In this document: positions 1 through 39,898 of the stretch, one piece after another
Position numbering within the stretch: the stretch's first letter is position 1
Layout: each line of letters opens with the position of its first letter
Source: a virus
Taxonomy: Duplodnaviria; Heunggongvirae; Uroviricota; Caudoviricetes
Virus record (IMG/VR): IMGVR_UViG_2698536471_000018
Span: 1 to 39,898 of that record
DNA: 39,898 nt
Reading direction: 5' to 3' (one strand)
The notes under the pieces: generated by a model
What the model was told of the DNA's origin: nothing
The model's database searches: none
Seen by the model: the letters and a program-made list of their open reading frames with translations, nothing else
Made by a program: the position numbers and the translations under genes

Positions 1-8674: not shown

Positions 8675-8743
8675 CGTCAAAAATCATCGCCCAGCCACTT
8701 TTTTACACGGGAAAGATCCGATGATTTTCGGCGCATCCATGAC

Positions 8744-9220
8744 TTAATAACCTTGAGATTTAGCAACGCGAATACCGGCCGCCATCCCATTGAAATCCCA
8801 TGCGTTTTTATGGGCAATAGGATTACGTGTGTTGAAGGCATAGCGCTGGCCCATTTTCCATGCTGTATCGCTAACAGACTTATCTTGAGAGAGGTTTACC
8901 CACTCCTTTATGCCTTTGTAAACATAGGACTTACAATCATCCGTAGTTCCTTTCCGATTGGTGTAGGCATCCAGATCTTCGCATTCTTGAAAGGAGTTGC
9001 TGACTATATCCGCGAAATCATCAATGGTCATGGCGAATCTGCGACCATTCATAGCGAAAAAAGGAGTAGCAGAGGCGTAATGTTGCCACTGCGTAAACTT
9101 TTGCTGATCCATTAAATCAACAGCCATTTTTTCATACTTCCCAGGAGCGGCTAATCCCGACATCGGAACAAGTAAACTTATTGCAATAAAAATGGCTTTC
9201 TTATTCAATCTTATCCCCAC
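8744..9220 (-). CDS. Moron: secreted/periplasmic protein of unknown function (signal peptide, two Cys)
   Basis: Likely GTG (9220) or TTG (9208) start giving N-terminus (M)NKKAIFIAISLLVPMSGLAAP = signal peptide; SD-like AAGGAG/GGGGA upstream. Confidence 0.55.
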   Translation of the reverse strand: MGIRLNKKAIFIAISLLVPMSGLAAPGKYEKMAVDLMDQQKFTQWQHYASATPFFAMNGRRFAMTIDDFADIVSNSFQECEDLDAYTNRKGTTDDCKSYVYKGIKEWVNLSQDKSVSDTAWKMGQRYAFNTRNPIAHKNAWDFNGMAAGIRVAKSQGY

Positions 9221-10275
9221 CGATTCATTGCTCCTTGACTTTGAAGATCCGCCGCGCCACGCGCTTCGCACATCATATCCATGTACCACGCCTGGCCCCT
9301 TGTATCGCCAGTGTACATAATCCCGCGCACAATATAAACGCCATCCGTTGCGATGCTGGCAGGTTGTGCTGTGGTGCCGCTTAGCGTGATATTTCCGTCC
9401 GTGTTCTGGTCGGTGATCTGCCCACCAGCCATCGCAATATCGTTGTTCGACAACGCGGTGCGATATACGGAAGCCTGATCCAGTTGAATGAGCCCATTAA
9501 CCCGGATGTTCGGATTAATAAGCGCGCGGACGTTTACGCCGTTGCCGATAGTCTGCTGCGGCATGCTGATAAGCCCGGTGTCGCTGTTGAGCACAATCGC
9601 TTCATGAACATATTCGTTATTCGCCACCATCTGGCGTTGACCGTCCACGAATTGCCATGTTGCGCCACATTGCCCGGCTACGTTATCCATAAGATGCCGC
9701 GTCATGCCAAAGAGCACCCGCCCCCGGGGGAATACAGTAGCAGGCATTTCAGGCGTCAGGCCTTCGGTCGCGCCTTTGGCTTCGAAGTCTTTCATCAGCG
9801 CACGGTTCACATCAGCGACCGTGTAACCGGCAGCCAGCGTCTGTGAGGTTATACTGGTGGCAAATGCCAGATCCGTATCTGCTGCCTGAATCAGGACATA
9901 GGAATCAATAGGGCTGTCTTTTCCTGTGACCGAGTAGCGAATTTCTCCGCTGAAAATCAGCCCGTAGTTGCGGCCATCACTCTGGCCCACATCTGCCGCG
10001 TCGACTTCGCGCACGGTCCCGACGTCGCTTGCCGCCACCTCCGGCGCGATACCGTCGTAACCGGCAATCAGCCGCACTTTCGAAAATTCCTTCCCGGTGA
10101 TTCGGTTCACAGTATCTGCCGAGAGGTTATAAATTTTGATAGTCCCTACCCGGGACGCGCTGCTGATGTTGAACCAGTCGATCGTAAAGGTGACTTTGAA
10201 ATCACTTAGCTCAATTCCCTGACCGTTCCCGTCCACAAGCTGCAGCTCGAAATGTCTCATCCAGTTCTGTGACAT
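9211..10275 (-). CDS. Baseplate hub protein (Mu gp44 / P-like)
   Basis: 354-aa protein at head of baseplate operon; size and context. Confidence 0.6.
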   Translation of the reverse strand: MSQNWMRHFELQLVDGNGQGIELSDFKVTFTIDWFNISSASRVGTIKIYNLSADTVNRITGKEFSKVRLIAGYDGIAPEVAASDVGTVREVDAADVGQSDGRNYGLIFSGEIRYSVTGKDSPIDSYVLIQAADTDLAFATSITSQTLAAGYTVADVNRALMKDFEAKGATEGLTPEMPATVFPRGRVLFGMTRHLMDNVAGQCGATWQFVDGQRQMVANNEYVHEAIVLNSDTGLISMPQQTIGNGVNVRALINPNIRVNGLIQLDQASVYRTALSNNDIAMAGGQITDQNTDGNITLSGTTAQPASIATDGVYIVRGIMYTGDTRGQAWYMDMMCEARGAADLQSQGAMNRWG

Positions 10276-10277
10276 GC

Positions 10278-10580
10278 TTACTCCGTTGATACCAGTAAAT
10301 GACTGCGGCCGCCCAGGTCAGTTTTCGTGGGATAATCCTGTGTGTTGTCATCGCAGACCACCAACAGCTTAAAACCAAGTCCCATACAGGCGTACTGCGC
10401 CAGCAGATCAGCGCCAGTGACGAGAGGAATACCGGAGATTACCGGCTCCCCTCTGTCGTTCTGCAGGTCCATAATCCAGTAAGGATCGCGCCATATGATG
10501 CTAATCCGCCAGGTGACACCACCCAGGACGATGCTGAACTGCTGGTTGTCCGCTGTCAGCGGAATTTCCTGAATTGTCAT
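10278..10580 (-). CDS. Small tail/baseplate assembly protein
   Basis: 100-aa ORF tightly packed between tape-measure-proximal gene and hub gene. Confidence 0.45.
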   Translation of the reverse strand: MTIQEIPLTADNQQFSIVLGGVTWRISIIWRDPYWIMDLQNDRGEPVISGIPLVTGADLLAQYACMGLGFKLLVVCDDNTQDYPTKTDLGGRSHLLVSTE

Positions 10581-11167
10581 TAGCCGCCTCCCAGTAATGA
10601 CGCCACGTTACCAGTGATGCTTTTCAGCAGTGAAGTATCTGGAGGCTTTGTGGTTTTGTTGCCGCTGTTCTGTACCGCCGACGTGCTGGCCCCTTCCTTC
10701 ATGTTGGTTTTATCCGCGACGGTAATCTGCTGTGTCCGGGAGATAAGGACCTCCCTCAGGGTGAGGACGGCGGACAGGACGTTTTCGGTTGTCTTGTCCG
10801 TCGTCACTTCCAGCGCCCGGATCAACATGTTGCTGTACAGTCGTTTACCGGTTACCACATCGAAGGGGATACGGCTTTCCTGCAGATCCAGTAGCTCCTG
10901 ATACGTCTGCTGAGGACTCAGGCCGAGCAGGCTGGTAGCCGTCAGATTACTGGCAAAATCCAGCAATGCGCCGCCACCGGCGAAACCAACCTCCATCACC
11001 ACTTCTGACGGTTTTTTATAGGCATGATCAGCGACAGCGGCCCCGACCTCTACCGGATGCTCTGTTATTTCAAGCATATCTGTATGCTTCTCTGAAATAA
11101 CAACACTGGGAACAATCATTCCTATTTTTCTGCTCTGCTGATGAAAAAGTGTAGAGAGAATATCCAC
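10580..11167 (-). CDS. Tail protein (downstream of tape measure)
   Basis: 195-aa ORF with overlapping start/stop in tail operon. Confidence 0.45.
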   Translation of the reverse strand: MDILSTLFHQQSRKIGMIVPSVVISEKHTDMLEITEHPVEVGAAVADHAYKKPSEVVMEVGFAGGGALLDFASNLTATSLLGLSPQQTYQELLDLQESRIPFDVVTGKRLYSNMLIRALEVTTDKTTENVLSAVLTLREVLISRTQQITVADKTNMKEGASTSAVQNSGNKTTKPPDTSLLKSITGNVASLLGGG

Positions 11168-13155
11168 TAACCCACCCTCACCTGATTACTTCGCATGACC
11201 TGAGCATTTGCAGACTGTTGCCGACGTGCAACCTCATTACCGACAGCGTGCGGATCTCCGCCACCGTAAATGTGGTAAGTATTTTGCTGGTTAACCTCTG
11301 TCATTTTGCCACTAATTCCCGCCACGGCAGCCTTATTAATCAGCTCTCGAGAATAGATATTTCTTCCATTCTCATGCTGGATAATGCTGCTCATCAATGC
11401 TGACATGGTTTGCGGATCGCTCATATTCAGGGCAGCCCGGGGATCCACTCCCAGTCGTTGCGATACAGCCCTGATATACGCAGTTGTGTTGTTATTATCA
11501 GACGCAGGTGCCCAAGTAGAGATAATTTTCTCCACACTGTTTATTCCCCGTCCGGCGTACAGCATTAACTGACGAGCAAGAGCCCGTAATCCATCAAAAG
11601 CAGTTTCAAATCTGGCAAATCGCCCGCCCGGGCGTTCAAGAGAAGCCCCTGCCTGACCAGCAAAATTAAGGTTTCCCGGATTGTTATTCCGTTCTCCTCG
11701 TTTCGTAGCCTGTGCATATTGTTCCGGCTCATCATCACCAAACCAGCCGCGTACCGTCCGGCCCACACTGCGGGGATCGAATCCCCAGTGCTCTTTAATC
11801 CAGTCGGCAGTACTGTTAGCGCTGTCTGTAACCATCGGCATCGCTGACGGATTTTCGCTGCCCTGATTAAGTATCTGTTTGCCGATGATGACGGCATCAG
11901 CCCAGCGGCCATCTTTGATAGCGTTGAGCAGGTCGGCGATCATGTTCAGCATTTTGCTGAATTCGCCCATCTGGTCGATGAAGTTGCTGAAATCCCACTT
12001 CAGGGACCATGATTTTGGGTCAATATTGAGCAGTTTCGCCAGCGCTTTCGCCAGTTCATTAACAGACCCTTTCAGGTCACGAACCATCTTCAGCGCGGCA
12101 TCGACCTCCGGCTTCCACTTGCCCCAGTCAATCAGGCTGTCGCCGCCTTCCTTCCAGGTCTGATAGTCCTCCCACAGAAGGGCAATCCCCGCCGCCAGCG
12201 CGGTAATGAGACCAATCGGCGACATCCAGAACGTACTGTTCAGAATGCGCAGCGCAATCGTCAGCGCGCCAAACAGCGAGATGAGCTCCCGCGTTTGCTT
12301 ATCCAGCGATTGCCACCAGGTGATAAGGCTGGATGTTCCCTCAATTAGCCTGAAGAACAGCCGCCCGATGATGTCTCCGATCGCCAGAATGCCTTTTATG
12401 GCTTTCGTCAGGGTCTGCTCGATACGAGGGAAGTTGTCCAGGATATGGCGGCGCAGGGTGTCCAGCGAACCCGCAAGCCCACCCGCAAGATTAGAGCCGA
12501 TTTTGTCACGGGCCATGCCTGCCATCGCGCCGAACTCGCGCAGGGAGGTCATGAATTTGTTGGAGCTTCTGGCCGCCTCGTCAGCATTGAAGCCGATAGC
12601 TTTCGCCATTGCGCTGTACTGCCCGGAGAACCCCCCCACACCCCGGCGCATCGCCATAAGGGTATTTTCGTCAATGCCCAGCATCTGCGCATACTGGTTA
12701 GCCCGGTAATACGGCATGCTGCTGAGCTTCTGGCCGACGCCCGTAAAGATAGCGGCCATGTCGCGCATGTTACCGCTGGCGTCACGGGTCTGTACCCCCA
12801 GACGATTCAGAAATCCCTCCGCCCCGGGATTATTACGAATAAACCGGGAGAGGTTTTCCAGAGAAGATCGCGCAGCGTCCACGCTGCCGCCAACCTGCGA
12901 AACCGCATAGCCAATAGACTGAATTCCCTGGACTGTCGCGCCGGTGCGCTGTGACGCCCAGTAAAGATTATCCAGACCGGAGGCGATCTTAGCCGTGAAG
13001 GCCACCACGGACAGCGCGGCTCCTTCAACGGCCAGCCCCATTTTGATGACATTTGCAGTTGTACCGGCGAGGACAGAACCGAACTTTTTCGCTCCTGCAT
13101 CATCCACACTGAAGCCAAGCGAGACGAGGAAATCTTTAATAGTTTCAGCGTTCAT
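11167..13155 (-). CDS. Tail tape measure protein
   Basis: Long Ala/Gly-rich helical protein with internal hydrophobic segment; start taken at second ATG (MNAETIKDF) after GGAGAGAGG; ORF-track ATG is 13176. Confidence 0.8.
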   Translation of the reverse strand: MNAETIKDFLVSLGFSVDDAGAKKFGSVLAGTTANVIKMGLAVEGAALSVVAFTAKIASGLDNLYWASQRTGATVQGIQSIGYAVSQVGGSVDAARSSLENLSRFIRNNPGAEGFLNRLGVQTRDASGNMRDMAAIFTGVGQKLSSMPYYRANQYAQMLGIDENTLMAMRRGVGGFSGQYSAMAKAIGFNADEAARSSNKFMTSLREFGAMAGMARDKIGSNLAGGLAGSLDTLRRHILDNFPRIEQTLTKAIKGILAIGDIIGRLFFRLIEGTSSLITWWQSLDKQTRELISLFGALTIALRILNSTFWMSPIGLITALAAGIALLWEDYQTWKEGGDSLIDWGKWKPEVDAALKMVRDLKGSVNELAKALAKLLNIDPKSWSLKWDFSNFIDQMGEFSKMLNMIADLLNAIKDGRWADAVIIGKQILNQGSENPSAMPMVTDSANSTADWIKEHWGFDPRSVGRTVRGWFGDDEPEQYAQATKRGERNNNPGNLNFAGQAGASLERPGGRFARFETAFDGLRALARQLMLYAGRGINSVEKIISTWAPASDNNNTTAYIRAVSQRLGVDPRAALNMSDPQTMSALMSSIIQHENGRNIYSRELINKAAVAGISGKMTEVNQQNTYHIYGGGDPHAVGNEVARRQQSANAQVMRSNQVRVG

Positions 13156-13785
13156 TATCCTCTCTCCATTTCTCAATGCGCCGCTGGTTATCCGCTTTTA
13201 CCGCCAGATGGTCATTCAAGAGAGCAATGTCGTACAAATCGACAGAGCCATCTTTCAGTGCTGTATAAGGAATTAACCCGGCGTCAACCGGATTGAGAAG
13301 GTAGGACAGCCCGTCCGGCAGGCTGTTAAACGTCAGCCCTGTTGCAGGCTCTGTGTCGTGCTGGTAAGGGGTGTAGGCAAAAAATTTCCCAGTGAATCGG
13401 CGACCACCCGCGCCACCAGCTGCAGCATGGTTAGCAGGTCGATATCATCGAACATCAGCTGACCGCTGTTGAATACCGGCGTCCATCCGTCCATGTGCTT
13501 ACGTGATACTACGGCCAGGCAAGGATGAATAATCGCGTTGGTATCTTCTTCAGTCAGGGAAGACAGTTCCTCAGCGATACGCGGGAGCATGGTTTCAAAC
13601 ACCGGTTTTAACTGCTCGAATTTCACGGTGTCGATTTTGCCATCAGCAGGCAAACGGGAGCGAATGCTCCCGAAATCTGACATCATTCCTGCCAGCACCG
13701 GCAGAAGTTTGCGGGTCACTTTCAGCTGGTCAAAAACGCTGAGTTTTGCCACGCGATATTTCACGCCTTTGATTTCGAATTCCAT
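13145..13785 (-). CDS. Tail assembly chaperone with probable -1 programmed frameshift extension (G/GT-like)
   Basis: Zero-frame product 150 aa (13333-13785). Slippery run GGGAAATTTTTTG near 13369-13380 on coding strand; the -1 frame stays open for about 70 more codons to a stop at 13145-13147 overlapping the tape-measure start. Confidence 0.55.
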
Positions 13786-13788
13786 GTA

Positions 13789-14229
13789 TTAAAACTCCCC
13801 GAGAACCTGGTCAATCTTGCCGCAGTCAAACACCCACGGCATCGTATTACCGGTTTTAGCGTTGGCATTATCCGGTTGTTTCTGGAACGCAACACTACGT
13901 GCCGTGATGATGTCGCCGCTGACCTTGTTTCGGATCACAATAACGTTATTCCCCCATGTGGCAGAAGACTGGCTCTGTGCGTTATACGCCAGCGACAATT
14001 TTTTATTTGTCGGTGATGTCTTCAGAAGGTTAACGGTAATCGTCCCGCTTTTATCTGCATGGAGACTGTGCATCACTTCGCCATCAGCACCGATGGTCAT
14101 GGTGTTTTTAGGACCGCCCATCGCAACCACAATCCCCTCTTCAGAACTTGCAGAACCGTACCCGAGGTCAATCGAACCGGTCGGCCCGGTCAGCGTCGCA
14201 GTGACATCCATAAAAGAATAGGTAGACAT
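13789..14229 (-). CDS. Tail tube protein
   Basis: 146-aa protein immediately downstream of sheath gene. Confidence 0.65.
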   Translation of the reverse strand: MSTYSFMDVTATLTGPTGSIDLGYGSASSEEGIVVAMGGPKNTMTIGADGEVMHSLHADKSGTITVNLLKTSPTNKKLSLAYNAQSQSSATWGNNVIVIRNKVSGDIITARSVAFQKQPDNANAKTGNTMPWVFDCGKIDQVLGEF

Positions 14230-14239
14230 TCACTTCCCC

Positions 14240-15385
14240 TTAGCGAACAACGTTAATCTGTACGTCAGCGTAATGAACCGCGCCTGCAAGTTTTATTGCA
14301 GCCTGAATCACCGGAGCCTTACGGGCTTCACGTTCTGATTGTGCCTGTTCATCCAGCGACTGGGCGTATACGTAATAACCTTTGGGCAGCGTGTCACCTG
14401 ATGACAACTGGCCAAGGTCGCCACCGTTCCATACGCCCGGAGCAATCAGTCCATTCTGAACGGCCTGATCCAGTGATTTTTCAACATTTGATAACAGTCG
14501 GGTAATACCGGCTTCAGTCTGGGGAACCTTCGTGGTGCTGGTATAAAGCAGGTTATAGAGGTTGGTCTGCACATAATTCTGTAACCAGTCCAGGCCGTGG
14601 CGTTCATCAAAGAAATCGCCGTTAGCCATCACTCCCTGCTGGAGGATAGCTGTATCATTCTGGTAGTACACGAACACATTGCAGTTTTTTGCATCAAGTG
14701 CCGATGCCTGGCTGACTGTCAGTGTTTCATACCCGACACCCGGCTCCTGCTTAAACTTGAGCGTAATCGCGGTATTACTGCCATTGAAATTAACCGTGAA
14801 TGCCCGGCCAAATGCAGATAACGCAGCGTATTTATTACCCGATGAATACTGAATAAAACTGCGTGAATATCCGGCGGTTTTCAGTTTTGATGCCAAATCA
14901 TCTCTGGATGCAGTCTGCAGGCATTTCTCATCGCTTGTCGTAATCGCCAGAATACGGCTTACAGAAGAGGATTCGATCGCCGCAGCCACTTTCAGCCAGT
15001 CTGCATCCGGAATATCTGCATCGTCTGCAATCCCCAGCCCATACCATGAAGTATAATCAAGCATGGCATTCACAGCCTGCTCCAGCGTCTCAGGCGTGGC
15101 CTGTTCGCTGTCTCCCTTCGTTTTCACCCAACGACCAACAAAAACCTCCTGAGGTTTCGGTGATTGTGAGAAAAACACCTGCGCAGCTTTATATTCTGGT
15201 GATTCCACGCCAAAATCTTTTCCAATATCTTCCGCGGCAGAATAACGACGAATGCGCTCACTTACCGGAATGATTGTGGACGGGCCGAGAATGAGTAATG
15301 CACCAAAATTTCGCCCTGATGCTGCACGCGGCGACATGATCACATCAACATTAACAACGTTTGATACAGGCAAGCCCTGTGCCAT
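14240..15385 (-). CDS. Tail sheath protein
   Basis: 381-aa protein preceding tube and chaperone genes; contractile-tail gene order. Confidence 0.7.
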
Positions 15386-15388
15386 AGC

Positions 15389-15952
15389 TTAATCTCCGAA
15401 AAAGATGACTGGTGCTTCCACCAGCGATTTAATACCGTACTCGCGCACAACCTTCCGGCGCAGGCGTACCGTCATATCGTAGCGGCGGACCCATTGCTGA
15501 TTAATAAGTTCAGGGAAGGGAGTCAGACCTGTGTAATCGCCAAGAGACAGCCCCAGCGCATTCAGTGCTGCATTGTTCTGCGGCACAGATATACCGTCAC
15601 GAAACCGGGACGCATACACCATCCCCGCCGGTCCATAAAACGAAGCCATACACTCAATCGTTTCATGCCGCCAGAGCTGAGAGCCATCATCGGTCTGTCT
15701 GGTGAATGCCGGACTGTCATCACCTGACCATCCGATAACCCCAAACGCACACCAGTTCGTTTCAACCGGTAGCAGTGGCGGCTGCTCTTTCTGCCAGCGC
15801 GGGCGAACCATCCCGGCAGACAGACCGGAAACGTTACGCATCCACTGGCTTAACAGCCTGTCGAGCGCTTCGTCATAATCCGGATCGCCACTGGTTGGTA
15901 TTAACCATCCGCGCTCTGTACTGGTGTTATTGCTCAACCGGAGTTCCCCCAT
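15389..15952 (-). CDS. Putative tail completion/neck protein
   Basis: Position between neck and sheath genes; start chosen to limit overlap with upstream gene. Confidence 0.4.
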   Translation of the reverse strand: MGELRLSNNTSTERGWLIPTSGDPDYDEALDRLLSQWMRNVSGLSAGMVRPRWQKEQPPLLPVETNWCAFGVIGWSGDDSPAFTRQTDDGSQLWRHETIECMASFYGPAGMVYASRFRDGISVPQNNAALNALGLSLGDYTGLTPFPELINQQWVRRYDMTVRLRRKVVREYGIKSLVEAPVIFFGD

Positions 15953-16316
15953 CAAACGGCAGCAACTCACAATGCGCCTGAACAAATCCGGCACCATACG
16001 CTGTATACGGGTCGACGAAAGTCACACGATAATCACGGCCCTGATACGTCACGATATCGGCATCACGGCCAGTCTGTCCCTGCGTCAGTCGCTCAGTCGT
16101 CACAATCAGAATTGCACCACTGATTACCTGCCCGGCCTGCATACGACGGTTTTCCAGAGAGCGATCAACAGTTACGACTCCGGCAAACTGCTTTTTAACT
16201 TCGCTGTCGCTGCCGATCCCGTCCTCATCCACCGTTTGCACACGGCGTGTTACCCACAAATTGAAGTCGCAAAAATCGGGGTCAAAAAGCACATCTGTTA
16301 CATCAAGAGTCGGCAT
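15927..16316 (-). CDS. Head-tail joining (neck) protein
   Basis: 129-aa ORF in head-tail connector block. Confidence 0.45.
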   Translation of the reverse strand: MPTLDVTDVLFDPDFCDFNLWVTRRVQTVDEDGIGSDSEVKKQFAGVVTVDRSLENRRMQAGQVISGAILIVTTERLTQGQTGRDADIVTYQGRDYRVTFVDPYTAYGAGFVQAHCELLPFDGGTPVEQ

Positions 16317-16857
16317 CTTTATCCCTCACAACATGGGTAATAGCTCTGCGATATTGCCCGGTATCAATTAATGGTTTCGCCAGTTCGGTTCCCGGAGATT
16401 CGCCAGCAGCACGCCGGGCAAGTTCCAGTGTTGCCCCCTTGCGCCCCCGACGAGCCCGGGCTTCAACAGTACTGTCAGCAAGCGGCGTAAAGCCGGTAAT
16501 GGTCATGTAACGCCTGACGCCATTAGCGGCCAGTGTTCCGGCACGGTTGAGTGCGCTTTCTGCTCCCGCAGCATTACCATCAAGTGCAGCCTGCGCCGCG
16601 GCTTTGAGCTGCGGCACCGTCTGCTCTTCTGCCGATTTAACGCCGGGGACCAGGTGAGGTCGTGGCGGGATGTTCTGCTCTGGTGAGCCGTATTCGTTGA
16701 GGTAACCGATGCCCGCATTACCAAACGGAACATCATCCCGCTCGCTGTCTTCCGAAGGGATGCCGACCAGCACATCTTTTTTGGTTAACGACCTGAGCGC
16801 ATCCAGAATGGCCTTAGCGTTATCCACCCTCGTTGTTACACCGCTTTTGAAACTCAT
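16303..16857 (-). CDS. Head-tail connector / virion morphogenesis protein
   Basis: 184-aa ORF downstream of capsid block. Confidence 0.45.
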
Positions 16858-17261
16858 AGCTGGCGACCACCTGCACCGAACATCGTGATCAACTGATAAA
16901 ATTCAGCACCATATCGGGTGTTATTCCAGAAACCTGCATCAGGATTCAGCGTCGCGCTGGTGTCATAACTGACGCTTACCTTATCCACGGACTTTGAGGA
17001 CTGAACACCATTGGTTGAACCGCCCGGTCCGCCAGCCAGCATCGCCCGGATGTCTGCCGCCCAGAGCGTCATGTAGTGTGCAACGAACAATCCGGCAAAG
17101 TACGGAAACAACTTTTTGCTGGTGACGTTTTCGCTCAGCAGTTCATCGGCCAGATTCAGACGAAACTGGATTTGCGCTTCGGGATATTTGGCAGGGTCAG
17201 CAAACTGCGGGAAGTCGCGGCGAAAATCACTTACCGCTGGCAGACTTTGATTCTTTGGCAT
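16854..17261 (-). CDS. Head-tail adaptor protein
   Basis: 135-aa ORF following capsid gene. Confidence 0.45.
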
Positions 17262-17448
17262 TTTTTACCTCGTTACGCGCGTCTGTGGCTTTGCCAACGG
17301 ATACTTCCGCGTGCGCACGAGTGAACCAGTGCGTGGCAACGTCTTCCTCCACAGCATGACGGCCTTTAACAAACTCGCGCCGCGAACCGTCGGGAAGCGT
17401 GAGCACAAACGGGGTATGTACGTGTATTACTGCATTATTTTTTGCCAT
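17227..17448 (-). CDS. Small phage structural-module protein
   Basis: 73-aa ORF between capsid and adaptor genes. Confidence 0.35.
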
Positions 17449-17489
17449 CGGGTCATCCTTAATGGCCCCGCCAGGGGGCCATATGGCTG

Positions 17490-18431
17490 TTAAATGCCAT
17501 CAACGTACGAAATGGTTTCTTTGTACACTGGCTCGACTGCACCCAGCTTGCCGTAGTAAGTGACGATCTGATACAGACCGCGATACTGCACCGGCACGCT
17601 CTGAAGCGGAACCAGCGGGTAGCGGACGTATTTTTTATCGTTGGTGTACGCAACCATGCGATCCTTATTCCCCACACCACGGCCTTTCAGCCATTTAACC
17701 GCGCGGATATTCAGCGGAACACCGTTCTGGTGATAGCTGATGGTGTTGGTCTGAAGGTACGTCAACAGGGACTGGTTTCCCGCAGATGAAACGATGATGC
17801 TGGACAACAGAGCAAACTGTTCAGGCGGGATCAGCAAATCACGCGGGACCACAGAGTAACCAGAAGCGGCCCACGCATCAGACAGCACCTGGTTAATGCT
17901 TGCGCGGATTTCGTCCGGTGTTGAGGTTGCCCACGTTTTGGCAGCGTTGTTGACAGGCACGCCGTCCAGGGTAACAAGGCCTTTCAGGTTTAATGCGGAA
18001 TCGCCAACATATACCTGTTCATCGTTATCCATCTGCCATTTCAGTTGCATCCCGTCATACTTCTGCGTATCAATCGGGCGGCCGACCTGCTGAGCAGCCT
18101 GCAATTCTATGACCGTCCAGCCAAGTTCCATCCCCCACAGGTTCAGCGGGTTACCGGATTTGCCGGTATCCACGTTCACGCCAGCAATAGCGGTTGAGTC
18201 TTTGCCTACCCAGTTTTTGCCATTCGGATTTGCACCAGTACCCGCAGCGGCGAAGCTGGTATTCGTCCAGCTGGAAATGTCATCTGCGATGGAGACATCT
18301 TCACGCAGTTGGATATCGCGGGTCCAGGTGTACCCCACCAGTGGCAGGTTCAGCGTCTGGTCGAGTCGCTCCAGCTCCCCGATGAGAAAGGCACCAGAGC
18401 TGTCAACGGTTGCCTGATCAAAAGTAATCAT
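17490..18431 (-). CDS. Major capsid protein
   Basis: 313-aa protein following scaffold/protease and a small head protein. Confidence 0.7.
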   Translation of the reverse strand: MITFDQATVDSSGAFLIGELERLDQTLNLPLVGYTWTRDIQLREDVSIADDISSWTNTSFAAAGTGANPNGKNWVGKDSTAIAGVNVDTGKSGNPLNLWGMELGWTVIELQAAQQVGRPIDTQKYDGMQLKWQMDNDEQVYVGDSALNLKGLVTLDGVPVNNAAKTWATSTPDEIRASINQVLSDAWAASGYSVVPRDLLIPPEQFALLSSIIVSSAGNQSLLTYLQTNTISYHQNGVPLNIRAVKWLKGRGVGNKDRMVAYTNDKKYVRYPLVPLQSVPVQYRGLYQIVTYYGKLGAVEPVYKETISYVDGI

Positions 18432-18442
18432 TCGTCTGTTCC

Positions 18443-18949
18443 TTAAATCTTCCAGGAAATTTCTGCATTGCCGTCAGCATCACCGGCACCTGTGAATTCA
18501 GCGTTGGTCAGCACCACGTTTTTGCCACTGACTGACGTGGCCATGAATCCACCCAGCGGCACTTTGATGGATTCATCAGTGGAGACGACAACGTATACCG
18601 GGTCGCCTTTTTTGATGGTGCTGGCATCAAAATCAGAACCGAGATTAACGGTCACGTAGCCACGCTTCATGGCGTCGCCCGGGAAGTTCTTGCCACTCCC
18701 CACCTGGCGAACCATGTCCGGCTGCGAAGTGGTCGGATAAGGGCGCACGTAGATCCCCTTCACCTTGTCTGCGGTATCACCATCTGCCAGCGGCACGAAA
18801 AAACCGTCATCATCGTATTTACCAGCCAGCCCATAGGCAGCGAAGGCGTTATCGGATTTAAGGACCACCGGTTCGACGGTTAAGTCCTGCGGGCGAGAGA
18901 CAGCCCCGGCAATGCCAACAGGCATCCGGTACAGAAATACATTATTCAT
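18443..18949 (-). CDS. Head protein (scaffold/decoration-like)
   Basis: 168-aa ORF between protease/scaffold and capsid genes. Confidence 0.45.
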   Translation of the reverse strand: MNNVFLYRMPVGIAGAVSRPQDLTVEPVVLKSDNAFAAYGLAGKYDDDGFFVPLADGDTADKVKGIYVRPYPTTSQPDMVRQVGSGKNFPGDAMKRGYVTVNLGSDFDASTIKKGDPVYVVVSTDESIKVPLGGFMATSVSGKNVVLTNAEFTGAGDADGNAEISWKI

Positions 18950-18952
18950 TTT

Positions 18953-20173
18953 TTACCCTTTACGGTTTGCCCAGAATTCAGCGTTTTGTTTGTTCAGGGA
19001 AGCGATACTGGTCATGCCCATGTTTGGGCGCTGTGCATCGCCGGTGGTGGCGCGGGTGTTTCGCCCTTTGGCAATCTCAGACACGGCATTAAACGCCATG
19101 TCGACCGATTGTTTCGGCAATTTGCGGATATCCGCATCACCGACTATCTGGCGAACCAACGTTTTGTCAGCAGAAGACAGAACCTCGCGTTTGAACGCGG
19201 TCGGTTTCATCTTACGGCTCAGATCGATACCCGGAACGATAACTTCAGCACGCCAGGCTGAGTCACCAGTAATCGTGGTTTCCTCTTCATCGTCCTCGCC
19301 GTCACCGGTCGGATTATCGTCAGGCTTATTGTCGTTATCGCCCGTGGCATTTCCGTCCAGCTTAGCCAGCAGGGCTTTCAGTAATGTTTTGAGGTCATCA
19401 TCACTGTCGCCGGTTGGACCTCCACCCATCTCTGGTGCTTTGTCCGGTAGTGGTTGCTGCGGGGACAGGTTGATGTTGAGATTAACGCCCTGCGGCAAAT
19501 CCCCCTCATCTCCTGTAACCGATGCGGGAGCCGACTCCACCAGTTCGTTCATGGTGTCGGCATCTCCTGTCTTGATGGCTGCACGCATGCGGTTCCACCA
19601 GCTTTTCTTTTGATTTGCCATTGTGTCTCTGTCTCCAATTGCACAACGATTTCCGGCTCTGCCTTTAGGGACAAGAGCCACATGGTTTCCAGTAATATCG
19701 ACCTGCTCGGCTTTACCTGGCTCGGTCTGCTCATACTCCGCGTCATAGCCGCACGACACTTCGCGCAGGCCATCTTCGATAAGCTGAATGGCGCTTTCGT
19801 CTTTGACGATAAGGTCAGCCAGCATCAAATCAGACTGCTCACCCGTCCCGCGCCGGACATTCTGGAGGTGCCCGACAGCAAGCTCTTTCCAGTTCTCGGG
19901 ATTTACCAGCCGCACATTCCCGTTTTCATCTTCAGGATGCAGGATCGTGATGCTCATCCCTTCGAATGAGGCAAGCGTGGCCGGATGGAATACCTGCTCA
20001 GGAGAACGTGTGACGACTATTTCACCGAACTTATCGGGTTTCAGTTTTGGCAGGTCATCAGCACCATAGAGCTGCTTACCTGTTCGTCCTATCGGCACGT
20101 CTTTGCACAGCAACGAGCCGTCAGCCAGCTGATAGCGGGTTTCCCCCAGCCGGGTATTGAAAAAATATTTCAT
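18953..20173 (-). CDS. Head maturation protease / scaffold protein
   Basis: 406-aa protein with acidic low-complexity C-terminal half (DDNPTGDGEDDEEE), typical of scaffold domains. Confidence 0.6.
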   Translation of the reverse strand: MKYFFNTRLGETRYQLADGSLLCKDVPIGRTGKQLYGADDLPKLKPDKFGEIVVTRSPEQVFHPATLASFEGMSITILHPEDENGNVRLVNPENWKELAVGHLQNVRRGTGEQSDLMLADLIVKDESAIQLIEDGLREVSCGYDAEYEQTEPGKAEQVDITGNHVALVPKGRAGNRCAIGDRDTMANQKKSWWNRMRAAIKTGDADTMNELVESAPASVTGDEGDLPQGVNLNINLSPQQPLPDKAPEMGGGPTGDSDDDLKTLLKALLAKLDGNATGDNDNKPDDNPTGDGEDDEEETTITGDSAWRAEVIVPGIDLSRKMKPTAFKREVLSSADKTLVRQIVGDADIRKLPKQSVDMAFNAVSEIAKGRNTRATTGDAQRPNMGMTSIASLNKQNAEFWANRKG

Positions 20174-20187
20174 GTGTTACCTGCGAT

Positions 20188-20922
20188 TCAGGCGGGATAA
20201 GAATGGGAGGAGGGAAAAACGATTTCTTTATAACAGCGACAATTCGGGAGCTCGCCAGCGTGACCGGTCATGCCATCAAGCGTTGGAGGTTTGCCCCATT
20301 CGACAAATTTACCTTCCATTTCCCGATGAGAATGCCTGACATCACCATCTTCGGCTGTACGCCAGATATAACCATTCGAACCAATTGACAGCGCACGTGC
20401 CTGATCCAGCGCGCCGGTTGCACGTCCAAGTTCAGTACGGGCAATCAGGTCAGCTCTGGACTTTGCTATATCACCCGATGCGGCTATTTCTTTAGCAAAA
20501 TGTTCTGCTCTCCCACCGGTCACAACAGCTTCTATCGCCCGATTCTGGATGTCGTACACCCTGTCAGCCACCTCGAGGGGGAGCGATTTGATGTACTTGA
20601 CCTGTTCGGCGATGATGGATTGCATCACCTGGCCCACAGGAGCGCTTTCCACAAGATTGCGGAGCTCGCGACTGATGTTCTTGCTGTGTTGCCGCCAAAC
20701 TTTCTCGTTCTGCCGGGTTAGGTCCGCAGTAAAGTTTTCCGCGACCTTTGTCGCCCAGGGGGTGATGATTTCACTGTAGCGTTCCAGCGCCTCAATAATT
20801 TCCGTGATACTGTCATTTGAACCATCGTAGCGACCATTTACGATGTCTCCGCCCCCCCGCGCTATCCTGCGTAGGCTGGTTCGATAGCGGATTTCCGCCT
20901 GACGGTTCCTGCGGTTCGTCAT
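20188..20922 (-). CDS. Head morphogenesis protein (Mu F / SPP1 gp7 family)
   Basis: Position after portal; start uncertain (ORF-track start 20961 overlaps portal 3' end). Confidence 0.55.
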   Translation of the reverse strand: MTNRRNRQAEIRYRTSLRRIARGGGDIVNGRYDGSNDSITEIIEALERYSEIITPWATKVAENFTADLTRQNEKVWRQHSKNISRELRNLVESAPVGQVMQSIIAEQVKYIKSLPLEVADRVYDIQNRAIEAVVTGGRAEHFAKEIAASGDIAKSRADLIARTELGRATGALDQARALSIGSNGYIWRTAEDGDVRHSHREMEGKFVEWGKPPTLDGMTGHAGELPNCRCYKEIVFPSSHSYPA

Positions 20923-22279
20923 CAGGTTCGCCGATGCCGGGCGGCGCTTCATCTTCGGCATTCTCGATGTCCTCGTCGGTAATGGATGCCCCGATGCCGG
21001 TTACGTCAGAATTTTCGCGCAAATCAGTCATAGCAGCTTTCAGTGTCATCAGGCCATCACCCAGCGCTGTACTGATTGCGTTGGTGGTGTTTAACGCCAC
21101 CGTTGAACGATCGACATCAGACATTTGCCAGAGCGGGTTAAACTCAAACGTGAAATCATCCGGGAGCGGCTTGCCAAGTTCCGAACGATGCATGATGTCC
21201 AGTATCCGCCGCACCGGAAGACGTAAACGTCTCTCCTGCAACGAACTGATGCGGTCGTAATAGTTGGCAAGGTCTGCATCACCGGTAGAAAATCCTTTCG
21301 GGGACTGTCCGAACAACCGCACCAGTGGGATACCAACAGCGCCACTAATCTGTTCTGCAAACTGTGAAAGGATGTCATCCAGACCACTGAAGCTGTACTG
21401 ATGAGTTTCAAACTTATCCCGCGAGTCCATGAGCGTCATGCCTTCATTGCTCTGGAACTGTCGAATCAGGTCAATATTCTTCAGCAACGCTTCATACGCA
21501 GGACCACCAAGTGCGATAAGCTCGCGTAGCTTCTCCACGCTGTAGGTGCGCAAATGCGCTTTGTAGACCAGTTGCGCCGCGCCGACAGTAGCGCTGTCGA
21601 ACGCGGTAAGACGATCCCAGATACGCTCTACAACCGACATTCCCCATTCGTTCTCGGTCATCTTCTGCTGAAATGGCAGCGTGACGCCATCAAAGCGAAT
21701 CAGTCGACTGTGATGAATGCGCCAGGCAGGAATTCCCGTTGCTGTGGTCACCACATCGTAAAACTCAGGTTTACCCAGGTCCGGCCCCATATCTTTAATG
21801 CGGCGGGTCAGTACCGGGTCAATCATCCAGCGGTCGAGCGGGAGAATCCCCTTAAACTTGCCTTTACCGATGGTTTCGGGTCGCAGAGGGGTCATTGGTG
21901 CCTGCCCCTCAATCATGATGAAACCCACCGCGCCGCCATAGAGGCGCGACCATTTCAGCACGTCGTTCAGTGCATCCCAGATTTGCAACTCATCCAGTTG
22001 TGATTCGAGAATGCCGCGATCTTTTGCATCAATTTCCGAAGTGATGCGAATGCCTTTGCGGGTCATATCATCCGGGATAGCATCGACCGCTTCGCCGATA
22101 ATCCAGGACGAACGATAGGACCATTCCACCAGCATGCGGTTACGACTGGTAAAATTAGCCCGGTAGGTGGATGCTGAGTGCTGGTTAGGTGTCTGCATCC
22201 CTACGCGGGCAATAAAATTCTCATAACCATCGGCTGTGGCCTGCGCAGTTCGCCGCAGGGCTTGTTTGTTTCGTGCCAT
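20813..22279 (-). CDS. Portal protein
   Basis: 488-aa protein directly downstream of large terminase with acidic C-terminus. Confidence 0.75.
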   Translation of the reverse strand: MARNKQALRRTAQATADGYENFIARVGMQTPNQHSASTYRANFTSRNRMLVEWSYRSSWIIGEAVDAIPDDMTRKGIRITSEIDAKDRGILESQLDELQIWDALNDVLKWSRLYGGAVGFIMIEGQAPMTPLRPETIGKGKFKGILPLDRWMIDPVLTRRIKDMGPDLGKPEFYDVVTTATGIPAWRIHHSRLIRFDGVTLPFQQKMTENEWGMSVVERIWDRLTAFDSATVGAAQLVYKAHLRTYSVEKLRELIALGGPAYEALLKNIDLIRQFQSNEGMTLMDSRDKFETHQYSFSGLDDILSQFAEQISGAVGIPLVRLFGQSPKGFSTGDADLANYYDRISSLQERRLRLPVRRILDIMHRSELGKPLPDDFTFEFNPLWQMSDVDRSTVALNTTNAISTALGDGLMTLKAAMTDLRENSDVTGIGASITDEDIENAEDEAPPGIGEPDDEPQEPSGGNPLSNQPTQDSAGGRRHRKWSLRWFK

Positions 22280-23901
22280 CAGGCCTGTCTCCCTAGCAAC
22301 TCCCAGATGTTCAGGGCTGAATTCATTGGGGCATAGTTGATCATCACCGAGTCGGCAAGGTTTGGCGACCGGGTTCCATCAGGCTGTTTATCAATAACGA
22401 TTTTTCCCACACCATTAATGGAATAGGTCGGCTGCGAAAGCTCGATGATGAGTTTATCTTTGAGTGCCATGCTACTGCTGATTGAGATGATTTCGTCCGG
22501 GTTGTAAGCCATACCTTCAACCACGGCGCGCCAGGTATTCTGAAAAAGTTTACGTAACCGCCACCAGCTCTGGGCTTTGGCGTTAGCGAAGAAGTCCTTG
22601 TTCAGACGTGCGGCTTGCCCGTTGTCCCCGCGAACAGCTTCATCATCCGGATCAAATACCGCGCCACTACCTCGAAACGGTGTGGCGAGTATTGACGGTC
22701 GACGCGCAGCGTTACGCAGTTCGTTGATAGCGCGTGCATCGCCGCGAACTCCAGCGCCCAGTCCGTCCTCGTCAAAGCGAAACTCTTCGAGGTTATCCTG
22801 TTCGCAAAAGCCGAAAATCTTCTCGACGGACTGATAAATGTCGCTGCCCACACCGGACCATTCCCGCACATTTTCCAGGAGGAAGCCATGACGGGTGGAA
22901 AAGGCATTTTTGTCCCTGCCTTCGTCGGCGACATCCATCGCGCCAAGTCGTTTGCCTGTTGGCTGGATACCCAGTTTGATATGCGCATCAACGGCAGCCT
23001 GTACCCATTCGGATGGAATCAGGACGCCTTCCGCTGATGCGCTGTAGTTCAGATCAAGTTCCTGTGCCACCACCACCGGATTATCGATTTTCTCGCATTC
23101 CCTGCGATACCACTCTTCATCCTTGCGAGGATCATCCCGCCAGTGGAATGTGAATACCGGTATCTTCCCGCCATGACGCTTCTGAGCGAACGGGTTAGCC
23201 ATGCCGTTAACTGAACTCAGGTCGATACGGCAACGCGTCGTTTGTGACAACGCCGCATCAATCAGCAGAGGACGCTGAAGGAATGCAGCCTCATCAACCA
23301 GATAAAGCGTGGTACGGTCACCACGACCAATATTATCGCCAGCCTCGCCTTTGATAACGGCACCAGTTTCAGGAAACTCAACACGCATATATGGCGCGTG
23401 CTTCTTCTCACTCCACGAACCGCGAAACTCTACAGGTAGCGTTTCCACGAACTTGCGCGCCTTCCAGAACAATGCTTTCGGGTCACCAGTGCTGTCGACG
23501 TATTCCTCTTTACGGGAGCCAAAACCGATAACCATTTCTTTGTTGAAGAGACAAAGCGAGCATGCCAGTCCGATCGCGGTCCAACTGAGCCCCATTTCAC
23601 GGGATTTTTCGGTAATACCATTCTCCCGATTGCTCCAGCGTTCCATAATCCAGTGGATCCACTCCTCCTGCTTAGGGAAGAGTAAAAACGGAATGGTCAC
23701 CGGCAGGCCATAATCAATATTACGCGGGTCCGTTGTCATGCCCCAGTCGATGATGAACTGAGCCGGATTGGTTCGGTAAAACTGTTTTAGTGCAGGCAAT
23801 ATTTCAGGATTCTGGCGAATGCGCTGTAGGCGTTCCATCCGCCATTCAAAAACCATCTGGTAATCAGGATGTTTAAAATCGAAGGGGAATGGTAACGGCA
23901 T
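22279..23901 (-). CDS. Terminase large subunit
   Basis: 540-aa protein; contains the motif LYLVDEAAF (Walker-B-like DEAA) in an ATPase region; precedes portal. Confidence 0.85.
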
Positions 23902-23905
23902 ACTC

Positions 23906-24457
23906 TTAGCCCATCATTTTTCTATACGCTTCTGCAACCTGCTCCGGCGTTAAGTTGGTAATTTCTGTTCTGACTGGTCCTCCGTCAGCACCAGTCACTT
24001 CATTTTTGACATTGTCTTTAAACGCCTGAACAGAAACATGACGCCCGAGCAACTCAAGGTTTTTAACCTTATCAGGCCATTTGATTTTCTTCAGAAGTGC
24101 GGCGCTATCTGCGGATGCCATCTCCACGACATCCATTCCTGATAGCGTTGTGCGCCATACCTTAGGCCAGTCTTTAATGGGCTTTAGCTCACCGTTTTGC
24201 AGGAGAATGTCGAGCACATCCATCTGGTCGATTTCAATAAGGCGATTAAGTACATATCCTGCATTAATACCAACAAGATCATTGCGTTGCGCTTTCAGTT
24301 CGGCGATTCTTAACTTGATGTCAGGTTTTGACAGGTTTTCGGATGCGGTACGGTTAGCTGTCTTTGCGCTGTACCCCGCCCGAATAGCCGCTTGCGTGGC
24401 GTTTAAATCGATGAGGTACTCGCGACAGAACATCTCTTGTTTGTCGGTGAGTGCCAT
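23906..24457 (-). CDS. Terminase small subunit
   Basis: N-terminus [34 protein letters not shown] is the typical small-terminase HTH signature. Confidence 0.85.
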
Positions 24458-24481
24458 GACAAAGTCTCAATTGGATTGAAA

Positions 24482-24754
24482 ATGAGTGATTTATTACTAA
24501 TTAAAAACTGGTTAATTGACCATCATGCACTATCGATTTTCTTTGGGTTTTTATCGGCTGGGTTATGGATCAAATCAGCAACAGCCAAAGTCAAAACAGG
24601 TAGAAGCACCGTTGTAGCAATTACATTTGATGATCCCAAAAAAAATGTAGATCTTCACGAATTTTTCTTAACTGCGCGGTTACAGTCTAAATATAACTCA
24701 TATGCAGCTTTCGCTGCTGCTGTAACTGTGATTTTGCAAATGGCTGGCTATTAG
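24482..24754 (+). CDS. Hypothetical small membrane protein (opposite strand to late operon)
   Basis: 90-aa AT-rich ORF with one clear hydrophobic helix; no convincing RBS. Confidence 0.3.
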   Translation: MSDLLLIKNWLIDHHALSIFFGFLSAGLWIKSATAKVKTGRSTVVAITFDDPKKNVDLHEFFLTARLQSKYNSYAAFAAAVTVILQMAGY

Positions 24755-24842
24755 AAAACCTTAACCAGGATATTATTTACCTTTATCAATATCAGTTAAC
24801 GGCTCAAAGTGTAATGGTTCCACATTCTCCTAATGGAGTTAT

Positions 24843-24959
24843 TTACTCGCCCGTCTCGGTAGCCAGCTGCATAAAGCCATTAACCAGCTCAGGCTGACGT
24901 CGTGACGTCTTGCCCGTAAAGGTTTCGCCTGTTTGGGTTTGGTAGATGTCGGACATTGA
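24843..24959 (-). CDS. Hypothetical 38-aa protein
   Basis: Not in ORF track. Translation MSDIYQTQTGETFTGKTSRRQPELVNGFMQLATETGE; AGAGG 8 nt upstream of ATG. Confidence 0.35.
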   Translation of the reverse strand, partial: SMSDIYQTQTGETFTGKTSRRQPELVNGFMQLATETGE

Positions 24960-25070
24960 GAGCCTCTTTATCTGCTTGTGGGGATATATGGTTAATTATC
25001 CTCTGTAGGGGATACTGCCATCACAATGGGGAGAATCATCGTAATGGCAATAAAAACCGCCCATAGGCAG

Positions 25071-25478
25071 TTAATCTGAAAGACCAAATTTCTTTTTTGC
25101 GTAGGATTTTAGAAGCTCTACACCAACATCTTTCAATACCGATAATGGTTGATCGCTAATTGTTTTTAGCTTCTCAAAAACATCCTTTTGTTGAAGGGTT
25201 TCTGCAAACTCTTGGCCTGATGACGTGAGTCTTACATTGGCTGGCCATTCACGGATTTCATTAAGCCCAATAGTAAGTCCTAATTTCTTAGGATCGCCTA
25301 TTTCTAGAAAATGGTTACTGATATAACCTCTCTCAATCAATTGGTAGTAATGAAAGAGTCCTTTATCGCTGCTTATTTCGTATCCAGCTTTTTTAAGGTC
25401 ATTAGCTGATATCAATGGTCCGCCAGCCTTAATAAAAACCCCTAACATTCCCTTCAAGTATTCCAGATCGGTCTGCAT
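25071..25478 (-). CDS. Hypothetical cargo protein (135 aa)
   Basis: AT-rich ORF between lysis cassette and terminase; no recognisable catalytic motif. Confidence 0.5.
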   Translation of the reverse strand: MQTDLEYLKGMLGVFIKAGGPLISANDLKKAGYEISSDKGLFHYYQLIERGYISNHFLEIGDPKKLGLTIGLNEIREWPANVRLTSSGQEFAETLQQKDVFEKLKTISDQPLSVLKDVGVELLKSYAKKKFGLSD

Positions 25479-25536
25479 AAATTACCTCCATCCTGAGAAA
25501 TAGAGATAATATTACCCTTAAAATTCTTCATTAACA

Positions 25537-25998
25537 CTAATTTGAACACTGCTCTTTGATGTAGTCCTGCAAGTAGCCGACCTGCTTCGTCACTGTGACG
25601 ATTCGCTCTCTGAGGGTGAAATAATCCCGTTCAGCGGAGTCAGTAAGTCCGGGGCTGGAAGCATCGCCCAAGCTGCCGGTGCCGGTCTTTCCGCTCGCTG
25701 GACATCGGGCATTGAAGTGCAGCCCACACTTGCCAGTGCGAACACAACGCTGCAGATCATCAAGCTGCTTTTTCGCATCAGCTAGTTCTCCGGTGTATTT
25801 AGCATCGAGTGCATCAGCATCACGCTGGCGCTGCTGCATGTCAGTAATGGTGGCGTTCGCCTTCTCCAGTTCACTGGCCTTGTTATCGCGCTGCTCTTTG
25901 TAGGCGATTGCGTTATCACGGTAATGATTAACAGCCCATGACAGGCAGACGATGATGCAGATAACCAGAGCGGAGATAATCGCGGTTAACCGACTCAT
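25537..25998 (-). CDS. Rz: i-spanin Rz
   Basis: From [30 protein letters not shown]... near-identical to lambda Rz N-terminus; ORF-track start is an upstream artefact. Confidence 0.9.
25590..25778 (-). CDS. Rz1: o-spanin Rz1 (embedded in Rz, +1 frame)
   Basis: Lipoprotein signal with lipobox SVGC followed by Pro-rich region and [10 protein letters not shown], as in lambda Rz1. Confidence 0.85.
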
Positions 25999-26086
25999 GA
26001 CATCAACACTCCAACGGCCAGAAACCACGGCCACGCATCGTTGCCATTGAATGCGAGCAACGCTGCCATGAAAAAGCAAATCATGC

Positions 26087-26590
26087 TCATTGTTGCCCCC
26101 ACAAACAGACTTCACGCTCAATCTCACGACGAGTCATCAGACCTTTCCATTGCTTACCGCCAGCGTATGTCCAGCGACGTAGCTGATCACATGCGCCTTT
26201 GATATCGCCCTGGTTGATTTTGCGCAGAAGCGTCGATGTTCTGAAATTGCCAGCACCCACGTTGTAAACGAATGAGTAAAGAGCGCCGCGCGTTGTTTCC
26301 GGTATATCGACTTTGATGTACGGGTTAATTTGTCTGGCTACCGTGGCAAGGTCTTTATTCAGGAGGGCTTTGCATTCTGCTTCGGTATACGTTTTACCGG
26401 GAATGATGTCTTTTCCTGTATGCCCGTGACATACAGTCCATACGCCAACGATATCTTTGTATGGTATGTAGCTGACACCTTCCAGACCATCGTTACCACC
26501 TGGACCAGTGATTAACACTGATGCTATAGCAATAGCCCCGCCACTTATCGCCGCTATTACGCTATTTCGTAGTGCCGGTGACATTGCCAT
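26087..26590 (-). CDS. R: SAR endolysin (phage 21 R-type lysozyme)
   Basis: N-terminal Gly/Ala-rich signal-anchor-release helix ([26 protein letters not shown]) then lysozyme domain. Confidence 0.9.
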
Positions 26591-26765
26591 TCAATCTGTC
26601 CTCGCGCTCTTTGCGCTTGTAGTACCAGTTGATGCCAAATGTGCCGACAGTACAAAGAATACCAATGATGACAGCCCAGTCATTCAGGGAGAGAATGCCA
26701 CCCATCGCAGTCAGTCCTCCGAAGCTGTAACTGAACCATTCTCTGATTTTGTCCATACGGTACAT
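26562..26765 (-). CDS. S: Class II holin / pinholin with dual start (MYRM...)
   Basis: 67 aa, two TM segments, charged C-terminus, Met1/Met4 dual-start; hairpin CCCCT-N6-AGGGG immediately upstream, resembling the lambda sdi structure. Confidence 0.75.
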
Positions 26766-27008
26766 GCTCTACCCCTTCATTGAGGGGATTTGCTCTATTT
26801 AATTAGGAATAAGGTCGATTACTGATAGAACAAATCCAGGCTACTGTGTTTAGTAATCAGATTTGTTCGTGACCGATATGCACGGGCAAAACGGCATGAG
26901 GTTGTTAGCGCAACCTCTTGCCACCCGCTTTCACGAGGTCATGTGTAGAAGGCCGCAGCGTAACTATCACTGATGAATTCAGGATAGCCAGTGGCTACGG
27001 CTCAGTTA

Positions 27009-27084
27009 TGGTGCTGGTTAACGGACTTGAACCGCTACCCATTCGCTTACAAGGCGACTGCTCTACCATTGGAGCTAAACCAGC
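27009..27084 (-). tRNA. tRNA-Thr (anticodon UGU)
   Basis: Hand-folded cloverleaf: 7-bp acceptor stem GCTGGTT/AACCAGC, anticodon loop CTTGTAA, T-loop TTCAAGT, 3' ACCA. Confidence 0.75.
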
Positions 27085-27089
27085 ATATT

Positions 27090-27164
27090 TGGCGGGACAG
27101 CGTGGACTCGAACCACGATAAGAAGGTTAACAGCCTTCCGTAATGACCTTTATACGACTGACCC
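27090..27164 (-). tRNA. tRNA-Asn (anticodon GUU)
   Basis: Anticodon stem GAAGG/CCTTC with loop CTGTTAA, T-arm CGTGG-TTCGAGT-CCACG, 3' GCCA; one acceptor-stem mismatch and irregular D-arm. Confidence 0.6.
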
Positions 27165-27218
27165 AAATAAAAAAAGCCACCGTTGCAACTTAAGAGTCAC
27201 TAACGGCAGCTTACATCT

Positions 27219-27731
27219 TTAAACGGTATGATATTTCATTCTGGCTGCCTCAAAAGCCGCAGCGGCAAGTTCTGCTGTGTCATGGTATCCAAGGTTAATA
27301 CACTTTCCAGACGCATTAATTCTTGCTCTCCATTTCCCGTACTTAGCATCCCAAGACACGCCACGGTACCCAGATTTATTATTCTTCTGAATTTTCCTGT
27401 TCTGCATATTTTCGGAATGAGTGACAAGACGAAGATTTGATATCCGGTTATCTGTTCTTACCCTGTTGATGTGATCAATAATGCCATCGGGCATGGTGCC
27501 ATAAACAATCAACCATGCCAGTCTGTGAGCAGGGTATGCTTTACCATTAAGCATAATCATTAAATACCCACCAGAACTTATTGATGAGCATTTCTTGAAA
27601 GCAAAACGAGAGTTCCATGTCAAAGTAGTCCTCTCTCTCCCCCGCCTCCATTTCCAGTGAAAGTCGCCTGATGATGGATTGTAATCAACAACAGAAAGCA
27701 CCATTTCTGGCGTTAATTTTATTTCTTTCAT
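27219..27731 (-). CDS. HNH homing endonuclease with AP2 DNA-binding domain
   Basis: HNH motif (HRLAWLIVYG...IDHINRVRTDNRISNLRLVTHSENMQN) followed by AP2-type motif (SGYRGVSWDAKYGKWRARI...LGYHDTAELAAAAFEAA). Confidence 0.85.
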   Translation of the reverse strand: MKEIKLTPEMVLSVVDYNPSSGDFHWKWRRGRERTTLTWNSRFAFKKCSSISSGGYLMIMLNGKAYPAHRLAWLIVYGTMPDGIIDHINRVRTDNRISNLRLVTHSENMQNRKIQKNNKSGYRGVSWDAKYGKWRARINASGKCINLGYHDTAELAAAAFEAARMKYHTV

Positions 27732-27850
27732 CGCTTTACCTTAGGGATAGAGCCTGTTCGCGTAGATATGACAGCCAAGAGCGGAGCGATGTTTCCACCA
27801 CCATATCTCAGGCCCATATCACTAAGACTCTTGTTTTGATTGCACGCGAA

Positions 27851-27877
27851 TGCAAAAAAGCCCACAGGAGGTGGGCT
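27851..27877 (-). terminator. Late terminator tR' downstream of Q/PR'
   Basis: Minus-strand hairpin GCCCAC-ctcct-GTGGGC followed by TTTTTTG, about 75 nt downstream of Q stop. Confidence 0.7.
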
Positions 27878-27916
27878 TGTGATGGTTGCTGAATGCAAAA
27901 GCAGCAGCATATGCGA

Positions 27917-27947
27917 ATAGTGTTGCTCATTTGCTCAATGATGTCAA
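27917..27947 (-). promoter_or_regulatory. Candidate late promoter PR' (-35 TTGACA at 27942-27947)
   Basis: Consensus -35 hexamer just downstream of Q; -10 element not confidently assigned. Confidence 0.4.
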
Positions 27948-27953
27948 CACGTT

Positions 27954-28442
27954 CTATGCTACATGTTTAATTTTCTCTACACGTTTCCGGTTTTTAAACG
28001 CACTATCCAGAACCGGGTAAATCATAAACAACGAGGCATTAAGGATTTCGTCAACTTCCCGTCGACAGGTTGCGAGCGATGGTTTTTGAATGCGCCCGCC
28101 GCCCCGGCATAACATCTTGCGAGGTCTTGCGACGCGATGATAGTAAGATGCAATGGCGTGCCTGGAAGAACCATGAGCGTAGTAGCTGAGGAGGATGCCA
28201 AAGGCTTTCTTGTCAATGTACATGACGGAATCGACGACCTGAGAAATCAACATTCCATCATCATCATTGCACATTGGCCTTGTCATAACTCTCCCCGGCT
28301 CTACGCTCTCCATGAACTTCGCTATTACGCTGCTCATGCGCTTTTCCAGACGACCTGAATAAACCCATGCGCCCCACAGTTCAAGCCAGCCATTCAGCCA
28401 CTCGTGCTGCTCTTTGGTGAGGTTTAGTTCTCTTATGCCCAC
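27954..28442 (-). CDS. Q: Late antiterminator Q
   Basis: 162-aa protein in Q position upstream of PR'-tR' and lysis genes; Cys/His-containing C-terminal half. Confidence 0.7.
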
Positions 28443-29104
28443 GCGCCTTCTCCCTGTACCTGAATCAATGTGAGGTTTCCGCAGAACACTGCGCCGGTAT
28501 CGATATACATCTGGTTGGCAAACTTGAGTGGTTTCACTGCTGGCGTATGACCAAAGATGAACGTGTCCGCTCCTTTGATTTCTTTCACGATCCCGTCTTG
28601 TGAGTTGCTGATTCGTTCGCGGTTCCAGATTACCTGCTGATGATCAACTGGCTTTCCAAATTCGTATTCGTCACAAGGATAATCGGCGTGGCAGATGACA
28701 TATTTTTTACCTTCGCTCACCAGTTCGATGATTAACGGAAGTTCATCTGCTTTATGGGCAAGAGCTTTAGCCAGAATTTCTTTGTCGTAATCGAGATTAA
28801 AGAACCAGCCACCGCCATTAAGCAGCCAGTGATTGACGTTTCCACGCTCTGATAAGCCATCAATCATCATTTGCTCATGGTTTCCACGTACAGCTCGGAA
28901 CCAGGGGAATGTGATTAATTCCAGACATTCGACGTTCTCTGTACCGCGATCGACCAAATCGCCAACCGAGATAAGCAGGTCTTTTTTGGTGTCGAATCCT
29001 ATCGTCTCCAGTTTTTTCATCAGGTTCGTGTAGCATCCGTGCAGATCGCCAACTACCCAAATATTTCGGTATTTGCTGCCATCAATTTTTTCGTAATAGC
29101 GCAT
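28433..29104 (-). CDS. Ser/Thr protein phosphatase (lambda ORF221 homologue)
   Basis: From [29 protein letters not shown]...; metallophosphatase motifs GDLHG, GDLVDRG, GNHE. Confidence 0.9.
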
Positions 29105-37695: not shown

Positions 37696-37860
37696 ATGCA
37701 ATATGCCATTGCAGGGTGGCCTGTTGCTGGCTGCCCTTCCGAATCTTTACTTGAACGAATCACCCGTAAATTACGTGACGGATGGAAACGCCTTATCGAC
37801 ATACTTAATCAGCCAGGAGTCCCAAAGAATGGATCAAACACTTATGGCTATCCAGACTAA
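37696..37860 (+). CDS. cIII: CIII (FtsH inhibitor)
   Basis: MQYAIAGWPVAGCPSESLLERITRKLRDGWKRLIDILNQPGVPKNGSNTYGYPD, essentially lambda CIII; AAGGAG RBS. Confidence 0.9.
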   Translation: MQYAIAGWPVAGCPSESLLERITRKLRDGWKRLIDILNQPGVPKNGSNTYGYPD

Positions 37861-37942
37861 ATTCACTATCGCCACTTTTATTGGCGATGAAAAGATGTTT
37901 CGTGAGGCCGTCGAAGCCTACAGAAAATGGAGGTCAAAATGA
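37829..37942 (+). CDS. kil: Kil-like small protein
   Basis: MDQTLMAIQTKFTIATFIGDEKMFREAVEAYRKWRSK resembles lambda Kil N-terminal region; overlaps cIII 3' end. Confidence 0.6.
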   Translation: MDQTLMAIQTKFTIATFIGDEKMFREAVEAYRKWRSK

Positions 37943-38127
37943 TCCCGGTAGAGCTGGCGAAAACTCCAGAGTTAAGTCGATTAAAAAGAGAGTATCACAT
38001 TGCTGAGGCTCGTTACTGGCGTAAAGCGGGAGATAAATCAAAGAAACAACTTTGTTTATGGCAAGCACAAAGAGAGCGCATGAATGAGCGCGAACTTCTT
38101 TCCTCCCCATCCGAATTACCATTCTGA
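37939..38127 (+). CDS. Hypothetical small basic protein
   Basis: 62 aa from MIPVELAKTPELSRLKREYHIAEARYWRKAG...; GGAGG upstream. Confidence 0.4.
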   Translation: MIPVELAKTPELSRLKREYHIAEARYWRKAGDKSKKQLCLWQAQRERMNERELLSSPSELPF

Positions 38128-38135
38128 GGCAAATT

Positions 38136-38816
38136 ATGGGAACTGCGACATTAATACTCGGTGAGTCTGGCACCGGAAAATCAACCAGCATGAGAAATAT
38201 CAATCCAGAGGAAGCAATACTTATAAAACCAATAGGCAAGCCGCTACCATTTAAATCAAAAGACTGGCTTGCATGGGATGCCAGAGCAAAAAAAGGAACC
38301 GTAGTTACCACTGACAAATGGGGCGTAATAGTTGCCGTAATTAAGCGTGCTCACGAATACGGGAAAAGAATCGTTATTGTTGATGACTTCCAGTATGTGA
38401 TGAGCAATGAGTTTATGCGCCGCTCAGAAGAAAAATCGTTTGATAAATTTACTGAGATAGGCCGCCACGCATGGGAGGTCATTAAGGCTGCACAGGATGC
38501 GCCTGATGACCTGAGAGTCTATTTTCTTGCGCACACCGAAGAAACCCCTATGGGGCGCGTGAAAATGAAGACTATCGGCAAAATGCTGGACGAGAAAATC
38601 ACTGTCGAAGGCATGTTTACTATAGTTCTTCGCACTCTTACCCGCGATGACCAGTTCTTTTTCACCACGAAAAACAACGGTGCAGACACTGTTAAATCCC
38701 CAATGGGAATGTTTGATTCCAATGAGATTGATAACGATCTCTCTTTCGTCGATGCCACTGTTTGTGATTACTACGGCATCAATAATGTTCATCAAATTAA
38801 GGAAAACGCCGCATGA
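38136..38816 (+). CDS. P-loop AAA ATPase (Sak4-like RecA-fold recombination ATPase candidate)
   Basis: Walker A GESGTGKST near N-terminus, Walker B-like IVIVDDF; occupies the gam/bet/exo position. Confidence 0.55.
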   Translation: MGTATLILGESGTGKSTSMRNINPEEAILIKPIGKPLPFKSKDWLAWDARAKKGTVVTTDKWGVIVAVIKRAHEYGKRIVIVDDFQYVMSNEFMRRSEEKSFDKFTEIGRHAWEVIKAAQDAPDDLRVYFLAHTEETPMGRVKMKTIGKMLDEKITVEGMFTIVLRTLTRDDQFFFTTKNNGADTVKSPMGMFDSNEIDNDLSFVDATVCDYYGINNVHQIKENAA

Positions 38817-39400
38817 GCAACGTGATTTTTACTTATAACGAAGAAGCAGCACTAACAGCAGGGCAAGGTGGTTTTATTAACGAAACTGGCGCTCATATCA
38901 TTACCATTACTGAAGCAGAACTAAAGCAATCAGAAAAAGGAGCCAAATTTATTGAGTTTTCTGGCGAATCTGACGACGGACGTAAAATCCAATATCTTAG
39001 CGTCTGTGTTCAGAAAAATGACGGAACGGAAAACAAATTTGGCGCAAATGTCGTTCACGCCATGATGGGGTGTGCCGGGATTGGACAATTAACGCAGCAT
39101 ATGGTTTCCGCCAGTAAATTTGTTGCACCTGAATTTCATGGAAAGAAAATCGGGTTAGTGCTCCAGAAAGTATTAACCACAAACAAAAAGACTGGCGCAG
39201 ACAGCTACCAGATGGAAATACGCATCCCGTTTATTGCACAAACAGGTCAAACCCTTAAAGAAAAGGCAGAAGGCAAGCAACCAGAAACTATCGCCAACAT
39301 GGTTGCCAGCCTCAAAGATAAAGACAATCGCTCTAAAAACGTAAGCCATAATCATGCAGATGATTATGGTTACAGCCAGAACGATTACCCTCCTTTCTGA
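38813..39400 (+). CDS. Hypothetical protein coupled to the ATPase (possible ssDNA-binding partner)
   Basis: 195 aa, start overlaps ATPase stop. Confidence 0.4.
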   Translation: MSNVIFTYNEEAALTAGQGGFINETGAHIITITEAELKQSEKGAKFIEFSGESDDGRKIQYLSVCVQKNDGTENKFGANVVHAMMGCAGIGQLTQHMVSASKFVAPEFHGKKIGLVLQKVLTTNKKTGADSYQMEIRIPFIAQTGQTLKEKAEGKQPETIANMVASLKDKDNRSKNVSHNHADDYGYSQNDYPPF

Positions 39401-39423
39401 TTACTGAAAATAAGGCTCCCATT

Positions 39424-39720
39424 ATGCCAGCGCCTCTGTATGGTGCGGATGACCCGCGCAACTGCTCCGGTAGCTCCAAGGCGGAGGTGCTGGGAAATAT
39501 CAAAAACAATTTCGACGCGTTTCTTGCTCTGACACCAGAAACAAAAGCAGAACGGATGTACCGACGCGATATACAACTCGCGCTAAAACAGGAGAAGGAC
39601 CGAACAAACGAAACAGCAATGAGACCGTTGCGAAAAGCGACAATAGACAAATTCCCTGAATATATCGACCCGCGCCTGCGTAATTACCGCTCACGCTATG
39701 GCGCTATCAGTAATAACTGA
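39424..39720 (+). CDS. Hypothetical protein
   Basis: 98-aa ORF in early-left operon; weak RBS. Confidence 0.35.
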
Positions 39721-39730
39721 GGAATTTACC

Positions 39731-39898
39731 ATGAGAGGACTTGCATACAATCCCGGCATTCTTCCGGCAGAAATGATTATTCGCCAACGCGTAAAGCCAA
39801 TGCCATCGAGAGAGGAGTTGCTTAAGAGAAATTCTTTTCCATCAGTAAATCAAAACAAATATCTGAATGCGATGTGGCGTAAAGGAGGCAACCAGTGA
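39731..39898 (+). CDS. Hypothetical small protein
   Basis: 55 aa from [15 protein letters not shown]...; AGGA RBS; stop at window end. Confidence 0.35.

Follow-up and report, generated by a model that had tools for sequence, protein, structure and literature searches.

An exported protein family encoded directly after the baseplate hub gene of SEN34/E217-like temperate myoviruses, with a tentative role in blocking phage entry

Why a temperate phage should carry a gene for an exported protein between two of its tail genes is the question raised by the locus described here. The window (the whole stretch of DNA that was analysed, 39,898 nt) is a prophage with an integrase gene at 1-1158, a DnaB gene, a CI-like S24 repressor gene, tail fibre, baseplate and sheath genes, and an Rz-like spanin gene at 25537-26127. 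Its tail module is of the E217/Pam3 type, with Dit_like, plug, hub, Gp138_N spike, sheath initiator and Baseplate_J genes. The gene under study (the target gene) directly follows the baseplate hub gene (9211..10275, minus strand, 354 aa), which matched phrog_196 at E 5e-88 and, weakly, Pfam E217_GP41. The membrane-puncturing spike gene (6973..7728, minus strand), with a Gp138_N-type N-domain and an Apex motif, forms the downstream border of the cargo island in which the target gene lies. An 82% identical orthologue is present in the isolated relative Hafnia phage yong1, and SEN34 and Klebsiella phage Mulock are further phage relatives; the regulatory region of SEN34, a temperate myovirus, is lambda-like (PMC5261728). 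A second IMG/VR record, IMGVR_UViG_2700989544_000001 (L009/L052), showed 99-100% protein identity to the window across the tape measure, Dit, plug, hub, target, DUF2335, spike and baseplate genes and is probably the same prophage. An Acyl_transf_3 acyltransferase gene adjoins the integrase gene (1863-2879, plus strand) and resembles the O-antigen-modifying lysogenic-conversion genes found at that position in other temperate phages.

The coding sequence was placed at 8744..9208 on the minus strand, giving 154 aa from a TTG start, with the stop codon at 8744-8746. A non-ATG start just after the upstream stop codon had been proposed in the original prediction, and the TTG (9208-9206) lies 2 nt (GA) past the hub stop codon TAA (9213-9211). 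A Shine-Dalgarno-like GGGGA (9214..9218, minus strand) is found 5 nt upstream of the TTG; it is made by the last codons of the hub gene, which suggests that translation of the target gene is coupled to that of the hub gene. An alternative in-frame GTG at 9220-9218, where the original prediction had set the end of the ORF, would give a protein of 158 aa beginning MGIRLNKK..., and the same signal peptide is obtained from both the TTG and the GTG. The TTG-equivalent start is the one annotated in RefSeq for the 98% identical orthologue of E. coli KSC64 (WP_140394813.1, 465 nt). The equivalent start position is TTG, GTG or ATG in the 17 related loci compared, and a purine-rich motif (GGGGA, GGGGG, GGAGC or AGGAA) precedes the start in all 17. 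An internal Met start, which the original prediction had named as evidence against secretion, was checked in the same loci: the Met15 of the window is missing in 7 of the 17 (L013, L014, L017, L018, L020, L026 and L027). Because the start codon and the Shine-Dalgarno motif are kept and Met15 is not, the start that includes the signal peptide is taken to be the conserved one, and the secreted reading stands.

The mature part of the protein is under strong purifying selection, with pN of 0.05-0.30 against a saturated pS of 0.68-1.0 and dN/dS of 0.12-0.20 where this was computable. For the signal-peptide part, pN was mostly 0.2-0.68 and about equal to pS. A constrained mature part together with a relaxed signal part is the pattern expected of a selected exported protein, and these substitution patterns indicate that the target is a real, selected gene and not a chance ORF. 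An intact copy is still carried by the decayed prophage of KSC64 (L001). The tape measure, tube, sheath and capsid genes of that prophage are deleted, and its plug gene is followed directly (at 5579-6465) by a truncated head-morphogenesis pseudogene and then by the portal and TerL genes.

Translation from the TTG gives a protein that starts with MNKKAIFIAISLLVPMSGLA followed by APGK. Residues 1-20 (9149..9208, minus strand) have the n/h/c anatomy of a signal peptide, laid out as MNKK, AIFIAISLLVPM and SGLA, with the cut between SGLA and APGK; the Kyte-Doolittle mean over 10 residues is 3.09. The basic n-region, the hydrophobic h-region and the small residues at -3/-1 are those of a Sec signal peptide processed by signal peptidase I; the call is a heuristic one, based on this anatomy and on its conservation among homologues. 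Although the N-termini of the homologues are unrelated in sequence, all full-length members keep the basic n-region, a hydrophobic core (10-residue Kyte-Doolittle mean of 2.1-3.5) and the small residue at -1. Conservation of Ala20 is at least 90% among the homologues, and an AXA-type c-region is conserved in the alignment. Signal peptidase I would cleave between Ala20 and Ala21, leaving a mature protein of about 134 aa with a computed mass of 15.4 kDa and pI of about 8. The signal peptide of the window protein contains no Cys, and hence no lipobox, and the protein is predicted to be soluble in the periplasm. The central claim of the original prediction, a Sec-exported protein encoded within the tail module, was borne out by this comparison of signal peptide and locus among homologues.

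Two cysteines had also been pointed out in a short acidic segment. They are Cys76 (codon 8983-8981) and Cys92 (codon 8935-8933), within FQECEDLDAYTNRKGTTDDCK, and the acidic segment that holds them, ECEDLDAYTNRKGTTDDC, is encoded at 8933..8983 on the minus strand. The pair is invariant in alignments A1, A2 and A3, even in members that are only 18-30% identical, and would form a disulfide in the periplasm. Apart from these two residues, only Trp117 is invariant across the family; Asn54, Tyr82, Trp103, Asp109, Phe139 and Arg147 are nearly so, as is a Trp that replaces Met142 in most members. This conservation looks like that of a disulfide-stabilised binding scaffold and not that of an enzyme. 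The AF2 model, made with a 15-sequence alignment (pLDDT 84.5, pTM 0.76), places in order the signal helix, a further helix, a three-stranded sheet and five helices, the signal region being modelled as a helix at residues 3-16 with low pLDDT. No match to the model was found in the PDB using Foldseek, and the BFVD structure search gave one match, to an unnamed 324-aa viral protein at E 1.1e-3. The small helical secreted or immunity proteins LPG2271 (5l1a), TsiV3 (4nsr) and DUF1311 (3gi7) were considered and rejected, with low scores typical of unrelated helical bundles; unlike these proteins, the target has an N-terminal three-stranded sheet as well in the AF2 model. The Pfam model for LprI/DUF1311 (PF07007) matches no member of the family.

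Close homologues were obtained from a search of 5.8 billion proteins as 15 clusters at 53-97% identity, all from Enterobacterales (E. coli, Klebsiella, Raoultella, Yersinia, Citrobacter and Prodigiosinella) and all annotated as hypothetical. The family is small: an exhaustive profile search of 1.84 billion representatives returned only 25 proteins at E <= 0.001, a broader profile in a second, word-indexed search added members from Acinetobacter and Pantoea, and a scan of species-representative genomes found one locus only, in Trabulsiella. The domain occurs by itself (145-183 aa), followed by a coiled-coil tail (about 190-224 aa), or at the C-terminus of proteins of 290-375 aa, most of which have canonical lipoboxes; ISGC, LTAC, IVAC and TAGC were seen in the longer members. 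Members that seemed to have no signal peptide were truncated gene calls. The target matched nothing in Pfam, NCBIfam or PADLOC and had one non-significant match only in PHROGs, and the distant relatives had no significant match in Pfam, NCBIfam, PHROGs or PADLOC; the defence models of PADLOC-DB 2.0 gave no significant match to either. No Pfam family was common to the 27 members of the family-wide alignment at E up to 10, and profile searches of all PDB chain sequences with alignments A1 and A3 found no relative. Literature searches on lpg2271, Hafnia phage yong1, SEN34 and exported proteins encoded close to baseplate hubs turned up nothing on the target gene. The protein family is undescribed, whereas exported prophage accessories in tail modules are a known kind of element.

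Among loci with a close homologue, all 26 have the target gene 2-30 nt beyond the end of the hub gene, and in three of these (L017, L022 and L023) it is the sole gene between hub and spike. To count what fills this slot, 80 IMG/VR loci were taken in which the hub shares at least 96% identity with that of the window. In 80 of the 80, the gene that comes first after the hub codes for an exported protein; these loci are close relatives, so that the count is a property of the lineage and not 80 independent events. The slot is filled by a second family (family B) in 67 of the 80, by the target family in 7 and by a 241-aa lipoprotein in 6. Family B (phrog_3443, 111-117 aa; e.g., L002 at 2485-2820 on the minus strand, and L042-L047) is present in phages SEN34, Mulock and GZ7 and in most E. 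coli prophages of the window type, and its N-terminal half is variable while its C-terminal half is conserved. Like the target family, it occupies the identical slot abutting the hub stop codon and combines a Sec signal peptide with a pair of conserved cysteines; unlike the target family, it is apparently beta-rich and far commoner, and the two are unrelated in sequence (hhalign probability 0.2%). The 241-aa lipoprotein (lipobox LTSC; plus strand, 3948-4673 in L057 and 4568-5293 in L064 and L101) is a very divergent relative of the target family, with an hhalign probability of 93.5% and E 2e-7, and does not have the conserved tryptophans of that family. Among 5426 complete E. coli genomes, the hub-spike region was found in 353 (~6%) and the target gene in only 12.

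The strictly conserved position beside the hub gene, the translational coupling and the association with E217-like tail modules over deep divergence could all be read as signs of a virion or ejected tail-tip protein, in which the hydrophobic N-terminus would stay uncleaved and serve as a membrane anchor during genome delivery. A structural baseplate protein should, however, keep a fixed position in all related modules and diverge together with its neighbours, and this was not the pattern observed. E. coli PI24 has a tape measure, hub and spike 97-100% identical to those of the window, yet carries the unrelated family B in the slot. At L021, the tape measure and hub are 98% and 97% identical to those of the window and the target only 64%, and at L033 the hub and spike genes are directly adjacent, with no family member at their junction. 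The target allele varied independently of the alleles of tape measure, hub and spike, and it did not follow the tail-fibre allele either, as the window's fibre allele was found in only one of nine E. coli carriers and in 11 further genomes that were all non-carriers. This uncoupling from the alleles of the tail proteins identifies the target as accessory and not structural, and with no co-variation with tape measure, hub, spike or fibre there is nothing pointing to a partner. The conserved AXA-type c-region, the canonical lipoboxes of distant relatives, the different slots used among phages and the presence of the family in islands without tail genes speak against the virion reading as well. 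The original prediction had named a virion component as an outcome that would contradict it; checked here by comparison, such a role is considered highly improbable.

The distant relatives (18-39% identity) were located on their contigs. P0019 and P0025 are in the hub-to-spike slot; P0021, P0022 and P0036 are found in E217-like modules with the tape measure on one side and the Dit-like gene on the other; and the lipoproteins P0020, P0028 and P0035 adjoin the primase gene of integrase-AlpA-primase islands. Residence in another slot of the tail module or in tail-less satellite-like islands is a further reason to regard a virion role as unlikely. The pri-adjacent region of PICIs has been described as an anti-phage accessory region or hot spot (He et al. 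2024, PMC11364771). The contig of P0020 (L036/L037) is an integrase-AlpA-DUF927 primase island with a 331-aa lipoprotein relative, and downstream of it are tail-fibre (Collar) and tail-fibre-chaperone genes, together with an RNase-toxin/CdiI-like pair. Because fibre and chaperone genes lie on a primase island, L036/L037 is read as a satellite-like element with its own fibre genes.

The interval between hub and spike is low in GC, at 40-46% over 7750-9200, whereas the hub and spike genes have 53-58%. The original prediction had applied the label of moron, and the deviant base composition agrees with it. A promoter and a terminator of its own do not appear to belong to the target gene: in a consensus-based scan, no promoter-like site was found on the minus strand at 9209-9400 (~190 nt upstream), and no terminator was found past the target gene until 7770-7751, beyond the next cargo unit. 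With a gap of 2 nt between the genes and no promoter-like site in the 190 nt before it, the target gene would be co-expressed with the hub gene. The AT-rich spacer that follows (8582..8743, minus strand) has a promoter-like site at 8651..8624 with 9 of 12 matches and opens a separate downstream cargo unit. This second, variable slot (7786..8581, minus strand) holds a small ORF (8279-8581, minus strand, phrog_26284), which is absent from the RefSeq annotation, and a gene for a DUF2335 membrane protein (7786-8358, minus strand; phrog_3996, 'moron'). A strong terminator-like hairpin with an 8 bp stem, 5 GC pairs and a T-rich tail (7751..7770, minus strand) stands just before the spike gene; since it lies midway through the tail operon, it would have to be passed by read-through or antitermination for the baseplate genes downstream to be transcribed. 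Judged by its promoter-like site (8651-8624) and terminator (7770-7751), the true moron-like unit is the downstream DUF2335 unit, and the label holds for the target gene in base composition and not in transcription. The second slot swaps unrelated cargo among L004, L005 and L042-L047; cargo seen elsewhere includes a YafO toxin with its partner, DUF4282, a pair of 243-aa and 142-aa proteins with a weak HEPN_IX match, and a 184-aa membrane protein with a weak PycTM match. The slot has the look of a small hot spot for defence genes or cargo within the tail operon.

Apparent co-expression with late tail genes would suit a periplasmic factor acting late, in lysis or egress, such as an RI-like antiholin, a regulator of lysis timing or a protein that masks receptors on debris and so spares the progeny. 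That the protein is periplasmic, small and helical, and that some exported protein fills the slot in every member of the lineage, are compatible with such a factor. The lysis cassette, however, is 16 kb distant (Rz-like gene at 25537-26127), the family is also found in satellite-like islands, and the PDB sequence search showed no similarity to known lysis regulators, which together make this a very unlikely explanation.

A protein that serves the lysogen against a target other than phages was weighed as a further explanation. It would be a lysogenic-conversion or fitness factor comparable to lambda Bor or Lom, altering the envelope, stress tolerance or host interaction of the lysogen. Its export, the deviant GC, the location in a cargo island and the occurrence in clinical Klebsiella, E. 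coli and Yersinia are consistent with this, as is one relative that is fused to Sel1/TPR repeats in a context that does not look like phage. The family is nevertheless bound to a single type of tail module and to satellites across deep divergence, and its carriers include environmental genera (Hafnia, Trabulsiella, Pantoea, Prodigiosinella and Acinetobacter) as well as pathogens. The gene shows no independent promoter-like site, and the constant occupation of the slot in this lineage suggests that the phage itself profits. The context points to a role directed at phages, and a fitness factor of this kind is regarded as unlikely, if less so than a factor of lysis or egress.

Among phage-directed roles, inhibition of a tail enzyme can be set against the properties of the tape measure (11167..13176, minus strand). 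[quoted passage not shown] A protein similar in action to Spackle or TsiV3 would inhibit the hydrolase of an incoming tail tip, here the endolysin-like domain, and stop the tail at the cell wall. The small, largely helical, periplasmic target with its Cys pair would be of a suitable kind, and SLT or Peptidase_M23 tape measures are present in related phages. The family accompanies three different hydrolase domains of the tape measure (endolysin-like, SLT and M23), however, and the tape measures of L033, L048 and L051 have no recognised hydrolase domain; those beside P0021, P0022 and P0036 have Peptidase_M23 or no recognised hydrolase. Domains that vary or are missing argue against an inhibitor of a specific enzyme, as does the uncoupling of the target allele from that of the tape measure, and such an inhibitor is judged improbable, somewhat less so than a lysis factor.

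The most likely function, put forward tentatively from genomic context and analogy, is that of a periplasmic protein of the superinfection-exclusion type that blocks entry. On this view the target is delivered to the periplasm by Sec as a small soluble protein, with cleavage probable after Ala20 and a disulfide between Cys76 and Cys92 probably lending it stability; it is a non-structural accessory of a SEN34/E217-like temperate myovirus, encoded in a dedicated slot after the hub. It would act in the cell envelope and block the entry of incoming phages, either by binding a tail-tip or tape-measure component after puncture of the outer membrane or by binding a host envelope factor needed for DNA entry. 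Entry blocking is favoured because exported accessory genes beside tail genes are a known signature (Llp, Cor, gp15 and Ltp), because in satellites the domain is found in an accessory region for which immune genes have been reported, and because slot replacement and diversification are typical of genes in conflict. The defence-flavoured cargo of the neighbouring slot (the YafO toxin pair and the weak HEPN and PycTM matches) was counted in its favour, as was the spread of carriers over environmental genera in addition to pathogens. The position of the gene speaks to its function indirectly. No homology of the family to any known exclusion protein was found in family libraries or PDB sequences. 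The simplest reading of the expression signals is late expression with the tail genes and not the expression in the lysogen that classical exclusion needs, and this apparent late expression is the main weakness of the entry-blocking reading.

A broader proposal can be made, with more doubt than is attached to entry blocking as such. SEN34/E217-like temperate myoviruses may have an obligatory exported-protein slot after the hub, in which two or more unrelated families, periplasmic or lipoprotein, can stand in for one another. The target would represent an undescribed disulfide-bonded domain that is also the C-terminal module of primase-side lipoproteins of satellites, and these proteins might be gatekeepers of a new class, periplasmic and linked to the tail module, by which the tail tip or tape measure of a related phage is halted once past the outer membrane and short of the inner one. 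To our knowledge, few periplasmic anti-phage mechanisms are understood, most known defence being cytoplasmic. The family is small and strongly conserved, is tied to one tail architecture and to satellites, and competes with the unrelated family B for a slot that is always occupied; the always-occupied slot and the link to satellites are the new parts. If entry is blocked, the family would provide a new exclusion domain and a handle on the task of the E217-type tail tip in the periplasm. If it is not, the always-filled slot would still point to an unrecognised periplasmic step in the prophage life cycle.

The known systems that come closest differ from the target family in sequence and resemble it in setting. 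T4 Spackle (Sp) is a periplasmic inhibitor of the gp5 tail lysozyme. Like the target, it is a small periplasmic protein with a signal peptide, and it acts on the incoming tail tip; as in the T4 case, the window phage has a muralytic domain at its tail tip. No sequence or fold similarity to the target was detectable for Spackle or for solved periplasmic exclusion proteins. Llp of T5 and Cor of phi80 and N15 are exported lipoproteins encoded beside tail or receptor-binding genes, and they block FhuA, the receptor of the phage itself. They share with the target a small size, export, a location within the tail region, a fixed position in a phage group and an accessory nature; the target differs in having no sequence or family match to them (PHROG, Pfam), no lipobox and no co-variation with the tail fibre, and its longer lipoprotein relatives are also unrelated to Llp or Cor. 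HK97 gp15, TP-J34 Ltp and P1 Sim are prophage exclusion proteins that block DNA entry, gp15 being a moron inside the tail module and Ltp being reported to target the tape measure. No homology of gp15, Ltp or Sim to the target was found; gp15 resides in the inner membrane and is transcribed as a unit of its own, whereas no separate promoter-like site was found for the target gene, and Ltp is a lipoprotein from a Gram-positive system. With these three, the target has in common that it is encoded in a tail module, located in the envelope and accessory to the phage that carries it.

Follow-up and report, generated by a model that had tools for sequence, protein, structure and literature searches.

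A lambdoid Escherichia coli prophage with three independently inherited pieces between its lysis and packaging genes, and a probable pid-type accessory gene opposite the late operon

In a lambdoid E. coli prophage, the junction between the lysis and packaging genes consists of a conserved late gene, a broken gene and a gene on the opposite strand. These are three independently inherited pieces, and the last of them, a cassette carrying a 90-aa gene (p90), probably occupies a pid-type accessory slot, which is the best reading overall. Under this reading p90 would add an uncharacterised gene to a kind of prophage accessory element that is already known. The window, that is, the whole stretch of DNA analysed, is 39,898 nucleotides long. 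E. coli MS 119-7 and WAT share the region, with 99.8-100% identity. The anatomy of the region and its recombination joints are as follows.

23906..24457, − strand: terS (Terminase_2; PF03592, E=2e-39), whose 5' end carries the predicted promoter of the slot
24282..24317, + strand: predicted weak σ70 promoter for p90, inside terS and antisense to it, placed by homology to P22 Ppid
24317..24481, + strand: predicted 165-nt p90 5'UTR, antisense to the ribosome-binding region and codons 1-47 of terS
24458..24845, + strand: p90 cassette (24-nt spacer, p90 ORF and 91-nt 3' region)
24482..24754, + strand: p90, 90 aa, predicted two-helix and possibly inner-membrane protein, facing against the late operon
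24843..24956, − strand: 37-aa ORF, 5' part of a truncated phrog_6581 gene (65-73 aa when complete) that has lost 4 codons internally
24969..24986, − strand: proximal TATCC-N8-(G/A)GATA palindrome (the first GGGGATA of the earlier note), abutting the Shine-Dalgarno sequence
24997..25014, − strand: distal TATCC-N8-GGATA palindrome (the second GGGGATA)
25013..25052, − strand: imperfect 16-bp hairpin (UAUUGCCAUUACGAUG...CAUUGUGAUGGCAGUA) in the leader of the truncated phrog_6581 gene
25045..25072, − strand: intrinsic-terminator-like hairpin and T-run, directly behind the p135 stop codon
25071..25478, − strand: p135, 135 aa, late-operon gene, candidate divergent DUF2513 winged-helix protein with a conserved C-terminal helix

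An earlier note on this DNA had described a cargo cluster of three small genes at a known moron hotspot. The three ORFs, their low G+C and the GGGGATA repeats all lie at the positions claimed. The 135-aa ORF has GGAGG 6 nt upstream of its ATG, and the good ribosome-binding site ascribed to the micro-ORF is AAGAGG, also 6 nt upstream of the ATG; the length given for that ORF, 38 aa, is corrected to 37 aa plus the stop codon. Counted from its first ATG, the antisense ORF is 90 aa long as stated, which is the version annotated in RefSeq, and the ORF list allows an extension to 105 aa via an upstream TTG start. It had been called hydrophobic and is moderately so, since its two helices average 1.3-1.5 on the Kyte-Doolittle scale over 17 residues. 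The AT-richness is also borne out: G+C is 0.37-0.44 across 24450-25500, as opposed to 0.50-0.57 in the terL/portal region and 0.50-0.55 in Rz. The base composition of the junction thus differs from that of its neighbouring genes (0.37-0.44 vs 0.50-0.57), as expected of a moron, and the junction is mosaic among related loci, in keeping with a hotspot. No catalytic or known-function domain was recognised in the three ORFs (Pfam, PHROG, NCBIfam, PADLOC). PADLOC and NCBIfam gave no match for any of them, and none combines a PADLOC model with a fixed partner gene, as a known defence or toxin-antitoxin system does. A search of 23800-27300 against Rfam at E<=1 returned two tRNAs and nothing else. The part of the description that fails is the cluster itself, because the ORFs are separately inherited. 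Domain searches and structure prediction, which the note had proposed as a check, identified the micro-ORF as phrog_6581, gave p135 a winged-helix model with a weak DUF2513 match, and left p90 as a helical protein matching phrog_14357 only.

The first piece is p135. A spanin gene directly precedes the members of its family in every case, and this position is fixed behind unrelated spanin types (PF03245, DUF2514), with varied holins and lysozymes upstream and different terminases downstream. Because it always lies directly after the spanin gene, p135 is a position-conserved late gene and not a free moron. Ordinary late-operon homology, which the earlier note had set against its own proposal, is thus partly borne out, through this gene. 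The upstream side of p135 lacks a promoter-like site and a terminator follows downstream; the gene would be read from the Q-antiterminated late transcript, directly behind Rz/Rz1 and with the intrinsic terminator next.

Against DUF2513 (PF10711), p135 scores 15.4 bits, below the Pfam gathering cutoff of 29.6. Weak matches to the same family occur in 35 of 41 p135 relatives (best E 3.7e-5), two match YjcQ (PF09639), and several carry the source name "DUF2513 domain-containing". The predicted model, which is dimeric, has the winged-helix fold of DUF2513, and a highly conserved C-terminal helix of ~30 residues lies outside the domain. These weak but consistent matches and models suggest that p135 is a divergent protein of the DUF2513 kind, a family that, like p135 itself, is without known function. 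Binding of DNA by p135 is uncertain, because its pI is neutral (6.7) and its putative recognition helix is poor in basic residues. A tblastn search of 50,697 phage records matched four with p135, all hypothetical or unannotated, and literature searches for DUF2513 and for the two RefSeq accessions gave nothing useful. Kinship of p135 to the proteins that take its position elsewhere (Rha; a 161-aa ORF) in other phages was rejected at an hhalign probability below 1%.

The second piece consists of a conserved leader (hairpin, two palindromes and Shine-Dalgarno sequence) followed by the opening 37 codons of phrog_6581. The terminator-like hairpin after p135 has a 7-bp stem with 4 G-C pairs, a 4-nt loop and the tail TTTTTATT; its equivalent, a ACCGCCTCCGGGCGG-T6-7 element, is present in most related leaders. 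The 136-nt leader RNA has a predicted fold of -39.3 kcal/mol (z = -3.0), which is common to most related leaders. Covariation for the leader hairpin does not exceed that of shuffles (92.8% of cells paired vs 92.4%), because the leader sequences are too alike. The GGGGATA direct repeats are genuine: each ends one copy of a 19-nt direct repeat (24968-24986 and 24996-25014, 28 nt apart), and they form the right arms of two TATCC-N8-GGATA palindromes, on the minus strand, in the conserved phrog_6581 leader. Within the window alone the repeat is weakly above chance, with 3 matches vs 0.88 expected and 3 reached by 4 of 100 shuffles. The palindromes are kept in related leaders of other phages: the proximal one with at most one mismatch in 78 of 91 distinct leaders, where the search pattern fixed its right half, and the distal one at a fixed 27-28-nt spacing in 45 of 91.

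The 37-aa ORF matches phrog_6581 at E=3e-14 over profile positions 1-41 of 66 and falls short of the full length of 65-73 aa. When aligned to full-length proteins of 69 and 67 aa, it ends where those run on with WLYFAP..., and DNA homology to a full-length phrog_6581 locus (L004) begins at 24845, in its stop codon. About one third of 118 copies of phrog_6581 are truncated, at many different points, and RefSeq leaves the ORF unannotated here. Judged from these alignments, the ORF is a gene fragment cut at the recombination joint at 24845, so that the dedicated micro-protein envisaged earlier gives way to a truncated remnant of a very common late-operon gene. The recombination that brought in the p90 cassette would have cut phrog_6581.

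The third piece is the p90 cassette, facing the opposite way. It is bounded by the terS start codon, where P22/BTP1 homology ends, and by the joint inside phrog_6581, where L004 homology starts (24845). The product is WP_001281633.1 in RefSeq (hypothetical) and matches phrog_14357 at E=4e-62. An exhaustive HMMER search gave a family of ~30 clusters at 50% identity, with the motifs LSAxLW..SA and LQSKWNSxAAxxAA...Q. Values of dN/dS of 0.15-0.23 vs orthologues of ~55% identity indicate purifying selection on p90 and mark it as a real gene. The AF2 model (pLDDT 90.7) is a helical hairpin with helices at 2-34 and 58-89, and the protein, with helices that are only moderately hydrophobic, is possibly a membrane protein. 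For p90, no significant match was obtained in Pfam, NCBIfam or PADLOC, and no phage record among the 50,697 was matched by tblastn. A Pfam scan of 27 family members at E<=1 gave scattered weak matches, with holin and SLATT families absent from them. Searches of PDB sequences with the p90 and p135 family profiles gave nothing below E=0.19, and with Foldseek neither model matched a viral model at E<=0.001. No known exclusion or defence family matched p90 in sequence or fold. The antisense ORF bears the hallmarks of an independently expressed accessory gene.

A divergent terS adjoins p90 in every locus with upstream DNA, the exception being L033, where the terS is a degenerate remnant. A gap of 24 nt separates the p90 ORF from the terS start codon. 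All 62 related loci, many of which are close relatives and so not independent, have an opposite-strand ORF of at least 40 aa that begins 12-44 nt from that codon; an ORF of at least 60 aa is found in the slot in 97% of loci vs 8% of shuffles. The slot ORFs amount to 42 distinct proteins in roughly 18-20 apparently unrelated families, a count read from the sequences and not from formal clustering. Cargo in related phages includes Pid, YodC/DUF2158, DUF6953 and many ORFans, and a search of ten other cargo proteins against Pfam and PADLOC returned a weak DUF2441 match and nothing else. Beside one and the same terS (97-98% identity) stands p90 in some loci, an unrelated 72-aa ORF in others, and YodC with DUF6953 in others again, and the p90 cassette is present in 11 of 5426 complete E. 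coli genomes. Content is thus replaced beside the same terS, the pattern of presence and replacement that a moron shows.

The slot can be tied to a locus with mapped expression. By sequence comparison, the 263 nt upstream of pid in P22/BTP1 are a remnant of the window-type terS 5' end (74% identity). This terminase remnant is unmentioned in both pid papers (PMC3573128, PMC8835761). For the P22 promoter, Ppid, published mapping gives a −10 box (AATCCT), a transcript that begins 174 nt before pid, and activity that is weak and constitutive (PMC8835761); in BTP1 lysogens pid ranks in the top five prophage genes by expression, at >100 TPM (PMC7067206). In the alignment, the Ppid −10 box falls on window positions 24305-24310 and its start site on 24317. 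The predicted p90 promoter, antisense within terS, accordingly has a −35 of TTGCGT (24282-24287), a −10 of GATTCT (24305-24310) and a start at ~24317. It agrees with the consensus at 6 of 12 positions, as does P22's own, and a consensus scan did not flag it. The predicted 5'UTR of 165 nt follows from the mapped start site and the coordinates. The promoter sits in coding sequence, and its conservation may reflect constraint on the TerS protein only.

In both P22/BTP1 and the window the gene lies between the lysis cassette and the small terminase, opposite the late operon, with the Ppid region and a long 5'UTR upstream (174 nt for P22 pid vs a predicted 165 nt for p90). Both products are small ORFan proteins (86 aa for Pid, 90 aa for p90). 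They differ in sequence, with no BLASTP alignment at E<=100 and separate families (phrog_14357 for p90 vs phrog_16546). Pid has a soluble-coiled-coil look and derepresses the host dgo operon (PMC3573128, PMC8835761), whereas p90 is a two-helix, possibly membrane protein. The terS that underlies the P22 promoter survives as a dead remnant, with orf80 and an unrelated gene 3 behind it, whereas the window terS is intact. Finally, an intrinsic terminator closes pid at its 3' end, and a search for one behind p90 found nothing.

On the pid-type reading, a weak constitutive promoter, antisense to terS and within its first 150 nt, would drive p90, and the 165-nt leader of this transcript would be complementary to the terS start. 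We infer that lysogens or carrier cells produce p90, rather than cells in the lytic cycle, and that late transcription would silence it through convergent and antisense transcription. The protein would act at the inner membrane, most plausibly in exclusion of superinfecting phages or in another modification of the host.

Two other kinds of prophage gene offer a comparison. Lambda bor is an opposite-strand accessory gene right after Rz/Rz1 in the late region and is expressed from the prophage; its product is an outer-membrane lipoprotein with a lipobox cysteine. T4 Imm and HK97 gp15 are small inner-membrane superinfection-exclusion proteins. In contrast to Bor, p90 has neither a cysteine nor a signal peptide, it gave no match to the Bor family (Pfam, E<=1), and its gene abuts terS where bor abuts Rz. 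Like Imm, gp15 and P22 SieA, p90 is the small, helical and possibly membrane-associated product of a temperate-phage accessory gene; it matches none of the three in sequence or fold. Expression of p90 outside the lytic programme is predicted, and the analogy with exclusion proteins would be functional only. Bor has been named among lysogen-expressed genes (PMC7067206), and SieA is an inner-membrane protein through which the P22 prophage excludes superinfecting phages (PMC10883804).

There are several other ways to account for the junction. The three ORFs could all simply serve the lytic cycle, for example in lysis timing or as packaging helpers, and do nothing in the lysogen. The fixed position of p135 after the spanin gene without a promoter of its own, the frequency of phrog_6581 on the late strand just upstream of terS, and the tight linkage of p90 to terS over deep divergence are all consistent with this. 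We nonetheless consider it rather unlikely: p90 faces against the late operon, which puts it out of reach of the late promoter; the homologous P22/BTP1 slot gene is active in lysogens and carrier cells and not in strictly lytic growth; unrelated genes replace the slot content beside the same terS, which is unexpected for an essential helper; and the copy of phrog_6581 is truncated here.

A further alternative makes the plus-strand RNA the working product, with the 165-nt leader damping leaky terS expression or blocking related superinfecting phages and the ORF being secondary. Over its whole length the predicted leader is the complement of terS codons 1-47 and of the ribosome-binding region, the 5' end of this terS is found at 92-95% DNA identity in several phages, and a terS 5' remnant persists upstream of the cargo even where terS is degenerate (P22/BTP1, L033). 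There is also a precedent in BTP1 STnc6030, a documented non-coding antisense RNA of the prophage that excludes related phage and targets injection and tailspike genes (PMC7067206). Like the p90 leader, STnc6030 is antisense to late structural or packaging genes, and either could act on a related incoming phage; STnc6030 is non-coding, whereas the antisense part of the p90 transcript is the leader of a protein-coding mRNA with terS as its putative target. Purifying selection on p90, the occurrence of its protein family away from any terS (remote relatives have no constant neighbour), and the P22 phenotype, which a start-codon frameshift test assigns to the Pid protein and not to RNA, make a purely RNA-based role improbable. 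The RNA and protein roles of the p90 unit are not mutually exclusive.

A toxin-antitoxin or abortive-infection pair, with p90 as membrane toxin and p135 as winged-helix antitoxin or regulator, is very improbable. A small helical, possibly membrane protein beside a small HTH-type protein does resemble some layouts of such systems, and both genes are AT-rich. However, p90 occurs without p135 (L005, L014, L018-L022) and p135 without p90 (L004, L162-L170), the two are convergent with a pseudogene between them, p135 is in the late operon without a promoter-like site, and PADLOC found nothing. The toxin/antitoxin-like role that the earlier note had allowed for is unlikely on these grounds. Equally hard to credit is p135 as a regulator of the two TATCC-N8-GGATA palindromes just downstream: a dimeric winged-helix model does adjoin two 18-bp palindromes spaced 28 bp apart, but we rejected this because the two do not co-occur, as the palindromes accompany phrog_6581 whatever the gene upstream (Rha, an unrelated 161-aa protein, others), p135 is present in only ~11 of 118 leader-bearing loci, and its homologues in L165-L170 have no such palindromes downstream.

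A wider proposal, which we put forward tentatively and regard as possible at most, is that the 5' end of Terminase_2-type terS is a portable expression platform, whose antisense promoter drives a gene 12-44 nt beyond the start codon. The transcript would be bifunctional, its leader acting antisense on the terS of the prophage or of related incoming phages and p90 being a new membrane-level exclusion or host-modifying factor. If so, the slot with its roughly 18-20 ORFan families would be an unrecognised reservoir of prophage defence and conversion genes, and the "exceptionally long" 5'UTR of P22 pid would be explained as a terS fossil.

For annotation, the micro-ORF becomes a gene fragment and the 135-aa gene a conserved late gene with a predicted winged-helix fold. 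Few accessory ORFans from this section of the late region have had their expression dissected, and one of them is P22 pid. Its promoter and long leader appear not to be peculiar to P22 and would instead be the antisense face of a small-terminase gene; the same platform seems to carry many unrelated small genes in enterobacterial prophages. A single curiosity would thereby become a class with a common, testable expression logic, and with it comes a defined list of candidate lysogen-expressed genes, p90 included, to screen for phage exclusion and host effects.

The window is a lambdoid prophage with its late operon on the minus strand, in the order Q, HNH_3+AP2 ORF, tRNAs, holin, lysozyme, Rz/Rz1, three-ORF region, terS, terL and portal. 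The features needed here are:

27954-28442, minus strand: antiterminator Q (PF06530)
27219-27731, minus strand: HNH_3+AP2 endonuclease ORF, between Q and the tRNA genes
27009-27164, minus strand: phage-borne genes for tRNA-Thr(tgt) and tRNA-Asn(gtt), flanked by the Q/HNH region and the holin gene
25590-25778, minus strand: Rz1 (PF06085; 62 aa), embedded in Rz in the +1 frame, lipobox-like motif LASVGC
25537-25998, minus strand: Rz (PF03245; 153 aa in RefSeq)
25071-25478, minus strand: 135-aa ORF (p135)
25072-25055, minus strand: intrinsic-terminator-like hairpin, with a T-run, directly downstream of p135
24957-25072, minus strand: phrog_6581 leader, conserved non-coding, in at least 118 IMG/VR contigs (L044-L161)
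24843-24956, minus strand: 37-aa ORF
24482-24754, plus strand: 90-aa ORF (p90)
23906-24457, minus strand: terS (Terminase_2, E=2e-39)

The three ORFs and the GGGGATA repeats listed in the earlier note were all found in the sequence, and the AT-richness it described holds (G+C 0.37-0.44 over 24450-25500, versus 0.50-0.57 in terL/portal and 0.50-0.55 in Rz). Its "38-aa micro-ORF" is present, with a length of 37 aa. The 1.4 kb around the region recurs at 99-100% identity in 10 of 5426 complete E. coli genomes, each time in the chromosome; there, RefSeq lists the 135-aa and 90-aa ORFs as hypothetical proteins and leaves the 37-aa ORF unannotated.

Three neighboring genes drew separate observations. 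The Rz frame taken mechanically spans 25537-26127 (minus strand; 196 aa from an upstream GTG), against 153 aa in RefSeq. The HNH_3+AP2 ORF at 27219-27731 looks like a homing-endonuclease insertion, because E. coli MS 119-7 (L001) carries a prophage that is otherwise nearly the same but has the tRNAs directly after Q, without this ORF. The 540-aa large-terminase ORF (22279-23901, minus strand) is a "hypothetical protein" in one RefSeq genome and a "TerL protein" in another; a Pfam search with a cutoff of E<=0.001 found nothing for it, and it is apparently a TerL type that existing profiles capture poorly.

The three-ORF region consists of three separately inherited pieces, with recombination joints at 24845 and at the terS start codon. 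In prophages of E. coli, Citrobacter and Pantoea, the p135 gene, taken in the earlier note for moron cargo, is always on the spanin gene's strand and 60-90 nt downstream of it; this is true of both PF03245 and DUF2514 spanins and of any holin, lysozyme or terminase present. A scan upstream of p135 found no promoter-like site. Given this fixed place, the lack of such a site and the terminator, p135 is a late gene with a conserved position and not an independent moron. The protein matches phrog_585 (E=1e-26) and scores 15.4 bits against DUF2513, below the 29.6-bit threshold. A word-indexed search found 44 related clusters in Enterobacterales, of 134-140 aa except two fragments. Weak DUF2513 matches in 35 of 41 aligned relatives, with YjcQ matches in two, place the family within that winged-helix group as a divergent branch. 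The AlphaFold model (pLDDT 84) has a winged helix over residues 1-100 followed by C-terminal helices. The neutral pI of p135 (6.7) leaves DNA binding plausible but uncertain. Sequence conservation is highest in the last 30 residues, where confidence in the model is low, which suggests that the C-terminal stretch may be a partner-binding, oligomerisation or membrane-binding helix. Residues 100-135 (window 25071-25181; VFEKLKxISxxPLSVIKDVGVELLKSYAKKKFGL) have the lowest pLDDT of the model (51-66), are the most conserved in the family and end in a basic-hydrophobic motif.

The 37-aa ORF matches profile positions 1-41 of 66 of phrog_6581 and aligns, with a 4-codon internal deletion, to the N-terminal halves of 67- and 69-aa proteins from other prophages. 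DNA homology to a locus with a full-length phrog_6581 gene starts exactly at 24845, the stop codon of the 37-aa ORF. In IMG/VR, a pattern scan picked up at least 118 instances of the phrog_6581 gene start; full-length genes encode 65-73 aa (most commonly 72), and about one-third of the instances have been shortened to 11-49 aa, with many different end points. Judged by these alignments, the 37-aa ORF is one of the cut remnants and not a micro-gene of its own.

Its leader (114 nt) is kept irrespective of the upstream gene, and survives in copies whose ORF has been shortened to 11-49 codons. It comprises an intrinsic terminator, an imperfect hairpin (TTGCCATCAC...GTAATGGCAA), one or two TATCC-N8-GGATA palindromes and a Shine-Dalgarno sequence. 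The GGGGATA repeats belong to a 19-nt direct repeat, each copy of which is such a palindrome on the minus strand. The proximal palindrome is kept in 78 of 91 distinct leaders and the distal one in 45 of 91, at a fixed 27-28-nt spacing; the palindromes occur independently of p135. The 136-nt leader RNA has a predicted fold of -39.3 kcal/mol (z -3.0), and most related leaders are predicted to fold similarly. Pairing of the hairpin over 38 variants is 92.8%, versus 92.4% in shuffles, so covariation neither supports nor refutes an RNA structure. An Rfam search returned no match for the leader.

The third ORF, p90, matches phrog_14357 (E=4e-62); searches of Pfam, NCBIfam and PADLOC gave it no significant match. 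When 1.84 billion representatives were searched exhaustively with HMMER, 30 related clusters emerged (proteins of 77-129 aa, besides a handful of shorter fragments and two very long sequences matching only locally), and a profile search found 64; a Pfam scan of 27 family members gave no convincing match. Common to the family are two motifs, LSAxLW..SA (helix 1) and LQSKWNSxAAxxAA....Q (helix 2), with W29, Q68, A75 and A76 invariant. With dN/dS of 0.15-0.23 against orthologues of ~55% identity, the protein is under selection. Its AlphaFold model (pLDDT 90.7) is a helical hairpin (residues 2-34 and 58-89) with a basic loop between; hydropathy is moderate, and a PDB sequence search and a viral fold search gave no informative match. 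The p90 cassette (24458-24845) is present in 11 of 5426 E. coli genomes and absent from all sequenced phage isolates searched. More distant relatives occur as lone small genes, in the early regions of prophages, in an ICE-like region and at chromosomal sites, and those loci have no constant partner gene.

A megablast match led to P22 and BTP1. The DNA upstream of their moron gene pid is a frameshifted remnant of the window's terS 5' end (74% identity over 263 nt), and the homology ends exactly at the terS start codon. The -10 box of pid, AATCCT, maps 181-186 nt upstream and its start site 174 nt upstream, and the promoter has weak constitutive activity without phage factors (Wolput et al., PMC8835761); in BTP1 lysogens, pid is among the five most expressed prophage genes (PMC7067206). 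Alignment to pid places the following elements:

BTP1 (L003, LT714109.2) 455-717, aligned to window 24195-24457 (5' end of the intact terS): remnant upstream of pid; the P22/BTP1 pid promoter and "exceptionally long" 5'UTR are the antisense strand of this frameshifted Terminase_2 terS remnant
24282-24287, plus strand: predicted p90 -35 box, TTGCGT, aligned to the pid promoter
17 nt, plus strand: predicted spacer between -35 and -10
24305-24310, plus strand: predicted p90 -10 box, GATTCT, aligned to the pid -10
24317, plus strand: predicted p90 transcript start (G), aligned to the pid start site

The predicted promoter matches 6 of 12 positions and is equally weak as P22's own. The promoter and long leader of pid are a terS fossil, apparently unreported as far as the two pid papers show, neither of which mentions a terminase remnant there (PMC3573128, PMC8835761). 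The three-ORF region would function much as the P22 pid moron does and has regulatory DNA in common with it, but the protein is not shared: p90 differs from Pid.

In every p90 locus whose upstream sequence was available, save one, a Terminase_2 terS is divergent, with ~24 nt between start codons, and this layout persists when p90 identity is down to 51-57% and that of terS to 22-62%. The only exception is L033 (Pseudomonas silvicola plasmid p1, CP093281.1; about 3800-4264), where a p90 homologue of 56% identity lies behind a degenerate terS 5' remnant and tblastn detected no terS; remnant and cargo seem to travel together there as a unit, as in P22. Wherever the Terminase_2 terS start could be located (62 loci among L002-L161, without exception), an ORF of 40 aa or more on the opposite strand starts 12-44 nt from it; many of these loci are close relatives, so 62/62 should not be read as a number of independent events. 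The slot is occupied by an ORF of at least 60 aa in 97% of loci versus 8% of shuffles. The slot ORFs encode 42 distinct proteins of 42-192 aa in roughly 18-20 apparently unrelated families, judged by eye without formal clustering. They include p90, Pid, YodC/DUF2158, DUF6953 and ORFans of 46-192 aa; DUF2158 and DUF6953 are the only named families, and PADLOC gave no match for any. In the window, the slot holds a cargo gene under selection and is homologous to that of pid.

We propose that the promoter embedded in terS would drive p90 transcription in lysogens or carrier cells, yielding an mRNA with a 165-nt leader antisense to terS codons 1-47 and the terS ribosome-binding region. In lytic growth, late transcription convergent with p90 would switch it off. 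Flanking the cassette, the conserved terS 5' end and, opposite it, the phrog_6581 leader and start could serve as homology arms for cassette exchange, which would explain the many truncation points of phrog_6581. By analogy with other small prophage membrane proteins, p90 might be a membrane-level exclusion or host-modifying factor, a guess we consider rather doubtful. As identities of the region, Bor, a known defence system (p90 having no PADLOC match) and a toxin-antitoxin pair were rejected. A wider point, apparently unreported in the pid papers (PMC3573128, PMC8835761), is that intact terS genes may offer a pid-type platform to many ORFans.

Follow-up and report, generated by a model that had tools for sequence, protein, structure and literature searches.

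The interval between the late antiterminator gene Q and the lysis genes in this phage genome (the window, a stretch of 39,898 nt analyzed at its full length) contains two tRNA genes and an endonuclease gene, and the question raised by the locus is what each of them does there and how it came to be there. The initial annotation reported a tRNA-Thr/tRNA-Asn pair and an HNH-AP2 gene in the Q-S interval, an observation confirmed with ARAGORN, Rfam, and Pfam. The region probably belongs to an E. coli lambdoid prophage of the phage 21 type and forms the leader of its late operon, carrying the tRNA pair together with a selfish mobile HNH cassette. The tRNAs, the endonuclease gene, Q, and the lysis genes are all on the minus strand, and the order on that strand is Q, pR′ with the Q21-binding element, the transcription start, a 698-bp cassette (terminator T1 and the HNH-AP2 gene), tR′, tRNA-Asn(GUU), tRNA-Thr(UGU), a lambda-type leader, holin, endolysin, and spanin. 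The features are as follows:

27954..28442, minus strand: phage-21-type late antiterminator Q, 162 aa (Pfam Phage_antitermQ, 3.2e-24)
27919..27947, minus strand: late promoter pR′ (-35 TTGACA at 27947-27942; Q-binding element ATTGAGCAAATGAGCA at 27939-27924)
27212..27909, minus strand: inserted cassette, 698 bp (leader with its own terminator, HNH-AP2 gene, 7 nt)
27852..27878, minus strand: predicted cassette-borne intrinsic terminator T1 (AAGCCCAC-CTCCT-GTGGGCTT, then TTTTTT; terminator scan and fold)
27219..27731, minus strand: free-standing HNH_3 + AP2 endonuclease gene, 170 aa (Pfam, PHROG 99, PADLOC)
27165..27212, minus strand: ancestral phage 21 tR′ terminator (AAGCUGCCGUUAG...CAACGGUGGCUUUUUUUAUUU; 100% identical to the annotated phage 21 terminator)
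27090..27164, minus strand: tRNA-Asn(GUU), CCA encoded, directly after the tR′ U-run (ARAGORN gtt; Rfam RF00005, 55.3 bits)
27009..27084, minus strand: tRNA-Thr(UGU), CCA encoded, same sequence as phage 21 "tRNAThr21" (ARAGORN tgt; Rfam RF00005, 61.5 bits)
26766..27008, minus strand: lambda-type late-operon leader, from the tRNAs to the holin gene (95-99% identical to lambda, Sf6, BTP1, HK629, and VR50)
26893..26922, minus strand: conserved imperfect hairpin, then GUUUUG (12-nt arms, 92% complementary; -25.8 kcal/mol, z -3.6)
26562..26765, minus strand: class II (HP1-family) holin, 67 aa, N-terminus MYRM (Pfam Phage_holin_2_3, 4.4e-21)
26087..26590, minus strand: lysozyme/endolysin (Pfam Phage_lysozyme, 6e-46)

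This layout, in which the endonuclease ORF is flanked by the Q antiterminator and by the HP1-family holin, lysozyme, and Rz, is the known lambdoid-phage arrangement and represents mostly known biology. The late region of phage 21 (GenBank OL657228; the module is also present in Sf6, SfI, ST64T, PS3, and BTP1) has the same promoter and Q-binding element (100% identity), Q (98%), tR′ (100%), and tRNA pair (100%), the tRNAs again lying directly after tR′. In contrast to phage 21, the window has the additional 698-bp HNH cassette between transcript position +3 and tR′, and a lambda-type leader and HP1-family holin replace the S21 leader and gene. Nucleotide identity of Q to its phage 21 counterpart is 98.2%, but only 84-87% to Q of the Sf6/HK629 type, and positions 27911-27953 are 100% identical to phage 21. 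The positions of the pR′ features (-35, Q-binding element, -10, transcription start, and sigma-dependent pause element) were transferred from the annotation of the phage 21 record, placing the inferred start at A27912. Comparison to relatives gave a different closest relative for each of the neighboring segments, and the structural genes of the window resemble those of myovirus-named E. coli phages.

The boundaries of the cassette were established by alignment against empty sites (phage 21, Sf6, BTP1) and occupied sites (HK629, VR50, UTME-3). The junctions are clean, identical in 42 cassette copies, and ambiguous by a TA dinucleotide at both ends. Insertion took place at the beginning of the late transcript, 3 nt past the pR′ start site, where the first bases of the cassette (TGCT) rebuild a -10-like pause element (TAAGCT becoming TATGCT); the 3′ boundary lies 7 nt past the HNH stop codon. 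The insertion had been placed between tR′ and the lysis genes, a location that needs correction, as the cassette is upstream of the ancestral tR′ (27212-27165), which now lies 3′ of the HNH gene (fold -20.2 kcal/mol, z -4.15). The cassette-borne terminator at 27878-27852 is probably what had been taken for tR′. Its stem has 8 pairs, 5 of them G-C, followed by T6 in the terminator scan, and the hairpin also appeared in the fold; predicted T1 and tR′ alike consist of a G+C-rich hairpin and a U-run, as intrinsic terminators do. The exact T1 sequence is present in 40/42 cassette copies, and the leader containing it is 99-100% identical in the five relatives compared.

This arrangement suggests how the cassette might be expressed. 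We infer that T1 would stop the Q-independent pR′ transcript at about 59 nt: without Q, the constitutive transcript should end at T1, so that a lysogen would express neither the HNH gene nor the tRNAs. With Q, polymerase should pass both T1 and tR′, so that the HNH protein would be made first among the late products, and the two tRNAs and the lysis genes would come next. A strict scan, which missed pR′ itself, found no consensus-like promoter between T1 and the HNH start, leaving room for a weak internal promoter for the HNH gene. The HK629 record places a "putative pR′" between T1 and the HNH gene; this assignment was rejected, as the homologue of the phage 21 and Sf6 pR′ is upstream of T1. 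A 60-aa ORF spanning T1 (27910-27728) is probably spurious, having no family match (NCBIfam) and lying in an invariant leader.

The HNH gene is preceded by a Shine-Dalgarno sequence (TAAGGT) 7 nt upstream. Its product matched HNH_3 (residues 66-110, 7e-19) and AP2 (residues 120-167, 1.6e-8) in Pfam and the "HNH endonuclease" family PHROG 99 (8e-74), bearing out the HNH-AP2 assignment; PADLOC returned only its generic "homing endonuclease" model (1.2e-6), and NCBIfam had no match for the HNH protein or the holin. The protein is 39% identical to T5 hegE/F-TflV, likewise of 170 aa (E 1e-33), and its D86-H87, N99, and N108 align with D74-H75, N87, and N96 of I-HmuI (PDB 1U3E). An HNH domain with intact catalytic residues is thereby accompanied by a separate DNA-binding module, as in homing endonucleases. 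The matches in Pfam, PHROG, I-HmuI, and T5 are enough to assign the fold family, and as part of the whole explanation the protein is likely to be a selfish homing-type endonuclease, free-standing and of the same kind as the F-Tfl enzymes of phage T5. T5 hegE/F-TflV and its relatives are likewise found among tRNA genes in T5. Unlike the T5 enzymes and I-HmuI, however, the gene in the window belongs to a temperate lambdoid phage and lies inside a regulatory leader with its own terminator, not between genes or in an intron.

HNH proteins of the HK97 gp74 type exist in cos phages, which offers a precedent for a terminase-associated protein needed for DNA packaging. Such a role is extremely improbable here, and was discarded because of where the gene sits and because phages can do without it: its place is the interval from Q to the lysis genes, some 3 kb away from the terminase genes (22279-24457) and not adjacent to them; the HNH_3+AP2 architecture is typical of homing enzymes; and the gene, far from being universal in the phage group, is absent in about 92-95% of otherwise similar phages.

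The same cassette occupies the same site in HK629, as HK629_061 "HNH endonuclease" (JQ182735; 98.3% nucleotide identity over 749 bp), and in the E. coli prophages VR50 and UTME-3 (99.9% nucleotide identity for UTME-3). HK629 differs from the window in its Sf6-type Q and promoter, its lambda S holin, and the lambda-type sequence found there in place of tRNAs. A literature search on "HK629 HNH" and on HNH homing endonucleases in lambdoid late leaders returned nothing relevant. All copies of the cassette (42/42) are at one site, where the left flank is one of two promoter types and the right flank one of at least three module types, and about 5-8% of sites are occupied (39/738 E. coli genomes carrying tR′; 10/120 viral contigs sampled for tR′ loci). 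The proposal that the gene was inserted, to be checked by its absence from close relatives, was upheld: phage 21, Sf6, BTP1, and some 92-95% of relatives lack the endonuclease at the corresponding position. Fixed-site presence/absence polymorphism with clean junctions among close relatives is a pattern characteristic of homing endonucleases. The tRNAs are missing from the phages with 23/42 of the cassette copies, and cassette and tRNAs are therefore independent.

We infer that recombination would carry the cassette into the empty pR′/tR′ junction in related phages, and that the HNH enzyme probably stimulates this by nicking or breaking DNA. Across hosts the cassette leader is 99-100% and the ORF 97-100% identical, whereas the Q genes of those hosts are only 86-87% identical, and the HNH-linked Q 3′ ends form more than 20 clusters at 99% identity, at least 8 of which also include empty alleles. 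The tract ATTCACATA is present at occupied Sf6-type sites but never in about 60 empty Sf6-type sites; it matches the phage-21-type transcript start (ATTCGCATA; ATTCACATA in one empty Q21-type site), and in Sf6-type hosts it looks like a co-conversion mark. Occupied alleles retain the whole phage-21-type tR′ half of the target, which counts against homing and therefore leaves self-immunity unexplained. Ordinary lambdoid mosaic recombination alone could distribute a neutral cassette. In a different reading, the HNH cassette is a passive mosaic module, inserted once and since shuffled among lambdoid phages through ordinary homologous recombination in the conserved flanks (Q/pR′ and tR′), with an enzyme that has another role for the phage (e.g., attacking competitor DNA) or is merely tolerated. 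Lambdoid phages are highly mosaic, as the separate closest relatives of the neighboring segments illustrate here, and both the single site with its conserved flanks and the low occupancy accord with a passive module. So does decay: PhiR12 phages retain the leader and only 66 nt of the ORF. No close copy was confirmed among 14 pattern matches when GTDB species-representative genomes were scanned for close HNH relatives, a result compatible with a passive module and uninformative on host range. We nevertheless consider passive shuffling somewhat unlikely. The ORF is intact with its catalytic residues in 42/42 copies and evolves under purifying selection (pN/pS 0.23), which argues for an active protein; a near-identical cassette on so many Q haplotypes, some 13-14% apart, is harder to reconcile with passive shuffling, as is a 3′ boundary so close to the stop codon; and the endonuclease family is composed of annotated homing endonucleases, often several in one phage genome.

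The tRNA genes have a longer record. ARAGORN called exactly two tRNAs in the 39.9-kb window, and both scored above the gathering score of 29 for Rfam RF00005, so that the pair proposed from hand-folding was recovered by both predictors. As cargo the pair is not new: both tRNAs are 100% identical to the pair of phage 21, Sf6, and BTP1, long annotated and published (PMC3636060), and they have the module's tandem Asn-Thr arrangement, directly after tR′ and downstream of a Q21- or Sf6-type Q. In a sample of phage-21-type tR′ loci from 120 contigs, about half of the loci carry the pair. Identity to the host tRNAs is much lower, at 70% between tRNA-Thr and E. coli thrU and 58% between tRNA-Asn and E. 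coli asnT. In E. coli, asparagine identity depends on G34-U35-U36 and G73, and threonine identity on G1-C72, C2-G71, and G35-U36, with a 3′ CCA expected in each. The corresponding elements are present (G73 and GUU in tRNA-Asn; G1-C72, C2-G71, and UGU in tRNA-Thr; CCA in both), and both molecules are predicted acceptors. The tRNA-Asn also has U4.U69 and U13.U22 mismatches, and its function is a prediction.

For the tRNA-Thr, a function has been demonstrated experimentally. The phage 21 tRNA-Thr(UGU), tRNAThr21, the same molecule as that in the window, protected cells from P2 Old and resisted cleavage in vitro, which its authors ascribed to a shorter anticodon stem and to altered sequence close to the two cut sites (Govande et al., 2025; PMC12445682). 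P2 Old also cleaves the host tRNA-Asn(GUU). [quoted passage not shown] The recognition elements scored in the window tRNAs were the paired CNG at nt 28-30 and 40-42, the stem length, and U39 with nt 41. In the tRNA-Thr there is a 27G.43A mismatch, CUG/CAG at nt 28-30/40-42 has become UCG/CGA, and UAAUCA has become UAAGCG; in the tRNA-Asn, CGG/CCG has become AAG/CUU and UAAUCC has become UAACCU. The anticodon-stem motifs cut by P2 Old and PARIS AriB are thus missing from both. U39 and nt 41 are replaced in each, as in the T5 rescue tRNAs (Lys, Thr, and Asn) directed against PARIS AriB, with which the window pair shares the loss of U39 and of the C28:G42 pair (PMC12409363). Both tRNAs accordingly combine a targeted anticodon with altered recognition elements, the sequence profile predicted for nuclease-resistant tRNAs. 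The Toprim (OLD-family) tRNA nucleases of rival elements, P2 Old and PARIS AriB, destroy these host tRNAs. Temperate lambdoid phages may use the Asn(GUU)-Thr(UGU) pair as a two-tRNA countermeasure directed specifically at the Toprim nucleases of P2/P4-type elements. The tRNA-Asn would then cover a secondary nuclease target, namely the host tRNA-Asn(GUU), which is also cleaved by P2 Old and is a secondary but relevant target of AriB.

The pair could instead consist of codon supplements only, without any anti-nuclease role, serving codons more frequent in the AT-richer phage than in its host (ACA, and Asn codons generally). In the 21 late ORFs, ACA accounts for 13.9 per 1000 codons (21.9% of Thr), compared to 5.5 per 1000 (10.5% of Thr) in 39 E. 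coli K-12 genes (p = 3e-7), and total Asn for 49.9 compared to 35.4 per 1000 codons in the same two sets. The SfI paper reports the same ACA bias, and host thrU is the sole tRNA reading ACA. However, early genes, which are expressed ahead of the tRNAs, have just as much ACA (23.5% of Thr), the use of AAC is low and not high (50% vs. 65% of Asn), and the SfI authors saw no bias accounting for the tRNA-Asn. The expected codon preference was therefore borne out for ACA, about 2.5-fold enriched over the host sample, early genes included, but not for AAC. Nor would codon supply need a divergence of 30-42% from the host tRNAs that is concentrated in nuclease recognition elements. When tested against Old in the published work, phage tRNAs were protective, whereas the tRNAs-Thr of the host, ThrU among them, protected little or not at all. 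A codon supplement alone is thus an unlikely explanation, and the published experiments point to nuclease evasion instead of codon supply (PMC12445682, PMC12409363); added capacity for ACA, a codon often used by the phage, would be a secondary effect.

The nuclease-evasion reading has bounds of its own. AriB acts primarily on tRNA-Lys(UUU), and escape from PARIS depended on this tRNA in published tests (PMC12409363). The phage does not encode it, and Thr and Asn alone should not defeat that PARIS variant. Additionally, the published tests were plasmid-based, whereas expression here would be Q-dependent and late, and may come too late against a nuclease that is triggered early.

The two halves of the locus can be combined in one reading, which we hold tentatively and at somewhat less than even chances: the tRNA pair would be a two-tRNA countermeasure against Toprim nucleases, and the HNH cassette a homing element specialized for the sigma-dependent pause site at pR′. 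The cassette would rebuild the pause element that it interrupts and bring its own terminator; it would be silent in lysogens and made only once Q fires, when many phage genomes would be available to invade. The tRNA half is already known, and its value lies in connecting what was found in 2025 about P2 Old and PARIS with a feature widespread in prophages, which gives a concrete, testable reason for the tRNA-Asn, unexplained in earlier genome papers. The HNH half places a selfish endonuclease cassette within the region of Q21 loading and pausing. This well-studied regulatory element is apparently not broken, because the cassette brings replacements for both the pause hexamer and the terminator. 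The isolated phage HK629 and such prophages are ready material for asking whether endonuclease-driven homing occurs in lambdoid phages, and how much sequence change after +3 is tolerated by Q21-dependent antitermination. Neither point overturns present understanding.

Downstream of the tRNAs, the lambda-type leader is strongly structured (-87.3 kcal/mol, z -6.6). The 7-bp stem GAGGTTG-N6-CAACCTC at 26898-26917 is present as described in the initial annotation and forms the core of the longer imperfect hairpin at 26893-26922. Its proposed origin as a tRNA remnant, or as a tRNA-processing signal tied to the pair, is very unlikely, even though it lies about 90 nt downstream of tRNA-Thr in this highly structured leader. 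The same hairpin and 240-nt leader are found in the tRNA-less lambda, HK629, VR50, and 23CRST013, with the leader of the window 95-99% identical to that of lambda. Neither ARAGORN nor permissive Rfam scans (thresholds of E ≤ 1 for the window region and E ≤ 10 for the lambda-type loci) gave a further tRNA-like signal, and the Rfam scans matched nothing but the two tRNAs. The single variable stem position is mismatched in 5/7 sequences and shows no covariation. Perfect 7-bp hairpins with loops of 3-8 nt number 40 in the window, compared to about 14.5 in shuffles, and a perfect 7-bp hairpin is therefore unremarkable by itself. The hairpin could be a secondary terminator, its stem being followed by GUUUUG, or a nuclease site in the lambda-type leader; a literature search on lambda tandem late terminators returned nothing relevant. 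Beyond the leader, the holin is 100% identical to that of VR50 and 98.5% to that of BTP1, and the lysozyme is 96% identical to the phage 21 SAR endolysin region, its hydrophobic N-terminus suggesting that it, too, is of the SAR type.

The two tRNA genes and the HNH-AP2 endonuclease that the initial annotation claimed for this locus were both recovered, the former by ARAGORN and Rfam and the latter by matches to Pfam HNH_3 and AP2 and to PHROG 99 'HNH endonuclease' (8e-74). All features of the locus lie on the minus strand:

28442-27954, minus strand: Q antiterminator
27909-27212, minus strand: cassette, 698 bp, with TA ambiguous at both ends
27878-27858, minus strand: stem of cassette terminator T1, followed by a T-run (terminator scan, fold)
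27731-27219, minus strand: HNH ORF, 170 aa (Pfam HNH_3 7e-19, AP2 1.6e-8)
27212-27165, minus strand: ancestral terminator tR' (-20.2 kcal/mol, z -4.15), now downstream of the HNH gene
27090-27164, minus strand: tRNA-Asn(gtt) (ARAGORN; Rfam 55.3 bits, gathering score 29)
27009-27084, minus strand: tRNA-Thr(tgt) (ARAGORN; Rfam 61.5 bits, gathering score 29)
26893-26922, minus strand: hairpin with 12-nt arms (-25.8 kcal/mol, z -3.6), then GUUUUG
26765-26562, minus strand: HP1-family holin
26590-26087, minus strand: lysozyme, SAR type suggested by its N-terminus
26127-25537, minus strand: Rz

These are the only two tRNA genes called by ARAGORN in the entire window, and a permissive Rfam scan of 25000-29500 gave no further matches. 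Judged by sequence, the pair belongs to the already known phage 21/Sf6 module. Both tRNAs are 100% identical to their phage 21, Sf6 and BTP1 counterparts, and only 70% (tRNA-Thr to thrU) and 58% (tRNA-Asn to asnT) identical to those of E. coli. The order Q, tRNA-Asn, tRNA-Thr is annotated in phage 21, Sf6, SfI, BTP1, SPN9CC and many others, and occurs in thousands of E. coli prophages (megablast); the same tandem pair was reported for SfI, Sf6, ST64T, PS3 and phage 21 (PMC3636060). In phage 21, as in the window, tRNA-Asn begins immediately 3′ of tR'.

The HNH gene belongs to a block inserted just downstream of the late transcription start. When aligned, the window and phage 21 are identical across the late promoter pR' and the Q-binding element as far as ...TTCGCATA; the left junction lies 3 nt downstream of the transcription start, A27912, within the sigma-dependent pause element (start and pause element positions taken from the phage 21 annotation). 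The block that follows, TGCTGCTGC...AAAGATGTA, is absent in phage 21, Sf6 and BTP1, whose empty sites mark it as a true insertion, as had been proposed; phage 21 sequence then returns as AGCTGCCGTTAG..., comprising the complete tR' and then the tRNAs. The first inserted bases convert the pause hexamer TAAGCT to TATGCT and the -10-like element is retained. The cassette also contains a 120-nt spacer followed by a Shine-Dalgarno sequence (TAAGGT) ahead of the HNH ORF, the stop codon of which is 7 nt from the right junction. The gene had been placed between tR' and the lysis genes; it does precede the lysis genes, but the ancestral tR' lies downstream of it, and the terminator taken for tR' was probably T1.

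The constitutive pR' transcript of a lysogen would stop at T1 after ~59 nt and so leave the nuclease unexpressed, and Q loading would make HNH the first late gene. A strict scan found no consensus-like promoter between T1 and the HNH ORF. The 'putative late promoter pR'' entered at that position in the record of phage HK629 (L002 2190-2195) was rejected; the record looks mis-annotated because phage 21 and Sf6 pR' homology places the promoter upstream of the cassette terminator. In the literature searched we found no description of a cassette that is inserted in the pR' pause region, brings a terminator and rebuilds the hexamer, and we regard this as a modest, testable addition.

Two smaller features of the cassette leader were seen. 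Two copies of the 10-nt sequence TTTTGCATTC (minus strand), at 27848-27857 and 27891-27900, flank T1 and are 43 nt apart. A 60-aa ORF (27728-27910, minus strand) opens with an AUG at position +3 of the pR' transcript as inferred, reads through T1 and overlaps the HNH start codon by ATGA. Pfam-like, NCBIfam and PADLOC matches were all lacking, and the ORF is probably spurious; were it real, it would have almost no leader and its translation would be coupled to that of the HNH gene.

By its sequence, the cassette is of the free-standing HNH homing endonuclease kind and is already present and annotated in HK629 (98.3% identical, 'HNH endonuclease') and RefSeq prophages; the copy in E. coli UTME-3 is 99.9% identical to that of the window. 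Residues D86-H87, N99 and N108 align with the I-HmuI active site. The T5 protein hegE/F-TflV, likewise of 170 aa, is 39% identical, and its gene has other HNH genes as neighbours in the T5 tRNA region. Relatives less than 60% identical occur in thousands of virulent phages, often several per genome, where they are frequently annotated as homing endonucleases.

Among complete E. coli genomes having the tR' segment, 39 of 738 carry the cassette, as do 10 of 120 sampled IMG/VR contigs having tR'. The insertion site was identical and the ORF intact in all 42 copies examined, with 13 synonymous and 11 non-synonymous variants (pN/pS 0.23). On the left, most copies have an Sf6-type promoter and the others (window, L013, UTME-3) a phage-21-type promoter. 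On the right, some are followed by the exact tRNA pair, some by tRNA-Asn and either a variant tRNA-Thr or no exact one, and some by tRNA-less lambda-type sequence; the holins beyond differ. Where the host Q is only 86-87% identical to the window Q, identity is 99-100% for the cassette leader and 97-100% for the ORF. Clustered at 99% identity, cassette-linked Q 3′ ends make up more than 20 groups, and at least eight of these also include empty alleles. In Sf6-type hosts, ATTCACATA, the phage-21-type initial transcribed sequence, stands immediately ahead of the cassette; it was never found in empty Sf6-type sites (~60 sites) and resembles a tract co-converted from a donor of phage 21 type. Taken together, the distribution, intact ORFs, I-HmuI alignment and relatives in T5 and other phages support a selfish, homing-type endonuclease cassette, with ordinary mosaic recombination a serious rival account of how it spread.

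A decayed copy was seen in five PhiR12 phages, in which only the leader, T1 included, and 66 nt from the 5′ end of the HNH ORF are left (100% identical; 2501-2750 in PhiR12_1, L006), followed by unrelated, Stx-phage-like sequence; there T1 is now the sole promoter-proximal late terminator.

ACA enrichment was reported for SfI, with no codon-bias explanation for tRNA-Asn (PMC3636060). In the window, ACA makes up 13.9 per 1000 codons in 21 late ORFs (21.9% of Thr) and 10.0 in eight early/nin ORFs (23.5% of Thr), against 5.5 in 39 E. coli K-12 genes (10.5% of Thr), such that early genes match late ones. AAC shows no preference over the host (50.5% of Asn in late ORFs, 60.2% in early/nin ORFs, 64.7% in K-12), so in the suggested comparison of late genes with the host ACA was enriched but AAC was not. 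Because early genes are equally ACA-rich and AAC is unpreferred, codon supply accounts at most for part of the tRNAs' presence.

Recent experiments make nuclease evasion the better explanation. Killing by P2 Old results from cleavage within the anticodon stem of host tRNA-Thr(UGU), where CNG motifs pair at nt 28-30 and 40-42; host tRNA-Asn(GUU) is cut as well. Cells are protected by phage 21 tRNA-Thr(UGU), which resists cutting because its anticodon stem is shorter and its base pairs are changed (PMC12445682, Govande et al.). Against PARIS AriB, T5 versions of Lys, Thr and Asn tRNAs restored growth (PMC12409363). The window tRNAs are consistent with these determinants: at nt 28-30/40-42, host thrU has CUG/CAG and phage Thr UCG/CGA (with a 27G.43A mismatch), host asnT CGG/CCG and phage Asn AAG/CUU; nt 36-41 read UAAUCA, UAAGCG, UAAUCC and UAACCU, respectively. 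U39 is missing from the T5 Thr, Asn and Lys tRNAs too; those for Thr and Lys lack the C28:G42 pair, while that for Asn keeps C28 and loses G42. As the window tRNA-Thr is identical to the tested phage 21 tRNA, its counter-Old function is in effect already demonstrated, and tRNA-Asn may be protective as well. Caution comes from the tRNAs being made late only; moreover, tRNA-Lys, needed for escape from the tested PARIS variant (PMC12409363), is absent from the window phage. The literature searched contained no description of tRNA-Asn as part of an anti-Toprim-nuclease pair, and its possible completion of such a pair would be a modest, testable addition.

The tRNA pair (27009-27164) is itself an exchangeable block (compared with L002, L005, L008 and L012). 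Lambda-type alleles have ~170-210 nt of unrelated sequence (GCACAACAGGTAAGAGC...) in its place, the replacement running exactly from the tR' U-run to AACTGAGCCGTAGCC; weak similarity at the 3′ boundary (CAGCAC...AACTGAGCC) hints at a crossover within the 3′ end of tRNA-Thr. Many sampled loci have the exact tRNA-Asn without the exact tRNA-Thr. In UTME-3 (L007 3331-3484), where the surroundings are Stx-phage-like, a hybrid stands in second place: it joins a 5′ half matching phage 21 tRNA-Thr to a 3′ half resembling host thrU and has an anticodon stem of only 3 bp; RefSeq annotates it as tRNA-Thr, yet ARAGORN does not call it, and tRNA-Gly(UCC) and a TerB-family gene follow.

The 7-bp stem previously suggested as a tRNA remnant is the core of the 26893-26922 hairpin, which sits within a 240-nt leader 95-99% identical to lambda, Sf6, BTP1, HK629, VR50 and 23CRST013. 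A tRNA origin was rejected: several relatives sharing the leader have no tRNAs there, permissive Rfam scans found no tRNA-like signal in it, and at the one stem position that varies, five of seven sequences have a mismatch, with no covariation. Perfect 7-bp hairpins number 40 in the window against ~14.5 in shuffles. The literature searched contained nothing on this hairpin, which is a conserved element of the lambda-type late leader and might terminate transcription or mark a site of RNA processing.

No Pfam match was obtained for a 135-aa ORF (25071-25478, minus strand) that lies between Rz and the terminase genes, and the structural genes resemble those of E. coli myovirus-named phages (vB_EcoM-611R5) and Salmonella phage SEN34. 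The late leader is common to class I and class II holin genes. The window holin (26754-26800 region, minus strand) begins MYRM, two Met codons with Tyr-Arg between, resembling the holin/antiholin dual-start motifs known from lambda S and S21; the stem-loop AUCCCCUCAAUGAAGGGGU precedes it, and lambda has a similar one, CCCCUUAUUGGGGG, at the equivalent place just upstream of S.

Follow-up and report, generated by a model that had tools for sequence, protein, structure and literature searches.

The closest described relative of the gene pair analyzed here belongs to phage HK620 (NC_002730), whose Rec module has the order hkaM-hkaL(sak4)-hkaK(ssb)-hkaJ(abc2) and is located behind cIII and kil in the pL operon. 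Purified HK620 Sak4 binds ssDNA only in the presence of ATP, does not bind dsDNA and acts on its own as a weak, ATP-dependent annealase (PMC5928155). In oligonucleotide recombineering assays that used a recA mutS host, background was exceeded 15-fold with sak4 alone and 210-fold with the whole four-gene module, and the latter level was restored by sak4 plus ssb; sak4 plus abc2 gave no stimulation, nor did ssb alone cause any increase (PMC5928155). Deletion of the six-residue tail of the SSB cut recombineering 10-fold, and in vitro the truncated SSB no longer stimulated annealing by Sak4 but inhibited it; furthermore, Sak4 bound to SSB-coated ssDNA only if the tail was present (PMC5928155). The SSB itself, HkaK, behaves as an apparent tetramer in size-exclusion chromatography, forms two discrete complexes on an 81-mer in gel shift experiments, as does E. 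coli SSB, binds ssDNA with an affinity about 4-fold below that of E. coli SSB, and blocks RecA-mediated annealing (PMC5928155). As many as 80% of sak4 genes reportedly have an ssb as their neighbor, and Abc2, encoded by the last gene of the module, converts RecBCD into a resecting enzyme (PMC5928155).

Two further phage systems invite comparison. Lambda Red (Gam, Beta, Exo) resides in the same genomic slot and likewise mediates RecA-independent single-strand annealing for oligonucleotide recombineering, but its proteins are unrelated to the pair described below: Beta is Rad52-like, ATP-independent and paired with its own exonuclease, whereas the annealase of the present locus would be a RecA-core protein that depends on ATP and on an SSB of its own. 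Lambda Gam inhibits RecBCD, whereas the Abc2 protein of our module is expected to hijack RecBCD, in a module without an exonuclease. The arf-erf-abc1-abc2 genes of P22 share the slot, the four-gene layout and a homologous abc2 (PF11043), the Abc2 proteins of HK620 and P22 being 94% identical (PMC5928155). However, P22 Erf is a Rad52-like annealase and not a Sak4, and neither Abc1 nor Arf of P22 is a homolog of HkaK or HkaM.

Gene pair and Rec module

The window, that is, the whole 39,898-base stretch of phage DNA that was analyzed, carries two ORFs on the + strand between positions 38136 and 39400, exactly where a preceding sequence-only reading had placed them. The upstream gene, sak4 (hkaL homolog; 38136..38816), encodes 226 aa and the downstream gene, ssb (hkaK homolog; 38813..39400), 195 aa; the sak4 stop and the ssb start overlap in ATGA at 38813-38816, in agreement with the tight coupling that had been ascribed to the 195-aa partner. 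Judged from their sequences, both are real genes rather than chance ORFs, because they match known families, have annotated HK620 counterparts of equal length with 99% identity and, in the case of the second ORF (SSB), have 147 homologs in the protein database. Sak4 is identical to HK620 HkaL (NP_112045) at 224/226 positions and the SSB to HkaK (NP_112044) at 193/195, in neither case with a gap. Two substitutions (window to HK620) affect Sak4 (D43E, G63D) and two the SSB (E153V, H179Q); all four fall into columns that vary among homologs, leaving the Walker residues and the C-terminal NDYPPF tail of the SSB untouched. With four exchanges, none of them at a conserved position, the window proteins would be expected to behave like those of HK620. 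At the nucleotide level, window positions 37514-39879 are collinear with the HK620 module at 94.7% identity, and the order of the four genes, their lengths and their placement after cIII and kil in the pL operon are the same. As far as can be told from sequence, the pair is a new copy of a known and experimentally characterized system, the HK620 Sak4-SSB pair of 2018. The first choice of the sequence-only reading had been an annealing ATPase of the Sak4 type plus an accessory protein, and the near identity to the characterized HK620 Sak4 bears this choice out; the accessory protein had not been recognized as an SSB, nor had hkaM and abc2 been identified as members of the module. The recombineering assay proposed there as a check is already published for the HK620 pair (PMC5928155).

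Profile searches, the other check suggested, assigned the first ORF to PHROG 2872 ('Sak4-like ssDNA annealing protein'; E 1e-107, residues 1-220 on profile positions 1-218 of 219) as well as to Pfam AAA_24 (29.4 bits at a gathering score of 27), and the second ORF to PHROG 743 ('single strand DNA binding protein'; E 3.3e-66). A regular expression run on the translation located the Walker A motif GESGTGKS at residues 9-16 (38160..38183, + strand), which reads GESGTGKST when extended to residue 17, and a search of the translation located the Walker B-like motif IVIVDD at residues 79-84 (38370..38387, + strand). G9, S11, G14, K15, D83 and D84 are invariant in an alignment with homologs of 31-55% identity. 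The nucleotide-binding motifs pointed out before are consequently in place; the term 'AAA ATPase' used for their carrier is loose, as the AAA_24-type phage P-loop family represents RecA-core-only proteins and not classical AAA+ ATPases (PMC5928155). Sak4 consists of one domain, and its size of 226 aa fits a RecA-core-only architecture. Against PDB sequences, phmmer gave no matches with Sak4, and a profile search yielded nothing beyond unspecific P-loop matches and a single designed scaffold; hhalign of the Sak4 family alignment against an approximate E. coli RecA sequence returned a probability of 15%, confined to the Walker A region, which is a lead at best. The RecA-core nature of the present Sak4 rests on the literature, in which Sak4 is described as a remote RecA/RadB homolog that comprises the RecA ATPase core only and is devoid of the RecA C-terminal DNA-binding domain (PMC5928155), together with the AAA_24 and PHROG matches.

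The surroundings of the pair follow the layout of a lambdoid early left operon, with all features on the + strand. A cI-type repressor gene (35183..35920; Peptidase_S24 and HTH in Pfam) precedes a promoter-like site, TTGACC-17-TATCTT (36468..36496), which aligns onto the annotated pL of HK620 (record positions 7833-7868). Then come the gene for an N-like antiterminator (36726..37025; PHROG 271, E 2e-36) and two terminator-like sites at 37609-37626 and 37647-37666, which map onto tL2A and tL2B of HK620 and can be regarded as equivalents of these intrinsic terminators. They are followed by cIII (37697..37860; 54 aa), an overlapping kil (37829..37942; 37 aa) and a homolog of hkaM (37939..38127; 62 aa; PHROG 1723, E 4e-32), whose start overlaps the kil stop in ATGA; each of the three genes is collinear with its HK620 counterpart. 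Given the order N, cIII and kil upstream of the pair, its location after cIII/kil, in the slot of gam-bet-exo in lambda, had been correctly recognized. The module ends with abc2 (anti-RecBCD protein 2; 39424..39720), supported by Pfam PF11043 Anti-RecBCD_p2 (E 1.2e-35, 122 bits), by PHROG 656 (E 1.9e-44) and by collinearity with HK620 hkaJ. All ORFs from kil to the window end are accounted for by hkaM, sak4, ssb, abc2 and a DUF2737-like gene, and among the ORFs of this interval neither Pfam nor PHROG gave a match to the Beta, Exo, Gam or Erf families. One difference from HK620 concerns cIII, which an internal stop cuts short in the HK620 annotation but which is of full length (54 aa) in the window.

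Some database labels in this region deserve comment. The 54-aa cIII ORF matches PHROG 2461, 'Kil protein for bacterial septation inhibition' (E 5.8e-28); it appears that this Kil label has been misapplied to cIII-like proteins and that kil is the overlapping 37-aa ORF at 37829-37942. For the hkaM homolog, both PHROG 1723 and the RefSeq record of HK620 use the name 'recombinase'. This label looks unsupported, because HkaM has been classified as an orphan without assigned function that is dispensable for the stimulation of Sak4 in recombineering (PMC5928155) and because the window homolog gave no match in Pfam, NCBIfam or PADLOC, the Pfam search having been extended up to E 10. Between N and the tL2 terminators, a 156-aa ORF (37034-37504, + strand; PHROG 1636, E 2.7e-112) that has no match in Pfam takes the slot of HK620 hkaQ plus hkaP, the latter being a putative superinfection-exclusion gene. 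Directly downstream of cI we noted a 98-aa ORF with a hydrophobic N-terminus (35961-36281, + strand; PHROG 18389, E 5e-62), after which there is a strong bidirectional terminator (36262-36281). By analogy with lambda rex and HK620 hkaS, which are placed likewise, this ORF may be a prophage-expressed exclusion gene.

Predicted fold and kinship of the SSB

Homologs of the window SSB are named 'DUF669 domain-containing protein' by NCBI; despite this name, a Pfam search with the SSB up to E 10 gave no match. Its structure was predicted with AlphaFold2 on a 41-sequence alignment obtained from one homolog search, which resulted in a model with a pLDDT of 82.3 and a pTM of 0.71, compared with a mean pLDDT of 38.7 for a single-sequence run. 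In the model, the OB order is beta1-beta2-beta3-alpha-beta4-beta5, so that an atypical OB fold can be predicted for the partner with good confidence. Residues 177-195 have pLDDT values below 50, consistent with a disordered C-terminal tail. This tail terminates in NDYPPF (residues 190-195; 39380..39397, + strand), which is the same in HK620 and constitutes the Sak4-recruiting motif according to PMC5928155; the consensus of the family tail is D-x-x-P-F, with F195 being nearly invariant in the homolog alignment.

Searches at the sequence level brought the SSB no closer to proteins of known structure: phmmer against PDB sequences produced only a chance match (E 0.26), and a profile search against the same sequences found nothing. 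Aligning the SSB family with E. coli SSB by hhalign gave a probability of 1.6%, again with an approximate E. coli sequence and hence a lead at best. The kinship of HkaK with bacterial SSBs is disputed in the literature; Hutinet et al. (2018) connect the two only transitively, via N4 gp45 and two phage SSBs (PMC5928155). Our results suggest that the protein is not a sequence-level member of the canonical bacterial SSB family (PF00436) and would share the fold alone. E. coli SSB thus lacks detectable sequence homology to the window SSB, and it differs functionally as well in that HkaK stimulates rather than blocks cognate annealing.

Among the structural matches to the model, PrgE of the conjugative plasmid pCF10 (PDB 8s4s/8s4t) ranked best, followed by bacterial SSBs, PriB and RPA. 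The predicted OB fold of the partner, with a plasmid protein as its nearest structural neighbor, is a small new point of the present analysis. Sequence identity between PrgE and the SSB amounts to just 12-14%, and the biochemistry diverges: PrgE is described as binding ssDNA in a filamentous manner and dsDNA equally well (PMC11137577), unlike HkaK with its tetrameric state and two discrete complexes on the 81-mer, and PrgE has no known Sak4 partner. It is conceivable, although we would rather bet against it, that the DUF669/HkaK-type SSBs of phages and the PrgE-type SSBs encoded on conjugative plasmids of Gram-positive bacteria belong to one divergent OB-fold lineage, comprising ssDNA binders of mobile elements and set apart from the bacterial SSB family. 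If true, a single lineage of this kind would suggest partner-recruiting roles for PrgE-like proteins, as exerted by HkaK for Sak4.

Probable annealing function and alternative readings

On the above grounds we consider it very probable that the pair at 38136-39400 is part of an HK620-type Rec module, hkaM-sak4-ssb-abc2, in a lambdoid phage, which is transcribed from pL under N antitermination and in which Sak4 performs annealing together with its cognate SSB. None of the findings speaks against this reading. The sites that map onto the HK620 annotation suggest that N-cIII-kil-hkaM-sak4-ssb-abc2 would be transcribed from pL, with the tL2A and tL2B equivalents presumably being read through via N antitermination, and the translation of sak4 and ssb may be coupled by the ATGA overlap. 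Abc2 would then modify host RecBCD such that ssDNA substrate is made, and a phage exonuclease would not be needed because Abc2-modified RecBCD supplies the ssDNA. The SSB, probably in tetrameric form, would coat these strands and, in its DNA-bound state, expose the NDYPPF tail; in this manner Sak4 would be recruited to the SSB-covered strand and annealing be stimulated, with Sak4 binding ssDNA and annealing complementary strands in the presence of ATP.

Single-stranded DNA-binding proteins are core replication proteins. This counts for a reading in which the biochemistry is the same but the main job of the module is replication: Sak4 and SSB, aided by RecBCD as modified by Abc2, would serve to switch theta replication to the rolling-circle mode or to restart phage forks, and recombineering would be a by-product. 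A 2025 survey in Genome Research mentions that a part in the theta-to-sigma switch has been ascribed to Rec-module genes of lambdoid phages, and crossover recombination by Sak4 plus SSB was low, staying 500-fold below RecA (PMC5928155). Still, the activities that have been demonstrated are annealing and oligonucleotide recombination (PMC5928155), and the two roles are not mutually exclusive. Weighing these points, we judge replication as the main job to be unlikely, albeit worth keeping in mind; a decision between recombination and a replication-mode switch leaves the gene identities unchanged in either case.

When co-expressed with the SSB, Sak4 raised post-conjugation recombination 20-fold over background (PMC5928155). 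This could be taken to mean that Sak4 catalyzes strand exchange as a genuine recombinase of the RecA type, or that it acts as a mediator in the loading of RecA of the host, which would fit the remote RecA/RadB homology and the ATP-dependent DNA binding described for it in the literature. The HK620 data speak against both variants, since purified Sak4 with or without SSB catalyzed no strand exchange and did not stimulate RecA-mediated exchange, HK620 recombineering was equal in RecA+ and recA- cells, and the RecA C-terminal DNA-binding domain is missing from Sak4 (PMC5928155); a role of this type is accordingly very unlikely. It is hardly credible that the genes constitute a different two-gene ATPase system (anti-phage defense, anti-defense or toxin-like) that merely sits in the recombination slot, an option left open by the sequence-only reading and nourished by RefSeq names that say just 'AAA family ATPase' and 'hypothetical protein' and by a weak PADLOC match to mad8 (E 1.7e-05), because this match covers only the P-loop (ATPase residues 1-23), PADLOC otherwise returned a partial match of E 0.006 for the ATPase, no full-length match, and none for the partner or the hkaM homolog, an NCBIfam scan for another two-gene system gave nothing above 17 bits, and the pair is 99% identical to proteins with demonstrated annealase and SSB activities, adjoins abc2 in a recognized Rec module and includes a partner with a predicted OB fold and an SSB-type tail.

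Distribution, annotation and the remaining phage genome

Among 5,426 complete E. coli genomes, 179 contain the pair at a coverage of at least 80%, and 195 show a match of any extent; as all of these copies are chromosomal, they can be taken as prophages. Many Stx1a- and Stx2a-converting phages and other coliphages share the pair region with a DNA identity of about 98%. The pair is common in E. coli prophages, Stx-converting phages included. Sak4 homologs occur in 168 phage records, ranging from phages of Enterobacteria to crAss-like phages, and the order sak4-then-ssb is kept in Aeromonas phage 2_D05 and Acinetobacter phage PhabP_R1 at 45-56% identity; Fusobacterium phage Fnu1 has a sak4 without an adjacent ssb. 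This pattern is in line with the maximum of 80% given in the literature for such neighborhoods (PMC5928155). Names in RefSeq and GenBank still read 'AAA family ATPase', 'DNA binding ATPase' or 'hypothetical protein'. As these labels have remained generic, the correct names (Sak4 annealase, cognate SSB, HkaM and Abc2) can be transferred. Better annotation is the main practical outcome of this work, which adds little in terms of discovery. For the window phage itself, the module marks a Rec+ lambdoid phage of the HK620 type.

At its left end, the window opens with the ATG of an integrase gene (1-1158, + strand; 385 aa, PHROG 1) with 95.7% nucleotide identity to HK620 int, and at its right end it closes with the stop codon of the DUF2737-like gene that follows abc2 (39731-39898, + strand; 55 aa, PHROG 1117). 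Since the window starts at the int ATG and ends at a stop codon, with both genes on the + strand, its 39,898 bases seem to represent either a whole phage genome of circular form or an excised prophage, linearized at int. If so, int would directly follow the pL operon, and no recognizable xis would lie between them.

Outside the module, the phage departs from HK620: its mosaic is a different one, the structural genes are myovirus-like and the immunity region differs as well. For the structural and terminase part (15000-24100), which includes DUF3383 and Mu-like head morphogenesis genes, identity to E. coli 'vB_EcoM' prophage-derived phages amounts to about 98%; the early region resembles HK620, JEP4 and Stx phages. 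No phage record was found to cover at least 80% of a 25-kb query. The window phage is a clear lambdoid mosaic. Next to int, a UmuD-like protein of 147 aa is encoded on the - strand (1165-1608; PHROG 811, E 3e-50), followed on the + strand by a 338-aa O-acetyltransferase/O-antigen acetylase-like gene (1863-2879; PHROG 3333, E 1.5e-38), and these two are probable lysogenic-conversion (moron) genes.
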